DNA of 63,345 nucleotides, filler included. It is 8 parts of 8 records of this genome, joined end to end, with 100 filler letters (N's around TTAATTAATTAA, not from the genome) between each part and the next. Parts side by side here need not be neighbours in the genome. Positions count along the whole stretch, not along the records: positions 54,825 to 63,345 come from SRR31147125_22359; 7 more parts are not named here. The stretch is one strand, 5' to 3'. Shown here piece by piece: positions 1-63,345 of the stretch. Position numbers and translations under genes: made by a program. How positions within the stretch are numbered: position 1 is the first letter of the stretch; each line of letters starts with the position of its first letter. A model generated the notes under the pieces. That model did no database searches. It was not told where the DNA came from and saw only the letters and a list, made by a program, of their open reading frames with translations.

Positions 1-169
1 TTATTTTAGCATTGAAAGATTCCGCCGAAGTATTTGTACTTCAATTTTCAAAGAAGTTGAGTATTTCGGAAAACCTGTTGAACAATTTGGAGATATAGTT
101 CGTATAAAGTTTGAAGATATTTTTTCCTTTATAGAGTTGTGTCAGGAATTTGTAATTTTGAAGTATTAA

Positions 170-1393
170 ATGATTAGGTTCATGAAAATACACATTTTGT
201 TGTTTCTTGTTTTGTCAATTGGGTATTCCTGTAAAAAGGATTCTTCTTCAACCGAAGAACCCATTATAGAAAATTCAGAGGAGACTGTAGTGTATTATAC
301 ACTCGATGAATTTGCGATGGGGGTTGACCTTTCCTATGTGAATCAAGTTGAAGATTATGGAGGAGAGTTTCGTGATTCGTCTGAAGTTCGTGATGTTTTT
401 CGTATAATGAGCGAACACGGAGCTAATATTGCTAGGGTTCGGTTATGGCATAATCCAGATTGGGTGCATGCTGTTTATGATGATGAGAGTGTGTCTTTGT
501 ACAGTGGTTTTGCTGATGTAGAAAAAACAATTCGCCGAGCCAAACAAAATGGAATGGCGGTGTGTTTGGACATTCATTACTCAGATACCTGGGCTGATCC
601 TGGAAATCAAATACCACCGAAAGCATGGCAGGGTATTTCCGATTTACAGGTGCTGAAAGATTCTGTTTATAGCTATACTCATGCTGTATTAAGCAGTTTA
701 AATGCAAAAGGATTGATGCCTGAGATGGTTCAGATTGGAAATGAGATTAATTGTGGTTTTATGATATCCGATATTAATTCAATGTTTCCGGTTTTAAATG
801 TATGTGATAATTATTGGTCCGAATTGGGTGAAGCAATTAACAGTGGAATACGAGCAGTAAGGGATGTGGAGTCTCGATCATCAGTTAATACTGAAATTGC
901 ATTACACGTTGCTGATCCCAAAAACTTGGAGTGGTGGTTTGGGAATATCACAACATTGGGTGGAGTTACAGATTTTGATATTATTGGCTTGTCTTATTAT
1001 CCTCTTTGGCACACTGCTGTTTTATTCAATAATTTGCCATCATTAATTAGTAGTTTAACAATTACATATCAGCGCAAAGTAATGATTATGGAGACAGCCT
1101 ATCCATGGACTACCAATGGAAACGATTCTTATAATAATTTGTTTGGCGGGCAAACTCCTTTATCAGCTTATCCATTTACAAAAGATGGTCAGGCAAACTT
1201 TTTAAAAGACCTTACAAATAGTGTTATGGATGCAGGAGGAAAAGGAATTATGTATTGGGAGCCTGCCTGGGTCAGTTCTCAATTAAAGGATCGTTGGGGG
1301 CAAGGATCATCTTGGGAAAACTGCACATTTTTTGATTTTGATAGGAACTTTCTTCCATCAATTAACTACATGAATAAGGATTATAGAAATTGA
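170..1393 (+). CDS. GH53 arabinogalactan endo-beta-1,4-galactanase, lipoprotein
   Basis: Lipobox-like LSIGYSC; GH53 motifs RVRLW, LDIHYSDTWADPG, VQIGNEIN and IMETAYP. Confidence 0.9.
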   Translation: MIRFMKIHILLFLVLSIGYSCKKDSSSTEEPIIENSEETVVYYTLDEFAMGVDLSYVNQVEDYGGEFRDSSEVRDVFRIMSEHGANIARVRLWHNPDWVHAVYDDESVSLYSGFADVEKTIRRAKQNGMAVCLDIHYSDTWADPGNQIPPKAWQGISDLQVLKDSVYSYTHAVLSSLNAKGLMPEMVQIGNEINCGFMISDINSMFPVLNVCDNYWSELGEAINSGIRAVRDVESRSSVNTEIALHVADPKNLEWWFGNITTLGGVTDFDIIGLSYYPLWHTAVLFNNLPSLISSLTITYQRKVMIMETAYPWTTNGNDSYNNLFGGQTPLSAYPFTKDGQANFLKDLTNSVMDAGGKGIMYWEPAWVSSQLKDRWGQGSSWENCTFFDFDRNFLPSINYMNKDYRN

Positions 1394-1559
1394 GATTTAG
1401 CTATTAGTTCAAATAATCTTGTGTTGGTTGTCATATAGTCAATATTTTCACAGAAATTGGGGGATAAGATGCTTTGTTTGTCGAAGAAAAGCAAGGTTTG
1501 CCGGAAAACCTCTTCATATTTGATGTGAAAATACTCTCTTTGCTATATCATGTATTTAA

Positions 1560-2851
1560 ATGTTGAGAATGGATTATTCAGCACGTTTTATTGATTTATG
1601 GCAACATAGCAGTGTGTATTTTCCCAATCTTGGAAATAAGTATTCATATTGGCAAAAGAAAAAGAAAGAATCTATGCTGAATGAACTGATTGTTTCTTTA
1701 AAAGAGTGGGAAAGTTATAAGAAGATAAACCAAGAAGGAGAGTCTGATGAAAAGCTCTTTAATGCAATGAGCGAATTTTTTGAAATGGCTCTGGGGTATT
1801 CGGAAGAACAATTGAATGTGATTTTTTCGGACGATATGGTTGATTCTACTTACCAATTTATTAGAGCAGCCAGACAGTTTGATCCTCAAATTTCTTTTCA
1901 TGATGTTTTTCAGGCATGCAGAAATGTGTGGATAATGAATGGATTGCAGTATCTTTTTAGTAAGCCTGTTGCTTTAACCCCTTCAGTTTTTGCATATAGC
2001 ATGCTTTATCCATACACAGATAATTATATCGATGATCCTGAAATTTCGACAATTGAAAAATATCATTTCAGTTTGCGTTTTGCTGATAGATTGAAAGGAA
2101 AGCCTATAGATCCAGTTAATGACCAAGAGCGGAAGATCTTCCGGATGGTTAAAATAATAGAGGATGAATGGGAGCGAGCGAGTTTTCCAGATGTATATAG
2201 AAGTTTGCTATATATTCATGAAACTCAAACAAAAAGCGCTGAGCTAATTTCATCTGCAAAGGAGTTAAACGAAAATGAAGCCTTCAAAATTTGTATAGAT
2301 AAAGGGGGGCTTCAGTTATAGCAGACGGTTATTTGATATTAGGAAATATTGATTCAAAACAGGAAGAATTCCTTTATGCATATGGTGCTTATTTGCAAAT
2401 GCTTGATGATTTGCAAGATGCAGGAGAAGATATTGCAGAAGGCTTGTATACCTGGCATGGGATGCAGGGAGTTAATGGTAAAATGGAACTGGCTTTAAAT
2501 AGAACCTGGTCGGCTGGAAATAGCGTTATGGAAATGGTTGAAGGGCTTGGATTTGATCGCTCGGTTGTGTTTAAATCATTAATGACAAAAAGCATTGATT
2601 TATTTCTAATTGAATCGGTGATTGCTAACAGCAAATTCTTTGATCGACGATTTTCAAAGAAAATGGAAGAATATTCCCTTTTTAGATTCTCGTTTATTAA
2701 AAAACGAAGTGGTAGTTTTTTGCCCTTGCAAAATCATTTTTTTGAAAATATTGAACGCTTTGCTCTTGCCAAAGGAACTCATCAATCTGAATTTAGCTTT
2801 CTGAAAGAAAAAAGCCTGACGAAAGAATCTCGACAGGCTTTACGTGTATAA
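1560..2851 (+). CDS. Class 1 isoprenoid-synthase-fold protein, split by a frameshift (ORFs 1560-2321 and 2333-2851)
   Basis: Asp-rich motifs YTDNYIDD and LQMLDDLQD. Adding one G to the G6 run at 2304-2309 joins the two ORFs (DKGGASVIADGYL). Confidence 0.6.
2811..2841. terminator. Probable terminator hairpin between convergent genes
   Basis: AAAGCCTGACGA ... TCGACAGGCTTT imperfect inverted repeat. Confidence 0.45.
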
Positions 2852-2863
2852 TAGTATTTTATT

Positions 2864-5050
2864 TTACTTCAACTGATTTTTAAAGAAATCCGTCATCCGT
2901 TTATATAAGTGAAGTCGGGTTTTACCTCCATAAATGCTGTGGTTTCGGTTTGTATAAATGGCCATGTCGAATTGTACCCCGGCCTGAACAAGTTGCTCCG
3001 TAAACTCCATTGTGTTCTGAGCATGAACATTATCGTCGGCAGAACCGTGTACAATAAGTAGTCGCCCGGTAATTCCTTCTGGATTTGCCATGGCTGAATT
3101 ATCATTATAGCCATCTGGATTCTCCTGTGGCGTACGCATGTAACGCTCGGTATAAACAGAATCATAAAATTTGTAATGCGTAACTGGAGCAACTGCAATT
3201 CCCGCTTTAAAAAGGTCGCCTCCTTTTTCCATGCTTAAGATTGAAGTAAAACCTCCATAGCTCCATCCCCAAATAGCAATGTTTTGTTTGTCTATAAATG
3301 GAAGCTTTTGAAGATGTTTGGCCGTTTCTACCATGTCTTCAGATTCATATTTGCCTAGTTGCAAGTAGGTTACTTTTCTAAAGTCCTCACCACGTGCAGC
3401 CGTTCCTCTGGGATCAATACACACAACTATAAATCCTTCCTGTGCCAGGTAGTTGTACCAATCAACCGACCACTTATCTACGACCTGCTGCGAATTTGGA
3501 CCGCTGTATTGCGTGATAATTACCGGGTATTTTTTTGTGTCATCAAAATCTTTAGGCTTAATCATCCAACCATTCAGGAGAATACCGTCAGAAGTTTCAA
3601 AATTGAAAAAAGATTTTTCTGTTACTTGATATTCATTAATCTTTTCTTTTAATTTCTGATTGTCTTCCAAGGTGCGAATCGTCTTTCCTTTTGAATCATG
3701 CAATGTTACAAGATTAGGAGTGGAAAGATTGGTGAAATAATTAATGTAGTAGTTGAATCCGGTACTAAAAACCGCCTTGTTTGTACCTTCTTTGGTTGAT
3801 AGTTTTCCGAATTTTTTCCCATCAAGGCTTGTGTAGTAAATTTCACGTTGCATCGGTGAATCTTTAGCTGCCTGGTAGTAAAAAAGTTTTCTTTTGGCAT
3901 CATAACCATAAAAATCTGTAACGTCAAATTTTCCAGAGGTTAGTTGTTTAACTTCAAACCCTTGCCTGTCATATAGATATAAGTGAGAGAATCCATCTCG
4001 TTCACTATTTAGAACAAAGTATTTATTATCTGGAAGAAAAATAAAATCATCTAAGAATTCTTCAGATACATAACGGTCATTTTTTTCAGTAAAAAAAGGT
4101 CTGGAATCTCCAGTAAACGGATTTGCCAAAAGTACATCAATTGCATTTTGTCTTCTGTTTAAACGAAAAATTGCTAATTCATTCGCATCAGTTGTCCACT
4201 TTAGGCGTGGAATGTAAATGTCAGTTTGATTACCAATGTCGGTTTCAATAGATGTTTTAGATTTAAGATCATAAACATGTACGCTTACAATTGAGTTTGA
4301 TTCACCAGCTTTCGGATATTTAAAAGTATAAGGAGATGGGTATAGCGAATTTTTTTCATTGATCGGATTTAGCCCCTGGTACATGGTCATGAAGAATTCA
4401 CGAACTTCAGTTTCATCAAAACGAATGTAAGCTAAGAATTTACTGTCTGGTGACCAGGTAAAAGCTTTGTTGAATGAAAACTCTTCTTCATAAACCCAGT
4501 CAGGTTTGCCATTTATAATCTCATTGAACTTTCCATCAAAGGTAACCTGGCTTTCTGTTCCAAATTTTAAGCTTTTTATAAAAATATTATTGTTTCGAAC
4601 AAACGCAACACGCTCTCCATCCGGAGAGAAAGTTGCTTGCTCTTGTCTCCCTTTTGTCGATAATTCAGTAAGCTCATTCGTTATGCTATTCCATACATAG
4701 TAATTAGCTGTAAAGGAATGGCGATATACCTTTTGAATATCTGTTGTTAATAAAATTTTTGTCTCATCATCACTAAACGAATAATCAGAAAACGAATAAA
4801 TACTTGCGTTCTCAACTTGATTTAAATCAAATAAGTCTTTAACCTTATTTCCATCTTTAAAACTGTATTTTACAATTTTTAAACCGTCTTCAATACTTGT
4901 GTAGTGTAGTCCGTCATTCATTGAGCGAAGTCCTTGAATGGTTTTCTGGTTGAATGTTCCATTTGTTTGAATGTCCTCCAAACTAATTTTTTTTTGTGCA
5001 AGTGCCGGAAGGCATAAAATAAGAACAAGTAAAATACCTAAAATGCGCAT
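2864..5050 (-). CDS. Dipeptidyl peptidase IV (S9B)
   Basis: Signal peptide; DWVYEEE, GWSYGG nucleophile, HGSADDNVH and C-terminal catalytic His. Confidence 0.95.
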   Translation of the reverse strand: MRILGILLVLILCLPALAQKKISLEDIQTNGTFNQKTIQGLRSMNDGLHYTSIEDGLKIVKYSFKDGNKVKDLFDLNQVENASIYSFSDYSFSDDETKILLTTDIQKVYRHSFTANYYVWNSITNELTELSTKGRQEQATFSPDGERVAFVRNNNIFIKSLKFGTESQVTFDGKFNEIINGKPDWVYEEEFSFNKAFTWSPDSKFLAYIRFDETEVREFFMTMYQGLNPINEKNSLYPSPYTFKYPKAGESNSIVSVHVYDLKSKTSIETDIGNQTDIYIPRLKWTTDANELAIFRLNRRQNAIDVLLANPFTGDSRPFFTEKNDRYVSEEFLDDFIFLPDNKYFVLNSERDGFSHLYLYDRQGFEVKQLTSGKFDVTDFYGYDAKRKLFYYQAAKDSPMQREIYYTSLDGKKFGKLSTKEGTNKAVFSTGFNYYINYFTNLSTPNLVTLHDSKGKTIRTLEDNQKLKEKINEYQVTEKSFFNFETSDGILLNGWMIKPKDFDDTKKYPVIITQYSGPNSQQVVDKWSVDWYNYLAQEGFIVVCIDPRGTAARGEDFRKVTYLQLGKYESEDMVETAKHLQKLPFIDKQNIAIWGWSYGGFTSILSMEKGGDLFKAGIAVAPVTHYKFYDSVYTERYMRTPQENPDGYNDNSAMANPEGITGRLLIVHGSADDNVHAQNTMEFTEQLVQAGVQFDMAIYTNRNHSIYGGKTRLHLYKRMTDFFKNQLK

Positions 5051-5276
5051 GTGTTTCTCTTTTGAGTTTTAAAATTCAAATCTTCTAAAATTTTTGCAAT
5101 AATAAAATGATCTGCAAAGAAATTATTCCCAATCAGTATGAAAAACTGATGTTGTGTTACAAAATCATTCAGTTTCAGCTTTTGAATAAAAAAATGAAAT
5201 TCTTTTTTAGGGTATTTTATATTGAGGGGGTATCAAGTGCAGAAACAAAAGATTCGTTTAAACAAAACTCTTAAAA

Positions 5277-6350
5277 ATGAAAAGATTCTCAATACTCTTT
5301 GTCTTATTGCTTGCCTTTAAATTCGCATTACCTCAGGGAGATGTAATTGATTTTATTAAAGCTGGTACACATGATGCCGAAATTTTATTTGAAAATTATC
5401 TTGATCCTTATGCAATGGCATTGGGTGAAGGCTTAAATAATGGTTGGTTTCAAACAGCAGAAACACATAAGTTTTTAGGTTTTGATATTTCGTTAAATAT
5501 GAGTGCGATTAAAATACCGGATAGTGACCAGGTATTTAATTTGAGTGGACTCTCATTTACGAATATGGAATTAGTAAATCCAGCCAATAGTATTACTCCA
5601 ACTGTTGCTGGAGATAATGTTCCGGGACCTGAAATTAGAGTTTTTCGCGAACCTAATAATCCTGGAAGTGAAGAGCTTTTTACATTTAACTCACCTGAAG
5701 GTTCTGGTTTAGATATGGTTCCTGTGCCAATGGCGCAACTTAGTTTTGGTTTAATTCCAAATACAGATATTGCTGTGCGTTATGTTCCAGAATTGAAGTT
5801 CTCCAACACCGATGACGATGTTAGAGTTGGCTTAATGGGAATTGGATTAAAACATAATTTTAAGGAATGGGTACCTTTTTTAAAACATTTGCCTTTTGAT
5901 GCATCTGTATTTTTTACTTACGCGAAAATTAATGCAGAAGTTGGATTTGATTTTACTGAAGGAGATTATGCAATTGATCCAAATGTGCCTAAGACAGTTA
6001 CTTATCAGCATTATGACGATCAGCGTTTGACCTTTGATACTAAAGCATATAAATATGGACTGATCGTTTCTAAGAAAGTAGGAATTTTAACTGCTTTTGG
6101 AAGTGTTGGGAGCAACACTACAGAGACAAATATTGATTTAGTTGGTAATTATCCAATTCTTGAGGATGGGGGGACACAGGTGATAATAAAAGGTGAAAGA
6201 GATCCTCTAAGCATGGATTTAGGATCTGCAACAAATATCGCATATAATGCCGGTCTTCGTTTAAAACTGGCTTTCTTCAAAATTTATGCATCGGTTAATA
6301 AAGCACAATATACATCTTATAACGCGGGAATAGCTCTTGGTATAAGATAG
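5277..6350 (+). CDS. Exported, probably outer-membrane protein (DUF6588-like)
   Basis: Signal peptide, beta-rich C-terminus, LNNGWFQTA N-terminal motif; family assignment from recall. Confidence 0.55.
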   Translation: MKRFSILFVLLLAFKFALPQGDVIDFIKAGTHDAEILFENYLDPYAMALGEGLNNGWFQTAETHKFLGFDISLNMSAIKIPDSDQVFNLSGLSFTNMELVNPANSITPTVAGDNVPGPEIRVFREPNNPGSEELFTFNSPEGSGLDMVPVPMAQLSFGLIPNTDIAVRYVPELKFSNTDDDVRVGLMGIGLKHNFKEWVPFLKHLPFDASVFFTYAKINAEVGFDFTEGDYAIDPNVPKTVTYQHYDDQRLTFDTKAYKYGLIVSKKVGILTAFGSVGSNTTETNIDLVGNYPILEDGGTQVIIKGERDPLSMDLGSATNIAYNAGLRLKLAFFKIYASVNKAQYTSYNAGIALGIR

Positions 6351-6373
6351 CATGATTTTTTATCTTAATGGTT

Positions 6374-6406
6374 AAGAGGGGGCGCTATAGTGGCGCCTTT
6401 TCTTTT
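6374..6406 (+). terminator. Rho-independent terminator
   Basis: GGCGCTA-TAG-TGGCGCC stem followed by TTTTCTTTT. Confidence 0.7.
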
Positions 6407-6438
6407 GCTTCAAATTCACTCAAAAAAATATTTTCCCA

Positions 6439-6471
6439 TTTGTGTCAATGAGCTAATAATACTTATCTTTG
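6439..6471 (+). promoter_or_regulatory. Bacteroidota housekeeping promoter of thrS
   Basis: -33 TTTG (6439-6442) and -7 TATCTTTG (6464-6471) match the TTTG / TAnnTTTG consensus. Confidence 0.65.
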
Positions 6472-6498
6472 CAGCCTGAAAAAGAGAACCCTCAATAA

Positions 6499-7518
6499 AT
6501 GACGATGATTAAAATTACATTACCTGATAACAGTGTCAGAGAATACGAAAGCGGAGTTAGCGGAAAAAGTATCGCAATTTCAATCAGTAACCGATTGGCT
6601 AAAGAGGTTTTCGCAATAACGGTAAATGGAGAGGTTTGGGAAATAAACCGACCCATTGAACAGGATGCGTCTATTAAACTGCATACATGGAATGATCGGG
6701 AAGGTAAAGAAACATTTTGGCATTCTTCTGCTCATTTAATGGCAGAGGCAATTGAGGCATTCTATCCCGGAACAAAGTTTGGCATTGGACCAACTGTTGA
6801 TACTGGCTTTTATTACGATATTGACCTTCCAGAAGGCAAACAGCTCTCTGAAAATGATCTTGAAAAAATTGAGAAGAAAATAATTGAACTGGCTCGCCAA
6901 AAGAATAATATTGTTCGTAGTGAAATATCGAAGGAAGATGCTCTGAAAATGTTCACTGAAAAAAATGATGAGCTGAAGCAAGAGTTGATCAGTGAGTTGG
7001 AAGATGGGACAATAACTTTGTATAATCAAGGGAATTTCACCGATTTGTGTAGAGGTCCACACCTTCCGAATACATCATATATAAAATCAGTTAAGCTTAC
7101 GGCAATTGCTGGTGCATACTGGCGAGGAGACGAAAAGAACAAAATGCTCACTCGTATTTACGGGGTGAGTTTTCCAAAACAAAAGTATCTGGAAGAATAC
7201 CTGGTGATGATTGAGGAAGCTAAAAAGCGTGATCATCGAAAGATAGGTAAAGAAATGGAACTGTTTACTTTCTCGCAGCAAGTGGGACAAGGGTTACCAA
7301 TGTGGTTGCCTAAAGGAGCAATGCTTCGAGAACAGTTAGAGACATTCTTGAAAAAAGTACAAAAGAAATTTGGTTACGAGCAGGTTATTACACCACATAT
7401 TGGTGATGTGAACTTGTATAAAACTTCAGGTCATTTTGCAAAGTATGGAGCAGATTCATTTCAAACAATCAATACACCTGCAGAAGGTGAAGAGTATTTG
7501 TTGAAACCAATGAACTGC
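6499..7518 (+). CDS. thrS: Threonine--tRNA ligase, 3'-truncated at contig end
   Basis: TGS domain, [28 protein letters not shown]. Confidence 0.98.
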
Positions 7519-7618
7519 NNNNNNNNNNNNNNNNNNNNNNNNNNNNNNNNNNNNNNNNNNNNTTAATTAATTAANNNNNNNNNNNNNNNNNNNNNNNNNN
7601 NNNNNNNNNNNNNNNNNN
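7519..7618. other. Artificial contig linker
   Basis: N-run, TTAATTAATTAA (stops in all six frames), N-run. Confidence 0.99.
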
Positions 7619-7725
7619 TTACAAACGGATATATTTTTGTATATTAGAGGATTAGAAATAATAACTAAACAGTATTGGAGTCTACATATATCTAAGCTGC
7701 AATGCTAGGTTACATCCTGAAATAA

Positions 7726-8763
7726 TTGAACAACATGATATTTAATGATTGGAAATACATAAATGATAAAGACGGAGCCAGAATTATTCCTGATTCTGAG
7801 ATAACTCTTCCAGATAGATTCATTAAATATTACGGTCTAAATGGAAATAGTGTTAATGCTGCAATTAATAAATATTTATTTTTTTCGCACCCACTCATAC
7901 TAAATGATCCTTTTGATTCTTGTAGACAGTTGGTAAGTTTAGAAAAATTTTCGGAAAGGCAATTTGTTAAACTTCACGAGCACAATCAAAGATTTGTAAC
8001 TCCAAACAGGAAACACTCATTAGAGGAAATTAAATATAAAACCGCCAAATGGTATCGAGAGGATAAAGATGAATTAGCCGATTCATATTTAACTTTCTTT
8101 TGGAATCTCCTTTTCAAAGACTGGGGAATTCTATCATTAGCAGAGGTTGAAAATGACATGTTAATGTGGTCTTATTACAATAATCATCAAGGCTTTGCTA
8201 TAGAATTTGACAATCAATTATTTAAGGACACTGAGGTGCTAGGTCCTTTTCCTATTAACTATGCAGATAATTACGAAACAATATCCCCCAGAAGTATTAA
8301 ACTTGATATAGAACAAATACTCTATGTTACAAATATTAAATATTCTCAATGGAGTCATGAAAAAGAATGGAGATTTTTAATTAATAGAGAGAATATGTCC
8401 ATTCCTAATTATACAGATCCAACTCTAAAACTGAATAGAAGAAAGATCGGATATCAAGAAAGAAAAGTTAAATCAATAATACTTGGATATAAGTTCTTTG
8501 AAGATAATATTACAAAGACACATTTCGGAAAAGGAAAAAGATTATACCGATTTCATCCAGATAAAAATGAAAAGGACAAATTAAGATTAGAGTTAATTAA
8601 CTATATAATTGAAAATGATATAAAAGTCAGTGAGATTGAAATTGCAGAGGACAATACTTTCTCTTTAAACGTAATGGATATTGAGCTAATTTGTCACCAG
8701 AAAGGATTTGAATATTTTGTTGTATCTAAATATTATAAAAGTCTATCGGCTAATAGGAGTTAA
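7726..8763 (+). CDS. DUF2971 domain protein
   Basis: LNDPFDS, MWSYY..HQGFAIEF and K...WSHEKEWR motifs. Confidence 0.8.
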   Translation: MNNMIFNDWKYINDKDGARIIPDSEITLPDRFIKYYGLNGNSVNAAINKYLFFSHPLILNDPFDSCRQLVSLEKFSERQFVKLHEHNQRFVTPNRKHSLEEIKYKTAKWYREDKDELADSYLTFFWNLLFKDWGILSLAEVENDMLMWSYYNNHQGFAIEFDNQLFKDTEVLGPFPINYADNYETISPRSIKLDIEQILYVTNIKYSQWSHEKEWRFLINRENMSIPNYTDPTLKLNRRKIGYQERKVKSIILGYKFFEDNITKTHFGKGKRLYRFHPDKNEKDKLRLELINYIIENDIKVSEIEIAEDNTFSLNVMDIELICHQKGFEYFVVSKYYKSLSANRS

Positions 8764-8849
8764 ACGAATTATTGTGAAAACAAGAACCTACCAAAAATTC
8801 AACGCCGCTTTAAACGGTACCGCCGACCATAAAAATTGTAACTAAAAAT

Positions 8850-8930
8850 AAGCCCAAAGGGCTTAAAGCAACAACCGGGGGCAACGCCCTCGGCAAAAAA
8901 CCACAAAGTGGTATATCGCCCTGAAGGGGC
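8850..8930 (+). repeat. REP-like triple-hairpin unit 1
   Basis: AAGCCCAAAGGGCTT, CCGGGGGCAACGCCCTCGG, GCCCTGAAGGGGC. Confidence 0.8.
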
Positions 8931-8965
8931 ATAAGCAAATATTACAAACTAAAAAACTAACGAAC

Positions 8966-9418
8966 ATGCCACAATCACTATCAAAAGTCTACGTACACAT
9001 TACATTCAGTACAAAAGGCAGGCAAAACCTAATAGACGATAATATTGAGGTACGCCTGTACGATTACCTCGGAGGAATTTGCAAAGGTTTAGATTGTAAT
9101 CCGGTTAAAGTTGGCGGTCACAAAAACCATGTTCACATTCTCTGTTTACTATCCAGAAAAATAAGTCAGGCTACTTTGATGAAAGAAATTAAGAAAGAAT
9201 CCTCAAAATGGATTAAAACAATTGATACGAAATATTCTAATTTTTTCTGGCAAAATGGTTATGGTATTTTCTCTGTTAATCCTAGCGAAATTGATATAGT
9301 TAAAAATTATATCGCCAACCAAAAGGAAAAGCACAGAGCTACAACTTTTAAAGATGAGTTCAGGGCATTTTTGAAAAAATATAAGATAGAATATGATGAA
9401 CGATATGTTTGGGATTGA
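8966..9418 (+). mobile_element. tnpA: IS200/IS605-family Y1 (HUH) transposase, REP-associated (RAYT-like)
   Basis: HITFSTKGR, HVH (HUH), WQNGY and YIANQ catalytic Tyr; flanked by palindromic repeats. Confidence 0.9.
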
Positions 9419-9431
9419 TATTTTGGCTGTT

Positions 9432-9512
9432 GCCCCTTCAGGGCAAATATTGGCTACGCCATTTTTACACACAGGGCGTTGCCCTGTGTTAATGCTCGTG
9501 CGCCGGTGGCGC
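9432..9512 (-). repeat. REP-like triple-hairpin unit 2, inverted
   Basis: Reverse complement reads GCGCCACCGGCGC, ACAGGGCAACGCCCTGT, GCCCTGAAGGGGC. Confidence 0.75.
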
Positions 9513-9566
9513 GACAAAACCAAGAAATACAAAATGCATCATACCTTTACACCAAATAAAACATCA

Positions 9567-9646
9567 AAGCCCAAAGGGCTTAAAGCAACAACTCAGGGCA
9601 TCGCCCTGAGAACAAACCCCAACGGGAATAATCGCCCTGAAAGGGC
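9567..9646 (+). repeat. REP-like triple-hairpin unit 3
   Basis: First 26 nt identical to unit 1; CTCAGGGCATCGCCCTGAG; GCCCTGAAAGGGC. Confidence 0.8.
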
Positions 9647-9681
9647 ATTAGAAAATACAACAAAACGCAAAATATAGAATA

Positions 9682-10038
9682 ATGGAACAAAGAACCTGCC
9701 TCGAATGCAACGAACCACTAAAAGGACGTGCCGACCAAAAATTTTGTAACGACAGTTGCCGAAATGCCTACAACAATAAAAAATTGAGCGGCTCTACAAA
9801 TTACATGCGTAAAATTAACCGCATTCTAAAAAACAACCACACCATTCTGGAAGAATTAAATCCGGAGGAAAAAACCACAACCTTTAAAAGCACACTCCAA
9901 AAACGAGGTTTCAACTTTAACTACTTCACAAATATTTATACCACCAAAACCAACCGCGTTTATTATTTTGTATACGACCAGGGATATTCGGAACTGGAAA
10001 ACAATAAATACATGCTGGTAAGAAAAGAAGAACAATAA
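9682..10038 (+). CDS. Hypothetical protein with N-terminal zinc ribbon
   Basis: CLEC...GRADQKFCNDSCRNAYNN. Confidence 0.75.
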   Translation: MEQRTCLECNEPLKGRADQKFCNDSCRNAYNNKKLSGSTNYMRKINRILKNNHTILEELNPEEKTTTFKSTLQKRGFNFNYFTNIYTTKTNRVYYFVYDQGYSELENNKYMLVRKEEQ

Positions 10039-10129
10039 TTTGCTCCTCAGCTGTAATTGTCATTTTTACAAGATTGAGCGACTGCCATTTAAGTTTTTTT
10101 TCTACTTTCGCAATCAAATTTTAGAACCT

Positions 10130-12636
10130 ATGATTCCAACTAAGCTAAATACCGGGCTTCGTGCCTGTGGTATGTCGTTTCTTTTATTCTTTTCGATTAT
10201 TCTTATAAACCTGATTTCAACACCGGCGTTTTGTGCTAATCCGTATTTATTTTCGTACGAGGAATCCAACGATGATAACGAAAAAGGCAAAGTGCAAGGC
10301 AAAATTGTAGATTCATCGGGTAACGATGCTATTGGTTATGCAAATGTTGGTTTATTTTCAACTGCCGACAACAAACTCGTTTCAGGAGCAATTTCAAAAG
10401 AAGATGGCACTTTTTCAATCGACAAAATTTCGCAGGGAGAATATTTCATTTCAATAAAATTTATTGGATATACTGAATTCAAATCAGAAAAATTTACGGT
10501 AAAAGGTGCAAACCAAAGAATTAAACTGCCAACTGTTTTGCTGAAAATGGCTACCGAAAATATCGACGAAGTGCAAGTTACAGCACAAAAAAGGGCCATG
10601 GTTTATAAAATGGACAAGAAAATTATCAATGCCGAAAGTTTTAGCAGTGCTGCTGGAGGAACGGCAGTAAATATTCTAGAAAATGTGCCATCGGTTGCAG
10701 TTGATATAGAAGGAAATGTTAGCCTGCGTGGCAGTTCGAGTTTTACGGTTTTTGTAGATGGAAAACCAAGCCTGTTTGAAAGTGCTCAGGCGCTGGAACA
10801 AATTCCCTCGGGGCAGGTCGAAAAAATAGAAATTATAACAAATCCATCGGCGCGGTACGATGCTGAAGGAACTGCAGGAATTATTAATGTAATTACAAAA
10901 AAAGTAGCCAACAAGGCTGGAATGGCCTAATTAATGCCAGTGGCAATACGGCAGAGTCGCACTCAGCCGATTTTGTTTTTACCAACCGCAACGAAAAATT
11001 TTACTGGAAACTTGGTGGTCGATTTTTCAAAAACTACCGAAAAGGCGATTTCGAACAATACAAAACTACTACCATTGATGATTTTACCACCATTGCAGAA
11101 TCGGAAGGCGATCGTACAGGACGAAATTACAACACGTCGGGCATTGGCGGTTTTGGTTTTATAATGAAAAACTCAACGCTCGATTTCGAATTTGAAGCAG
11201 GCGACCGTGGTAGCGGTTATGAAGGAGATTTGGAATACATTGAAAATTATAGGGGTATTAACGAAATTAATTACCCTCAATATACTTTCGACAGCTACGA
11301 CTATAAAGACCTAAACGAAGATTTCGTTCAGGGAAACATAAATTTCAACCATAATTTTAAAGAAGAGGGACACACCTTAAAAGCTAATTTATTCGGAATT
11401 TATGGTTATAGCATGGAATATTTCGAAAATCAGCTTACCGGTGATAACGGCATCCAGGACGACGGGCAAAATTCGTGGGAGGAAGAATACCGGGTTACCC
11501 TGCGCGGAAGTGCCGACTATATACGCCCCATAAATGATGGACGCGGCAAACTGGAAGCCGGTTACTTGTACGATATGTACATTGAAGACGGTGACTATGG
11601 AATGGAAGATTACGACGAAAATTCAGGCAATTATGTTTTCCGTGACGAATATTATAGTGTCTACCGTTTTAAAAGAGATATTCATGCCCTTTACGGAATT
11701 GTTTCAGACCAGATAAATAAATTTTCGTACTATATTGGATTGCGCGGAGAATACACGTACCGCTACCTTGGAAGCTCGGAAGAATGGGCCAGCCAAACCG
11801 AAAATCGATTCGATTTATTTCCTTCGGGGCACATTGCTTATCAACTTCCAAAAGAGCACCAAATTTCGGCCAGTTATTCGCGCCGTACTGTGCGCCCGCG
11901 TTTACACTTTTTAGAACCGTATGTAACCTTTGCCGACAGTTACACGGCACGAACAGGAAATCCGGATGTAAGACCGGAATACGTGAACTCTTTCGAGTTG
12001 GGCTGGCAAAAAAACATCGACCAAAACTTTTTATCCTTCGAAGTTTTCCACCGCCGCAAACAAGATAAAATAGAACGGATAAGAACCGTTTATAGTCCTG
12101 GCGTAACGCTCGATTCAATTTCGAATGTTGGGAACGATTATTCTACCGGAGCAGAAGCAATGGCAAACATTGTACTAAACAATTGGTGGACCATAAACAC
12201 GTCGGCCAACTTATTCTACTATAAAATAGAAAGCGATTACAAAATTGTGGGAATCGATGACGAAAGCCTAAACTGGCAGGCTCGTTTTTCGAATAATTTT
12301 GTGGCAGGAAAAGATACCCGCATCCAGTTCGATGGAAATTATGTTGGGCCATCGGTAAGCACACAAGGCACACGCGATGCTTTTTTCTACACCAATCTTT
12401 CGGTAAGGCAATTGTTCCTGAAAAAGAAACTTTCGGCAACACTTTCGATGCGCGATGTACTAAAAACAGCAGAGTTTAAAAGCAGCCAAACCGGCGATGG
12501 TTTATATTCGGAAACCGGAGTTACACCGTTTTATCCAAATATAAAGCTTACACTTTCATACCGAATAAACCAGTTAAATCCGAAGGCTAAAAAACAATCG
12601 ACAAACGACGATTTATTCGAAGGAAGTTCGCACTAA
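10130..12636 (+). CDS. TonB-dependent outer-membrane receptor, split by one frameshift
   Basis: CarboxypepD-like N-domain and plug motif (IEIITNPSARYDAEGTAGIIN). Adding one A to the A7 run at 10897-10903 gives TKKSSQQGWNG, which stays open into the 11164-12636 barrel ORF. Confidence 0.85.
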
Positions 12637-12756
12637 TGTTTTTTTAATGTCCGTTGCAACATGTTTAAATGACCAATGCACTCAAAAAGCAGTATGATTT
12701 TATGTGATATTTTTCTTTATCTGCGAATAATGAATTAAACGATTAATAATTCAAAA

Positions 12757-13248
12757 TTGAAAAAAGAAGAATTCATAGAGATTATTTCAAGAAACAAAAA
12801 CCTGCTGTATAAAATATGCAATTCATATTGTCAAAATTCCAGTGACAGGAAAGATTTAGAACAAGAGATTATTATGCAATTATGGAAAAACATAAAAGGT
12901 TTTGACGGACGCGTTAAAATCTCAACATGGATTTACAAAGTTGCTTTAAATACAGCGATTTCGAATTATCGAAAAGACCGTAAACGAATTGATAAACCCA
13001 ATGAAATAGACTGCTCAATTTTTTCTTTACCCGATTTTGAATATGATTCTGGACTTGACGAGAAAATAACAATTCTGAGAAAATTGATAAACGGATTGAC
13101 AAAACTTGACAAAGCTTTAATTCTTCTCTATTTAGACAGTTTTAAGCAAAGAGAAATTGCCGAAATTCTTGGTATTTCAGAATCAAATGTAGCTACAAAA
13201 ATTAGTCGAATTAAGAAAAATCTCAAAGAAAAATTTAGTAATTATTAA
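12757..13248 (+). CDS. ECF RNA polymerase sigma-70 factor
   Basis: DLEQEI..QLW, STWIYKVALN and region-4 HTH EIAEILGISESNV. Confidence 0.92.
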   Translation: MKKEEFIEIISRNKNLLYKICNSYCQNSSDRKDLEQEIIMQLWKNIKGFDGRVKISTWIYKVALNTAISNYRKDRKRIDKPNEIDCSIFSLPDFEYDSGLDEKITILRKLINGLTKLDKALILLYLDSFKQREIAEILGISESNVATKISRIKKNLKEKFSNY

Positions 13249-13281
13249 ATTCAAAATCATGGAATTAGAAGATTTTAAAAA

Positions 13282-13381
13282 NNNNNNNNNNNNNNNNNNN
13301 NNNNNNNNNNNNNNNNNNNNNNNNNTTAATTAATTAANNNNNNNNNNNNNNNNNNNNNNNNNNNNNNNNNNNNNNNNNNNN
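13282..13381. other. Artificial contig linker
   Basis: N-run, TTAATTAATTAA, N-run. Confidence 0.99.
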
Positions 13382-13783
13382 TTTTACTCGTTGGATTACA
13401 CAAAGCTTTTGAAAACAAAGGCGTTCAGTCGGTATTGGCAGCACATTGAAAAACAAATGAAAACAGGCATAAGAAATGATAATTACGGCTATCAGATTGA
13501 GCAGGGTTTAGTTGATTATGACACATTTACGAAGTGTCGGGAAAAATTAACTGCATTCCGCAATATGTCAAGACGAAAAGAAAAAACCAACGACTGGGGG
13601 CGTTATCATGCTTTTGATTTGCAGCCAAACGAACAATTTGAATTTGAAAAACCCCTACCTGAATGTAAACGGGGGCAGAAATCGGGCGATCCGTCGCCCG
13701 AAAACATAAAGGCTTTAAATGAGCTAAAAGCCAGACAGTTGAAAGTGTTTGGAGAAAGGGAACAAGGTGTTGAAATTATATAG
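13382..13783 (+). CDS. Hypothetical protein, 5'-truncated (possibly the C-terminus of a replication protein)
   Basis: Frame is open from the contig edge; no motif recognised. Confidence 0.45.
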   Translation, partial: FYSLDYTKLLKTKAFSRYWQHIEKQMKTGIRNDNYGYQIEQGLVDYDTFTKCREKLTAFRNMSRRKEKTNDWGRYHAFDLQPNEQFEFEKPLPECKRGQKSGDPSPENIKALNELKARQLKVFGEREQGVEII

Positions 13784-13883
13784 TAACCATTGTAGATGGG
13801 TGGTTTGTGAGAAATGCGGTTATGAATTTGATTACAGGTACAACTTGGGTTTTATTTGTCCGTGTTGTGGAAATAAAAATTAG
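13767..13883 (+). CDS. 38-aa zinc-ribbon microprotein (not in ORF track)
   Basis: GTG start; MLKLYSNHCRWVVCEKCGYEFDYRYNLGFICPCCGNKN with CxxC and CPxC. Confidence 0.5.
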   Translation: MLKLYSNHCRWVVCEKCGYEFDYRYNLGFICPCCGNKN

Positions 13884-13909
13884 TAAATATTCTTCATGGG
13901 GAACGATTA

Positions 13910-13972
13910 GTGTAAAATTAATTTTACACAAATCGAACGAAGTGAGGATTTTGTGTTAAAATTAATTTTGCA
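13910..13972. promoter_or_regulatory. Two palindromic operator-like sites upstream of the HTH gene
   Basis: Perfect palindrome GTGTAAAATTAATTTTACAC (13910-13929) and a variant at 13953-13972. Confidence 0.55.
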
Positions 13973-13975
13973 GTA

Positions 13976-14290
13976 ATGAGAAAAGATTTACGTTTTAAAA
14001 TGGCTTGCGACGAAATGAAGGCTAAAGAAATGTCTTGGTTGCAGGATAGTTTGATAGTTGCGTTTGATACGGTACATGAACAGATTCATGAGAATCTCAG
14101 GGGTTTAAATATGAAAAAGCTGGCTGAAGTTATGGAAATGTCAAGGCCGACGCTTTATAAAAAATTGCATGATGTACGTTTGTGTTCGTTTTATGAGCTG
14201 CAGCGTTTTATCATCGTTTTAGAAATGGTCTACGATTACGGGCGTTTTCCTAACAAATTTGAAATCCAGTCACGAACAAAAAAGTTATAG
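13976..14290 (+). CDS. Helix-turn-helix DNA-binding protein
   Basis: NMKKLAEVMEMSRPTLYKKL. Confidence 0.7.
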   Translation: MRKDLRFKMACDEMKAKEMSWLQDSLIVAFDTVHEQIHENLRGLNMKKLAEVMEMSRPTLYKKLHDVRLCSFYELQRFIIVLEMVYDYGRFPNKFEIQSRTKKL

Positions 14291-14300
14291 GGGTGACGAT

Positions 14301-14324
14301 TAGTGTAAAATAAAATTTACACTA
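14301..14324. promoter_or_regulatory. Third copy of the palindromic site, downstream of the HTH gene
   Basis: TAGTGTAAAATAAAATTTACACTA; ACGATTAGTGTAAAAT occurs at both 13903-13918 and 14296-14311. Confidence 0.5.
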
Positions 14325-14329
14325 TTGCC

Positions 14330-14575
14330 CTATCTTTGATAAAACCCGACTTTGAAATCTCTGTTAACTTGGATTTCGATTTTTTGTTTATCCCGTGAAA
14401 AAGCAGTTTCACACAATTCGTTAAAAATGTACAGTCCCATGATTTTAACGGCTGTTGATACTCCAATGTAATTATGGTAATTGACACCGTGAAAAATACC
14501 GCTCGCTTTGATGCGGAATTTTTTGTTTATGGCCTTGCTTGTGTATCGCAAAAAAGGTATTTCTAATTGTTTCAT
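14330..14575 (-). CDS. Hypothetical phage protein
   Basis: 81-aa ORF starting 1 nt after the stop of the upstream ORF. Confidence 0.55.
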   Translation of the reverse strand: MKQLEIPFLRYTSKAINKKFRIKASGIFHGVNYHNYIGVSTAVKIMGLYIFNELCETAFSRDKQKIEIQVNRDFKVGFYQR

Positions 14576-14576
14576 G

Positions 14577-14765
14577 CTAGTATCTGTAATGGGTGTTTTT
14601 TATTGTGAAAACTTGGGCGTTTTTGTCTGTTAGATAAATGGCTCCTGTTTGTGCATCCATGTATCTGAACTCTCCCCAAGGGGTTCTATGGATAAAGATG
14701 TATTCTTTCTTTCCGTTGGCGAACTTAAAACGCTGGTTGTTATGTAGTCTTGAAATAGTTGTCAT
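14577..14765 (-). CDS. Hypothetical phage protein
   Basis: 62-aa ORF (TTG start) in operon-like arrangement. Confidence 0.45.
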   Translation of the reverse strand: MTTISRLHNNQRFKFANGKKEYIFIHRTPWGEFRYMDAQTGAIYLTDKNAQVFTIKNTHYRY

Positions 14766-14869
14766 TTTGTCTGTGCTTTAATTGACGAAGTCCTTCAATT
14801 TTTTTTTGAATATTTTTTTGGCTGTTCTCAGGTCGAAAACTTTGAATTTTTTAACCGCTAAACTCAGGG

Positions 14870-14935
14870 AGATTAAATACTATACAAATTTCGACCGCAG
14901 GGAGACTTTAGCCCAATTTGTATAGTATTTAATCT
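14870..14935. repeat. 21-bp perfect inverted repeat with 24-nt spacer
   Basis: AGATTAAATACTATACAAATT (14870-14890) and AATTTGTATAGTATTTAATCT (14915-14935). Confidence 0.9.
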
Positions 14936-14970
14936 TTCTGAATCTTTGTTAAAGAATTAAGGGGTTTACG

Positions 14971-16629
14971 CTAGTTAACAAATGCTTTATACATTATGAT
15001 TTGTCCTGAAACGTTCCCTTTGATTTCTATCTTATCGGCAAAATAACCGCCTGCTTGGTCGCTTCCCTCGATTCCGTCTGGTACTACTTTTAAGATAGTA
15101 TTTACGGCGTTTTCGTCTTGAATAACTTTCATGCTATACTCGCTGCCAGTTTTGGCAATATGCACGTTGATTCTCTTAACGAAAACCATTTGCTTTTCAT
15201 TAGGGGTTAATTCGATTGTCAGGGCGTTATTTGCATCATCATGCTGAAATTTTTTAACCTCAGTTTCTACGAATATTTTTTGCCTTCCTGTACAGCCTAG
15301 AAATTCGGCTGCCATTTCTGAAAATTCTTGTTTTGTAATGTCCATGTCTGATTTGTTTTGTAAACTTGAAAGGCTCTCGGCCTTGAAAATTGTTTCAATT
15401 TGTGTTGATGTGAAATCAATAAAATAAGGTACTGCGTTACAATCTAAGTGCTGATATACTGCAACTGTGCTTGTATATTCGTTTGCGCTGTTGATTCTTG
15501 AACCTGTCCATCCTAAGTCTGATTGCGGTATGTAGTCCCCTTCCCAAGTTTGGGCAAAATCTGTCCTTAGTGGACTTTGAAAGGCGTTTACGGTATTACT
15601 GAAAGATTCATTTGTAAGATGTAAAAACCACAGGGTGTCGTTGAGGTTGTAATTTTTAGGTAGAAAGTTTGGCGAAAAGAAAAACAGGTTTTTGTTTAAG
15701 GATTTCGCTGTTATCATTTGGCTAAAAATTGAATCTGCTCTTAGGTTTGGTTCTCCTAGTGCGGCGTTTTCCCATGTTGCTGTGTCTGCGTTATTAAAAA
15801 ATAACGATTCGCCGCGCCATCCGTTACTGGTGTAAGAATCACGGTTTAAATAATGGGTTTCGCCGTTTACCGTGTGTTCAAAGTTGAAACTTTCGGTTTT
15901 TAGTGCAACCTCTCCGACTATCGGTGTTTTAATCCATATGCGAAAAGAAATAACTATCTGTTTGCCGTAGAATTTTTTCAACTCCGAATCAAACGCCGTT
16001 ATAGGAATGTAGGAGTAAAATTTTTGTGATTCTGTTGTAATATCCGTTGGAAAAGAAAGGATTTGCGGAAAATTGCAAGCGGCTAAAAGGGTGTTTTCAT
16101 TATTAGCAACTTTATGCTGAAACGCGGAAATGTGTTCCCCTGTTAATTTTTCTTTGATAATCGTTTCGGCGTAAATGTTGTAATTATCTAAATCAATACT
16201 GCATGCTTCACTGGCTGTTATGTCTGCCGAAAAACCTAGATAACCGTAGTCGGGTTTCCAATATCCCGCAATGTTTGAAAGTTCAACGGTTTTAAAATTC
16301 TCGTAAGGTGCAAGCGGTGTTGCTTGCCATGATTTGTATGAAATGGCAAGATAATTTGCATTAACGTTGATAACTTCATCAATGCTTATACTCCCTGCAT
16401 TAGCAAGCCCAATAGATACAAGATTCTGCAAATCTGCATCGGAAAAAAAAGCATAGTTTGCATAGTAGCCAGAAACGGTGTCGCCTGTTAGAATCAGTTC
16501 TGTATAGTCGGAAATGTCGTAAATGTCTACCCTGTACGGGGAATTATTAAGTGCAAGCTCTCCCGCAACATTGATAAAAGTGTCAATCAATGTATTAGCG
16601 GGTCGTAATGGTGGTTTGTAGATTTCCAT
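14971..16629 (-). CDS. Probable virion structural (spike or receptor-binding) protein
   Basis: 552 aa, beta-rich, YAFFSD...NANYLAISY segment like phage beta-sandwich modules; last gene of the minus-strand block. Confidence 0.45.
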   Translation of the reverse strand: MEIYKPPLRPANTLIDTFINVAGELALNNSPYRVDIYDISDYTELILTGDTVSGYYANYAFFSDADLQNLVSIGLANAGSISIDEVINVNANYLAISYKSWQATPLAPYENFKTVELSNIAGYWKPDYGYLGFSADITASEACSIDLDNYNIYAETIIKEKLTGEHISAFQHKVANNENTLLAACNFPQILSFPTDITTESQKFYSYIPITAFDSELKKFYGKQIVISFRIWIKTPIVGEVALKTESFNFEHTVNGETHYLNRDSYTSNGWRGESLFFNNADTATWENAALGEPNLRADSIFSQMITAKSLNKNLFFFSPNFLPKNYNLNDTLWFLHLTNESFSNTVNAFQSPLRTDFAQTWEGDYIPQSDLGWTGSRINSANEYTSTVAVYQHLDCNAVPYFIDFTSTQIETIFKAESLSSLQNKSDMDITKQEFSEMAAEFLGCTGRQKIFVETEVKKFQHDDANNALTIELTPNEKQMVFVKRINVHIAKTGSEYSMKVIQDENAVNTILKVVPDGIEGSDQAGGYFADKIEIKGNVSGQIIMYKAFVN

Positions 16630-16793
16630 TAGTTGTCCTCCTTTTTAGCTTTGAAATGACGTTTAACACAATATTCAGCGGCGGCGTAAGCAAGGCGAAC
16701 GCCGATTATAATGAATATGTCTTTTGCCTCAGCAATGGCCGTTGCGCCTGCTGCTGTTAAAAATTCTGGTATGAATAGAAAAACTTTTTGCAT
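16629..16793 (-). CDS. 54-aa small membrane protein (not in ORF track)
   Basis: MQKVFLFIPEFLTAAGATAIAEAKDIFIIIGVRLAYAAAEYCVKRHFKAKKEDN; its stop overlaps the next start (TAATG). Confidence 0.6.
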   Translation of the reverse strand: MQKVFLFIPEFLTAAGATAIAEAKDIFIIIGVRLAYAAAEYCVKRHFKAKKEDN

Positions 16794-16829
16794 ATTTGAG
16801 CGATTTAAAAACCTTTAAAAATTGTAAAT

Positions 16830-16946
16830 ATGATTTGTGGAATTGTTGGGCCTCAGGAAATAGTTCTGGCCTTAATTTTATTTGTACTGGTGGTTGCTGT
16901 TTTGACGTTTGCGGTAATTCGTATTGTCAAAGCTTTTAAAAAGTAA
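16830..16946 (+). CDS. 38-aa single-TM peptide, counter-oriented (not in ORF track)
   Basis: MICGIVGPQEIVLALILFVLVVAVLTFAVIRIVKAFKK fills the only gap in the minus-strand block. Confidence 0.5.
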   Translation: MICGIVGPQEIVLALILFVLVVAVLTFAVIRIVKAFKK

Positions 16947-17370
16947 TTGCCAGCTTAGTAACTTGCCAAATCTCGCGCATTTGGTTGCGTTGGGCTTTGG
17001 TAAGTTCGTTAGTGTACCATCCAAATAAATTAAGTTCTGTGCTTCCTGCCATTTGTCCGAATCCCATGTACGGAGCTGTTCCGAAAGCTTTAAAAACTTG
17101 TTCGAGTTGTGAGGGTGTTAAGTTTCTTAGGGAGCTAAAAAGAGAATCTTCATCAGTTCCGAAGCTGTACATAGCGTTGAGTTGTTGTTCTGCTATGGCT
17201 TTTGCGCTAAAAATCCCGTTAAAATCTGCAAAGGGTTTATCTCCGAAAAGAGAGAAAAGGGCTTTTGCTCCTTTCGAAATAGTATCTCTTAAAAACCAAA
17301 CAATCAAAACAACCCCTGCAATTAAAGCAGGGGTTTTGTAATTCTTCAAAAAGCGTCTAAACAATTTCAT
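16936..17370 (-). CDS. Membrane-anchored protein with annexin-repeat-like motif
   Basis: N-terminal TM; AM.SFGTDEDSLF..L......L..V..AF resembles the annexin GxGTDE repeat. Confidence 0.55.
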   Translation of the reverse strand: MKLFRRFLKNYKTPALIAGVVLIVWFLRDTISKGAKALFSLFGDKPFADFNGIFSAKAIAEQQLNAMYSFGTDEDSLFSSLRNLTPSQLEQVFKAFGTAPYMGFGQMAGSTELNLFGWYTNELTKAQRNQMREIWQVTKLAITF

Positions 17371-17917
17371 AAGCTAAATCAAAAAGTTTACGGTCTAAAT
17401 TGTACGAATTTTCCATCAATGCCATTGGTTTAAGCAACTTGTATAGATTTTCCTGTGTAGGTTCAATTTTGGTGCTGCTTTCAACGCCGATACTGTTACA
17501 AACAAGGTCGATGTACTTTGCTGTATCATTTCCGTCCGATGGTGGCGCAAATCTCATTAAAATGCCCTCTACGGTGTTAAGCTTGTGTTTTCGAAAATAG
17601 GTTAACACTGTTTTAATTCCTGCCCTGATTCCGTAAATGATAGTTTCAAAGCTCTCAAACTCGTCTTCGTCTAAAGTTGTTTTACCTGTCCATTTATTGG
17701 CAGGATTAGAACGAATATTAAACGGGTTATTTACTGAGCGGTTAAAAACAACGTTATCAAATTTAACTTCACCTGAAGCAGGGTGTAAAAACGTTGTTTT
17801 TCCTGCTGTGGATTGCTTCATTTTTAGAAATAAAGCACCGATTTGTTTTCTAAACAAAATGAACGCTGAAAGTGCCATTAATGCAACTAACAGTAATATT
17901 TTATAAATCTTCTTCAT
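17357..17917 (-). CDS. Lysozyme-like phage virion protein with N-terminal membrane anchor
   Basis: NNPFNIR...W.G, GIRA, RFAPPSDGNDT..YI motifs typical of phage lysozyme-fold virion proteins. Confidence 0.75.
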   Translation of the reverse strand: MKKIYKILLLVALMALSAFILFRKQIGALFLKMKQSTAGKTTFLHPASGEVKFDNVVFNRSVNNPFNIRSNPANKWTGKTTLDEDEFESFETIIYGIRAGIKTVLTYFRKHKLNTVEGILMRFAPPSDGNDTAKYIDLVCNSIGVESSTKIEPTQENLYKLLKPMALMENSYNLDRKLFDLAYEIV

Positions 17918-18116
17918 TGAGTACCTCCTTTATTGTGTTTTCTACGTGCCAAATCTTTTCTAAATCATCGATTAAGGCCGTAGCATGTTGTTGAACTGAT
18001 TGTAACGAAAGGAAAATTTTAGTTGCTTTTGAAATCCAGTTTAACCCCTTTCTTAGTGAACCGAATACGTTGAATTTTGGAATTTTCATGTTTGAAATCG
18101 TTTGAAAAAACCCCAA
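17901..18116 (-). CDS. Hypothetical phage protein
   Basis: Short amphipathic ORF overlapping the next gene by 17 nt. Confidence 0.5.
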   Translation of the reverse strand: MGFFQTISNMKIPKFNVFGSLRKGLNWISKATKIFLSLQSVQQHATALIDDLEKIWHVENTIKEVLNEEDL

Positions 18117-18178
18117 ACCGAAAAACTCGATTCGGGGTTAAAAACTAAAACTATGAATGATTGGTAGGGTTTGAATGT

Positions 18179-18598
18179 CTAATTTTTTGGTTTGCCTGAC
18201 CGTCCGAAATATCCACCGTTTGGTGCTGCGGGATTGGCTACCCATCCGAAGTCAGGGAAATACAGTTTGCCCGTTGCGTGGTTGTACAAACAACTAACTG
18301 TTGATTGAGTACCCAGTGTTTTGTTGGTAACTGTACCTGTCCAGCGTGTATACTCCTGTCCTTTCCCGTTTTTGATTACTTCGCCGCCTTTTGCGTGGGC
18401 ATGTTTGCCGTTGTTTTGGCTGGCTACAAATGACACTAATTGTCCTTTTGTTACTCTCCATCCAAAAATTACAGCCTTGCCGTTTTTGCCTTGTTTTTCA
18501 CGGCATCCTGAACGCTTTTTCTTTGGGCGTTGGTACCCGTTGTTACCTCTGTTGTAACCTCTGTTGTAACCGCCGCCGTTGTTGTAACCGTATGACAT
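18179..18598 (-). CDS. Basic Gly/Asn/Tyr-rich protein, possibly nucleic-acid binding
   Basis: GYNRGYNRG low-complexity N-terminus, KKKRSGC, beta-rich core. Confidence 0.55.
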   Translation of the reverse strand: MSYGYNNGGGYNRGYNRGNNGYQRPKKKRSGCREKQGKNGKAVIFGWRVTKGQLVSFVASQNNGKHAHAKGGEVIKNGKGQEYTRWTGTVTNKTLGTQSTVSCLYNHATGKLYFPDFGWVANPAAPNGGYFGRSGKPKN

Positions 18599-18623
18599 AA
18601 TTATCGTTTTAGGTGGCGTTTTT

Positions 18624-18723
18624 NNNNNNNNNNNNNNNNNNNNNNNNNNNNNNNNNNNNNNNNNNNNTTAATTAATTAANNNNNNNNNNNNNNNNNNNNN
18701 NNNNNNNNNNNNNNNNNNNNNNN
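18624..18723. other. Artificial contig linker
   Basis: N-run, TTAATTAATTAA, N-run. Confidence 0.99.
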
Positions 18724-18767
18724 TGCTGAGCGAAAGGGCTGTTGCTTGGTTCAGGTGCGGTTGGTGA

Positions 18768-19832
18768 TCATGCGCCTTCCTTTTCGGCCAAATAGGCTTT
18801 GAGCAGCTCTGTCAGTTCCTGGGATACTTCGGATCGTTTCACGGCCGCCGGCCATGTGTCCCTGGCGATTTGCTTCAGCTTCTCGGCATCAGCAGCAGGC
18901 AGGGTCACCTCTTTCACGCCTCCGGCCTTTGCGGTAGCAATGTATTCATTTTCAAGGTCAATCGCTTTCTTGGAATATAATTTGATGTTTTCCAGGAAGG
19001 TGTCGTGGATGATCTTTCGCTGTGATTCCGTCAGTGTGGCGAGGATTTTTTTGTTGCCGTAAACCGAAATCACTGGCGTCGTTATGACCGGTGGATAGAC
19101 GATGTGGGTGACGACCTCTCTGAGTTTGTACGCCTCTAAAGAGTAGTAGGTATAGATCGTCCCGTCGATGGTCCCTCTTTGCAATGCCATATATTGTTCA
19201 GGGTTTGCTATGGTCACCGGTGAACCACCGATGTTCTGGACGATGGTGCTGAGCGTGCCGAAGCTGCGCAATTTCTTTCCTTTAAAATCATCCAGCGTCT
19301 TTACTGGAAAATTGGTCAGAAAACCATAGCCACCGCCTGGGCCTCCGCCCACAAGGGTAATGCCATGTTTGTCATATACCTCGACCAATTTCTTGAAAAC
19401 AATGCCGTCCCGCCAAGTGTAGAAGAATTCGTAAAATTGATCGGCAGCTTGAGTTGTGCCCATCTTGCCGAAAAAGCTGAAAGGCAGGCTGAACTCGAAC
19501 ATGCCTTCGGGTATCTTCCTGGCATGCATCAACCCGGCCGAGAAGCCGAGATCGATGGCGCCTCTCTTTACCAAGTCGAACTGCTCCATCGGTTTTGCCA
19601 GCGAACCCGGAGGATGAACCGTGATTTTAATTTCCCCGTTGGTACGGTCTCGAACTTCATCGGCGAATTTTTTTATGATGTCCGTTGCGTAGCTGGATGG
19701 CGGAAAGATCGTCGACAGCCTCAGGCTTTTATCCGCACCAAAGGCCAGGGATGTTAAAATGCAAGGTGTCAGGAATAGAACAATAACAAAGCAAACCCAA
19801 AGTCTACACTTGATGTGGGACATCCGGTTCAT
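18768..19832 (-). CDS. dctP: TRAP transporter substrate-binding protein (DctP family)
   Basis: Signal peptide; RTNGEIKI, DFKGKKLR, YMALQRGTIDG. Confidence 0.9.
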   Translation of the reverse strand: MNRMSHIKCRLWVCFVIVLFLTPCILTSLAFGADKSLRLSTIFPPSSYATDIIKKFADEVRDRTNGEIKITVHPPGSLAKPMEQFDLVKRGAIDLGFSAGLMHARKIPEGMFEFSLPFSFFGKMGTTQAADQFYEFFYTWRDGIVFKKLVEVYDKHGITLVGGGPGGGYGFLTNFPVKTLDDFKGKKLRSFGTLSTIVQNIGGSPVTIANPEQYMALQRGTIDGTIYTYYSLEAYKLREVVTHIVYPPVITTPVISVYGNKKILATLTESQRKIIHDTFLENIKLYSKKAIDLENEYIATAKAGGVKEVTLPAADAEKLKQIARDTWPAAVKRSEVSQELTELLKAYLAEKEGA

Positions 19833-19989
19833 AGCCGCCCTCCTAATTGGTTGCAGTTTGGTTAGATGGTTTCTTTTGCTTCTTCAAATCAACTGTTTCC
19901 ATCGGCAATGGTTGCGGTTGCCATGGGCCACCTGTAGTGCCGATTTGAAATTGAATGGTAATCATATAATATGATAAATAATATAATTT

Positions 19990-20173
19990 AATATTTGATA
20001 AACTTTGTCGGAGGGTTTTGTCAAGCCCTTTTAGAAGGCCTCTGTATATCTCCCTCGGTCTCATGAAAAAGTGGTGGTCACAACGTTTATGTGTCGGATA
20101 GCTTAACCTGATATAGCCTCTTGACAAATTAATACATAAAAGTTTATCAAATATTTTATTAATAATATGATAA
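19990..20173. promoter_or_regulatory. Divergent sigma70-type promoters sharing an operator-like motif
   Basis: TTGACA at 20121-20126 (+) and 20024-20019 (-); each is followed 12 nt later by AAAGTTTATCAAATATT (20139-20155 and 20006-19990). Confidence 0.6.
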
Positions 20174-20266
20174 TAAATCGGCGGTCAAAGGTTTGGCTAT
20201 TGCCCTGATAGTACTGCGACATAATAAATAATAGTTTCATTCGACGATGAAGGAGAAACAGAGAAA

Positions 20267-22084
20267 ATGGCGCAGCAATTAGTAGACAGAAGAGATCAGG
20301 AATTCGTAATTTGGGAACAGATGGCGTGCGAAGAGATCACCAAGTTGTCACCCTTTCGTGCCTTCAACAGAAAGACCTGTGACATGATCCTCACCGAGGC
20401 CCGCACCCTTGCCATCAAAGAGTTGCATCCCACCATGAAGGACGGTGACGAGCAGGGTGTGCGGTACGCGAACGGGACGGTCAAGGTGCCCGAAAGTTAC
20501 CATCGCGCCTTTAATCTTATCCGCGAAGGCGATTGGAACAACCTCTCCGTCGATCCGGAGATGGGAGGACAGGGGGCCCCTGGGTTTCTCGGCATGTGTG
20601 TCTCTGAATATCTCATGGCCGCCAACTGGACGCTTTCTTGCTATACCTCGATGGGTATCGGCACCGCTCTGCTGATTCATAAGTTTGCAACCCCTGAGGA
20701 TCGGGAGAAGTACGTCCGCAAGCTGACGGCGGCACAATGGGGCGGCACCATGCTCCTGACGGAGCCTGCGGCAGGATCGGATGTGGGTGCACTATCCACT
20801 ACCGCGGTCAAAAACCCGGATGGGACCTATGCTTTGATCGGGAATAAGATTTTTATCACCAATGGCGACCACGACCTGGTGGAAAACATCATCCATCCGG
20901 TCCTGGCCCGAATTGAAGGCGATCCGGCGGGCACCAAAGGCCTCTCCCTCTTTATCGTGCCCAAATATCTGGTGGATGAGGATGGTTCCCTGGGCGAACG
21001 TAACGATATCGTTTGCGCGGGTATCGAAAGAAAGCACGGCCTCCACGGCAGCGCGACCACCATGATGAGCATCGGGGGCAAGGGAAAATGCAAGGGCTAT
21101 CTCCTCGGCATGCCGCGCGAGGGGATGAAGATCATGTTCTACATGATCAACAACGCCAGGATGAAAACCGGTTTGCAGGCATTGTCCTATGCGTCGTCGG
21201 CCTATCTGCTGGCTGTCAATTATGCCAGAGAACGGATACAGGGGAGAGATCTTGAGAGCTTCGCCGATCCGGCAGCCCCTTCGGTTGCGATTATCCGGCA
21301 TCCGGATGTGCGCCGCAATCTGCTTTGGATGAAGGCGTATGTGACAGGGATGCGAAGCTTTTTCCACTACATGACCAGATGTCAAACCAAGGCGGAGTGG
21401 GCCGAGAACGACACCGAAAAGCAAACCAATGCCGGTATTTTCAACCTTTTAAGTCCCATCGTGAAAGAGTACCTGGCCACCAAGGGGTACGAAGTGTGTG
21501 TGCAGGCCATCCAGGTCCATGGCGGTGCCGGATACACCAAAGATTGCCTGGTGGAGCAGTATGCCCGGGATTGCAGGGCCGTACCGATCTATGAAGGCAC
21601 AAGCGGTATCCAGGCAATGGATTTCCTGGCACGGAAAATCGGTGCCGATAAGGGCGCTGCCTTTAACAGCCTGATGGATGAGATACATTTCATGGTGGAC
21701 CGCGCCAGTGACGTGGGGGGATTGAAAACTTTGTCCGAAAAGGTGGCAAACGCAGCCGGTCGATTGGCGGATGTTTGTTCGTATCTCACTCAATTGACAC
21801 GATCTTCACAGATCAAAGTCGCTTTTGCTCACTCTTTGCCTTTCTTGCATGCAACCGGCGATGTGATCGTGGCGTGGATGCATCTTTGGCGGGCCGTTAT
21901 CGCAACTGAGAAACTCAAGAAAGACATTAAACAGAAGAATGTTGCTTTCTATAAAGGTCTGATTCGGACCGCAGAATTTTTTATAGAAACAGAACTGGAA
22001 ATTACATTGGGAAAATTGAATGCCATCCGAGGCGGCTGCGTTGCGGCGGTTGAAATAGCCGAAGATGAATTCGGCGGTTTATAA
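20267..22084 (+). CDS. Acyl-CoA dehydrogenase (about 600-aa family)
   Basis: GTMLLTEPAAGSDVG, GNKIFIT, QVHGGAGY, IYEGTSGIQ. Confidence 0.95.
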   Translation: MAQQLVDRRDQEFVIWEQMACEEITKLSPFRAFNRKTCDMILTEARTLAIKELHPTMKDGDEQGVRYANGTVKVPESYHRAFNLIREGDWNNLSVDPEMGGQGAPGFLGMCVSEYLMAANWTLSCYTSMGIGTALLIHKFATPEDREKYVRKLTAAQWGGTMLLTEPAAGSDVGALSTTAVKNPDGTYALIGNKIFITNGDHDLVENIIHPVLARIEGDPAGTKGLSLFIVPKYLVDEDGSLGERNDIVCAGIERKHGLHGSATTMMSIGGKGKCKGYLLGMPREGMKIMFYMINNARMKTGLQALSYASSAYLLAVNYARERIQGRDLESFADPAAPSVAIIRHPDVRRNLLWMKAYVTGMRSFFHYMTRCQTKAEWAENDTEKQTNAGIFNLLSPIVKEYLATKGYEVCVQAIQVHGGAGYTKDCLVEQYARDCRAVPIYEGTSGIQAMDFLARKIGADKGAAFNSLMDEIHFMVDRASDVGGLKTLSEKVANAAGRLADVCSYLTQLTRSSQIKVAFAHSLPFLHATGDVIVAWMHLWRAVIATEKLKKDIKQKNVAFYKGLIRTAEFFIETELEITLGKLNAIRGGCVAAVEIAEDEFGGL

Positions 22085-22160
22085 TGGTTGATCAGACAGT
22101 TATTGGCGTCTGCACTTCAGCAAAAGGTCTGAATCCTTGAATGAAATAGAAATTAATTGC

Positions 22161-22212
22161 TTGACAATTTAGACGTATGATTTTATCAAAAATATTATTA
22201 GATTTATGATAA
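22161..22212 (+). promoter_or_regulatory. Promoter and operator of the acyl-CoA synthetase operon
   Basis: TTGACA at 22161-22166, then TTATCA-N18-TGATAA (22183-22212), as at 20144-20173. Confidence 0.55.
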
Positions 22213-22357
22213 GGTGTGTGGCTTTGTGATAGCGCCATCTATTCTTTCAGGGTATGTAGTGGCAGGCATTGAATTTATATGGGTATCCGCGCAAAATATT
22301 TGGCAACCGGATGGTTGTCGAAGAAATCGCCGACGATTGGAGTTGAGAGGAGAAGCC

Positions 22358-23911
22358 ATGTTTGATTGGACCAAAGCGTTCGACCCGCAAAGGGTAGGCA
22401 TTGCCAAAACTGCGGAGAAAACCCCTGAACATATCGCTTTCTGCGTTGAAGGCGAGACGGTTTCTTACGGTCAGTTGGATCGAAAGATCAATGCCCTTGC
22501 CAATGCCATGCTGAAGCTTGGCATGAAGCCGGGCGACAATATCGCCGCGCTTTTTCACAACAGTTACGAAATCTATCTGGTATGGGCCGCAGCGGCCAAG
22601 ATTAAAGCCACTTCCCTGGCGGTCAATTTCAAACTGAAAGAGAGTGAGTTGGCCTACATTTTAGACGACTCACAGTGCAAACTTCTCATTTATCATCATG
22701 ATTTCCGGAAGTTGATCGACAGTCTCCAACCGGTGCTGACCAAGGCCGAACCGGTAATGGTCTGCGCGGGAAGCGAGGCGGTTGCAGGTGGTCATCACCT
22801 GGAGGATATGCTGGCGCAGAATTCAACCGAGTCCCCTAAGGTTCAGGAGGCATCCGGAATGGTGCCACCGTCGCTGGCGTATACATCCGGGACCACCGGC
22901 AGGCCCAAAGGCGTTTTCAGATCCGGCGCCAAGCGGTTCGAATATTTGCTGTGGCAGGCGGACCTGTGCGGTGCACGCTATGATGATGTGCACTTGGTCG
23001 CCGGCCCGGTATATCATGCCGCCCCGTTTGCCTGGGGAGCATTTTCGCTTCTGTTGGGCAACAAAGTGGTCATCATGCCCCGATTCGACGCGGAGACATT
23101 TTTGAAGCTGGTTTCGGAACACAAGGTTGGGACAACCTTTATGGTGCCGACGATGATGCGCAGATTGCTCAATGTGCCGGATAAGGTGAGGCGGAAGTAT
23201 GACATCTCTTCGCTCAGATCGATTACCATCGCCGGAGAACCGTTCCCCTATGCCATAAAGAAACGCTGCATCGAGTATTTTGGCAAGGGGAAACTGTTCG
23301 AGTTTTACGGCGGCACGGAGATCGGGGTCGTGACGCACTTGAAACCGGAAGACCAGCTCAGAAAGGCCGGCTCCTGCGGGCAGACGCTCGAGGATATCGA
23401 TATCCTGGTGCTCGACGACAAGCGGCGGGAGGTGCCTACTGGTGAAGTGGGTGTCTTCTACATCAAAAGCCCCTACCTGCTTGACGGCTATCACAACAAT
23501 CCCGAGGCTACGGCTGCCAATTTCCACAACGACTATTTCACCGTGGGAGACATGGGTTATGTCGACGACGAAGGCTATTACTACCTTGTCGACCGAGCGG
23601 TGGACATGATCATCTCCGGCGGCGTGAACATCTATCCGGCTGAAATCGAAGAGGTGCTCTACCAGTATGGCGGCATTCAAGCGGCCACTGTTATCGGCTT
23701 GCCGGACCCGGCCTGGGGAGAGAAGGTGGTCGCCTACGTCGTGCCGCGGCCGGGTACCGATTTCGATGCCGACCAGATTATCGACCATGTCGGCCGTAAT
23801 CTGGCCACCTACAAGAAGCCCAAAGAGGTGATTTTCCTGGATGAACTTCCGGTCTCGACCACCGGCAAGGTGATGAAGCGGGAATTGCGCAAGCGTTACA
23901 CCAAGCTTTAA
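22358..23911 (+). CDS. AMP-forming acyl-CoA synthetase
   Basis: YTSGTTGRPKG, FYGGTE, TVGD, IISGGVNIYP, TGKV. Start moved to ATG 22358, which follows a GAGGAG RBS. Confidence 0.92.
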   Translation: MFDWTKAFDPQRVGIAKTAEKTPEHIAFCVEGETVSYGQLDRKINALANAMLKLGMKPGDNIAALFHNSYEIYLVWAAAAKIKATSLAVNFKLKESELAYILDDSQCKLLIYHHDFRKLIDSLQPVLTKAEPVMVCAGSEAVAGGHHLEDMLAQNSTESPKVQEASGMVPPSLAYTSGTTGRPKGVFRSGAKRFEYLLWQADLCGARYDDVHLVAGPVYHAAPFAWGAFSLLLGNKVVIMPRFDAETFLKLVSEHKVGTTFMVPTMMRRLLNVPDKVRRKYDISSLRSITIAGEPFPYAIKKRCIEYFGKGKLFEFYGGTEIGVVTHLKPEDQLRKAGSCGQTLEDIDILVLDDKRREVPTGEVGVFYIKSPYLLDGYHNNPEATAANFHNDYFTVGDMGYVDDEGYYYLVDRAVDMIISGGVNIYPAEIEEVLYQYGGIQAATVIGLPDPAWGEKVVAYVVPRPGTDFDADQIIDHVGRNLATYKKPKEVIFLDELPVSTTGKVMKRELRKRYTKL

Positions 23912-23977
23912 ATCGCTCAGACGAAGTAAACGACGATAAATTGTTAGGTTCAACCATAGGCGTTAAAAGGAGAAGCT

Positions 23978-24751
23978 ATGCAGATTCAAGGCAGTGTTGC
24001 GATTGTCACCGGCGGAGCATCCGGTCTGGGAAGGGCGACCGCCCAGGCGTTGGTAGAAAAGGGAGCCAAGGTGGCGCTCTTCGACCTTAACCCGGAAGCG
24101 GGCGAAAAGGCCGCCTCGGAGCTCGGCAACGGGACCATCTTCGTACCGGTCAATGTGGCCGACCATCAGGCCGTTGATAGCGCAGTCGAGATTGTGCTGG
24201 AAAAATTAAAAACCATTCATATCGTGGCCAACTGCGCCGGTATCGGTGGGTCGGTTCGTATTTTAGGCAAAGACGGCCTCGTCAAGCCCGAGTGGTTTAC
24301 CAACATTGTCAATGTGAATCTGGTGGGTACCTTCAACCTGATTCGCGCGGCGATTTCGACCTTGGCGAACAACACCCCCAATGAAAAAGGCGAACGGGGA
24401 GTGATCATCAACACCGCATCCATTGCTGCTTTCGACGGACAAATCGGCCAGGCTGCCTACTCCGCATCGAAGGGCGGCATCGTCTCGATGACCCTCACCC
24501 TTGCCCGGGAGTTCGCCAACAACGGCGTCCGTGTCATGACCATTCTACCCGGTATTTTCGATACCCCGCTTCTGGGGACGTTAAGCGAAGAGGCCAGAGC
24601 GCGGCTGGGCAAGCAGGTGCCCTTCCCTCCGCAGCTTGGCGATGTGAAAGAGTTCGCCGCACTGGCCAAACACATTGTCGAGAATCCATATTTGAACGGC
24701 GAGGCCATCAGGCTCGATGGCGGCCTTAGAATGGGGTTTGGACGCAAGTAG
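23978..24751 (+). CDS. SDR 3-hydroxyacyl-CoA dehydrogenase (HSD10-like)
   Basis: TGGASGLG, NCAGI, YSASK, GEAIRLDG. Confidence 0.92.
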   Translation: MQIQGSVAIVTGGASGLGRATAQALVEKGAKVALFDLNPEAGEKAASELGNGTIFVPVNVADHQAVDSAVEIVLEKLKTIHIVANCAGIGGSVRILGKDGLVKPEWFTNIVNVNLVGTFNLIRAAISTLANNTPNEKGERGVIINTASIAAFDGQIGQAAYSASKGGIVSMTLTLAREFANNGVRVMTILPGIFDTPLLGTLSEEARARLGKQVPFPPQLGDVKEFAALAKHIVENPYLNGEAIRLDGGLRMGFGRK

Positions 24752-24828
24752 CCGAATGAGCTTGAAGACAACGATTCATCTAATAGCTTGAATAACGACA
24801 AAACAGTAGTGTCGCAGAAGGAGATAAT

Positions 24829-25791
24829 ATGATGTGGAAGACACGTGTAACTGAACTGTTAGGAATCGAATATCCGCTTATCGGTGGGCCGATGCAGTGG
24901 CTGAGCAAGTCCAAGTTTGTGTCGGCCATCAGCAATGCCGGCGGCTTGGGCATTATTACTTCAGCCTCGTTTGCATCCAAAGATGAGCTGAGGGAAGAGA
25001 TCCGCAAAACGCGCGAACTGACCGACAAACCGTTCGCCGTTAATATCAATCTGTTTCCTTCCATGCGGCCTTTTTCTGTGGACGACATGATCGATGTTCT
25101 CGATGAAGAGGGAATCACCATTGTCGAAACTTCGGGCAACAGTCCGGAGAAGCACATGGAGCGGCTGAAGAAAGACGGCCGTATCCATATGCACAAATGC
25201 GCCCGGCGCCGCGATGCCGTCAAGGCGGAAAAACTGGGGGTCGATATCGTTGAGATCGTCGGCACGGAGTGCGGCGGCCATCCCAGTACCGAAGGGGTGA
25301 CGACCATGGTGCTGCTGCCCCGAACCGTGGAATCCGTATCCATTCCGGTCGTCGGCGGCGGCGGAATCGGAGACGGCCGCGGCGTGATGGCTGCTTTTGC
25401 AATGGGGGCCGAAGGGGCCATCATCGGAACCGCTCTGATGGCCACCGAAGAGTGCCCCATTCACATGGATTTCAAAAAGGCCTTGGTCGATGCGGAGGAG
25501 ACCGTCACCTGTCTGCTGCTGGACACGGTAAAGGCGCCGGTGCGGGCTTTCCGCAACCAGACCGCTGAAGAGGTCCTCGAGATGGAGGCCGCTTGCCGCC
25601 CATTGGAAGATATTTTGCCGAAGATGAAAGGCGAACGCGGGCTGGCGGCCTATGAGAAGGGCGATCTGGACGGCGGCGTCTGGGCTTGCGGCCAGGTGGC
25701 CGGCCTGGTCAAACATATCCTGCCGCTAAAAGATTTCTTCAAACTGGTCATGGACGAGGCTGAAGAGATCCGCAAGCGCTGGGCAATCTAA
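24829..25791 (+). CDS. Nitronate monooxygenase / FabK-like flavoprotein
   Basis: SNAGGLG, GTECGGH, GGIGDGRG, CGQVAG. Confidence 0.88.
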   Translation: MMWKTRVTELLGIEYPLIGGPMQWLSKSKFVSAISNAGGLGIITSASFASKDELREEIRKTRELTDKPFAVNINLFPSMRPFSVDDMIDVLDEEGITIVETSGNSPEKHMERLKKDGRIHMHKCARRRDAVKAEKLGVDIVEIVGTECGGHPSTEGVTTMVLLPRTVESVSIPVVGGGGIGDGRGVMAAFAMGAEGAIIGTALMATEECPIHMDFKKALVDAEETVTCLLLDTVKAPVRAFRNQTAEEVLEMEAACRPLEDILPKMKGERGLAAYEKGDLDGGVWACGQVAGLVKHILPLKDFFKLVMDEAEEIRKRWAI

Positions 25792-25823
25792 ATGGTGTTT
25801 TCCAATATCATCCCGTAGGGGCA

Positions 25824-25923
25824 NNNNNNNNNNNNNNNNNNNNNNNNNNNNNNNNNNNNNNNNNNNNTTAATTAATTAANNNNNNNNNNNNNNNNNNNNN
25901 NNNNNNNNNNNNNNNNNNNNNNN
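25824..25923. other. Artificial contig linker
   Basis: N-run, TTAATTAATTAA, N-run. Confidence 0.99.
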
Positions 25924-27632
25924 ACAACATTTTCTTTTGCAATAAATCCTGTAATAGCAGCAGCCGCAAATTGCCATAACCCAAATCCTAATGGTATAAG
26001 CAATACTGCAAACGGCGAAGCTATTGATGCCAAAATACTTTCTGATGCAACATCAGTAACATTGAAATTCCAGTCAAATGATTGCATTATATGTATAATA
26101 GCATTGCACACAAGAATAACTGTACCCGCCTTAATAATAAAAGACTTACCTCGAGACATCATAGAAACAGCCGCTCTTCCTAGGCTTGGAATCCTATACT
26201 CTGGTAGCTCCATAATAAAATAAGAGCTTGTATTATCTCCAGTAATCTTTCTAATGATTAAAGCCGAAAATACTATAACCAAAATCGCCAAGAAATACAT
26301 AGTTGTTCCAACCCATGCGTTTCCCTTAAAAAAAACACCAGCAAATAAAGCAATAATAGGTAGCTTAGCTCCGCATGGCATAAAAGGAGTAAGCATTGCT
26401 GTTGTTCTTCTTTGTCTTTCATTTTTTATTGTTCTAGATGCCATAACACCAGGTATTCCACAGCCAGTTCCAATTACCATTGGTATAATACTTCTTCCAG
26501 AAAGACCAATCTTCTTAAAATACTTGTCCATAATTACAGCAACGCGAGCCATATAGCCACAATCTTCGAGCAATGCCATTAGAAAAAACATAACCATAAT
26601 CAAGGGTAAAAAACCAACAATAGCTATAACTCCACCAATAATGCCATCTATAAGCAGTGCAGAAACTATCGGTTCAACACCTTCAATCAAGCCAGCAACC
26701 CATCCTTGAAAAATTTCTAAAACACCAACAAATAAATCCGCAATAATCGGGCCAAGCCACGCTTGAGAGACCCAGAAGATAAAGAATATAACAGCTGCAA
26801 AAATAGGGATTCCTAGCAATCTGCTAGCTACTATTCTATCAATCTTATCTTGAATCGTTTGTGCAGACGAATCTATCTTTCTTCTTTCAACTTGCGAAAC
26901 TACTTCTTTTACAAAAGCAAATCTCTTTTTATCTGCAATCTTATGTTGTCTCTCATTTTTCGCATTCTTTAGCCCATCAATCCTTGGTGGTTTTTGAGGA
27001 TGTGGGTTTTCAATATGTCTTATACATTCAGATATCAATTGTCTAAGCCCCGATAGCTTTGTTGCAGATGTTTCCACAACTGGGCAGTTTAAATATCTGC
27101 TAAGCACTCCTGTATTTATATAGTTACCCTTTTTCTTAGTTAAATCAGATTTATTTAAGGCAACCACAACTGGAATCCCTAATTCTAAAAGCTGGGTCGT
27201 AAAAAATAAAGATCTGCTTATATTTGTTGCGTCTACTATATTTATAATTACATCAGGGTTTTCATCCTGTATAAAATCCTTTGTTATTGTTTCTTCACTT
27301 GTATATGGGCTAATAGAGTAAGCGCCAGGAAGGTCCACAACAGATAAATTATTCAATATATTCCTTCTACAATGTTTGTGCCCTCGTTGTTTACCAATTC
27401 CATTACCACGGCCATGCCCATGACCGTGCCCATTATAGCCTTCTTGCGTTAGTTTTTGATCTCGTCTATTTTCCCTGTTGCACTCATCCATATATAACGA
27501 AAGCTTAACACTTGCCTCTTTTTTATCAACAGTAACTCCGGCCCAATTACCAACATATTCTAGTTTACCTGTAATAGCGTTAAAAAGTGTCGTCTTACCA
27601 CTATTCGGATTGCCTGTTAATGCTATTTTCAT
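25924..27632 (-). CDS. feoB: Ferrous iron transporter B, 3'-truncated
   Basis: GNPNSGKT, VGNWAGVT, DLPG, NKSD; membrane domain EDCGYMAR and PFMPCGAK. Confidence 0.96.
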
Positions 27633-27681
27633 GTATTTCTCCCATATATTATATATGTTATCTTTTTATACATCAAAGTCC

Positions 27682-27711
27682 ATATTAGCCAATGCTAACT
27701 TACTCTGTCAA
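27682..27711 (-). promoter_or_regulatory. feoB promoter overlapped by a metal-repressor-like palindrome
   Basis: TTGACA (27711-27706), TAATAT (27687-27682); TTAGC-N4-GCTAA at 27685-27698. Confidence 0.5.
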
Positions 27712-27741
27712 AAAAAATAACTTATCTACCATTATATTGTT

Positions 27742-27954
27742 CTATACCAGTATTGATTTTGCAAGATTTTCATCAATACTATACCTTGCATCCTTTACAT
27801 TAATAATGTAATTTGAAGCAAGTTTTGAGATTATTGTTACATGCTCGCCAGGATAGCATCCAAGTGAAAATAAAAATTCTTTTAAACTTTCATCAGATGT
27901 GTTTATCTTGCCAACAACATATGTTTTGTTAAGCTTTGCTTGCGATAATGGCAT
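27742..27954 (-). CDS. feoA: Ferrous iron transport protein A
   Basis: 70 aa from MPLSQ after a GGAGGAGG RBS; FLFSLGCYPGE and ARYSID pattern; upstream of feoB. Confidence 0.9.
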   Translation of the reverse strand: MPLSQAKLNKTYVVGKINTSDESLKEFLFSLGCYPGEHVTIISKLASNYIINVKDARYSIDENLAKSILV

Positions 27955-27993
27955 AATAACCTCCTCCTTTTTATCTTCTTTTATATTGCATAG

Positions 27994-28024
27994 AAAGTTT
28001 ATCATAGCTAACTTTATATGTCAA
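27994..28024 (-). promoter_or_regulatory. feoA promoter overlapped by a related palindrome
   Basis: TTGACA (28024-28019), 17 nt, extended -10 TGATAAACT; box AAAGTTAGCTATGATAAACTTT. Confidence 0.5.
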
Positions 28025-28116
28025 TGGGTTATTTATATTATTTTTTTCCAGCTAAATAGTTCACTCCTTGTACATTAAAAAGCACTAGTTTTAGTGCTTT
28101 AAAATATATCTATATA

Positions 28117-31100
28117 CTATTCAGCAAAAACAACACCAATATTTTTAAGTATTGTTATTTCATCAAAAGATGTTTGATTGTTGATTTTTTTTACACTGAT
28201 TGTGTCTTTATCAATTACACTTTCTACTTTTCTAAGTGTATTGTTTCGAGTATTGTTTATTATATAATCGCCCTGCTCTAAACCATGGTCTTTCATTGCT
28301 ATTATAGTTTCATCTGTGCCTAAAAAAGCACTTTCCTGTCCTAAATTATTCAACTTCATTATAACGTCACCCTTTTGTTGACTAGATATAGACCGTGTTA
28401 ACTGAACAATATTTGCGTTAATACTAGTAACTTCACTCAAAGAAAACCCTTTTGTAATATTTACTATATAATCATTTGTACTTAGTAAATGAATCGGTAT
28501 ATTTAGGGTATCCTCATCCGTTTTAAGATCATTAAAATCAGGTGTATTTGCTAAATCTACCTTTGTGTTAAAAGGTAAAACTGGCATATCGTACGCATTA
28601 AACAAAACAACATCCATGTAGTTATACCAAGCATATCTAATTCCATCAGGCTTGCTTACAGATTCACTCTTAACGTGTATTTTTCCGTCCTCGCCCAAGT
28701 AGGCATTCGCTTCTTCCCATACCTTTGATAAACTATCAAAAATATCAAAGTTATAAGCTTGATCGCCTTCTTTTAACAGTATATCTTCTTGATCAAATGT
28801 TAAAACATATTCGTCGCCCACAAGCTTAGCATCTTCTAATTCTGGACTTTTTCTGTTATATTCTTGTCCAAATAAATCATCAGAAATCAAATAAGCCAAT
28901 CTATGCCCTATAGGCTTCTTTTTAGTAGGATGAATATTATAGTGGTCATCTTCATCCCCTAAATCTATTGCCGATGCAAGGCTAACGTTATCCATCGTGT
29001 TTGCGGTTCTCATTTGTATTTCACGTATAGTTGGCCACGTATTAAAGACATCCGAATAATTATCGCCATATCCTTCTAGCTGAATTAAATAGAATGGAAG
29101 ATTTTCATCGCCAAAGATTTGCCTATAATCAGTAATAAGTTGTCTTAAATATGGCTCGTACGAATATCTTAGCTGAATACTATTTTCACCTTGATAATAT
29201 AAAACTGCTCTTGCAGAATACGGGAATATTTCTTTCATGTATCCAGTGTAGTACGAGTTATATATTGGCGAATTATTATATTGTTTAAGCCCATTTGGAG
29301 GCATTAAAACCTCAATCGTGCTTCCTCCATATGAGATTGGAATAATACCCACCTTTACGCCATTCAACTCTTTTTTATTCAGTTCATACAGCATATCAAC
29401 AGTAAACAATCCTACGCCAGAGTTCTCCTCAGAAATATATCTATTTCCATATGTCTTTTGCCAGTTTCCAGATACATCAATATCTCTATAACTCAATATT
29501 TTTTCGTGTCCAAAGCAGTGAAGCAGATCCTTATTCGTAAACTTATTAGCTGTATCCTCATAATCATCAGACTTAATAAGCTGCCACCCCATATTTGATT
29601 GACCAGCTAAAACAAACACTTCACCAACGTAAATCATCTTACGTTCAATGCTAGTTGCGCTATCACTCACTTTTAAAGTATAAGGCCCTCCTGCTTCTTC
29701 TTCATCTAGCATAACATGCCATTTTCCATCAATAACTTTTGCCGTTTTATTCTGTCCATTAAACTCTACAGTTACAGAATCATTTTCAATGCCATATCCC
29801 CAAATATGTATTGGCTTTTCCCTCTGGAAAATTGAATTATCATCAAAGATATATGGCAGTTCCAACGGACCATTATTATTTTTCAAGATATTATTTGATA
29901 TAACACATATTGCATTTATCGTTTCATTTATTGATAAATCACTATCTCCATTAAACGCCATATTCTCATCCAATTTCAAGTAATAATTTTGGACGCAATA
30001 ATCGATGTATTGGTTATATTCCTCGGTTACACTATCCGAAATAAGTTTTGTATATCCATCTACAGGTTTAAGTTTCTTCGATACATTATATAATAGCTTA
30101 GAAGCTTCATTTCGCGTTATATACTCCGAATCCTTGTCGAACGAATCATCAATAATGTTAAGCTCTAAAGCTTTATCAAACACAGCTTTATCCAAAGGTT
30201 CGCTTTCAAATCTGAAACCCTTATAATTTACTAAAACCTTTAATAAATCTAACCTACTAATTGATTTTTCAGATTTATACGCATAATACGCTTGCTTTGG
30301 CAAAACACCTCGTCTTATCAAAAAATCAACAGTATTCATGATTCCATTTTCATCACTAAATATTGCCAAGCTAGGATAATGGTTATTTTTATCGTATACT
30401 TCGCCAAAATAATCAGCATAATTTTCTGTATTCTTTTTAAAATTGTCCATAGAATAAATAGCAATATCATCAACATTAATATGAGCAGGATACCCCCACT
30501 CATCATCAGTAGTTCTTGCATTACAAATGAAAGCAGGACCATAATAGCTATCTTCAATCTTATATTCACTACTATCCACATAGCTAATAAGCGGTTCAAA
30601 TAAATCAAAATCCACATTAGGTCCATCAATATAAAACTCTATTTCAACATTACCATCGTCATTATTCTCGATAGACAATCTACATTTATAATCTACATTT
30701 TCTTCTAACAATAGATGTCGTGTAACAATGGGTTCGTATCCAGTTGGTGCATTTGTGTTTATTAAACTCCAATTACACTTAAACAGATTAGATGTTATTC
30801 CTTCAACATACACTGTTTCTATATAATAGTTAATTGCATAATACTTATCTAATTTTTTATCGGTACTTCTTGGCACTATACTTGCTATCGTTCTTTTATT
30901 ATTACCCTCATTGCCTATGCTGTTTACTTTAAGTGTAAATTCCATTCCATAATCATTATTTTGGTCTAATATATCTTTATTGGAATAAATTCTATGTGCT
31001 CCTAATAGCATTTGAGTACCACTTATTTGTAAATAACCGTCTTCCGTTATTTCACAGTCAAATCCCGTATCATAATCATATTTAAGCTTTACTTTACTAT

Positions 31101-31863
31101 TCGAATCGTAAATATTACCATTGTTGCTAGTTTTGTATCCATCAAAATCAATCACTTCAATAGGCGTGGTTTCGTTTCCATATACATCAAAATCAAGATA
31201 CTCAAAATCAAGCTCACTCTGACCATCAAAAACTATGCTTCCTAGTGGCTTTCCTTTACCAGAATCTGCGTTAAGCCATAGTGCACTATATGCAATTTTA
31301 TAAGCATCGGAAAAAGTAAATGTATTCACAGAGAGATAATTTGAATATTGGCTTGAAAGTAACCCAATCGACTCTGCCTTTTCAAATACATTGTCATAAG
31401 CATCTATATTATAGCCCAATGTGTTCACAACAAATATTATAAATGTTACGCTATCGCAAGGTTGATTGCTGCCCAAAAGATTATTGCTTGCCCCAAATAT
31501 AATATTATTTTGATACAAATATCCAACTTTATGGGTATAATCTTCTTCGACATCGACAAAAGGTATTGCAGATACATCCATGCTTTTATCATAACCAGTA
31601 AGAGGCAAAATAATATCGACCGCATCTATTACAGTAGGTACATCGTTTATATCTGCATCTACATCCAAAAACAAACCTAAATCGTTCAACTTTTCGTTGT
31701 AACTATCAGCATTTAAATCTTCAGAATCATTTAACGACGATTTATCCAACTTATCTATATCAGAACTTTCAGCATCACTAACTTCACCATTTTGTACATT
31801 GTCACAACTACAAAACGGCAAAAGCATCATTAATATTACTAAAATTACAACCAATTTTCGCAT
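28117..31863 (-). CDS. Large lipoprotein with SLH-like segments and an SGNH sialate O-acetylesterase domain
   Basis: Lipobox-like PFCSC; IFQREKPIHIWG, GEVFVLAGQSNM, YYQGEN, NIHP, IRYAW. Confidence 0.8.
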   Translation of the reverse strand: MRKLVVILVILMMLLPFCSCDNVQNGEVSDAESSDIDKLDKSSLNDSEDLNADSYNEKLNDLGLFLDVDADINDVPTVIDAVDIILPLTGYDKSMDVSAIPFVDVEEDYTHKVGYLYQNNIIFGASNNLLGSNQPCDSVTFIIFVVNTLGYNIDAYDNVFEKAESIGLLSSQYSNYLSVNTFTFSDAYKIAYSALWLNADSGKGKPLGSIVFDGQSELDFEYLDFDVYGNETTPIEVIDFDGYKTSNNGNIYDSNSKVKLKYDYDTGFDCEITEDGYLQISGTQMLLGAHRIYSNKDILDQNNDYGMEFTLKVNSIGNEGNNKRTIASIVPRSTDKKLDKYYAINYYIETVYVEGITSNLFKCNWSLINTNAPTGYEPIVTRHLLLEENVDYKCRLSIENNDDGNVEIEFYIDGPNVDFDLFEPLISYVDSSEYKIEDSYYGPAFICNARTTDDEWGYPAHINVDDIAIYSMDNFKKNTENYADYFGEVYDKNNHYPSLAIFSDENGIMNTVDFLIRRGVLPKQAYYAYKSEKSISRLDLLKVLVNYKGFRFESEPLDKAVFDKALELNIIDDSFDKDSEYITRNEASKLLYNVSKKLKPVDGYTKLISDSVTEEYNQYIDYCVQNYYLKLDENMAFNGDSDLSINETINAICVISNNILKNNNGPLELPYIFDDNSIFQREKPIHIWGYGIENDSVTVEFNGQNKTAKVIDGKWHVMLDEEEAGGPYTLKVSDSATSIERKMIYVGEVFVLAGQSNMGWQLIKSDDYEDTANKFTNKDLLHCFGHEKILSYRDIDVSGNWQKTYGNRYISEENSGVGLFTVDMLYELNKKELNGVKVGIIPISYGGSTIEVLMPPNGLKQYNNSPIYNSYYTGYMKEIFPYSARAVLYYQGENSIQLRYSYEPYLRQLITDYRQIFGDENLPFYLIQLEGYGDNYSDVFNTWPTIREIQMRTANTMDNVSLASAIDLGDEDDHYNIHPTKKKPIGHRLAYLISDDLFGQEYNRKSPELEDAKLVGDEYVLTFDQEDILLKEGDQAYNFDIFDSLSKVWEEANAYLGEDGKIHVKSESVSKPDGIRYAWYNYMDVVLFNAYDMPVLPFNTKVDLANTPDFNDLKTDEDTLNIPIHLLSTNDYIVNITKGFSLSEVTSINANIVQLTRSISSQQKGDVIMKLNNLGQESAFLGTDETIIAMKDHGLEQGDYIINNTRNNTLRKVESVIDKDTISVKKINNQTSFDEITILKNIGVVFAE

Positions 31864-31919
31864 AGTGTATTATAATCTTACCCTTCAAATGAATCAAAAA
31901 AATGTTTTGTTTTATTATC

Positions 31920-33029
31920 CTAATTAAGGCTTTTCGATACAACATCCGCTATCTTCTCTGATGCTGTTCCATCTCCATATGGGTTCTTTGCAACACTCAT
32001 AGCGTTATACGCCTCTTCATCTATAAGCAGCCTCTTACATTCTTTGTACACATCTTGTTCTTCTGTGCCTACTACCTTTAAAGACCCAGCCTCAACGCCC
32101 TCTGGTCTTTCGGTCGTATTCCTTAAAACTAAAACAGGCTTACCTAGCGATGGTGCTTCTTCCTGAATACCGCCACTATCCGTCATAATGAAATACGCTC
32201 TATTTATCAAGTTATGAAAATCAAAAACGTCCATTGGTTTTATTATTTTCACACTTTTGTTCTCTTTCAATGTTTCTCTTGCCAATTTTTGCACAGTCGG
32301 ATTAGGGTGCGCAGGAAATATTATCTCGGCATCTGGAAACTCTTTAGTAATCCTATTTACAGCTTTAAAAATATTTAAAAGTGGTTGTCCCAAGCTTTCT
32401 CTTCTATGACATGTAAGAACAATTACCTTTTTGCTCTCATCAATCGAGTCTAGAACTTCCAATTTATAATCATCTTTTATTGTTATTTTTAAAGCATCAA
32501 TCGATGTATTTCCAGTAACATAAATACTGCTTTCACTTATACCTTCATCAAGCAAATTCTGCTTTGCTTTTATAGTAGGTGCAAAATTATATTTAGAAAC
32601 TATCGATATTGCATGTCTGTTATATTCTTCGGGAAAAGGCGAATATATATTTTTTGTTCTAAGTCCAGCTTCAACATGACCTACATCAATTTGAAGATAA
32701 TAACACGCAAGAGATGTAGCAAAAGAAGTATTTGTATCCCCATGAACCAATACTAAACCTGGTCTTTCGGTTTCTAATATGTTCTTCATCCCATTTAAAA
32801 CTTTTGTGTTCACATCAAAAAGTGTTTGTCCTGCCTGCATTATTCTTAGGTCGTATTTCGGCGTAACACCAAAAAAATCCAGCACATGATAAACCATCTC
32901 AATATGTTGCCCTGTAACGCATACAATAGTTTCTATATCTTTTCTTTTACCTAATTCTATGCATAAAGGACACATTTTAATAGCTTCAGGTCTCGTGCCA
33001 AAGACAACCATGACCTTTTTCTTCTCCAT
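31920..33029 (-). CDS. wecB: UDP-N-acetylglucosamine 2-epimerase, non-hydrolysing
   Basis: FGTRPEAIKM, HGDT, HVEAGLRT, TDSGGIQEEAP, NPYGDG. Confidence 0.97.
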   Translation of the reverse strand: MEKKKVMVVFGTRPEAIKMCPLCIELGKRKDIETIVCVTGQHIEMVYHVLDFFGVTPKYDLRIMQAGQTLFDVNTKVLNGMKNILETERPGLVLVHGDTNTSFATSLACYYLQIDVGHVEAGLRTKNIYSPFPEEYNRHAISIVSKYNFAPTIKAKQNLLDEGISESSIYVTGNTSIDALKITIKDDYKLEVLDSIDESKKVIVLTCHRRESLGQPLLNIFKAVNRITKEFPDAEIIFPAHPNPTVQKLARETLKENKSVKIIKPMDVFDFHNLINRAYFIMTDSGGIQEEAPSLGKPVLVLRNTTERPEGVEAGSLKVVGTEEQDVYKECKRLLIDEEAYNAMSVAKNPYGDGTASEKIADVVSKSLN

Positions 33030-33080
33030 TTTATCCCCCCATAGTATAAAAATGAATTCTGATCCCTTTATTTATTTTAT

Positions 33081-33935
33081 TTATAAGACATCATATTGTA
33101 TTTCGCTTTTTGCTTTTTCCAACAGTTGAAGTGGTGTAGTAATATCATGATCCATTTTCGCTATACCAACTCTAACATCCAAACTTAAGTCAGAATCTTC
33201 AAGTGCTGCCATCAAATTATCTTGATTAGTGACGGATTTTTTAACTCGATTGATTATTATCTCTTTTGCTTCAAACTGAGTTAAAAGTAAGATACCAAAT
33301 AAAAAGTCGTCTTTATCTAAAATATAAACTTCATCTTCATTTCTCATTATACCGTCAATAGTTTTAACCATTCTCATAATCCGCTCATGCATATTGCTTT
33401 TGCCCATTAATCGTTCAATATCATTTTTATATCTAGGTTCAAAAACCAACAAAACAACTTCAGAATTATATCTTGCTGCAATATGGCTATATACTTTTGC
33501 ATCGTAATTATATGCTTTTAGGTTTTTAATTGTATAGTCTTCATCAAATATTGTTAACTCTTCCAAGGATCCTTCAAGGCCTTCGACCTCTCTTTGGAGG
33601 TTTAGAGTGAATCTTGTAACAAGAGCAACGCAAATACAAAGCAAAGGACAAATAATCATCCAAAAATAATTATAGCTTTGTATCTCAATCCCTCTATTTA
33701 GACTTCGATACAATATAAAAGTTGTATACGCAAATATAATTACAAAATTAATAACCAAAGAGAAAGTTATATTGGTAAAGTAAGTAATTATCATCATTGT
33801 AAATATTACTGCTAAAATTATTAAATTTTGTGATTCATCAATAGGTACGTTTACTACAAATACAAAGCTAATAAAAAGCAGCATTAATAATATACAAAAA
33901 CTGATATCAGCTAATAAACTATTTCTTCGATTCAT
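33081..33935 (-). CDS. Membrane protein with degenerate GGDEF domain, probable c-di-GMP receptor (PssE-like)
   Basis: N-terminal TMs; RxxD I-site (RNED) upstream of DKDDF, which replaces GGDEF. Confidence 0.7.
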   Translation of the reverse strand: MNRRNSLLADISFCILLMLLFISFVFVVNVPIDESQNLIILAVIFTMMIITYFTNITFSLVINFVIIFAYTTFILYRSLNRGIEIQSYNYFWMIICPLLCICVALVTRFTLNLQREVEGLEGSLEELTIFDEDYTIKNLKAYNYDAKVYSHIAARYNSEVVLLVFEPRYKNDIERLMGKSNMHERIMRMVKTIDGIMRNEDEVYILDKDDFLFGILLLTQFEAKEIIINRVKKSVTNQDNLMAALEDSDLSLDVRVGIAKMDHDITTPLQLLEKAKSEIQYDVL

Positions 33936-36189
33936 AACTATGTTTTCCTCTCTTATTGTATTTTATCAATAAGAATACCATAATTGTTGTAATCAATATT
34001 AATAATAACATTAACAACAATACAAGTATTGTTACGTCCGTTCTTTCTTTTGCTCTATTAATAATAGAAGGTTCTTTATAGTTGTCTTCTTTAAAGCTAA
34101 ATGCATATACAGAATCATCATCGCATACCAAACCATCACCAAATATACCTAACAGCCCTTGCTGTTTTGATATATATTTAGCTGCATTATCAAGGCCCTT
34201 GTACGAAACACCAGAGAAAACTAGCAAGCCTTTTTTAGTTTCACTATAAGGTGAATCCAAAATTTGAACTGTGCCCAATGCTTTCTGGTTAACTGCCCCA
34301 AGGTTGATCTTTGCGTTTGATACAATATTGTTACCGTCTTCATAAAACTTAAAGAATAGATTATCATTGATATTTCTTATAGCTTTATTATCATTATATA
34401 TTCCATACAATATTATGTTCTTGTCTTTTAATGACTCATCATTAGCCTTTGATTCTCTTACAACTGAAAGCGTTCCTCTGTTGCTATTAACGCTTGCACC
34501 CAAATAATTCATCAACCCACCCAAATGTTCAAGCTGAATTTTATTATTATCATCAGAAACTACTATAGCTAAGTCGTTAAACATCCCTTCGCTAATAAAA
34601 GGCGTTGGGTAATACTCAAATAGGAAATCCGCAATATCCGTATAGGCTAAACTCATATAACTAGAATCTAGTATATAGGCCCAAGGTGTATCTGGTTGCC
34701 TTAGTGTACACCATAAATCCTCAACTTCTAAATCAAAAGCTACAGTAAGCTCAATAGGACCTGTCACATTTAAATCGGCAGGTATTGGAGCAATAAGTCT
34801 ATCACCGCTCGATTTAACTGATGATAATTTCTTGCTCGCTATTGGAACATCATCAACATAAACCGTTACTAGCGAACGCTCAAAATCAAGATTGTCAGAA
34901 TACCTTATATGCAAGTCTACTTCAGACCCAACTGTCAGCATCCTATTTACAGGACTATATGGATAAAATGTAGCTGTTTGCCTAAAAGGTCCGTCTATAT
35001 AACTGCCATTAGGAGCAAAATATATAATTTCTTCTGCAACAACATCAGATGTATCAATGTTAGTATTTTCACCAATTGTAATATTTGTGGCCACTACTTG
35101 ATCCATAAGCATACCGTTCATAACAGCTTTCGATGCTTTTTCTAATCCAGCATCATCAATAGCAGTTACAACCAAATGATTTGTTTGTCCTTTTAAAAAC
35201 AAAACAGCACCTTCGCCTTTTTCCAAACCATTCAAGCCTTCAGTAATATCACTCTTAATATATTCAGGCAATTTATCTGCCTTAGCTACATAAATAACAT
35301 TTTCATATTCTTCATATTCTTTTTCATCCATATGAGCTGAAATATCTATGCTTTCGCCATATTTTACAGCATTAGAGCTAACGCCAGCCATAATATTCAA
35401 TGCACTAGCAAGCTCAGCTTCTTTATAATTAGGATTAAGAACAATTTTACTTAAATCATGATAAAGTGAATGAACTGAAATAAAATCATTATAAAAACCA
35501 CTTATGTTTTCGCTTTCAGTAATATTTCTATAATTCAGAATAACTGATGATTCTTTAAAAATATTAATCCAGTTTGCAGCAGTAACATCATCTACACAAG
35601 GAAGTCCATCTTCAGTCCTTATATACGATTCAATAGTGATAGTATTTACCCCTTCAACTATATATTCTTTTGGGATAGAGACTTTTACTTCTCTTCTCGT
35701 TCCATCAGTCACTGGAGTTTTTTCCGTATAAAATCTTGTTGAATTAATAGCAATCGTTATATCCGACAGATTTTCTTGAACTAGTTGCGTTGTTGATAAA
35801 ACAATATTTAAATTTGCATCAACAATATCCCAGTCTTGAACGTAAAAGTACTCAACAGTCGTTGACATCAATCCCCTCAAGTAATAATCAGTGCTGAATG
35901 TTTGTTCCATAGTATATACATCAGGACCATATACAACCGGCTCTTTTTCTACTGGTTCTTCATCCAAGATTAAATCAGATGATTCCGATTCCTCAGTTTC
36001 CTCGTTTTCCTTTTGTTCCTCTTGCTGTACGGTATCAGCAGTTTCACTGTCGTCTTGATCTACAGCATAAACACTTTTAAAACAGAAAAATATGCACAAA
36101 AACAGCAATAATGCTATCGCTGTTTGCTTATTAATTTTGCCTGCTTTTCCCACTCTCAATTTAGTTTTCATATCCATTCCCCTACCCAT
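33919..36189 (-). CDS. BcsB-like co-polymerase subunit (PssD-like)
   Basis: Signal peptide, large extracellular domain (YSDNLDFERSLVTVYVDDVPI), C-terminal TM; follows the GT2 gene. Confidence 0.75.
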   Translation of the reverse strand: MGRGMDMKTKLRVGKAGKINKQTAIALLLFLCIFFCFKSVYAVDQDDSETADTVQQEEQKENEETEESESSDLILDEEPVEKEPVVYGPDVYTMEQTFSTDYYLRGLMSTTVEYFYVQDWDIVDANLNIVLSTTQLVQENLSDITIAINSTRFYTEKTPVTDGTRREVKVSIPKEYIVEGVNTITIESYIRTEDGLPCVDDVTAANWINIFKESSVILNYRNITESENISGFYNDFISVHSLYHDLSKIVLNPNYKEAELASALNIMAGVSSNAVKYGESIDISAHMDEKEYEEYENVIYVAKADKLPEYIKSDITEGLNGLEKGEGAVLFLKGQTNHLVVTAIDDAGLEKASKAVMNGMLMDQVVATNITIGENTNIDTSDVVAEEIIYFAPNGSYIDGPFRQTATFYPYSPVNRMLTVGSEVDLHIRYSDNLDFERSLVTVYVDDVPIASKKLSSVKSSGDRLIAPIPADLNVTGPIELTVAFDLEVEDLWCTLRQPDTPWAYILDSSYMSLAYTDIADFLFEYYPTPFISEGMFNDLAIVVSDDNNKIQLEHLGGLMNYLGASVNSNRGTLSVVRESKANDESLKDKNIILYGIYNDNKAIRNINDNLFFKFYEDGNNIVSNAKINLGAVNQKALGTVQILDSPYSETKKGLLVFSGVSYKGLDNAAKYISKQQGLLGIFGDGLVCDDDSVYAFSFKEDNYKEPSIINRAKERTDVTILVLLLMLLLILITTIMVFLLIKYNKRGKHSYESKK

Positions 36190-36191
36190 AA

Positions 36192-37448
36192 TCAGTCAGT
36201 GTACCTTTGGGTCTTGTACCACTTTGCTTCCCTCTTAAAAATTACATCTTCAATATATTTTATTAATCCCCATATAGCAACCACCATCCACATTTTACAA
36301 TAAGTAAAATACATAAGCACGGCTATACACAAATTCTTAAACGACATCTCACCTTTTTCTGTTGTCAAAGCAACAAACAAAGATATAACAAACAATACAA
36401 AAGCCATAAACCACAGAAGCAATGTTAATCCTTCTAGCGAAATATGGACATATCCAAGCAGATTAAGTATCAGTAATGTATCTGATATAACAAGCGAGCA
36501 TAAAAGTAAAAAGTATATTGACATAAAGTACAATATATCAAACCTTATTCTTTTAGCCTTTGCAGAAAAAAGCAATTTAAAATTCTTCATTAAAACATAA
36601 ACATTACCCTTTACCCACCTTGTTCTTTGCTTAAACCAAACACCTAATGTTTGTGGTTCTTGCTCCCATGTAACTGCTTGAGGCAAAAACTTTATTCTAT
36701 ATCCATCTTGATATATTCTAAAACTAATCTCAGTATCTTCGGCAATAGCTTTAGGATCCCATCCTCCAATACTATCAATTATCGTTTTCCTTATTACAAA
36801 GTTTGTACCAGGAATAGTACAAAGCTTAAAAAGTTGCCATCTGCCAGCTTGCGCCATCCATTGAAACGCAAGTGTTTCTATATTTATAAATTTAGTTAAA
36901 AGATTAACGTCTTTATTTCTGCATCTAAACTTACCAATAACCGCACCAAATTCATCATTATTATGTATTTCAGTTACAAGCAGCTTTAATGCTTGTCTTT
37001 CTGGAGTGTTATCAGCATCATAAACAACTATGTATTCTCCTTTAGATTGCTCATACCCAATATTAAGTGCATTAGACTTTCCTTTTCCACCAATAACATT
37101 GTCAGTATTTATGATTTTAAAATTCATATTTGGGTGTTGCTTTTTAACTTTTTCTAAAAGATCCGCACTATTGTCTGATGAATTATCGTTAATAACAATT
37201 ATTTCATACTTATCATTTGGATAATCAAACTTAAGCATGGATTCAACCGTTTTAACTATAACTACACCCTCATTATGAGCAGGTATTAAAATAGATACAA
37301 AAGGGTATTCTTCTAACTCTTTTTGATTTATACCTTTACGTTCAGATTTTATATAATAAATATATCCTGCAATAAGCAGAATCATATTTACAAACATAAT
37401 TACCCAAATACATGTAATTGCAACAAGCTCTAGAATATTAACAAACAA
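36192..37448 (-). CDS. Processive GT2 glycosyltransferase (PssC-like)
   Basis: PAHNE, KSNALN, YDAD, AEDT, QRTRW (QxxRW). Confidence 0.92.
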   Translation of the reverse strand: MFVNILELVAITCIWVIMFVNMILLIAGYIYYIKSERKGINQKELEEYPFVSILIPAHNEGVVIVKTVESMLKFDYPNDKYEIIVINDNSSDNSADLLEKVKKQHPNMNFKIINTDNVIGGKGKSNALNIGYEQSKGEYIVVYDADNTPERQALKLLVTEIHNNDEFGAVIGKFRCRNKDVNLLTKFINIETLAFQWMAQAGRWQLFKLCTIPGTNFVIRKTIIDSIGGWDPKAIAEDTEISFRIYQDGYRIKFLPQAVTWEQEPQTLGVWFKQRTRWVKGNVYVLMKNFKLLFSAKAKRIRFDILYFMSIYFLLLCSLVISDTLLILNLLGYVHISLEGLTLLLWFMAFVLFVISLFVALTTEKGEMSFKNLCIAVLMYFTYCKMWMVVAIWGLIKYIEDVIFKREAKWYKTQRYTD

Positions 37449-37451
37449 TTG

Positions 37452-38738
37452 TTATTTCCTCTTCATATATTTTTTCTTGTTATATCGAATACCAACACCA
37501 ATAAGCAATATTGCAATTAATAACCCAGCCGAAATAACTACTGTTAAAAACGTCCTGCCTTTTTCAAAAAAAGAAACAAATGTAGTATCAATCTCTTGCT
37601 CTTCTTTATAGATAAATTCACTATTAATTTCAATATTTTTCGGGGTTACTATATCGTTCGAATAGCTTCTTCTATAATCTCCAAAAACAATGCCACAACT
37701 CTTAGCCGATAAAGATATTTCTTCACATCTTTTTACATCATCGTTAATAGAGTAATTAAGCACCGTCCTTAGTGGTAATTTACTATCAATCTCACCAAAT
37801 TCAACACTATTGAAAAAATCAAATTTAATTTGGTATATATCAGTATACAATTCCGAAAATATTATACTATGTTTTGATAATAATTGCAAATTTTCTCTAT
37901 ATTTTTCCGCCTTTAAATTGCCTGATAATGGCGGATTTACAACAATGCTCACATTTTTACTCTGACTATAACTGATCAGTTCAATAAACCTTTCATAAGT
38001 TGGATAATCGGTATTATCCATCTGAGGCATAATTGAAAAAATCAAAGGTATTCCCTTATCAAAAAAAGTATCCGTTATAGTTTTTAAGCTTTCCAAATCA
38101 GAAAAACCATAGATATCACTATACTGAATATAAGTGCTGTAACTATTACTGTCTAAAAAATACTGTTTAAGCATTGCACTAACAGCTAAAATACTTATAT
38201 TCTGCTCATCCACATATGGCGTAAATGCATAAGTTTCTGTTATAATTCCAAGAGGATAGATAACATCATCAAAAACCACCTGTCCAAATGACTGGTAGTT
38301 TTTATTGTGTATTTTAGCAATAACATTCATATAACTTTTTTTGCCCAAAGATTGGCTTAATCCATCAAACTCAATCTCACCGTTATAAATTTTTTCATCT
38401 TCAATCACCAAACCTGGAACCTTCACAAAATCATCACCAATCAAAAATGGTTTTGTTTTGCTCTCTAAAGCATCAATAAAAGGCTCAGAAACTGTCATGA
38501 TTACATATTCATAATCATTAAGCATTGCTTTGTTGTAATCTTCCACATAAACAAAATCAGCCACCTTATCCATCGCCGACAAAACTTCATTATAGGTCTG
38601 TTTCTCATTTTGGCTTTGGTATACAAACAAAACATCATTGTCCTGTGCAAATACAGGCAGACAAGCAATTAAAATAAATATAAATAGTGTTAAGTTTATT
38701 ATCTTTTTAGTCATACGTATATCCTTCACTGTAAGCAA
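37452..38738 (-). CDS. DUF2334 / polysaccharide-deacetylase-like protein (PssB-like), possibly degenerate
   Basis: Signal peptide, C-terminal TM, GIPLIFSIMP segment; position between GH8 and GT2. Confidence 0.5.
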   Translation of the reverse strand: MLTVKDIRMTKKIINLTLFIFILIACLPVFAQDNDVLFVYQSQNEKQTYNEVLSAMDKVADFVYVEDYNKAMLNDYEYVIMTVSEPFIDALESKTKPFLIGDDFVKVPGLVIEDEKIYNGEIEFDGLSQSLGKKSYMNVIAKIHNKNYQSFGQVVFDDVIYPLGIITETYAFTPYVDEQNISILAVSAMLKQYFLDSNSYSTYIQYSDIYGFSDLESLKTITDTFFDKGIPLIFSIMPQMDNTDYPTYERFIELISYSQSKNVSIVVNPPLSGNLKAEKYRENLQLLSKHSIIFSELYTDIYQIKFDFFNSVEFGEIDSKLPLRTVLNYSINDDVKRCEEISLSAKSCGIVFGDYRRSYSNDIVTPKNIEINSEFIYKEEQEIDTTFVSFFEKGRTFLTVVISAGLLIAILLIGVGIRYNKKKYMKRK

Positions 38739-39906
38739 GTAAAGCTAATAGATTATCAAACGAAAACGATTGCAAACTTTCCGCATTTGCATATCCACCA
38801 TATACCTCACTTGTTTCATCCATAACTTGTAATTGTTGCATCAACTTTATGCTGCTATCATAAAGTTGTTTATCATTAATGGTCTTTGCAAGTAGCGCAA
38901 TAAGACCATAAACTGCTGTTGATTCTTCATTTGTATTTTTTGTTCCATTACTAGCATACGTAGAATATACGACTCCCTCATTAATCAAGCCTTTTATATA
39001 TTCAATTGACTTGCTTTGTAGCCTATCGACTTCCGCTAAATGCATCATAGTCAAAACACACTCTATCATATTTATGCGCTGTGTTTCGTAGCTTCTTTTA
39101 TTATAACTATATCTTGTCTGATAAAGTGGTAAATCATCTCCAATGTACCCACCCTCAACAACTAAAAGCATTTTTTCATAAATTTTATTATATTCTTCAT
39201 TCATATTTGCAAGCCTGCCTAAGGTATCAAAATCCAAGTAGCAAAGTGTAATAAAATCAGCTTGCATTTCATTCTTTTGTTCAAAATAATCTACAATATA
39301 TCCGTCAACAATATTCGTTTCTAAAAAACTGTTGCTATACTCAACTGCTATATTATAATACCTATCATCAAAGATATCTTCACTGCGTAAAAGAGCACCA
39401 ATAATGCGTAAATCGTCAACCGCAGCATTAACTTCATCAAGTACTCCATCATCTGAGTATCTGTACCCAATCCCCTTATCAGTAAGCATATATTGCTCAA
39501 TAAACAAAAACGCACCCTCATACACCGCTTCGTTTTGTTCGTTTAACGCTATATCCATCAACAATCCTTGCGATTCACTCAAAACATCATATCCTGTTGC
39601 ATAATTCTTTTTTGCGTTAGAAGGCAAGTAATGTGTATGCACTGCATATCCATCCAGCATTTTATTTTCAAAAAACCTATGTAACAAATCATATTCATAA
39701 GAATATGCATCCTGCTTTCCAATGATAGCTTCCGTTTGCGCTGGTACATACAATTCGTAATCATACTCTATCGCATTTTCTCCATGAGCGTTTTCACTTT
39801 TGTTGCAACACGTAAAAAGCATACTCAATAACACAAGATTCGTGCAAACTAATACTCTTAAAGTACTTCGATTTGCATGTATATATCTGATGATCTTATT
39901 TTGCAT
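38707..39906 (-). CDS. GH8 glycoside hydrolase (PssZ-like)
   Basis: LSESQGLLM, NAAVDDLRI, ESTAVY, SFDNL. Confidence 0.8.
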   Translation of the reverse strand: MQNKIIRYIHANRSTLRVLVCTNLVLLSMLFTCCNKSENAHGENAIEYDYELYVPAQTEAIIGKQDAYSYEYDLLHRFFENKMLDGYAVHTHYLPSNAKKNYATGYDVLSESQGLLMDIALNEQNEAVYEGAFLFIEQYMLTDKGIGYRYSDDGVLDEVNAAVDDLRIIGALLRSEDIFDDRYYNIAVEYSNSFLETNIVDGYIVDYFEQKNEMQADFITLCYLDFDTLGRLANMNEEYNKIYEKMLLVVEGGYIGDDLPLYQTRYSYNKRSYETQRINMIECVLTMMHLAEVDRLQSKSIEYIKGLINEGVVYSTYASNGTKNTNEESTAVYGLIALLAKTINDKQLYDSSIKLMQQLQVMDETSEVYGGYANAESLQSFSFDNLLALLAYSEGYTYD

Positions 39907-41356
39907 CAGACTTTACCTTTTCAATATATTCTGCAATATGTTCAATAATGATATACCCGATCATTAAACACATAAAGTCAAATACTATATTATAAAGCGG
40001 AGAATAAGAATTTACGTTCAAATTTCCACTTCTTATTATCCCTACTACAATAGGTAAAACTGACGCCGACAATAAAAACATAAGCATGGTCAATATCTTT
40101 GGTTTTCTTATTGTAAAAGTAATGATGACTCCAAACATGACGATAATAGCACCCAATGTCTTTGGTGCAGCATAACTTTTTATAGAACTCACAAGAGAAA
40201 AGCCTTTATATTCAGTATTGGGATTATGATTATCTTGATATCTATAGTTTCCTGTTTTATCTAAAATAATATCGTACATATTAGCAAACGATTCTCTCAT
40301 AAGAACAGCAAACGCTGCAGGGTGAGAAAAATAATATCCAGCGATATCAGCCATTTTTATATCATCATACATATAAACCACAGACTCATCTTGCGGCTCT
40401 ACTACAGCAAAATCTTCAAAATATAGATTCCCACTCAAGATAGAATAGTTAGGGTCTTCACCATAATTCAAAAGTACATCTTCAGGGTTATCAGTAGTTT
40501 TAAGAATACCCCTTGTAACAGAATGATATTTATCCACTTTAGTAACTACATTTGATGCAAAAGCTATTGATAATATGGAAACCACCAAAACATAAGCTGT
40601 TAAGGTTAAGAATATATTGTACACGTTTCTTTTTCTATCTATTAAATACATTACCCCAAGCATTAGGGCAAATATAATACCCACCATGCCATAAACTCTC
40701 TCGCAAAATACCAAAATAGTTATGTTTATCAAAAATGCAATTGCTGCAATTATTTTATTAAAATCCGTATCCAATATAAATAAAAGCCAAATAAATGAGT
40801 TGATTGCACTCAGTATAATTACTGGCAAAGTATTGAACGAATTAAAAAACAAGCTATATTCGGTATCGCATATCATGAGACCAATCGCCACTGTCATAAT
40901 AATTGCACTGACCGTTTTGCTCGATTCTACTATAAAACTCGACTTGATTATATAATAGTAGAAAAGCACAATTGCCATAGCCGCATATAAAATATAAAGC
41001 ACACTTAAAAATCTTATATCCAAGACTTCTTTGTTGCCAGGAAATAATCTGTTTAAAGACTTCGAAAAAGCTATAAAAATATTTGCTGAAGTGATATTGG
41101 GTTTATCATATTCATTATAGTATTCTGAAACGCCATAATCGTTAACAAAGTAGCCAGAAAACTGTACATCTTCATTTGCTTCTAAAAAATAAAGATTATT
41201 TGTATAAACCTGCGAAGAGTATAAGCCTCCGCTATCTGAAATCCCAACAACAGGATTTATTAATAAAATATAAATCAACACCAATGCAAACAAAATACCC
41301 AGCACTAAAGGTAAGAATTTATCCAATTTATTTTTTTCTATTGTATTTTCTAGCAA
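39896..41356 (-). CDS. Polytopic membrane protein, possibly a GT-C-like or polymer-modifying enzyme
   Basis: Many TMs, early GISDSGG loop, large extracellular loop; first gene of the EPS operon. Confidence 0.55.
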   Translation of the reverse strand: MLENTIEKNKLDKFLPLVLGILFALVLIYILLINPVVGISDSGGLYSSQVYTNNLYFLEANEDVQFSGYFVNDYGVSEYYNEYDKPNITSANIFIAFSKSLNRLFPGNKEVLDIRFLSVLYILYAAMAIVLFYYYIIKSSFIVESSKTVSAIIMTVAIGLMICDTEYSLFFNSFNTLPVIILSAINSFIWLLFILDTDFNKIIAAIAFLINITILVFCERVYGMVGIIFALMLGVMYLIDRKRNVYNIFLTLTAYVLVVSILSIAFASNVVTKVDKYHSVTRGILKTTDNPEDVLLNYGEDPNYSILSGNLYFEDFAVVEPQDESVVYMYDDIKMADIAGYYFSHPAAFAVLMRESFANMYDIILDKTGNYRYQDNHNPNTEYKGFSLVSSIKSYAAPKTLGAIIVMFGVIITFTIRKPKILTMLMFLLSASVLPIVVGIIRSGNLNVNSYSPLYNIVFDFMCLMIGYIIIEHIAEYIEKVKSDAK

Positions 41357-41744
41357 TATATTCCCCTCTTTAAACCTAATGTACTACATAATTATATATT
41401 TACGCTAAGTATATTATATATATAAAACAATACTATTGTCAAAATATATAATATAATTGTACTATTATTTTTATTATTGCCGAAATTTTGTATATTTAAG
41501 CGCAAAACACTAAGCTAATTCGCTAATAAACAAATGGTTTTTACAACCATTTACCAAATATTAGTATTATAGGTTTATATACAGGTTTGATCATGTTTAT
41601 TTAACATATTGTAAACATATTTGTATCAAAATTTGTGCTATAATCACTCAAAATGCGTTTCTTAAACTAAACCAAAATAATATTTAAGAATATTTTAAGC
41701 AACTTACATTAATATTTGTTTATAATATATGTAGAGAAGGTATT

Positions 41745-41884
41745 TTGTTTATGAAAAAAATAAATATTGCAAAATTGTTAGTGGGTATCACGTGGATTTG
41801 TTTAGTTATTATTGGCATATCAAAAAATCTTAGTGGCTTTCTGATGGTGCTATTTCTATCATCCGTAATACTAGGTCCTTTTTT
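41745..41884 (+). CDS. Small membrane protein, 3'-truncated
   Basis: Hydrophobic ORF running into the linker. Confidence 0.4.
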
Positions 41885-41984
41885 NNNNNNNNNNNNNNNN
41901 NNNNNNNNNNNNNNNNNNNNNNNNNNNNTTAATTAATTAANNNNNNNNNNNNNNNNNNNNNNNNNNNNNNNNNNNNNNNNNNNN
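41885..41984. other. Artificial contig linker
   Basis: N-run, TTAATTAATTAA, N-run. Confidence 0.99.
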
Positions 41985-43910
41985 CCCAATATGCTTTTAG
42001 CCGAGATTCATGTTAAATACAAGAATGGTGCAGTGGAAAAAATAATTACCGACAATTTCTGGAAAACACATCGTTCTCCCATTCTGAAATCTGAAATTTA
42101 TTCAGGTGAGTATTACGATGCAAGGTTGGAACAAAAGGGATGGAGCACTCCGGGATTTTCAGATAAAAACTGGAGTTTTGCCAGTGTTGAAGATTATGGC
42201 TACGATCTTCTTACACCACAAGTAAATATGCCTGTAAGGATAATTCAAACTGTTAAGCCCAAACATATTCATAAAACAAAAGATGACCGCTGGATAATTG
42301 ATATGGGACAAAATTTGGTAGGCTGGCCGGTACTGAAAGTTAAAGGAGAGGAAGGCACGGTAATTAAAATGCGCTTTTCAGAAATACTGAGTTCAACAGA
42401 TAGTCTTTATGTTGATAATCTGCGTAACGCTACGGTATCCGACATTTATGTGCTTAAAGGGGAAGGGGAAGAGTTATATCGTCCGTATTTTACTTTCCAC
42501 GGTTTCAGGTATATGGAGGTGGCAGGATATCCGGGACAGTTGACATCGGATGCAATTGTTGCAGAGGTTATTAGTTCTGTTCAAAATCCAACGGGAACCA
42601 TTCAGACACCCGATACTTTGCTGAATAGAATGTACGAGTTAGGTATTTGGGGGCAACTAGGTAATTTTATTAGTGTGCCAACCGATTGCCCGCAACGCGA
42701 TGAACGTTTGGGCTACACAGGCGATGGACAGGTCTTTTGGCGTACAGGAACCTATAATTTTGATGTGGCGGCCTTTGCTCACAAGTGGATGGCTGATATT
42801 CGTGACGAACAAACTCCGGATGGAGGAATACCAAACACTGCCCCAACTGTACCAAAAAGTAACCGTAAGAACGGAGCTCCCGGATGGGAAGATGCCGTGG
42901 TAATTGTTCCATGGAATACATGGATGCAGTATGGTGATAAAAGTATTATTGAAGAAAACTGGTCTGCTATGGAACATTATATGCAGTACGTGGAAAATAA
43001 AAGCAAAGATTTTATACGTCCCGGGTATTTTCTTGGTGACCACCTGGCACCCGATTTTAGCACACCAAATGATTTAATAAGCACCGGGTTATGGGGCTTG
43101 ACTGCCGAAATGATGGCCCAAATGGCTGAAGCAACTGGCAGGGTAACTGATGCCAAAAAATATTTGAATTTAAAAGAAAAAATAAAAGAGGCTTTTCATG
43201 ATAAATTTATTGCTCCCGATGGAAAGATAGGGTCGGAAAGTCAAACCTCGTATGCTATTGCTTTACATTCTGGAATGGTTCCCGATTCGATGAAAGAACG
43301 TGTGACAGAAAAACTAGTTGAAGCTATTGAAAAGCGCAATTGGCATGTGTCAACAGGTTTTATTGGAACGCCGTACTTACTTTTTGCATTATCTGAAAAT
43401 GGTCGGGCAGATGTTGCTTATCGTTTATTGCTAAACGAGAGTTATCCTTCGTGGGGGTACATGATAAAGAATGGTGCAACTACCTGGTGGGAGCGTTGGA
43501 ATAGCGACTCCGGAGATCCGAGCATGAATTCTTTTAATCACTATGCTTTTGGCTCAGTGGTTGAATGGATTTATCGTGCTCTGGTTGGAATAAATACTTC
43601 GGATGAAGCTGCTGGATTTAAAAAAACAATCATAAGTCCAGTATTTGATACAAGCGGTAAAATAGACTATGCAAAAGGAACATATCACTCGGTTTATGGA
43701 GAGATTGTCTCGGAATGGCAATTTGAAAGAGAAGATACTGTCAGGCTCATAGTGAAAGTTCCTGCGAATACTTCAGCCTTAGTAATAGTGCCCCGATATG
43801 CATCAATTGTAAAAGTTAACGGAGATGAAATATCTGATTTAGAGAATAAAGAATTTATGGTGGGATCCGGCAATTTCGAATTTATTTTGAGGATTAAATC
43901 AAATAAATAA
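41985..43910 (+). CDS. GH78 alpha-L-rhamnosidase, 5'-truncated
   Basis: DMGQNLVG, PTDCPQRDERLG, GATTWWERW, SFNHYAFG. Confidence 0.93.
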   Translation, partial: PNMLLAEIHVKYKNGAVEKIITDNFWKTHRSPILKSEIYSGEYYDARLEQKGWSTPGFSDKNWSFASVEDYGYDLLTPQVNMPVRIIQTVKPKHIHKTKDDRWIIDMGQNLVGWPVLKVKGEEGTVIKMRFSEILSSTDSLYVDNLRNATVSDIYVLKGEGEELYRPYFTFHGFRYMEVAGYPGQLTSDAIVAEVISSVQNPTGTIQTPDTLLNRMYELGIWGQLGNFISVPTDCPQRDERLGYTGDGQVFWRTGTYNFDVAAFAHKWMADIRDEQTPDGGIPNTAPTVPKSNRKNGAPGWEDAVVIVPWNTWMQYGDKSIIEENWSAMEHYMQYVENKSKDFIRPGYFLGDHLAPDFSTPNDLISTGLWGLTAEMMAQMAEATGRVTDAKKYLNLKEKIKEAFHDKFIAPDGKIGSESQTSYAIALHSGMVPDSMKERVTEKLVEAIEKRNWHVSTGFIGTPYLLFALSENGRADVAYRLLLNESYPSWGYMIKNGATTWWERWNSDSGDPSMNSFNHYAFGSVVEWIYRALVGINTSDEAAGFKKTIISPVFDTSGKIDYAKGTYHSVYGEIVSEWQFEREDTVRLIVKVPANTSALVIVPRYASIVKVNGDEISDLENKEFMVGSGNFEFILRIKSNK

Positions 43911-43916
43911 AAACCA

Positions 43917-46637
43917 ATGAACATGAAAATAGCTGAGTTTTTTATTAAAACATATTTTGTTTTTGTATTTACAATTTTAATGTCTCAATTATCTTATGGC
44001 AGAATTGATAACAAGGGGAAAAGTAACGTTGCTGATTCTATCGGAATGACTCTTGAAGAAAGGAGTATTATTACTTTAAATAGTGGCTGGGATTTCATGC
44101 TTGATAAAGAGGAATCATTCAAAAAAGTTGACCTACCACATACCTGGAATGCTGAAGATGCAACAGATGATAAAAGAGGAATTTATCAGGGGGAAGGAAC
44201 ATATAAGAAAACTTTATTCCTTAACCTGACTGAAGGACAGACGACATTTCTGTATTTTGAGGGAGCAAATCAAGTTACGAAACTTACTGTAAATGGAGAA
44301 TTTATTGGAGATCACAAAGGGGGATATACCTCTTTTGCTTTCGATATAAGTGATGTCATTAAAGAAGGTGAGAACGAAATTGAAGTTTCCGTATCTAACA
44401 AACCCAATCCTGACATTCCTCCTTTATCAATGGATTATATATTTTATGGCGGTATCTATCGTGACGTTTATTTAGTTGTAACCAACCCCGTTCATTTTGA
44501 TGTATTAAATTTTGGTTCAAACGGAATATCGATCTCGACTCCCAATGTATCTAATCGAGAGGGAGAGATTCTTGTTCAGGCACGATTAAAGAATGAAACA
44601 AACAGCAACAAAAATATTGCACTTGTCCATCGAGTGATTGCACCTAACGGAAAAGAAATTGAAAAATTTGAAAAGAATATAGATATTGAAGCTGATTCAG
44701 ATGTATTTCAAGTTGAAATGTACGGGAAAATCTCTTCTCCAGAACTTTGGTCACCTGATTCTCCATCATTATATACAATTGTATCTGAGCTTAAAGATTC
44801 ACAAACAGATGAGCTTATTGATAAGGTTATAAATCCGTTAGGATTTCGTTGGTTTAGTATGGATTCGCAAAAAGGCTTTTTCTTAAATGGACAGCATCTA
44901 AAACTAACCGGTGTATGTAAGCATCAAGATTTTAAAGGGCTAGGTAGTGCAGTGAGTAATGAATTGTTGCTAAAAGACCTTAAGATGATCAAAGAAATGG
45001 GAGGTAATTGCTACCGAAGTTCTCATTATCCACACGATCCTTCGGTGTTGGATGCTTGTGACCGCCTGGGACTTTTAGTTATTGATGAAATCCCTTTAGT
45101 AAATTCAATTACTGAATCAGACGAGTTTTATTTAAACAGTTTAAGAAGCTTGAAGGAGATGATTTTTAGAGATTATAATCATCCATCAATATTTTCCTGG
45201 GGAATGAGTAATGAAATTGGAATGATAGGAAAAGGTCAAATTGGTTCAGAAAGAGGTATTAAATATGACATGGCTTTAGGTAACTTAATTTCTTCTTTGG
45301 ATTCTGTTACAAAATCGATGGATAATCAGCGTTTAACCACGCATAGTGTGCATTATAAAACCGAACGGTATGAATCATCAGGGGTGATTAAAACCGGAGA
45401 CTTTATTGGGATAAATGCCTATATGGGATGGTATCTGGGCGAACCTGATTCTTTAGTTGTATTAGCCGAAGATATTCAAAATCTATCAGGTAATAAACCT
45501 ATAATAATTTCAGAATATGGCGCAGGCGCTGATCCCCGGTTGCGTTCTGATACTCCTCGTAGATATGATTTTACTTTAGATTATCAAACCCAGGTTCATA
45601 AGGAGTGGTTGAAAAGCTTTCGAAATAACAGTTTTGTCTCCGGTTCTTTTGTGTGGAATTTTGCAGACTTTTGTTCTCCCTATCGGGGAGATGCGATGCC
45701 ATTTTATAATAGTAAAGGAATTGTTGCTGCCGATAGGGAGCCAAAAGATGTTTTTTATTTTTATAAAGCAGCTTTAACCAATAAGCCAACCATAAATATT
45801 GGGATGAAAAACTGGAAATTTCATAGCGGTATCGAAACTGTACCTGGTTTATGTTCCAAAAAAATTGAAGTTTTTACAAATATCAAAGAAGCAGAAATAA
45901 TTATTAATGGAAAGTCTTTAGGTAAGAAAGATGTTAAAGATTATTGTGTTGAATGGAATGTCCCTTTTAAAAATGGGAAGAATTTAATTGAAGTTTCTGG
46001 TACCGATGAAGATGGTAAATTGGTGAAAGATTTTCACTTGGTAGAATTTAACTTAATTCCATTAAGCCTGAAAAACATGAGATCAGGCGATGTGATTCGA
46101 ATAAATGCAGGAAGTTCTGCTTATTTTCTGGATGAAGAAGAAAAAGCAGTTTGGATTCCAGATACTGAATATACTGCTAACGGTTTTGGCTTTGTTGGAG
46201 GGATGTTTTTAGTTACCAAAAATAACCGCGTTGATTATCGGGAAGGTATTGATCAAAATATTGAGAGAACAAATAAAGATCCATTGTTTCAAACGCAACG
46301 AATTGCGATGGAATCCTTTAAAGCTGATGTACCTATAGGGCAGTATGAGGTTACTTTTTGCTTATCAGATTTAGCTGTTGGAGTTGAACAACTTGTTTAT
46401 GAATTGGGTAGTAAGGAGGATATTACTCTTTCAAATATCTCCGACAAATATGAATTTGATATTCTTATTAATGGGCATGTAATTGCTGAAAAGATAAACC
46501 CAAGTAAAATAGCAGAGAGATTAACTGCTTATAAGTTTTCTACCATTATTTTTTCATCTGGAGGATTGAATATTGAATTTAGGTCAGATGGTGGAACTAC
46601 TTGTATTAACGCATTAAAAATTCGCAAACTACGATAA
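43917..46637 (+). CDS. GH2 glycosidase with C-terminal malectin-like domain
   Basis: HKGGYTSF, YGGIYRDV, RSSHYP, NHPSI..WGMSNE, ISEYG; C-terminal RINAGS...DPLFQTQR. Confidence 0.92.
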   Translation: MNMKIAEFFIKTYFVFVFTILMSQLSYGRIDNKGKSNVADSIGMTLEERSIITLNSGWDFMLDKEESFKKVDLPHTWNAEDATDDKRGIYQGEGTYKKTLFLNLTEGQTTFLYFEGANQVTKLTVNGEFIGDHKGGYTSFAFDISDVIKEGENEIEVSVSNKPNPDIPPLSMDYIFYGGIYRDVYLVVTNPVHFDVLNFGSNGISISTPNVSNREGEILVQARLKNETNSNKNIALVHRVIAPNGKEIEKFEKNIDIEADSDVFQVEMYGKISSPELWSPDSPSLYTIVSELKDSQTDELIDKVINPLGFRWFSMDSQKGFFLNGQHLKLTGVCKHQDFKGLGSAVSNELLLKDLKMIKEMGGNCYRSSHYPHDPSVLDACDRLGLLVIDEIPLVNSITESDEFYLNSLRSLKEMIFRDYNHPSIFSWGMSNEIGMIGKGQIGSERGIKYDMALGNLISSLDSVTKSMDNQRLTTHSVHYKTERYESSGVIKTGDFIGINAYMGWYLGEPDSLVVLAEDIQNLSGNKPIIISEYGAGADPRLRSDTPRRYDFTLDYQTQVHKEWLKSFRNNSFVSGSFVWNFADFCSPYRGDAMPFYNSKGIVAADREPKDVFYFYKAALTNKPTINIGMKNWKFHSGIETVPGLCSKKIEVFTNIKEAEIIINGKSLGKKDVKDYCVEWNVPFKNGKNLIEVSGTDEDGKLVKDFHLVEFNLIPLSLKNMRSGDVIRINAGSSAYFLDEEEKAVWIPDTEYTANGFGFVGGMFLVTKNNRVDYREGIDQNIERTNKDPLFQTQRIAMESFKADVPIGQYEVTFCLSDLAVGVEQLVYELGSKEDITLSNISDKYEFDILINGHVIAEKINPSKIAERLTAYKFSTIIFSSGGLNIEFRSDGGTTCINALKIRKLR

Positions 46638-47030
46638 TTTCGGGCAGACTGTTGGTAATTAGTGATTTGCGTTAATGAACTTTTAAAAAGAAATTCAAAT
46701 GAAGAAATCCAGATGTATAAAGATTCTCGCAATTCTCTTAGGAAGCCTTTTTGTACTTGTTGTGATAATATACCAGGGGGTATTTGGAACTCACGGATTT
46801 AAAATCCCCAAAACTGAAATAGAACGATATTTAAAAATTATCGCAAGATAAAGCTATGGAAGTTGAAGGAAGCCCTGAAATAGCCATCCAACAATTTCAG
46901 CTTCGATAAGTTCTTCTAACTTCCATAATTATTTAATTTTATTTGGCTGATATTGAGCTTGTTTGCTGTTTTCTTTTTCTTTTCTCTTAGCTAACTTTAT
47001 ACCAGTAAAAAGCCCCTTTCGAGGTGGGTT

Positions 47031-47067
47031 AGCAAGTTTATGTTTTGGTCTGACCAAAATCCTTGCT
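47031..47067. promoter_or_regulatory. Candidate oriT-associated inverted repeat
   Basis: Nested IR AGCAAG..TTTTGGTC-T-GACCAAAA..CTTGCT just upstream of mobC. Confidence 0.55.
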
Positions 47068-47101
47068 TACATCCCGTTGGTCTAAAATTAGGTAATACAA
47101 A

Positions 47102-47446
47102 ATGGTTCAATTTAACAAAGGTGGGCGGCCACGGAAATTAGCTGGAGAGAAGATGAATTATAAAGTAACGGTAAAAATGTCAACCGTTGAATATTATATA
47201 TTAAAAGGTAAAGCAAAAGAAGCTGATGTTTCGTTAAGTGAATTCATCAGAAATTCAATAATAAAAACCTCGGTTGTTCAACGCTTAACACCTGAAATGC
47301 ACGATGAGATTAGAAAACTTTCTGGCATGGCTAATAACCTGAACCAGATAGCAAGAAAAGCCAATGCGCTAGGTTATGACCATGTTAGAACCGAATATCT
47401 TTACCTTGCCAACAAAATTGACCGAATCTTAAATAAAGTGATATGA
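47102..47446 (+). CDS. mobC: MobC relaxosome accessory protein (RHH)
   Basis: KGGRP, SLSEFIR, LSGMANNLNQIAR; overlaps the relaxase start. Confidence 0.88.
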   Translation: MVQFNKGGRPRKLAGEKMNYKVTVKMSTVEYYILKGKAKEADVSLSEFIRNSIIKTSVVQRLTPEMHDEIRKLSGMANNLNQIARKANALGYDHVRTEYLYLANKIDRILNKVI

Positions 47447-48219
47447 TTGCTAAGATTGTAACAGGTGGAGATTTTGTCGGGGTGGTAAATTACATTCTGG
47501 ATAAAAAGAAAGTTGCAGAACTTTTAACTGGTGAAGGAGTAAGACTAAAAAACAAAAACTCTATCATCAAAAGTTTTGCAGCACAAACAGAATTAAATTT
47601 ACGTGTAACAAAACCAGTTGGGCACATTTCACTTGACTTTTCGATTCAGGATAAGGATAAATTGAACAATGAATTTATGCTAAAAGTTTCTGATGGTTAC
47701 ATGACTAAAATGGGAATTGTAAATACCCAGTTAATACTAGTCCGGCACTACGACAGAGAACATCCTCACGTTCATATCGTGTTTAACAGGATAGATAATA
47801 ACGGCAAAACAATATCAAACAAGAACGATCGCTACCGAAGTGAAAAAATCTGTAAGGAACTTACCCGAAAGTATGATTTGTATTTTGCTAAAGGAAAGGA
47901 GAATGTAAAGGTTCATCGACTAAAGGAGCCAGACAAAACAAAATATGAGATTTATAATTGCCTGAAAGAGTTTGTTCCAAAATGCAAAGATATGGATGAA
48001 CTGGAAGCTAAGCTGAAAAAAGTAGGGATAACAGTAAACTACAAATGCAGGGGGAATACAAATGTTGTTCAGGGGATTTCGTTTACTAAAAATGATTTGA
48101 GATTTAATGGCTCCAAAATTGACAGGCAATTCAGCTATTCAAAGATTAAGTCCAGGCTGGATGAGAATAAGAGGCAGGAATATTTTGCGGTTATTGATAA
48201 TCCATCACTGGATCAGGCT
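47443..48219 (+). CDS. Relaxase/mobilisation nuclease (MOBP-type), 3'-truncated
   Basis: MIAKI...VNY, GHISLDF, RHYDREHPHVHIVFNRID. Confidence 0.92.
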
Positions 48220-48319
48220 NNNNNNNNNNNNNNNNNNNNNNNNNNNNNNNNNNNNNNNNNNNNTTAATTAATTAANNNNNNNNNNNNNNNNNNNNNNNNN
48301 NNNNNNNNNNNNNNNNNNN
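48220..48319. other. Artificial contig linker
   Basis: N-run, TTAATTAATTAA, N-run. Confidence 0.99.
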
Positions 48320-48322
48320 AAA

Positions 48323-49615
48323 ATGGGTATAGAATTAATAGTTTATTTAGCTGTATTTATCATATTATTGCTTATTGGAGCCCCTACATATTTAGCATTG
48401 CTTGTATCAGGGCTTTCATACTGCTTTATAACAGGCACAATTGACAATATGATGATTATGCAAAAGATGTTTGCAAGTTTGGACAACTTCGTTTTGCTTG
48501 CAATCCCAATGTTTATGATGGCAGGAATCATTATGAACACAGGTGGAATAACAAACAGAATTTTCAACTTTTGTCGTTCAATGTGGGGTCATCATAAAGG
48601 TGGTCTGGCATACGTAAACGTTGCTGCAAGTTTCCTTTTCTCTGGTATGTCTGGGTCGGCTCTTGCTGATGTTGGAGGACTCGGCCAAGTTGAAATGAAA
48701 GCAATGAGAGATGAAGGTTATGATGATGATATGACTATTGGGATTACATCGGCCTCCGCAACAATGGGACCTATTGTTCCACCATCAATTCCAATGGTTA
48801 TCTATGGATCAGCTGCAAGTGTTTCTGTTGGAGCATTGTTTACAGCAGGGATTGTTCCTGGACTACTAATGGCTGTAGTTTTATGTGTAGTAATATTTAT
48901 CGTAGCAAGAAAAAAAGGATATCCAGTACATAAGAAAGCAACATTCAAACAAAGAGTAATAATGCTTAAAGACACATTCTTTGCACTTATGATGCCTATG
49001 GTAATTATGGGTGGTATCTGGAGCGGATATTTCACGCCAACTGAAGCAGCACTTATAAGTATAATCTATGTTTTGGTTGTTATTCTATTTATATATCGTG
49101 AGATGAAACCAAGCAAAATTCCCCAAATAATGGTGGAAACAGTAACTGGCATTGTACCAGCACTTACAATAATTTCATCAGCTGCATTGTTTGGTTGGGT
49201 ATTACAGTTTGAAAGATTGGATCAACTTATTCTTGATGGTTTACTGAGCATTTCCACTAATGTTTATGTTGTGTTGTTCATGGTTAATATTTTGCTTATC
49301 TTCTTTGGTATGATTTTGGATTCAACACCAGTTATTCTTCTTATGGTGCCAATGCTTCTTCCATTAACAAGACAACTCGGAATAAACGATGTTCACCTTG
49401 GAGTTATCGTTGTGCTTAACTTGATGATAGGTCTTATGACACCGCCAATCGGTCAGTCATTATTCATGCTTTCTGGCGTGACAGGTAAACCGTTTGGAAA
49501 AATCGTTAAGCATACGTCGCCATGGCTTATTCCATTGTTCGCGGCATTGATGCTGGTTACATTCTTTCCAGACTTGATCTTGTTCTTACCAAGATTTTTT
49601 GGACTTGTAAAATAG
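48323..49615 (+). CDS. dctM: TRAP transporter large permease
   Basis: LAIPMF, SGSALAD, IVPPSIP, TPTEAA, MTPPIG. Confidence 0.93.
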   Translation: MGIELIVYLAVFIILLLIGAPTYLALLVSGLSYCFITGTIDNMMIMQKMFASLDNFVLLAIPMFMMAGIIMNTGGITNRIFNFCRSMWGHHKGGLAYVNVAASFLFSGMSGSALADVGGLGQVEMKAMRDEGYDDDMTIGITSASATMGPIVPPSIPMVIYGSAASVSVGALFTAGIVPGLLMAVVLCVVIFIVARKKGYPVHKKATFKQRVIMLKDTFFALMMPMVIMGGIWSGYFTPTEAALISIIYVLVVILFIYREMKPSKIPQIMVETVTGIVPALTIISSAALFGWVLQFERLDQLILDGLLSISTNVYVVLFMVNILLIFFGMILDSTPVILLMVPMLLPLTRQLGINDVHLGVIVVLNLMIGLMTPPIGQSLFMLSGVTGKPFGKIVKHTSPWLIPLFAALMLVTFFPDLILFLPRFFGLVK

Positions 49616-49625
49616 TGAGGTTAAT

Positions 49626-50579
49626 ATGAAAATTTTAGTTACAGCAACAAACTTTTCTACACTTTGTAAAGGTGCATATCAATATTTACTGGAAAAAGGT
49701 GTAGAAGTTGTAGAAAACACAAAAGGAAGACCATATGAATATGAAGAGTTAGTTGAAGTAGTTGGCGACATCGATGGTGTAATAGTTGGTGTTGATACTT
49801 GGAATGAAGATGTTTTTAAACACGCGCCGAAGCTAAAAGGGATGGCGAGATTTGGTGTTGGTATTGATAATATTGATCTTGAAGCTGCTAAGAAAAGAGA
49901 AATCAAGGTTTCTAATTGTAAAGGCATAAATGCAAACTCTGTTGCAGAACATGCTGTTGGACTGATTCTTTCTGTGTTAAGACAGATTCCTATGTTGGAT
50001 GCTACTACTAGACAGGGGAAATGGGTTAGAACAGCATGTAAAGAAATCAATGAGCTAACTGTTGGATTCTTAGGTTTTGGAGAGATTGCACAAAAAACTG
50101 CTATTAAGATCAAAGCTTTCGACCCTAAGATGATTGCCTATGACAAATATCCTAATATGCAAGCTGCGGATGAACTAGGGGTTGAGATGGTTGATGTTGA
50201 AAGACTTTATGCTGAAAGTGATATAATTTCAATTCATGTACCTAGTATTCCGGAGACTAAAAAGATGATGAACAAAGAAGTCTTTGATAAAATGAAAGAT
50301 GGTTCATATATTATAAATACAGCAAGAGGAGATATTGTCGATGAAGATGCTCTATATAATGCTCTTTCTAGCGGAAAGCTTGCAATGGCAGGCCTTGATG
50401 TTTATAGTCAAGAGCCGATAGGCAGAGACAATCCTCTATTAACACTTGACAATATTGTTGTAACGCCGCATGCGGGAGCAGAATCCTTAGGAGTATATGA
50501 CAAGTCTGGCTGGGCGACATCACAAGCATTGCTAGACGTATTTGATGGAAAAGATCCACATAATTATTTAAATAGATAG
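49626..50579 (+). CDS. D-isomer-specific 2-hydroxyacid dehydrogenase
   Basis: RFGVGIDNID, GFLGFGEIA, INTARG, TPH. Confidence 0.92.
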   Translation: MKILVTATNFSTLCKGAYQYLLEKGVEVVENTKGRPYEYEELVEVVGDIDGVIVGVDTWNEDVFKHAPKLKGMARFGVGIDNIDLEAAKKREIKVSNCKGINANSVAEHAVGLILSVLRQIPMLDATTRQGKWVRTACKEINELTVGFLGFGEIAQKTAIKIKAFDPKMIAYDKYPNMQAADELGVEMVDVERLYAESDIISIHVPSIPETKKMMNKEVFDKMKDGSYIINTARGDIVDEDALYNALSSGKLAMAGLDVYSQEPIGRDNPLLTLDNIVVTPHAGAESLGVYDKSGWATSQALLDVFDGKDPHNYLNR

Positions 50580-50683
50580 CTAAATAATGATAAACCAAAA
50601 GCATCTTATTCTTATGATTTTTTTGTAAGGATAAGGCGGGTTTGTTTAGTATACAAAAAAATGAATAAATCAGGAGAAGAAAG

Positions 50684-51598
50684 ATGATTTTTAGTAGCGG
50701 CGTATGGCCAACAATGATAGCAGCATTCACAGAAGATAACAAGATAGATATTAATGCTAATAAGATGATAGCAAGAAGATTTGTCAATCAAGGAACAAAT
50801 GGAATTTTTGCAGTTTGTCAATCCAGTGAGATGTTCTTTCTTTCAACAGAAGAAAAGGTTACGCTTGCGAAAACTGTTGTTGAAGAGGTTGCAGGCGAAG
50901 TTGATGTTTTGGTTTCGGGACATACATCAGATAGACTAGAAGACCAAATTAAAGAACTTGAAGAAATGGCAAAAACAGGAGCGGATGGTCTTGTACTTGT
51001 GACAAATAGATTGGATGTTGAAGAAAAAGGAATAGAAGAATTCAAAAAGAATATAATGTCAATTTTGGAGGCTATTCCAGATGTAGATTTTGGGCTATAT
51101 GAGTGTCCGTACCCAAAAATGAGATTGCTTACCGATGAAGAAGTAAAATGGTGTGCTTCGATAAATAGACTTAAGTTCTTGAAAGACGTATCTTGTAATG
51201 CTGATATTCAATCAAGACGTGTTGAGTTAGTAAAAGGAAGTTCATTAAAACTTTTTAATGCTAATACTCAAACTTTGCTCACTTCTCTTCAAAATGGATA
51301 TGATGGATATAACGGAATCATGGGTAACTTCCATATTGATATATATAAATGGCTTTATGTTAACTATAAATCTGAGCCAGAAAAAGCTGTGAGACTCCAA
51401 GAGTGGCTTACTGAGACTTGTGCAATCGAAGGAAAAGCTTATCCTGCAAATGTTAAGTTCTATTTAGCTGATGATGGTGAAGATATTTGCTGTGACATGC
51501 GTGTAAAACCAAACAGTAATTTAGATGTAGAAGAAAAACAAAAAGTTTATGACCTTAAGAAAAAAGAAATAGAGATTAAAGAATACTTGGGAATGTAA
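50684..51598 (+). CDS. Dihydrodipicolinate-synthase-family aldolase
   Basis: FAVCQSSE, GLYECPYP, FLKD (Schiff-base Lys). Confidence 0.88.
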   Translation: MIFSSGVWPTMIAAFTEDNKIDINANKMIARRFVNQGTNGIFAVCQSSEMFFLSTEEKVTLAKTVVEEVAGEVDVLVSGHTSDRLEDQIKELEEMAKTGADGLVLVTNRLDVEEKGIEEFKKNIMSILEAIPDVDFGLYECPYPKMRLLTDEEVKWCASINRLKFLKDVSCNADIQSRRVELVKGSSLKLFNANTQTLLTSLQNGYDGYNGIMGNFHIDIYKWLYVNYKSEPEKAVRLQEWLTETCAIEGKAYPANVKFYLADDGEDICCDMRVKPNSNLDVEEKQKVYDLKKKEIEIKEYLGM

Positions 51599-51695
51599 CA
51601 AAGTCTAAAATGTAACAAAGTCTAATAGGATATTTACATTCAAGCCCAGAGGATAACCTGACATCTGGTTATAATATTGTTTTGAAATTACCAAT

Positions 51696-51733
51696 AAAGA
51701 GGTTTGGAGCAAAATTTGCACCAAACCTCTTTT
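51696..51733. terminator. Bidirectional terminator between convergent genes
   Basis: AAAGAGGTTTGG ... CCAAACCTCTTTT. Confidence 0.75.
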
Positions 51734-51805
51734 ATGATTTTTAAATTTTTTACCTTGCTTATACCCTGCATTTAGCCGACTAAGCAATAACGACTAAATA
51801 GAAAG

Positions 51806-52702
51806 TTAAATCCCTAAATTCTCTTTGATATATTTTCTTGCTTTAAGGGCATATTCAAAAGGATTCGCTTTGGCAGGATCCTGCTCAGCCTCGACAACAA
51901 CCCAACCTTCATAGTTGCTTTTATCGATGATGTCAAATATAGGTTTGAAATCAAAGTCACCGTCACCAGGCACTGTGAATACACCACTATGTACAGCATC
52001 CAAAAACGAAAGCTTTTTATCAACAGCTTGGTTATATACATCCATTCTGATATCCTTTAGATGGATGTGAGCAGTTCTATCAATATATTTTTCTAATATT
52101 CTAGTACCAGCTTCGAAGTTGCCTTGAGAGAAGTTAAAATGTCCTGTATCGAATAAAAGATACACATTGTCGTTTGCCATTTCCATCAATCTATCCACTT
52201 CTTCAGGTGTCTCAATTTCAGTGCCCATATGATGGTGAATACAAAATTTCATCCCCTTTTTCTCAGCCATAGAACCCATTTTGTTTAGAACAGGAATAAC
52301 TTTTTCCCACTCGGCATCTGTCCAAACAGGTTTTCCGTCAAAAACAGGAACATCACGACCCTGAATACTACCACTCTGCTCGCTGACGCCAATTACTCTT
52401 GCTCCTAGTTCGTATATAAAATCCATATGCTTAGAAAATGCATCCAGCACAGCTTCTTCACCATCTTTTAGGATCATAGCAGAAAACCATGCATTACAGA
52501 TAACAAGATTCCTAAGATCCAAATGTTTTTTCAATACTTGTACATCTTTAGGGTATTTTGTCCCTACTTCGCTTCCCGAATAACCAGCAAGTGCCATTTC
52601 GCTAACGCACTGTTCAAATGTATTTTCCTTCCCAAGTTCTGGCAAGTCATCATTTGTCCATGCGATTGGAGCAATGCCTAGTTTTATTTTGTTTTTATCC
52701 AT
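51806..52702 (-). CDS. iolE: myo-inosose-2 dehydratase
   Basis: GIAPIAWTNDD, HHHMGT, FDTGH, HLKD, VEAEQDP. Confidence 0.95.
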   Translation of the reverse strand: MDKNKIKLGIAPIAWTNDDLPELGKENTFEQCVSEMALAGYSGSEVGTKYPKDVQVLKKHLDLRNLVICNAWFSAMILKDGEEAVLDAFSKHMDFIYELGARVIGVSEQSGSIQGRDVPVFDGKPVWTDAEWEKVIPVLNKMGSMAEKKGMKFCIHHHMGTEIETPEEVDRLMEMANDNVYLLFDTGHFNFSQGNFEAGTRILEKYIDRTAHIHLKDIRMDVYNQAVDKKLSFLDAVHSGVFTVPGDGDFDFKPIFDIIDKSNYEGWVVVEAEQDPAKANPFEYALKARKYIKENLGI

Positions 52703-52724
52703 TATAAATCTCCTTAATATCTCT

Positions 52725-53135
52725 TTATAAAGTCATTCTAGCAGTTGCATCTGTACTATAGCAACAACCGATAGAAATAACTGGTTTATTATATCGAATA
52801 CCTAATTCGCAAGTCACATATTGTGGACCAATAGCCAAAAAAGCATCTGTTTGTCCTATATCTTTCTTTACTTTATCGTATTCATCGTCACGAACATAAA
52901 AATCGTCGTTTTATGTAAAATATTCTGGTTCTAAAAATTCAACACCATTATAATTTATACTTTGTAATTGCTTTTTAAAGAGTTCGAAATTTTCACGACC
53001 TGCTTTTAGATCGTATTTTTCGTCCTGTTTGCTACCATTTGGTCTACATGGACCCGAATATGCTTCTTTATGCACCATATAAGTGTAGACAGGTTTTATT
53101 TTTAATGTTACATCGGGAGAAATTTGAATTCCCAT
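52725..53135 (-). pseudogene. Truncated gene with an internal stop, possibly a sugar-isomerase-like N-terminus
   Basis: AGGAGG RBS. After the TAA at 52913-52911 the same frame stays open and protein-like (NDDFYVRDDEYDKV...GCCYSTDATAR) to 52725. Confidence 0.5.
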
Positions 53136-53271
53136 GAGTTATCCTCCTAAAATATTTTTACGCATCATGACCGTAGTTATAAGTATATATAATTTTTTGG
53201 AATTCCTTAATGTTTTTGCCGTAAAAAATTAACAAAAAGGACAAAATATGCATTGATTTATTATTTTCACT

Positions 53272-54153
53272 ATGTATAATGACATTATGGAGCAAAATAA
53301 TAAGTTTTATAGTAAAACTCAATTTGTCAAAAATAGAATCAATGTTTGGAGAGAATCTCTAGACGTAGACTTTCCTATACACTATCATGATTACTCTGAA
53401 CTGGTTATTATAACTAAAGGAAGTGCGATTCATATTATTGATGGTATGGATTATAGTATTCAAGCTGGTGATGTGTATGTAATCAAAGGGAATACAACGC
53501 ATGGATTTAAGGAAGTGGAAAATCTAGTGTTGTACAATATTGCCTACACAGATGATGAACCTATTTTGGAATATGATTATTTACGTGTTATGTCGGGTTT
53601 TCATGCTCTTTTTTATGTGGAGCCTATGTGTAGAAAACCAATCGATTTTGAACATAAGCTCCATCTGCGACGAAACGATTTGATTTTTACTGAAAAATTG
53701 CTTGAAATAATGGCAAGTGAGGATGAAGAGGATTCGCAACTTAATAGAATAACAAGGATATATTTCACTACATTAATAACCTTTTTTTCTCGTCTATATG
53801 AACGAAATAGCATTAGTAGTATTACATTGGTTTCGGATGTGCTTGCTTATATAGAAAAAAATTATACGGAGCAATTTGAAATAGAAGACCTAGCCAATAA
53901 AGCACATGTATCGACTAGGCATTTTACACGCTTATTTATAAATAATTATAATATCACCCCAAAGCAATATATCATGAGACTACGCATGCAGCAGGCATGC
54001 AGGCAATTGATAGAAACGAAAAAGAGCATTAGGGATATTGCGTTGAGTTGTGGTTTTAACGATACAAATTATTTTTCCTATTACTTCAAAAAGAAACTTA
54101 ACACAACACCAAGAGCATATCGTATAGAAAAAGAGAGTAGCAATAATAAATAA
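53272..54153 (+). CDS. AraC-family regulator
   Basis: Cupin HYHDYSEL; C-terminal IALSCGFNDTNYFS..FKK. Confidence 0.93.
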   Translation: MYNDIMEQNNKFYSKTQFVKNRINVWRESLDVDFPIHYHDYSELVIITKGSAIHIIDGMDYSIQAGDVYVIKGNTTHGFKEVENLVLYNIAYTDDEPILEYDYLRVMSGFHALFYVEPMCRKPIDFEHKLHLRRNDLIFTEKLLEIMASEDEEDSQLNRITRIYFTTLITFFSRLYERNSISSITLVSDVLAYIEKNYTEQFEIEDLANKAHVSTRHFTRLFINNYNITPKQYIMRLRMQQACRQLIETKKSIRDIALSCGFNDTNYFSYYFKKKLNTTPRAYRIEKESSNNK

Positions 54154-54491
54154 GAAAATAGAAATTCTATATAAGAATTAAATCTTTTGAAGTGGAATTG
54201 ATTGTTTTTTGTTACTCAAATATCTTTATAAATTATTACTTAACATTTAAATTAAATAGTACTGAATTTTGATGAGTTTATTGTAATGTGAATAAATCAT
54301 TGATAATGGAGTATAAGCCTTTGTATTCATACAAGAGCTTTTTTATTTGAAATATTAACATATAGAGTAAATATTTGTGCACTAATAGTAATATTATGTC
54401 ATTTAAATGGTGTTGCTTTGTGTAAAAGTGTAAACTTATGCAAAGAAAGTGTAAAAAAATGTTGCAAATATAATTGAATGATGTTAATATA

Positions 54492-54509
54492 AATGTGCAC
54501 GTGAACATT
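54492..54509. promoter_or_regulatory. LacI-type operator candidate
   Basis: Near-perfect palindrome AATGTGCACGTGAACATT with central CG, 20 nt upstream of the LacI gene. Confidence 0.55.
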
Positions 54510-54528
54510 ATTGATTGGATGAACGAAT

Positions 54529-54724
54529 ATGAAAATGACTTCGAATGAAATAGCAAAATTAGCAAATGTATCAAGGGCAACGGTTTATAGAGTTATAAAC
54601 AATAAGCCAGGAGTTAAAGAAGATACTAAAAGACTGGTACAGCAAATTATCGAAAAACATAATTACGAGCCCAATATTGTAGGTAAGGTATTAGCAAATC
54701 AAAACAGACCGTATAAAATTGGGG
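54529..54724 (+). CDS. LacI-family regulator, 3'-truncated
   Basis: EIAKLANVSRATVYRVIN...NYEPN. Confidence 0.9.
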
Positions 54725-54824
54725 NNNNNNNNNNNNNNNNNNNNNNNNNNNNNNNNNNNNNNNNNNNNTTAATTAATTAANNNNNNNNNNNNNNNNNNNN
54801 NNNNNNNNNNNNNNNNNNNNNNNN
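54725..54824. other. Artificial contig linker
   Basis: N-run, TTAATTAATTAA, N-run. Confidence 0.99.
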
Positions 54825-55740
54825 TGTTTTCTGTAGGAATCGTGGCCTCTAACCTAGTTAAAAGAAAACTAATATCTTCATCAAAGATTTCTTTTTCAGG
54901 TAGAGTTAAAGTAGATGCAATTCCATTACTCGTCACATCTTTTGCTCTTATCAAAAATTTCCAATTCTTTTGTTTAATGTGCTCAAAATTGTTATATCCT
55001 TCATAACCTCTATCAGCAATAACAATAGTTTTTTCAGAAAAAATAGAATTTTTAACTATTTCTCTTAAGGCTTGTCCTTCGCTTGCTTCTCTTCCATTTT
55101 GAATAGAAGCATCAGTGTAAATTCTACTGCATAGATCATAAGCTGCATTTAAGTGTAAAGAATTATGTCCTTTTCCTCTTTTGTTTGGAAAATATGTTTT
55201 ATTATCATTAGGATTATGAGAAATCGTTATTTTTGAACCATCTATTGCAAGTAAACGATATCCTTTAAATTTATTTGAATTCAAAGATTTTTTATTAAAA
55301 TTATTAAATATGAACTGAAAGGCGTCATGTGATATTTTATCTCTTTGCTGTATGAAAGCAGATGCAGTAGGTAATTTTAAATCAAAAGAAAAATATTCGA
55401 GAAGTTTATTATTTAAACTTTTTCCACCAGTAGAAAGAATTATTTTGATAATATCCTTAAAAGTCAGTTTTCTATTTCTAGTAAAATCCTTATCAGGATT
55501 CTTAAGATAAAGGTAAGAACAGTTTTGCAGTTCATTAATAGTCATTTCTAAATTATTTTTAACACTTTCAATGTATTTATTCATTTGTATCCTCCTTAAA
55601 AGTAATTACTTTATAAGGGCTACGCCACAAAAAATTGAAAAAATGTCAAGTAAAATCAAGCAAAAAACTAAAAAAAACAGAGCATGATTTTTATCATACT
55701 CTGTTTTGAAAAATATTTAATTCTTAACTTAATGACATTG
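54825..55740 (-). mobile_element. IS4-family insertion sequence, left part (transposase 55584 to contig edge)
   Basis: FTRNRKLTF, SAFIQQR, LAIDGS and IADRGY motifs; terminal IR CAATGTCATTAAGTTAAG (55740-55723) next to CTAG. Confidence 0.88.
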
Positions 55741-55745
55741 CTAGT

Positions 55746-55835
55746 TTAAGTCTCTTTTTCTTTACTCAAAATTTCTATTTTTTTTAACGTTTCCATTAAA
55801 ATTTCAAAATTTTGACTTTCTGTTTTTTTATTCAT
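55746..55835 (-). CDS. 29-aa hypothetical peptide (not in ORF track)
   Basis: GGAGGT RBS; MNKKTESQNFEILMETLKKIEILSKEKET. Confidence 0.3.
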   Translation of the reverse strand: MNKKTESQNFEILMETLKKIEILSKEKET

Positions 55836-55992
55836 ACTATACCTCCATTCGAAGGTCGATAATACGAATATTTAATTTTACTATATTATACTAGAATAAG
55901 CAAACATACTTTTTCTATTTTCAGATAGGTAAGAGGCCAGGATTTGTTTAAAATACAGTCATATAGAATAACTAATATTTAAAATAATGGTT

Positions 55993-56412
55993 TTAATTAA
56001 GTCCTAATGCTTCTTTTTTTCTATCTATTTGGTGATCTACTACAAAATTTATATCTGTTTTTTCATAGTCTAAATTTCCAATAAGAAGTTTATTACCTGA
56101 AGCTATTATAAGCGATTTTGTTCTATCCTCTTCATTCGTTTCGTACCAATCAAAAAGTCTAAAAAGGTGAGTAATATATACAAACTTTTCGCCGTTTTCA
56201 TCTATTATTTGCCCCTTTGCCCTAACTTCATATAGCGTCTTATCATCAAATCGCATGATTAAATTTACTTTATCATCTTGAATTTTAAAGAAATAATAGG
56301 TTCCTTCATCAGCTGCTTTCCAAACCCCGTCAAATTCCCCTGCAAAAATAAAAGATGACATGATAACACATAAAACTAATATTATTTTTTTCATCTCACA
56401 CCTCTTGAACAT
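55993..56412 (-). CDS. Exported hypothetical protein
   Basis: Signal peptide MKKIILVLCVIMSSFIFA (likely true start), FDGVWK motif. Confidence 0.65.
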   Translation of the reverse strand: MFKRCEMKKIILVLCVIMSSFIFAGEFDGVWKAADEGTYYFFKIQDDKVNLIMRFDDKTLYEVRAKGQIIDENGEKFVYITHLFRLFDWYETNEEDRTKSLIIASGNKLLIGNLDYEKTDINFVVDHQIDRKKEALGLN

Positions 56413-56454
56413 TAATTATATATAATACATATTTTCCATACATACACTCATATT

Positions 56455-56832
56455 TCAATTTAGAATGTTAGGTATAACTGGGTTATAAACTTCTTCAGTC
56501 TCCTTGAAATCCCATGTCATCTCGATTACTCTTTTGAGAATTTCATATTCTTTTAAACCTAAGTATGAGAATGCAGTAAGGAAATCCACTTTATAACTGT
56601 TATTTGAAAAAAAGCAATAAGCTATTTTTAACATCATTTGAACTTCTGAATCCAAAAGATCTATTCCCGATACTGAACTTATATCTTTCATATAGTTCTC
56701 TTCAAAATCATAGAACTTTTCTTTTTTATCAAATAATTCTGGGATGTTCGAAATAATATATAATGCTGCTTTCCTTTCTTTGTCTTCAGAATGAACGTTA
56801 GCTCTTTCTAAAAGCTCTGTATACTTTGACAT
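56455..56832 (-). CDS. Hypothetical protein resembling DUF6075/DUF2538-type proteins of mobile elements
   Basis: D.ERKAALYI...YDF...MLKIAY.FF pattern; family assignment from recall. Confidence 0.5.
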   Translation of the reverse strand: MSKYTELLERANVHSEDKERKAALYIISNIPELFDKKEKFYDFEENYMKDISSVSGIDLLDSEVQMMLKIAYCFFSNNSYKVDFLTAFSYLGLKEYEILKRVIEMTWDFKETEEVYNPVIPNILN

Positions 56833-56999
56833 AGTTAGTTTATCTCTTTTTTATCTATATTAGTAGGTCAATTTATTTCACTTATATATTACCTTGATTT
56901 AGGGGAAAAGTAAATCTAATTAAAAGAACAGGCGATAGGCTTAGCCATTGATTCTACTTCATCAAAAAGAAAGAAATTTATCAGACCAGAATTATGTCT

Positions 57000-57269
57000 T
57001 AGAAAAATTTCCTAATAGAAATGTAATAACGCAGCAATCTGTAGACAAAATGATGAGAAAAAATTTAAAGAAGTTAAATATTCAGAATTAGGTTCACATC
57101 CCTTGGGACATACAAGAGCTATTATGCTACTTGATTATGGAATAGATATTGCAAAATTAAAATCGTTTTTGGGTATTTCGATTTAAAAAATATACTAATA
57201 TACTTAAAATATAGCAATGCTGCTTTAAAAGATTCTATCGATAAAGATAATAAAACCATAGGATTATGA
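57000..57269 (+). pseudogene. Tyrosine recombinase (integrase) remnant
   Basis: Fragments in different frames: SHPLGHTRAIMLLDYGIDIAKLKSFLG (degenerate HxLRH...LGH) and ILIYLKYS (catalytic Tyr region); boundaries approximate. Confidence 0.7.
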
Positions 57270-57477
57270 GCAATTAAATTCTACACTGTCCCTTAGAGCA
57301 CGGATGCTTTCCCTAGGCCTTATTAAAGTTTTATTTATAGAAATTAATATAAAACTTTAACAATAATACTTAACTTTAATAAAAGCATTAAAAAAACATA
57401 CAAAATTTTAATAAAAATATATAATTATTACGAACAGAGGAAAGATTAAAGGATTTTAAACAAAGAAAGGAGAAAAA

Positions 57478-58749
57478 ATGATTATTGTATTTGAAGGGCT
57501 ACATGGAAGTGGAAAAACAAGCCAAATTAAATTGCTAAAGAAATGGTTTGAAAAAGAAAAGAAAAAAGTATTCTATTCAAATTGGAATTCATTTCCACTA
57601 CTACAAGAACTAAATCAAAAGTTAAAGTTCTCTGAAGAATTGTCGCCATATTCTTCTTTGTTAATACATACTCTCGATTTAAATTTAAGATATGAGAAAA
57701 TTTTAAACGAATATGATCCTAGTAAGGATATAATAATTTTTGATAGATATATATATACAAGCTTAATTAGAGAAGGATTAAGAAATATTTCAAAAGAGAA
57801 AATAAAAATATTTAATGAAACATTTCCAGAACCTGATCTGACATTTTTTATTGATATTTCTCCAGAAAAAAGTAGAAAAAGAATGAGGTTAAATCTAGAA
57901 AAAAGATCTCCATATATTATTGGGAAAGATTTAAATTACTCTAATGAACTAGAAGAAAACTTCAATATATATTTAAATCGACAAAGAAAAGAATACCTTA
58001 ATTTATTTAGAGAGAGAAATGAAAATACATATATAATAAATGGAGAAAATGATATAGATTGTAATCATAAATATATTAAATCGATAGTTCAAAATGAATT
58101 AAAAAAAATTATTCTAAACGTTGAAAAAGAAATTAAAATAAAATTAACTAAAGAACAATTTAGCTTAATTAAAAAAAATATAAGAATTAAATGCAATAAC
58201 TCAAGAAAAATAAACCAAATTAACTATTATATTGATTCAAATGACTTTGAATTAAAGAGGAACAAAATTACTATAAAACTTAGAGAATATATTGGAAAAA
58301 AAGGATTAGAACTAACCCTAAAATACAATTTAAAAGAAATAGAAAAGTTTAGTTTAAAGCAAAAAAATGAAGTAATAAATTGGATAAATTTTTCAATAAA
58401 TGACATAATCGGTAATTCAAAAGTTAAAAAGCAGTTATTTCAGCAAATAAAATTAAATCTAAAGGAGTTTGCTAACTATGATGTGAAAAATGAGATTCGC
58501 ATCATGGGAAAGCTAATGACAGAAAGAGAGTTATATGCTATTCCGGGATTAGAAAAAAACGTCATTTTGGATAAAAGTTTTTATTTAAATGAGATAGATT
58601 ATGAATTAGAACTAGAAAGTGATAATTATAAATCAGATTTTGAAAAACTAAGAAAATACCTTGAGAAATGTGGAGATATTTCTATGAGTTTCAATAAATC
58701 TAAATCAAGTCGGTTTTTCGATAAATACAAAAATATTGATTGTTATTAA
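57478..58749 (+). CDS. Thymidylate-kinase-like / CYTH two-domain fusion
   Basis: N-terminal FEGLHGSGKTSQ P-loop, FDRY and PEPDLTFFID; C-terminal EKEIK (ExExK), QINYYID, ELTLK, DYELELE. Confidence 0.85.
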   Translation: MIIVFEGLHGSGKTSQIKLLKKWFEKEKKKVFYSNWNSFPLLQELNQKLKFSEELSPYSSLLIHTLDLNLRYEKILNEYDPSKDIIIFDRYIYTSLIREGLRNISKEKIKIFNETFPEPDLTFFIDISPEKSRKRMRLNLEKRSPYIIGKDLNYSNELEENFNIYLNRQRKEYLNLFRERNENTYIINGENDIDCNHKYIKSIVQNELKKIILNVEKEIKIKLTKEQFSLIKKNIRIKCNNSRKINQINYYIDSNDFELKRNKITIKLREYIGKKGLELTLKYNLKEIEKFSLKQKNEVINWINFSINDIIGNSKVKKQLFQQIKLNLKEFANYDVKNEIRIMGKLMTERELYAIPGLEKNVILDKSFYLNEIDYELELESDNYKSDFEKLRKYLEKCGDISMSFNKSKSSRFFDKYKNIDCY

Positions 58750-58824
58750 CTACTAACTTAAGTCGTAAAATTTTCATTACATATATTTTAATGAAATTAA
58801 TTAAGTATTGAAAGGGGGAGAAAA

Positions 58825-58908
58825 ATGAATAATTATAATAAACCAGTTTTAGTTAAAGAAACTAACGAAACAAAAGTTGCTAAAGTAATTTGCAGCGAGG
58901 AGTTATAA
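58825..58908 (+). CDS. Putative RiPP precursor peptide, 27 aa (not in ORF track)
   Basis: AAAGGGGGAG RBS at 58811-58820; MNNYNKPVLVKETNETKVAKVICSEEL contains YxxPxL; PqqD gene two genes downstream. Confidence 0.8.
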   Translation: MNNYNKPVLVKETNETKVAKVICSEEL

Positions 58909-58914
58909 GAAAAA

Positions 58915-58938
58915 AGAGCTAGCCTTACGGCTAGCTCT
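58915..58938 (+). terminator. Hairpin after the precursor gene (leaky terminator or mRNA stabiliser)
   Basis: AGAGCTAGCC-TTAC-GGCTAGCTCT perfect 10-bp stem; no U-tract on the + strand. Confidence 0.65.
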
Positions 58939-58974
58939 AAATGGAATTTAAAATATTAGAATTGTAGGAGAAAA

Positions 58975-59727
58975 ATGAATAAAAAATTAGAAAAAAGATT
59001 AAATGAGATTGATATTAATATAAAAGATATTTTAAAAAAAATTGAACTAAACTCTCAAGAAAGTGTTGTCATGTATAGTTCACATATTGAGGGATTGGGA
59101 ACAGATGAATCAGATTTAGATATTTATGTAATCTGCAAAGAAATACCAATCATTAAAAATGCAAGGCGAACACCATATTCGGTAGTTCAAATTGCTTTTA
59201 TAAATAATGTTAAATTAGACATTGAATATCTAACTTACGAAACAGTAAAGAAATTATTAAATAAATTGCAAAGTGGAAAATCTTTGACAAATGAAGAAGT
59301 TAAAATTTTAAACAGATTGAAAGTTGGAGAATATATTCTAAAAAATGAACACCAAATGAAATTAATGAATGAAATTGAAAAAAATAAATTAAATGAACAC
59401 TTAAAGAATTATTTTATTGTTAATTCAAATTCGGAAGAAGCAGATGCTGTAACTATGTATAAAGCTAATAATTTAAATGCAGCAATTTCTTGTGCCAGAA
59501 GAGCTCTAGATTATTCAGTTGGGGCGTTTAATTGTAATAGTGGATATACAAACCCAAATGTCAAATGGATTCCCAAAATTTTTATTGAGTATTCTTCAGA
59601 TTCAGATTTAAGAGAGGAATATTTAAATCTTCAAATATTTTCAAAAGTGACTAAGGAAAACATTCGAGAGCAAATTGAGGCTATATTAAGTTTAAGACAA
59701 GAAATAATATCGAGTTTATTATTTTGA
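58975..59727 (+). CDS. Pol-beta-superfamily nucleotidyltransferase with helical (HEPN-like) C-terminal domain
   Basis: YSSHIEGLGTDESDLDIYV fits the [G/S]S-x9-13-DhD motif; third Asp in KLDIEY; helical C-terminus. Confidence 0.8.
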   Translation: MNKKLEKRLNEIDINIKDILKKIELNSQESVVMYSSHIEGLGTDESDLDIYVICKEIPIIKNARRTPYSVVQIAFINNVKLDIEYLTYETVKKLLNKLQSGKSLTNEEVKILNRLKVGEYILKNEHQMKLMNEIEKNKLNEHLKNYFIVNSNSEEADAVTMYKANNLNAAISCARRALDYSVGAFNCNSGYTNPNVKWIPKIFIEYSSDSDLREEYLNLQIFSKVTKENIREQIEAILSLRQEIISSLLF

Positions 59728-59743
59728 TTAGGGAGGAGAAGAA

Positions 59744-60001
59744 ATGAAAAAATACAAAAAAGCATTCGGAACAAAATTATGTAAGCATGAAGGAAACTTT
59801 CACATTATAATAGGAAATGAAATATTCAATCTAAATGAAGTTGGTGCAAGAATATTTGATTTATGTAATGGAAAAAATGGAACCAACGATATAAGTAAAA
59901 AAATAGCAAAAAAATATGACGAAAAGGATTCTATGATTAGCATCGATGTTTTAGAGTATATAGAGCAGCTTAAAACAGAGAGATTAATCGAGGAGGTTTA
60001 A
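59744..60001 (+). CDS. Stand-alone PqqD-family RiPP recognition element (RRE)
   Basis: 85 aa; LNEVGARIFDLCNG...I...IAKKY...DVLEYIEQL....LI. Confidence 0.88.
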   Translation: MKKYKKAFGTKLCKHEGNFHIIIGNEIFNLNEVGARIFDLCNGKNGTNDISKKIAKKYDEKDSMISIDVLEYIEQLKTERLIEEV

Positions 60002-60007
60002 CTCATA

Positions 60008-60757
60008 ATGAGTCAACCTTACATCTTTAAAAAACAAATAATTGGAGTTATTTTTTGTTTATTAGTAGCTATCTTTTATAAATATATACTAAAAAATGAA
60101 ATATTGTTTGAAAGTTCCATTTACTATTTATTTTTATTATTAAGCATCACATTTATTCCAAGTATAGGTTTATTAAGGCTCTCTAAAAAGCTTAAACTTA
60201 TTGTAATATCGGTTTTTTTCTATATTTCACTTTTTTTTCCATTAATGTTTGGAAAAATTGATATTACAATTTATTGCTCTTTTGAAAAACTAGCTCTTGC
60301 GGTTTTAGTTGGAGGAATTTTAGTTGTTCTTAAGTATCTTTATTTGAAATTTAATGGAATAGATAATCAGAATGTTATATCTTTTACAAAAATTAGTAAA
60401 CTAAGGGCAATTCATAATACTTATCTATACTTAATTCCAGTAATAGGGGAAGAAATATTTTTCAGAGGATATTTAACTAGGGTATTATATCCAAAATATG
60501 GAGAAATATCATTGTTGATAATTTCGTTTCTTTTTGTATATATTCACTATTTAAATAGATGGTCTAATATTATTTTTACTAAAGGAAGTTATTTTTTTCA
60601 TTTTTTAAACTCTTTGATATTTTGTATTATGTATATTTATACTGATAACCTTATACCAGTAATATTATGTCATTTAATTTTTAACATTGATAGAATATTG
60701 GAAACAGTTAAAAGAGTTAGAAAAGAAGATATAAGTTATTCCTTTAATGATTATTAA
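60008..60757 (+). CDS. CPBP (CAAX/Abi) intramembrane protease
   Basis: EEIFFRG, F..IH and H..FN motifs; multiple TMs. Confidence 0.88.
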   Translation: MSQPYIFKKQIIGVIFCLLVAIFYKYILKNEILFESSIYYLFLLLSITFIPSIGLLRLSKKLKLIVISVFFYISLFFPLMFGKIDITIYCSFEKLALAVLVGGILVVLKYLYLKFNGIDNQNVISFTKISKLRAIHNTYLYLIPVIGEEIFFRGYLTRVLYPKYGEISLLIISFLFVYIHYLNRWSNIIFTKGSYFFHFLNSLIFCIMYIYTDNLIPVILCHLIFNIDRILETVKRVRKEDISYSFNDY

Positions 60758-60783
60758 TCGAACTTTTTAATCGAGGAGAAAAC

Positions 60784-61590
60784 ATGAGGACAATTTATGC
60801 AGTAATGGAACGAAATATAATTACAAAGTTAAGAGCATACCCATATTCATTTTTTCTGGGTGGAATTCTTACAAAGTTTTATTTAGTTTTGGCATCGTAT
60901 TTAATTTTTAATCATTTATATGATGGAAAAGTATCAGAAAAATTTATAAAATACGCTAATATAGATGATTATATGACATATGTAATCATTGGAGCTTCTT
61001 TCTATATGTTTATAAGGAGAACTATATTAAGTGTTAGTAGAAGCTTCATTACAGAAATGAGAGAAGGTACTTTAGAAAGTTTATTAATTACTCCAATGAA
61101 GTACACTAGTTATTTAATAGGAAATATGCTAGAACAATCTCTTTTAACTTTTTTGGAAGTAATTCTTGCTTTTATAATTTGCATACCATTCGGATTTAAA
61201 ATAAGCAGTGTCAATGGAGAAGGGATAATTTTAACAATAATTTTATCATTATACTCTTTTTTCGGACTTTCAATATTTATTTGTGCACTAATGATTCAGT
61301 TTAAAGACACCTATATAATTCAAAATACGTTTTTTTATTTATTAGCTATTTTAGCAGGAATATACTTTCCAATAGACTATTTACCTAAAAAAATTCAATT
61401 ATTATCAAATCTTTTACCAGTAACTTACTCAATGTCATTGTTTAGAGGAATGCTAATGGAAAAACTAGTTATAAATAATATCTTAGGAATAATTTTTAAA
61501 CTATTACTTTCATCAAGTATATATTTAATTATTGGTTGGGTTATACTAAAAGTCTACTTAAAAAAAGCAGTTTCAAATCAGTTTATATAG
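60784..61590 (+). CDS. ABC-2 type exporter permease
   Basis: EMREGTLESLLITP, GIYFPIDYLP, about six TMs. Confidence 0.9.
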   Translation: MRTIYAVMERNIITKLRAYPYSFFLGGILTKFYLVLASYLIFNHLYDGKVSEKFIKYANIDDYMTYVIIGASFYMFIRRTILSVSRSFITEMREGTLESLLITPMKYTSYLIGNMLEQSLLTFLEVILAFIICIPFGFKISSVNGEGIILTIILSLYSFFGLSIFICALMIQFKDTYIIQNTFFYLLAILAGIYFPIDYLPKKIQLLSNLLPVTYSMSLFRGMLMEKLVINNILGIIFKLLLSSSIYLIIGWVILKVYLKKAVSNQFI

Positions 61591-61605
61591 AATTAGGAGG
61601 CATTA

Positions 61606-62590
61606 ATGATCGTTGTAAAAGATTTAAAAAAATTATAAAAAAATTATAAAAAAAAGTTTTTTTAGAAAAAAATGTTACAGAAGTCGAAGCTCTAAAAGGA
61701 ATAAACCTTTCAATAGAACCTGGTAAAATAGTTGGTTTACTAGGAATTAATGGGGCTGGCAAAACAACCACAATAAAAATTTTATCTACTTTATTAACTA
61801 AGACGTCCGGTGAGATTTATATAGATGAAGAAAGAATTGATAAAGATGAAAAAAAAGTTAGAGAAAAAATCAACATGATTGCTGGTGGTGAAAGAATGTT
61901 GTATTGGAGGCTTACAGCAAGAGAAAATTTAAAATATTTTGGAAGACTTTACAACCTAAATGAAAGTAAATTAAATGAAACAATAGATAAATTACTAGAT
62001 TTTTTTGATTTACAAGACAGGGCTGATGAACCAATTGAAAATTATTCCAAAGGAATGAAGCAGAGAATTCAAATTGCCAGAGGATTAATTAATGATCCTA
62101 AATATATATTTTTAGATGAGCCCACTTTAGGTCTAGATGTCTTGATAGCAAAAGAGGTTAGAAACCTTATAAAAAAATTAGCACAAGAACAAAATAAAGG
62201 AATTCTTCTTACTTCACATTATTTGAACGAAATAGAAGAATTATGTGATTATGTTTATATTATCGATAACGGAAGAAACATTCTGGAAGGCTCTCCAAAA
62301 GAAATTATTAAAAGAATAACAAGTAATAAAAAAGAGTATATTTTAGAAATTAAAGATAGTGAAAACTATGTTACAAAACTAGAAAAAGAAATATATCAAG
62401 ATATTAAAATAGAAGAAAAAGATAATGAAACTTTACTTTTATCTGTTAAATTAAATTCTACTGAAAAGAAAAAGCTTTTTCTGATATTGAAGACAAAGCA
62501 GAAATTATTAGTTATAGTACTAAAAATACTGATTTAGAGGAAGCTATCATAATGCTTTCGGAGGATATAAAAAATGATGTATATATTTAG
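61606..62590 (+). CDS. ABC exporter ATPase, disrupted by frameshifts in homopolymer tracts
   Basis: AGGAGG RBS and ATG at 61606; Walker A GINGAGKTT lies upstream of the tracked ORF in its frame; YSKGMKQR, LDEPT; a C-terminus with TDLEEAI continues in another frame. Confidence 0.8.
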
Positions 62591-63345
62591 AGTTATTTAT
62601 GCTGAATTTATAAAACAAATTAAAAATAAATATCATTCTGGTTTAATTATATTTTCAATGCTTCTTTGGCCAATTCTTAAAATGTATGTGACATATTTTG
62701 TCTATAAACCCTTTGAAGGGGTAAAGTTAAATGATCAAAACATAAGTTTAATTTCAGAAGAAAACATGTTAGCCTTTCTACTTTATGGATATCTTGCTTT
62801 AATGTTTTATAATAGTTTTATAAAATCTGCATGGATTTTTTCAAGAGAAAGAATTATGGGAACCATTGAAAGTATTTATTTAACCCCTGCTTCAAGAGAG
62901 GCCGTTTTATTTGGAAATGCATTATCATCGATGATAGAAAATGTTTGGCTTTATACTATTTTTTCATTAGTACTCGCAAAATTCTTTTCTAATAGTAATC
63001 AGGAAAATTTAATAATTGTTTTAGTTAGTATATTAACACTTTTAATTCCTGCACTTGTTTGGGGAATGTTTCTAAATTCAATTTTTATATTTTCTAGGGA
63101 TATCGGAGTTATGTTGTCATTTTTAGATGACCCCATGGAAATATTTTCTGGAGTTAAAATACCGTTTCTATCACTTCCGGCTTGGGCAAGAACTATAGGA
63201 TCCTTATTTCCGCTTACTTGGTCATTAATGATTATAAGAAAAGTTTTCATAGATGGGGCATCGCTTAAAGAATTAAAATTAGAAATTTTAGTTACACTAA
63301 TAATTTCTATCGTTATTTTAATATGTACTTTCTTTTTAATTAAAA
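62574..63345 (+). CDS. Second ABC-2 exporter permease, running off the window end (not in ORF track)
   Basis: GGAGG RBS; MMYIFRVIYAEF...RERIMGTIESIYLTP...FSGVKIPF.SLP. Confidence 0.88.
   Translation, partial: MMYIFRVIYAEFIKQIKNKYHSGLIIFSMLLWPILKMYVTYFVYKPFEGVKLNDQNISLISEENMLAFLLYGYLALMFYNSFIKSAWIFSRERIMGTIESIYLTPASREAVLFGNALSSMIENVWLYTIFSLVLAKFFSNSNQENLIIVLVSILTLLIPALVWGMFLNSIFIFSRDIGVMLSFLDDPMEIFSGVKIPFLSLPAWARTIGSLFPLTWSLMIIRKVFIDGASLKELKLEILVTLIISIVILICTFFLIK

Follow-up and report, generated by a model that had tools for sequence, protein, structure and literature searches.

A conserved Bacillota cassette with a stand-alone RRE, a very short peptide gene and a putative Pol-beta-fold nucleotidyltransferase

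What does a gene cluster make in which a 27-aa peptide gene and a stand-alone RRE lie beside a nucleotidyltransferase (NTase)? RRE-guided peptide maturation is known and, to our knowledge, the classes described to date all depend on a few maturase folds. The cluster lies at positions 57478-63345 of the window, by which we mean the whole stretch of DNA analysed (63,345 nucleotides, filler included). ORF and Pfam analysis placed eight co-oriented genes there on the + strand, from a kinase/CYTH fusion to an ABC permease (Table 1), in agreement with the gene set and order given in a preliminary description made from the letters alone. That description saw no classical maturase, and our scan of seven cluster proteins and nine upstream ORFs likewise yielded no radical SAM, YcaO, Lan, ThiF or lasso enzyme. 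The window cluster has neither an asparagine-synthetase-like lasso cyclase domain (Pfam) nor a B2 peptidase; of five host genomes of homologous loci, four are without a match to the B2 family PF13471 and the fifth has matches on other contigs only.

Table 1. Genes and hairpin of the cluster, with positions along the whole window
Feature	Coordinates	Strand	Evidence
Kinase-CYTH fusion	57478..58749	+	Pfam, NCBIfam and structure-profile matches
Predicted precursor peptide gene	58825..58908	+	ORF, ribosome-binding site, homologous ORFs in 11 other loci
Hairpin between peptide and NTase genes	58915..58938	.	Folding energy and z
Predicted Pol-beta-fold NTase	58975..59727	+	Weak Pfam match, AlphaFold2 model, Foldseek, conserved residues
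Stand-alone PqqD-family RRE, 85 aa	59744..60001	+	Pfam, NCBIfam and PDB profile matches
CPBP (Rce1-like) intramembrane glutamic protease	60008..60757	+	Pfam, motifs
ABC-2 permease 1	60784..61590	+	Pfam
ABC ATPase (DrrA-like), interrupted	61606..62537	+	Pfam, NCBIfam, frame reading
ABC-2 permease 2, incomplete	62574..63344	+	Pfam, homologue lengths

Is the grouping more than a local accident? Eleven further RRE-bearing loci, with two divergent NTase lineages, were found in Bacillota, making 12 with the window. Nine form a close set with type I NTases (L001, L002, L003, L004, L006, L008, L011, L012 and the window); L023, L024 and L025 are divergent, the last two carrying type II NTases. The peptide gene recurs with NTase, PqqD, CPBP and ABC-2 genes in L001, L002, L003, L006, L008 and L011, the same gene order is kept in L004 and L012 up to the contig limits, and the divergent loci carry the gene set too. 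Both NTase lineages have the same partners, in the same genomes. The presence of the cassette in 11 other loci argues that the grouping in the window is not due to chance, and by gene content we regard it as a real, rare and conserved unit of anaerobic Firmicutes/Bacillota. A full-text literature search found no published account of this gene set, which accords with the earlier impression that the combination was undescribed. Two halves are constant, the peptide, PqqD-type RRE and CPBP genes on the one side and the NTase and ABC-2 exporter genes on the other, with kinase and CYTH genes as usual companions.

The short ORF, preceded by the ribosome-binding site GGGGGAG, encodes MNNYNKPVLVKETNETKVAKVICSEEL, and a strong ribosome-binding site is found at each peptide gene. 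According to PMC10368454, lasso leaders carry YxxPxL at -17 to -12 and a conserved, small residue at -2; Y4, P7, L9 and A19 of the window peptide fall on positions -17, -14, -12 and -2 of this register. In all nine close peptides [YF]4, P7, [IL]9 and A19 are invariant and keep the lasso leader spacing, with the Ala 15 residues downstream of the Tyr/Phe and at the -2 position, where it replaces Thr, leaving a putative core of 3-8 residues. The neighbourhood comparison suggested in the preliminary description, for short YxxPxL-type ORFs linked to RRE and CPBP genes, found an ORF of 22-27 aa with an N-terminal [YF]xxP motif at each of the 12 loci. These alignments mark the short ORF as a real peptide gene, conserved and carrying the YxxPxL motif. 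The C-terminal residue is Ala, Val, Ile or Leu in 11 of the 12 peptides and Arg in the other, never Asn, and the C-terminal carboxylate is the sole reactive group that all of them hold at a fixed position. Beyond the RRE motif the aligned peptides have no conserved Ser, Thr, Tyr or Lys, which counts against an NTase acting on the peptide; three of the nine close peptides (L003, L011 and L012) lack any hydroxyl residue beyond position 9. A G+C-rich hairpin of 10 bp (-18.5 kcal/mol, z = -4.5), with no T run after it on the + strand, lies 3′ of the peptide gene in the window, and the peptide genes of the other eight close loci are likewise followed by a hairpin.

The RRE protein matches Pfam PqqD (E 5.8e-12) and the PDB profiles of PqqD and TbiB1, and scores 34.3 bits, below the 80-bit cut-off, against NCBIfam NF033536 (lasso_PqqD_Bac). 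The protease matches Pfam Rce1-like/CPBP (E 1.1e-15) and contains the EExxxR, FxxxH and HxxxN motifs; in an alignment of 11 sequences E149, F176, H180, H222 and N226 are invariant and E148 and R153 are present in at least 90%, so that by their motifs the CPBP proteases of the cassette appear catalytically intact. A PqqD-fold RRE with an adjoining short motif-bearing precursor gene, a generic feature of RRE-dependent RiPPs, is present at all 12 loci, and at each of them a CPBP gene adjoins PqqD.

The NTase has a single, sub-threshold Pfam match, to the MTPAP-like_central palm (18 bits against a cut-off of 27), and no other family at E <= 0.01. Neither KNTase_C nor NTP_transf_2 matched; nor, in contrast to the NTases of lasso clusters, did NTP_transf_5, which we take to be the family of PsmN and BsfN. 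An AlphaFold2 model (mean pLDDT 96.2) has an N-terminal NTase domain and a C-terminal helical domain, and Foldseek aligned it with the NTase-like structure 3c18 (E 7e-8) and with the kanamycin NTase ANT(4') and LinB (E 1e-5 to 1e-4, TM about 0.6). ANT(4') and LinB share with it the two-domain fold and a G-S...DxD...D/E signature, although sequence identity is 9-14% and the cassette gene stands in a peptide/RRE context, not as a lone resistance gene. Among 62 NTase homologues G42, S46, D47, D49 and D82 are invariant and E84 is present in at least 90%. Model and alignment together indicate a Pol-beta fold with the hG[GS]...DxD...D/E signature and an intact catalytic triad. The closest folds are those of NTases for small molecules (aminoglycosides and lincosamides), which counts against a peptide acceptor. 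Known Pol-beta NTases use a hydroxyl or phosphate group for the attack.

Where would the nucleotide come from? In the fusion protein the P-loop kinase half (residues 1-200) matches Pfam Thymidylate_kin (E 1.3e-24, residues 5-200) and residues 216-398 match CYTH (E 3.5e-11), a triphosphate-tunnel half in whose translation an ExExK motif can be read by eye. Of the label "TMP kinase" given earlier, the Thymidylate_kin fold stands, and the kinase half scores 86.9 bits against NCBIfam dTMP kinase TIGR00041 (cut-off 83.25); its nearest branch is nevertheless PPK3 rather than the true dTMP kinases, the best solved structures being 2plr/5h70 (E 3e-27), with annotated thymidylate kinases at 5e-18 and 5e-10. 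Its best alignment is thus with PPK3-type kinases (Saci_2019; S. tokodaii STK_15430, PDB 5h70), STK_15430 being described as the cPPK3 homologue in PMC12995831; unlike these, the predicted kinase of the window is fused to CYTH and lies inside a peptide cluster. In L001, L003 and L004 kinase and CYTH are separate genes, and one or both occur at 10 of the 12 RRE loci, which supports their earlier assignment to the cluster. Other loci add pyruvate-kinase barrel genes (L006, L023), a PPDK-like gene (L022), PEP-utiliser genes (L011), MazG (L024) and dCMP deaminase, Ham1 and NUDIX genes (L025), and the proteobacterial NTase homologue L007 has Tmk-like, NDK-like, aminotransferase, formyltransferase, GGACT and MFS neighbours. 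The pyruvate-kinase, NDK, MazG, Ham1, NUDIX and dCMP-deaminase genes point to a dedicated nucleotide supply; nucleotide handling, the theme already suspected for the window, recurs in the accessory NMP/NDP/NTP-converting genes of related loci.

Our preferred reading, to which we give somewhat less than an even chance, is that the window holds one version of a so far undescribed cassette which, with an RRE, matures and exports a peptide, and that its NTase acts on the peptide core. The RRE would bind the leader, the NTase would put a nucleotide-derived group on the short core, and the kinase, CYTH and accessory enzymes would keep up the NTP or make a special one; the CPBP protease would then cut off the leader at the membrane and the ABC-2 system would export a small peptide-nucleotide conjugate. 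A more specific and rather unlikely version is that the products are Trojan-horse peptidyl nucleotides, in which the Pol-beta NTase joins the C-terminal carboxylate of the core to a dedicated, possibly modified (deoxy)nucleotide. The lasso-type leader and RRE would present the 3-8-residue core, the triphosphate would be made by the PPK3-like kinase and CYTH, helped at other loci by PK, NDK, MazG and Ham1, and the CPBP protease would remove the leader during export. After uptake, proteolysis would release an Ala-, Val-, Ile- or Leu-nucleotide mimicking an aminoacyl-adenylate. A carboxylate acceptor would, if true, be new chemistry for an ANT-like Pol-beta fold.

How does such a cassette relate to known systems? 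Lasso clusters of Bacillota and others (paeninodin, pseudomycoidin PsmN, BsfN) also have a discrete PqqD-type RRE, a comparable leader and an ABC exporter, and some include a tailoring gene annotated as an NTase (PMC7533575). The cassette differs from them in lacking the B2 transglutaminase-type peptidase and the lasso cyclase, having a CPBP protease, kinase and CYTH enzyme instead. Nor does its core of 3-8 residues have the length for a 7-9-membered ring followed by a tail, as in lasso cores with Asp/Glu at position 7-9. As in microcin C, a single operon encodes a very short ribosomal peptide together with an exporter and an enzyme that transfers nucleotides, and by this likeness a Trojan-horse peptide-nucleotide product is conceivable. 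Microcin C is made by the ThiF/E1-like MccB and needs a C-terminal Asn. By contrast, the cassette enzyme has a predicted Pol-beta fold, no window cluster protein has a ThiF-type match (Pfam, NCBIfam), the peptides nearly all end in the aliphatic residues given above, and a stand-alone RRE and a putative cleavable lasso-type leader are added. The combination of a short peptide with a PqqD-type RRE and a peptidase also recalls PQQ and mycofactocin, whose useful products come from a few residues at the C-terminus of the peptide; both pathways require a radical SAM enzyme (PqqE, MftC), whereas none is visible in the window or conserved across the loci.

Does the NTase act on the peptide at all? 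A possible, though not probable, alternative is that two modules lie side by side, the NTase, kinase, CYTH and ABC-2 genes making, modifying or exporting a nucleotide- or nucleoside-type small molecule, and the peptide, RRE and CPBP genes being a separate add-on (a processed signal, a bacteriocin-like peptide or a regulator), so that the peptide is never touched. Indeed, NTase and ABC-2 genes occur in L005 and L022 (in L022 with CYTH) where peptide, PqqD and CPBP are absent, and no PqqD was found at the distant NTase homologues L007 and L014, from which the NTase may have a non-peptide acceptor. PqqD co-varies with CPBP and peptide and not with the NTase; the small-molecule NTases nearest in fold, the neighbours of L007 given above, and the sugar- or aminocyclitol-type genes adjoining L001, L003 and L008 point the same way. 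In L008, 540 bp separate the NTase from PqqD while PqqD and CPBP remain adjacent, which counts against our preferred reading. Against separate modules, the peptide, RRE and CPBP genes are flanked by the NTase and ABC genes or immediately adjoin them in 12 loci and with two NTase lineages, the NTase and PqqD frames are adjacent or overlapping in most loci, and a further transporter or regulator that could serve a separate peptide system was not seen.

Less probable still is a conventional radical-SAM RiPP whose radical SAM/SPASM maturase lies beyond 63345, the NTase being an accessory tailoring or immunity enzyme. The window does stop inside the last permease gene, and three of the 12 clusters (L004, L011 and L024) contain peptide-type radical SAM/SPASM genes with best matches of PapB, MftC, PqqE and StsB types; one of them, L004, has the peptide nearest to that of the window. 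The preliminary description would have been challenged by maturases in homologous clusters; the radical SAM/SPASM genes of these three clusters are partly of that kind, though they are not conserved across loci. Apart from a weak L004/L011 pair (24% identity) they show no orthology between loci, none reaches a curated cut-off, none was noted in L001, L002, L003, L006 and L008 among the ORFs scanned, and the cores conserve neither a Cys nor an aromatic residue at which a known cross-link could form. An inducible resistance operon, in which a leader peptide and attenuator hairpin control an ANT-like NTase and ABC efflux, would account for the short ORF and hairpin immediately 5′ of the NTase gene and for a fold shared with aminoglycoside and lincosamide resistance enzymes, but is very improbable, because the peptide gene lies 3′ of CPBP in L004 and between the NTase and PqqD genes in L023, the amino-acid sequence of the peptide is conserved and includes an RRE-type motif, an RRE gene is never missing, the hairpin is clear of the putative NTase ribosome-binding site as read from the sequence, and the kinase, CYTH and CPBP genes are left unexplained.

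The cassette gives one orphan RRE group, with an unusually short precursor family, defined partners: a putative Pol-beta NTase, a CPBP protease, kinase/CYTH enzymes and an ABC-2 exporter. Should the NTase modify the peptide, the cassette would add to microcin C a second and independent route to peptide-nucleotide conjugates, and the conjugate could carry a non-canonical nucleotide; should it ignore the peptide, the loci would still mark out a conserved export module that modifies nucleotides.

Two reservations concern the exporter genes of the window. Both permeases match Pfam ABC2_membrane (E 1.5e-19 and 2.9e-9, in gene order) and ORF 61875-62537 matches ABC_tran (E 1.8e-11), so the ABC genes listed earlier are present, but the reading frame of the ATPase is broken and the end of the window, at 63345, cuts off the last permease. 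From its ATG at 61606 the ATPase reaches a TAA stop at 61636-61638 after 10 codons, its Walker A lies in a different frame from this ATG, an 11-nt tandem repeat spans 61626-61647 within the gene, and the first 70 positions of the profile, at its N-terminal end, are missing from ORF 61875-62537; permease 2 runs for 257 codons up to the window end, its homologues having 270-281 aa. With its ATPase broken and the cluster ending at 63345, the window copy may be inactive or incomplete. An intact copy of the cassette (L001) is carried by a cultured, non-pathogenic strain, Clostridium estertheticum DSM 14864, on a plasmid.

The cluster at 57478-63345 can be described as an RRE-linked peptide system with a new set of partners and a putative chemistry, the RRE (RiPP recognition element) being here a stand-alone PqqD-family protein. 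It consists of eight reading frames, all on the + strand, and the preliminary description had read this gene set correctly except that the ATPase gene is interrupted and the last permease gene is incomplete, being cut by the window end. The interruption of the ATPase gene falls within 61606-61700: the start codon opens a frame of ten codons that ends in TAA, and the Walker A motif lies in a different frame; an 11-nt tandem repeat, AAAAAAATTAT twice, is found within the gene at 61626-61647. This may reflect genuine damage to the gene or, the stretch being A/T-rich, a mistake in the assembly. An Rfam search of the window returned no match. The cluster is preceded by a 645-bp gap, beyond which the upstream genes lie on the opposite strand, and the G+C content of the window declines at around 53.5 kb, from roughly 0.35 to roughly 0.25. 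Because of this drop and of the upstream gene content, the cluster appears to belong to an acquired, A+T-rich island.

Features of the cluster and of the region upstream of it (window positions)
Feature	Position	Strand	Evidence or remark
LacI-type HTH fragment, 83 aa	54529-54780		abuts DDE transposase
DDE transposase	54769-55584	-	
Hypothetical gene	55993-56412	-	
DUF6075 gene	56455-56832	-	
Thymidylate-kinase-fold domain fused to CYTH domain	57478-58749	+	Pfam/NCBIfam, E 1.3e-24 and E 3.5e-11
27-aa ORF, putative precursor peptide	58825-58908	+	strong ribosome-binding site
Perfect 10-bp G+C-rich hairpin 3′ of the 27-aa ORF	58915-58938		-18.5 kcal/mol, z = -4.5
250-aa nucleotidyltransferase (NTase)	58975-59727	+	AlphaFold2 model, Foldseek, conserved residues
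PqqD-family protein, 85 aa	59744-60001	+	Pfam, NCBIfam
CPBP/Rce1-like protease	60008-60757	+	Pfam, NCBIfam
ABC-2 permease	60784-61590	+	Pfam, NCBIfam
DrrA-like ABC ATPase, interrupted	between both permeases, ATG 61606	+	Pfam, NCBIfam
ABC-2 permease	62574-63344	+	Pfam, NCBIfam

The 250-aa protein reaches no curated family in Pfam or NCBIfam, its sole Pfam match, to an MTPAP-like palm domain, scoring 18 bits where the cut-off is 27 bits. Its initial assignment as an NTase is nevertheless borne out by an AlphaFold2 model built on 62 homologues (pLDDT 96.2, pTM 0.90), which Foldseek matched to the Exiguobacterium NTase-like protein 3c18 (E 7e-8), the kanamycin NTase ANT(4′) (TM ~0.6) and the lincosamide NTase LinB, and by invariant residues. 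G42, S46, D47, D49, D82, K197 and W198 are invariant across the 62 sequences and E84 and D157 are kept in at least 90% of them, which is, as judged from the alignment, the Pol-beta catalytic signature. Look-alikes in the protein atlas belong to NTP_transf_2 and KNTase_C clusters. An NTase of the MNT/HEPN antitoxin type was rejected, since a PDB profile search gave only E 0.44.

The same arrangement was found by distant-mode BLAST against plasmids on pDSM14864-244 of Clostridium estertheticum (locus L001), in the order short ORF, 254-aa protein, PqqD, CPBP, permease, ATPase, permease, and separate CYTH and kinase genes. The 254-aa protein, annotated as hypothetical, shares 35% identity with the NTase of the window (E 3e-48), and the CYTH and kinase genes match the two halves of the window kinase-CYTH fusion (E 3e-22 and 5e-45). 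HMMER, run exhaustively against 1.84 billion representatives, gave 240 NTase relatives at E ≤ 1e-3, of which 84 also pass E ≤ 1e-10; almost all are about 250 aa long. Pattern scans with an 11-row alignment yielded nine loci in species genomes and six in metagenomes, to which whole-genome searches added more. The family is rare: among the genomes scored, it was present in 2 of 399 at class rank, the query genome being one of the two, and in 3 of 388 at family rank, two of them already known. One word-based protein search returned a single NTase relative. Another, among proteins of 232-741 residues, returned no fused kinase-CYTH relative, an absence that carries little weight, since the query was Lys-rich and the scoring covered 8000 candidates.

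Twelve loci, the window included, carry PqqD. Nine are close to each other (type I), one is divergent and two have a divergent NTase lineage (type II), the latter being second copies in genomes that also carry L008 and L003. In all twelve, CPBP lies directly 3′ of PqqD and a short [YF]xxP ORF is present. The ABC-2 genes come next wherever the contig continues, except in L004, which has an unscanned 412-aa ORF instead; the 4.2-kb contig of L012 stops once the first permease is complete. Ten of the 12 loci also have a kinase or CYTH gene, the exceptions being L008 (10 kb on each side) and the short L012 contig. Two Bacillota loci, L005 and L022, have the NTase with ABC-2 genes, L022 also with CYTH, and are missing PqqD, CPBP and the short ORF all together. 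The type II copies (L024 8745-14044, L025 5511-10208) form whole systems with NTase, PqqD, CPBP, ATPase and two permeases, and have a peptide type of their own, MKKYTAPKAKK..LPAAL... In the divergent locus, the NTase gene is immediately preceded, and overlapped, by a gene for a 187-aa GGDEF-domain protein (L023 10559-11122, - strand).

Peptides encoded at the twelve PqqD-bearing loci
Locus	Type	Peptide
Window	I	MNNYNKPVLVKETNETKVAKVICSEEL
L004	I	MKRYEKPILVKEQNTKIVAKVLCRTNA
L011	I	MKKYESPTIVKVQDAKIVAKMLARMNA
L001	I	MKKFEKPVIIKITDETIIAHVIASNEI
L002	I	MKTFEKPEIIQITDEAVIARVIAGHEV
L008	I	MEKFEKPVIIKVVDEKIVASLSAGMEI
L003	I	MKKYEKPMIEQVERPEVVALDLDV
L006	I	MKKYEKPSIKEVLQEEVTAVNVRV
L012	I	MKKYEIPKIVIVKNDALIAKIFV
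L024	II	MKKYTAPKAKKISLPAALGADIALR
L025	II	MKNYVAPKAKKVQLPAALSLEA
L023	divergent	...VYKAPKLIVVKLPAAMDNA

The nine type I peptides share [YF]4, P7, [IL]9 and A19, all invariant and gap-free. In lasso leaders, according to passages of PMC10368454, YxxPxL occupies -17 to -12 and the penultimate position holds a conserved Thr, for which Ile, Val or Ala seldom stands in. Setting Y4 at -17 puts A19 exactly at -2, and on this register the leader comprises residues 1-20 and the core 3-7 residues (VICSEEL, VLCRTNA, MLARMNA, VIASNEI, VIAGHEV, LSAGMEI, DLDV, NVRV and IFV), or 4-8 residues if cleavage occurs right after the Ala. Type II peptides have a common Y..P and a conserved LPAA[LM], followed by 3-7 residues. 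The peptide genes look real, because each type I gene has a strong ribosome-binding site, a hairpin lies 3′ of the gene in all nine type I loci (z -2.4 to -11, with the coordinates of L011 and L012 off by 1-2 nt), and a motif scan of the collected locus sequence gave eight true peptide copies and one other match.

Which group of the peptide could accept a nucleotide? AMPylation of protein tyrosines is within the reach of minimal NTases (MntA on HepT, GlnE). In the peptides, no position C-terminal to the RRE motif has a conserved Ser, Thr, Tyr, Lys or Cys; those of L003, L011 and L012 have no hydroxyl residue past position 9, and the L012 core, IFV, lacks reactive side chains altogether. Eleven peptides end in Ala, Val, Ile or Leu and that of L024 in Arg, and the sole reactive group at a fixed place in all of them is the free C-terminal carboxylate. 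The lack of a conserved Ser, Thr or Tyr after the RRE motif argues against O-nucleotidylation of a set residue of this kind, which is the simplest reading, and would leave as options that the acceptor is a carboxylate or an amine exposed by cleavage, or that the NTase does not act directly on the peptide.

By analogy, the cassette would work most like a lasso-type RRE/leader system: the lasso-type RRE and leader are shared, whereas the peptidase and cyclase are replaced. Membership among lasso peptides was rejected, since there is no B2 peptidase and no cyclase and the type I cores, at 3-8 residues, are too short; the B2 peptidase family had no match in four of five host genomes, and its matches in the fifth lie on other contigs. 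Membership in the microcin C group was likewise rejected, as both a ThiF-like enzyme and a C-terminal Asn are absent; in product type, the cassette may resemble microcin C. The nearest precedent in the accessible text of PMC7533575 and PMC10368454 is provided by PsmN and BsfN, NTase-annotated tailoring genes of lasso clusters, but the cassette NTase does not match their Pfam family. The cassette probably belongs among the lasso-like discrete RREs without lasso enzymes, which, in the sections available of the RRE-Finder paper (PMC7470986), make up about half of roughly 8,000. The preliminary description did not recognise the gene combination as a described class, and this stands for the accessible full-text literature, which holds no description of it, although clusters of this kind might be listed with the unclassified RRE hits of supplementary tables; nor is it described in the available portions of 10.1101/2023.03.08.531785, PMC12710340, PMC7470986, PMC7533575, PMC9389541 and PMC8792950.

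The genes accompanying the NTase point to nucleotides. The kinase half of the fusion (57478-58107) has 2plr/5h70 of Sulfurisphaera tokodaii as its nearest match (E 3e-27), against E 5e-18 and ~5e-10 for annotated thymidylate kinases, and scores 86.9 bits with the NCBIfam dTMP kinase model (cut-off 83.25). Available parts of PMC12995831 (2026) present the 2plr/5h70 protein as a homologue of the catalytic subunit of the polyphosphate kinase family PPK3, which favours ATP synthesis from ADP and polyphosphate and is missing the dTMP-binding residues. From these similarities, the dTMP kinase name may be wrong. In the CYTH half, an ExExK motif was read by eye. Enzymes that, by homology, shift nucleotides between phosphorylation states recur in related loci: pyruvate-kinase barrel proteins homologous to each other in L006 and L023, a PPDK-like protein in L022, two PEP-utiliser proteins in L011, a cytidylyltransferase-like protein in L003, MazG flanking the type II system of L024, and dCMP deaminase, Ham1, NUDIX and methyltransferase flanking that of L025. 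The simplest common reading of these genes, we infer, would be a dedicated NTP supply for the NTase, possibly of a non-canonical NTP. In a Rhodobacteraceae MAG (L007, 4862-12258, on a contig shared with L013) a distant NTase homologue of 353 aa neighbours Tmk-like, NDK-like, class-III aminotransferase, formyltransferase, GGACT and MFS genes, with no PqqD gene at the locus. Because L007 pairs NTase and kinase without PqqD, this pairing seems older and wider than the link to the peptide.

Our preferred reading, held tentatively and at somewhat less than an even chance, is an RRE-guided modification in which the lasso-type leader would be bound by the RRE, the NTase would add a nucleotide-derived group to the very short core, the kinase/CYTH pair would keep up the NTP for it, CPBP would remove the leader and the ABC-2 system would export the product. 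The three catalytic motifs of CPBP are invariant in 11 of 11 sequences. A predicted complex of NTase, 27-aa peptide and PqqD scored 0.86, but a control with the NTase replaced still reached 0.68, and the prediction counts neither for nor against this reading. CPBP proteins act as bacteriocin immunity factors. The locus might instead hold two modules, one of NTase, kinase, CYTH and ABC genes acting on a nucleotide-type molecule that is not a peptide, the other a peptide that CPBP alone processes. We consider this less likely. In its favour, the RRE-less loci L005 and L022, together with L007, suggest a non-peptide role, PqqD co-varies with CPBP and the peptide and not with the NTase, and the nearest folds of the NTase are small-molecule enzymes.

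That the core is modified by a radical SAM maturase encoded off the window is quite improbable. Peptide-maturase-like radical SAM/SPASM genes do lie inside L004, L011 and L024, with an additional B12-radical SAM gene in L004, and MoaA-, viperin- or DesII-like genes are found in L003, L022 and L023, but all radical SAM genes near the loci score below the curated NCBIfam cut-offs. Among 39 accessory proteins, all-against-all BLASTP linked only L004 with L011 (24% identity), the two L001 paralogues with each other and, weakly, L022 with L001, too few loci for a conserved radical SAM partner; the pyruvate-kinase-like pair and the CYTH pair matched within each pair. The preliminary description had counted a classical maturase in homologous clusters against its proposal; since the radical SAM genes are not one conserved partner, this applies to a minority of loci and is not class-defining. 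A resistance operon controlled by an attenuator is highly improbable and fits poorly, because L004 has its peptide gene 3′ of CPBP and L023 has it between those for NTase and PqqD.

Gene sets adjoining two loci resemble sugar or aminocyclitol pathways. At L008 (15333-20765) a 250-aa radical SAM/SPASM gene adjoins GT4 and DHQS-like genes and a 524-aa ORF, and at L001 (1-7555) the two paralogous radical SAM genes, divergently oriented, are accompanied by SDR, carboxylate-amine ligase, aminotransferase, aminoglycoside-phosphotransferase-family (APH) and histidine phosphatase genes.

Follow-up and report, generated by a model that had tools for sequence, protein, structure and literature searches.

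Comparison with homologous loci identifies a 27-codon open reading frame (ORF) in the stretch of DNA analyzed here (63,345 nucleotides, hereafter the window) as a genuine carrier-peptide gene of a gene-cluster family. As read from sequence, the core module of this family is the precursor, a nucleotidyltransferase (NTase), a lasso-B1-type RRE, a CPBP protease, an exporter, and a CYTH triphosphatase, with a variable kinase, nucleotide, or aminosugar operon alongside. This is apparently a RiPP family undescribed so far, with a peptide-carrier logic and a chemistry that we infer: these clusters probably couple a small phosphorylated molecule (in many cases a modified nucleotide) to a 4-8-residue peptide at one of its ends and send the conjugate out of the cell as a kind of natural prodrug.

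The cluster in the window

The cluster genes share one strand, in the order dTMP-kinase-CYTH fusion, peptide, 250-aa NTase, RRE, CPBP protease, and ABC-2 exporter (Table 1), and the window ends inside the cluster, with the exporter running off its end (63345). The block has a G+C content of 24.9%, compared with 36.5% for window positions 1-54700, and it was probably acquired, because of this low G+C and because a transposase and a recombinase-like remnant lie upstream. The remnant (~57050-57190, plus strand) is short, resembles by eye the C-terminal part of a tyrosine recombinase, and lies just 5' of the low-GC cluster. Seven pairs of N runs with an identical layout occur in the window. Three-frame translation of the exporter ATPase places the Walker A motif in frame upstream of the listed start, with the apparent start codon out of that frame, and the C-terminal part likewise seems to run on in a separate frame; the gene looks frameshifted near both ends, by decay or assembly error, and since the frame looks broken twice, the window copy of the cluster may be decaying.

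Table 1. Features of the window cluster, and content of payload operons at homologous loci (L-numbers)
Feature	Position	Strand	Basis or content
DDE transposase	54769-55584	-	PF01609; adjoins masked gap
dTMP-kinase-like P-loop kinase (about aa 1-210) + YjbK-type CYTH/triphosphate-tunnel fusion	57478..58749	+	PF02223 E 1e-24; PF01928 E 4e-11
Ribosome-binding site of precursor	58811..58820	+	G-rich, AAAGGGGGAG; from sequence
Precursor gene	58825..58908	+	reads MNNYNKPVLVKETNETKVAKVICSEEL then TAA; 27 aa
Stem-loop after precursor gene	58915..58938	+	10-bp hairpin
Pol-beta-type nucleotidyltransferase, helical HEPN-like C-domain	58975..59727	+	invariant residues, AF2 fold matches
Stand-alone RRE (PqqD family, lasso B1 type), 85 aa	59744..60001	+	PF05402 E 6e-12
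CPBP/Rce1-type intramembrane protease, candidate leader peptidase	60008..60757	+	PF02517 E 1e-15
ABC-2 exporter permease 1	60784..61590	+	PF01061
ABC exporter ATPase	61875..62537	+	PF00005; listed ORF 220 aa, about 330 in homologues
ABC-2 exporter permease 2, 3'-open at window end	62574..63344	+	PF01061
Payload operons, L057 and L058 (Geobacillus pGeo12a and S. salivarius pSaLI10)	L057: 5442-14196; L058: 2849-12689		two thymidylate synthase-like genes, QueA-like, NUDIX/MutT, second PqqD-like protein
Payload operon, L018			GTP cyclohydrolase II, OMP decarboxylase
Payload operon, L008			YfbR-like 5'-deoxynucleotidase, B12 radical SAM
Payload operons, L024 and L030			DNA glycosylases
Payload operon, L002/L061			aminoglycoside-like: DHQ-synthase-like cyclase, glycosyltransferase, deacetylase, aminotransferases, carbamoyltransferase, APH
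Payload operon, L056			radical SAM, ATP-grasp, transaminase, APH

Evidence for the precursor gene

The ORF is judged real because of its conservation and not because of its leader motif and ribosome-binding site, which alone are near chance: two ORFs of 18-34 aa in window positions 1-61500 carry both, against a shuffle mean of 1.0 (range 0-3, n=30). The initial annotation had proposed the ORF as a precursor and had named beforehand an equivalent ORF at NTase homologues as what a real gene should show; precursors of 19-28 aa were indeed found adjoining the same NTase in 23 distinct loci besides the window. When a profile was built by leaving out each locus in turn, the precursor was the best-scoring short ORF in 20/20 loci, and the window peptide, scored with a profile built without it, reached 24.8 bits compared with 4.9 for the runner-up among 1681 short ORFs. 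A 20-sequence profile recovered the precursors (E<0.001) in three of four independent plasmid clusters (L056, L057, and L059); that of L058 scores 3.8 bits and was recognized solely through its motif and ribosome-binding site. With a short ORF, a conserved leader motif, and a discrete RRE alongside, the locus has the sequence features expected of an RRE-dependent RiPP precursor.

The hairpin that follows the precursor gene has a z-score of -3.83, none of 200 shuffles being equally stable, and 18 of the 24 loci have a fold of -13 kcal/mol or lower inside the 60 nt past the precursor stop (the shuffle comparison applies to the window hairpin). The stem-loop probably sets the ratio of precursor to enzyme mRNA. 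Three near-identical copies of a 19-aa precursor occur at L059:11048-11487, and at L041:1855-1896 a precursor-like ORF next to a partial NTase ends after 13 residues, probably as a broken copy.

Distribution and composition of homologous loci

The motif scan yielded 27 genome and 28 metagenome loci, with the NTase detected by profile in 19 and 26 of them, respectively; searches of plasmids returned another 8 and 3 records, and five of these were examined. Duplicates were removed (L038, L042, and L049 equal L014; L051 equals L009; L044 equals L039; L062-L064 equal L023, L005, and L003). Because the scan pattern favored the Tyr-x-Ser clade, these loci do not sample the family at random. Family profiles were built partly from these same proteins, and Pfam or record annotation supports the families independently. 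In a 401-genome family sample, of which 385 were scored, the four matches were three loci already in the set and one truncated, distant NTase without a precursor.

Among the 24 distinct loci with a precursor, window included, the RRE is present in 23 and the CPBP protease in 21. Considering the 20 loci represented by at least 10 kb, CYTH occurs in 16 (the L002 copy lies 14 kb downstream) and a kinase of the di/triphosphate type in 17 (TMK-like in 11, pyruvate-kinase-like in 5, PPDK-like in 2, and weakly NDK-like in 1); a TMK-, PK-, or PPDK-like kinase is found in 16, and all 20 have either CYTH or such a kinase. The NTase gene directly adjoins the precursor or the RRE in most loci, and at L018 and L024 the RRE is cotranscribed with the protease and the NTase lies on the opposite strand. 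The NTase loci outside this set are either too short to be assessed or, in ten cases not obviously cut short (L003, L006, L020, L022, L027, L034, L035, L039, L040, and L065), show no recognizable precursor, so the NTase family does not always need a peptide.

Complete clusters occur in the cultured strains Geobacillus thermodenitrificans T12, Clostridium estertheticum DSM 14864, S. salivarius SALI-10, and Bacillus toyonensis DC11. Most hosts are Bacillota from gut, oral, food, and thermophilic settings, and the Streptococcus salivarius plasmid pSaLI10 is among the carriers. The four plasmid records that contain the module all leave the precursor without annotation and label the NTase a "hypothetical protein."

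Payload operons differ from locus to locus (Table 1), and the only payload-building gene in the window is the kinase. The kinases nearest to it (36-42%) are those of L056, L048, L015, and L009, which sit in operons that are not obviously nucleotide pathways; the window payload may thus be a non-nucleotide surrogate. Two unknown payload proteins gave no significant match in a PDB sequence search. A NUDIX-like domain seems to be fused to the CYTH of L058. L002 and L061 together form a cluster of about 24 kb in Clostridiaceae bacterium M8S5, where the aminoglycoside-like set is joined to the precursor module.

Leader, candidate cleavage sites, and tail of the peptide

The YxxPxL leader reported by the initial annotation (Y4, P7, and L9 in the window peptide) is conserved as [YF]xxPx[IL] over 20 precursors, with Y in 17 and F in 3, P in 20/20, and I, L, or A in 13, 6, and 1. 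Twelve residues after the proline (P+12) stands Ala in 14/20 and Gly in 2/20 (A19 in the window). Counted from the C-terminus, residue -5 is A, G, or C in 18/24 precursors (shuffle mean 6.2; C23 in the window) and the final residue is I, V, L, or A in 19/24 (shuffle mean 13.6, p 0.016), both residue classes having been picked after the first 20 peptides were inspected and the loci being related. The -5 rule also covers three of the four plasmid peptides, a group in which the P+12 spacing is mostly not kept. Two candidate cut sites follow, one after A19 that would give KVICSEEL and one after C23 that would give SEEL, and both cuts may occur, because many of the tails, which are hydrophobic and extend 4-8 residues past P+12, read as four-residue units (GLLA-ALLA, TVVG-TVVG). 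A single fixed cut at P+12 for all precursors was rejected, the leaders of L057-L059 being shorter. The KVICSEEL core of the initial annotation remains one of two likely cores, since it follows the conserved Ala; the second possible cut had been overlooked.

An alignment of homologous short ORFs, proposed earlier as a way to find an invariant core residue, revealed no conserved tail side chain over 24 precursors. The last eight residues include Cys in 6 precursors, Ser and Glu in 7 each, and Tyr in none; three precursors (L018, L032, and L043) have none of C/S/T/Y/K/D/E there, and eight of the 24 have none in the last four. With no conserved nucleophilic or acidic tail side chain, a family-wide reaction would therefore have to use a peptide terminus. 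Of the acceptors listed initially, this removes Cys, Ser, and Glu and keeps the C-terminal carboxylate, beside the amine freed by cleavage. The earlier reading was thus right about the precursor, its leader, and the RRE type and wrong about side chains, and it missed the role of the upstream kinase-CYTH protein. The thiolactone of staphylococcal AIP has Cys at -5; a thiolactone of that kind was discarded here, Cys being at -5 in only 2/24 precursors, as was AMPylation of a tail Tyr, with Tyr in 0/24 tails.

The NTase and its partner proteins

Pol-beta-like nucleotidyltransferases carry a GS motif that precedes DxD. In all 44 close relatives aligned with the window NTase the Ser is retained and the Gly swapped (T21, S8, I7, C6, A1, M1), with an invariant Tyr one place earlier, so donor binding would not be standard. 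D47, D49, D82, S36, Y34, K197, and W198 are invariant in the same 44/44, and the aspartate triad is, by sequence, intact. The AF2 model (pLDDT 96) has the fold of ANT(4')/KNTase (TM about 0.62), LinB, and 3c18, and the enzyme's neighbors in the atlas are PF01909 clusters; the window NTase thus combines the fold and the three catalytic aspartates of the pol-beta-like (ANT/KNTase-like) enzymes. Relatives number 240 at E<=0.001. Pfam gave nothing above cut-off for the 250-aa protein, including no PF14907 match; a PDB sequence search had no significant match, a word-index protein search found one relative only, viral contigs held none, and the NTase tree gives no nearest cluster for the window enzyme. 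One natural NTase-RRE fusion was found (P0038; Pfam PqqD E 0.003). The L059 NTase retains the GS motif and groups with a distant clade.

By fold, the modeled RRE is close to PqqD and to TbiB1 and 6jx3 of the lasso B1 type (TM 0.74-0.80), in line with the initial annotation, which named YxxPxL as a motif bound by lasso-type B1 RREs and pointed to this adjacent 85-aa protein as the RRE. Its N31, invariant in 17/17, plausibly corresponds (mapped by eye) to LppB N33, the residue that fixes the leader proline (PMC13381572, available in part). The CPBP motifs E148-E149, F176/H180, and H222/N226 are invariant in 15/15.

The kinase-CYTH fusion had no relatives at E<=1e-25 in the word-index protein search, and kinase and CYTH are separate genes in L015, L023, and L056. 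The closest PDB entries for the fusion are GBAA_1210/BH2851 (CYTH domain) and 2plr. CYTH catalytic residues are invariant in 11/11 aligned homologues, as is D163-E165-E167-E169. Related proteins lie near the clusters at L015:14467-15120 and L059:429-1109, and the L059 protein is annotated as VTC-domain, presumably a second protein of the triphosphate-tunnel type. A C-terminal DxExExE motif sets YjbK-type CYTH proteins apart from class IV adenylate cyclases, which lack it (PMC5217690, available in part); class IV adenylate cyclase was rejected as the identity of the CYTH domain, given the presence of DxExExE and the YjbK-type PDB neighbors. For a related CYTH from an archaeon, inorganic triphosphate is the preferred substrate (PMC8233210, available in part).

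Comparison with known systems

The system would work like fosfazinomycin assembly and microcin C, but it lacks defining features of both, and also of lasso peptides and linear polyphosphorylated peptides (LPP). In fosfazinomycin, assembled on the 22-mer YxxP precursor FzmZ by FzmA/F/K/T/U, two kinases make a triphosphate surrogate (a phosphonate), and the NTase, whose gene is paired with that of a discrete RRE, attaches it to the peptide C-terminus; FzmU acts via attack by a hydrazide made by an enzyme similar to asparagine synthetase, and FzmT is dispensable in vitro (PMC13622209, available in part). By eye, fzmK encodes a dTMP-kinase-like P-loop protein, and the FzmU motif type, GSxxxGWGNxxSDxD, recurs in 21 of the 150 NTase relatives listed. 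Both systems have an unannotated, very short YxxP precursor and a discrete RRE beside an NTase; on these by-eye readings they may also share the NTase motif type and a dTMP-kinase-like enzyme, and, by analogy, the putative peptide-end ligation and Trojan-horse logic. Unlike fosfazinomycin, the present clusters have a dedicated CPBP protease, CYTH, and exporter, interchangeable payload operons, and mainly Bacillota hosts, and C-terminal Arg in 0/24 precursors. Neither an asparagine-synthetase-like (hydrazide- or amide-forming) gene nor PEP mutase or phosphonate genes were found among the chosen neighbors scanned or in the four plasmid annotations; lacking the first, the acceptor would differ from that of fosfazinomycin.

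Microcin C-like systems use a ThiF-family adenylyltransferase (MccB) and a C-terminal Asn. In both microcin C and, by analogy, the system described here, a ribosomal peptide would carry a nucleotide at its C-terminus for uptake (PMC9239234, available in part). The differences are the pol-beta/ANT(4')/LinB fold rather than ThiF/MccB, a C-terminal Asn in only 1/24 precursors, and a leader predicted to be bound by an RRE and cleaved off. No aminoacyl-tRNA synthetase paralogue was seen among the neighbors scanned.

LPP, as described in the available part of PMC13381572, shares with our clusters the Bacillota hosts, a YxxP leader (Y-16, P-13), a discrete RRE, an NTase gene, and the lack of a lasso cyclase, and even the spacing is alike, the LppA leader ending at P+12, where these precursors have Ala (14/20). 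In contrast to LPP, the clusters have a CPBP/Rce1 protease (21/24 loci) rather than an SpI-like leader peptidase, precursors of 19-28 rather than 35-200 aa, a window NTase without a PF14907 match, and no conserved HprK kinase or Ser acceptor (HprK-related matches occur only in L009 and L055, with a homologue of the L009 protein in L056). Lasso peptides share the Y/WxxP leader and the B1-type RRE fold; unlike them, the clusters have no conserved ring-forming residue (Asp/Glu 7-9 plus tail), and neither cyclase C nor B2 protease was found among the window genes up to the 3' cut, the neighbors scanned, and the four plasmid annotations. With tails of only 4-8 residues after P+12 as well, the peptide is not taken for a lasso substrate, in agreement with the earlier remark that it is too short for a lasso ring plus tail.

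Searches of the literature outside subscription journals yielded no account of these genes as a set; subscription articles and supplementary RRE-mining tables could list such clusters; the search terms are absent from the available part of PMC12710340, and PMC10036551, PMC9389541, and PMC11002830, as far as they are available, concern other systems.

Proposed mechanism and alternative explanations

By analogy with fosfazinomycin FzmK/FzmU, we propose a model, in our view reasonably probable, in which kinases build a triphosphate payload, the NTase moves its monophosphate to the peptide end, the CPBP protease trims, and the conjugate is exported. Its fold and conservation suggest that the RRE would bind the YxxPxL leader, and the cluster kinases would take a modified nucleotide or other phosphorylated small molecule to the triphosphate, from which the NTase would move the monophosphate onto a peptide terminus with release of PPi. 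The acceptor would most likely be the C-terminal carboxylate of the leader-bound peptide, a choice favored by the constrained last residue and by the NTase-RRE fusion P0038; alternatively, the alpha-amine freed by cleavage would yield a phosphoramidate, which is favored by its chemical stability and by the nitrogen nucleophile that FzmU uses. Bare acyl phosphates are labile. The CPBP protease would cut after a small residue, leaving KVICSEEL or SEEL, the ABC exporter would secrete the conjugate, and neighboring cells would, by analogy, take it up via peptide permeases and free the payload. CYTH may strip spare triphosphate or a (poly)phosphate by-product. Counting against the model are the failure to find a hydrazide- or amide-forming gene among the neighbors scanned, the loss of the GS glycine, the peptide-less loci, the grouping of the RRE with the protease in some loci, the dispensability of FzmT in vitro, the seemingly frameshifted ATPase, and the lack of any payload gene but the kinase in the window.

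The lability problem would be escaped if the NTase adenylated the C-terminal carboxylate with ordinary ATP and an amine payload then attacked to form a stable peptidyl amide, the kinases and CYTH providing only transient protective phosphorylation. Many payload operons do have aminotransferases or a decarboxylase (L002/L061, L015, L056, L057, and L059), and the ThiF-type enzyme EnfB amidates a precursor C-terminus with amines (PMC11256085, available in part). We nonetheless consider this route unlikely: the NTase fold is that of ANT/LinB and not ThiF, the TMK-, PK-, or PPDK-like kinases in 16/20 long loci would be left unexplained, and L008, L018, and L030 have no amine-making enzyme among the genes scanned. 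Still less probable is a product consisting of peptide only, either a 4-8-mer cyclized head to tail after transient C-terminal adenylation or a small hydrophobic signal, with the nucleotide genes as coregulated passengers. Hydrophobic tails with four-residue periodicity, an Rgg regulator adjoining the precursor in L014, and L004, which shows the core module and CYTH only (its contig begins 270 bp upstream), speak for such a product; a CYTH or nucleotide-type kinase at 20/20 long loci, fused directly upstream in the window, and a different small-molecule operon at each locus, several with NUDIX, glycosylase, or HD genes, speak against it.

That the NTase modifies a core Cys, Ser, or Glu, as the window peptide (C23, S24, E25, E26) and the 21/24 precursors with some C/S/T/Y/K/D/E in the last eight residues might suggest, is very improbable, because the precursors agree on neither the type nor the place of such a residue and, as noted above, some tails have none. 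We give as little credence to an NTase acting as an ANT-like self-resistance or tailoring enzyme for a small molecule, with the peptide only a protease substrate or export signal. Its closest folds are antibiotic nucleotidyltransferases, one cluster is aminoglycoside-like, and peptide-less NTase loci exist; but in most loci its gene is the immediate neighbor of the precursor or the RRE, P0038 joins it to an RRE in one protein, and widely differing payloads would all need to be inactivated by one family of enzymes.

Implications

An extension of the phosphotransfer model, which we put forward tentatively and with some doubt, is a general, plug-and-play natural prodrug platform in which one NTase family links chemically unrelated phosphorylated warheads directly to a ribosomal peptide of 4-8 residues at its unmodified end. 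If true, the warheads would include hypermodified deoxynucleotides that damage target DNA and an aminoglycoside-like compound, and bacteria would have a route for bringing charged monophosphates into competitors. The analysis defines a RiPP family that annotation pipelines miss, and would carry NTP-surrogate ligation beyond the one phosphonate of fosfazinomycin to an apparently wide range of payloads. With NTase-RRE-CPBP-CYTH as a signature, genomes can be mined for new antimicrobials of the nucleotide-analogue and aminosugar kinds. A useful biocatalyst would result if the enzyme does load monophosphates onto short peptides of variable sequence, and YjbK-type CYTH proteins gain a testable pathway context.

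Related loci and remnants

A high-GC clade (L012, L034, L035, and L047) has the kinase and NTase, the longer loci adding a DegT aminotransferase and a nucleoside phosphorylase-like gene; RRE and precursor were not found in these four loci. Another, supported NTase clade (L003:9902-10786, L013:53-904, L027:2807-3718, and L039:6689-7531) has a conserved C-terminal extension and an internal insertion, and no precursor, RRE, or CPBP protease was seen at its loci; CYTH and a gene of PPDK- or PK-like type are still present at L003 and L039, as is the exporter at L003 and L027. The C-terminal tail of this clade may replace the peptide.

Matches of the motif scan that lacked an NTase profile match numbered 8/27 in genomes and 2/28 in metagenomes. 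Two are ribosomal-protein operons, and most of the others share an IS-flanked tmk-pyrF piece, followed in L036 by an NTase 5' fragment. The same arrangement of tmk-pyrF pair, NTase 5' fragment, and IS elements is seen in an Enterococcus faecium plasmid (L060:6456-8165) and at L036:6589-8500, and, given the likeness of this pair to the one in L018, it may be what remains of an L018-like cluster. L007, L010, and L025 belong to the same group. The tmk-pyrF piece, of low-GC type, also lies on short contigs of several Streptomyces/Microbispora assemblies, which suggests contamination.
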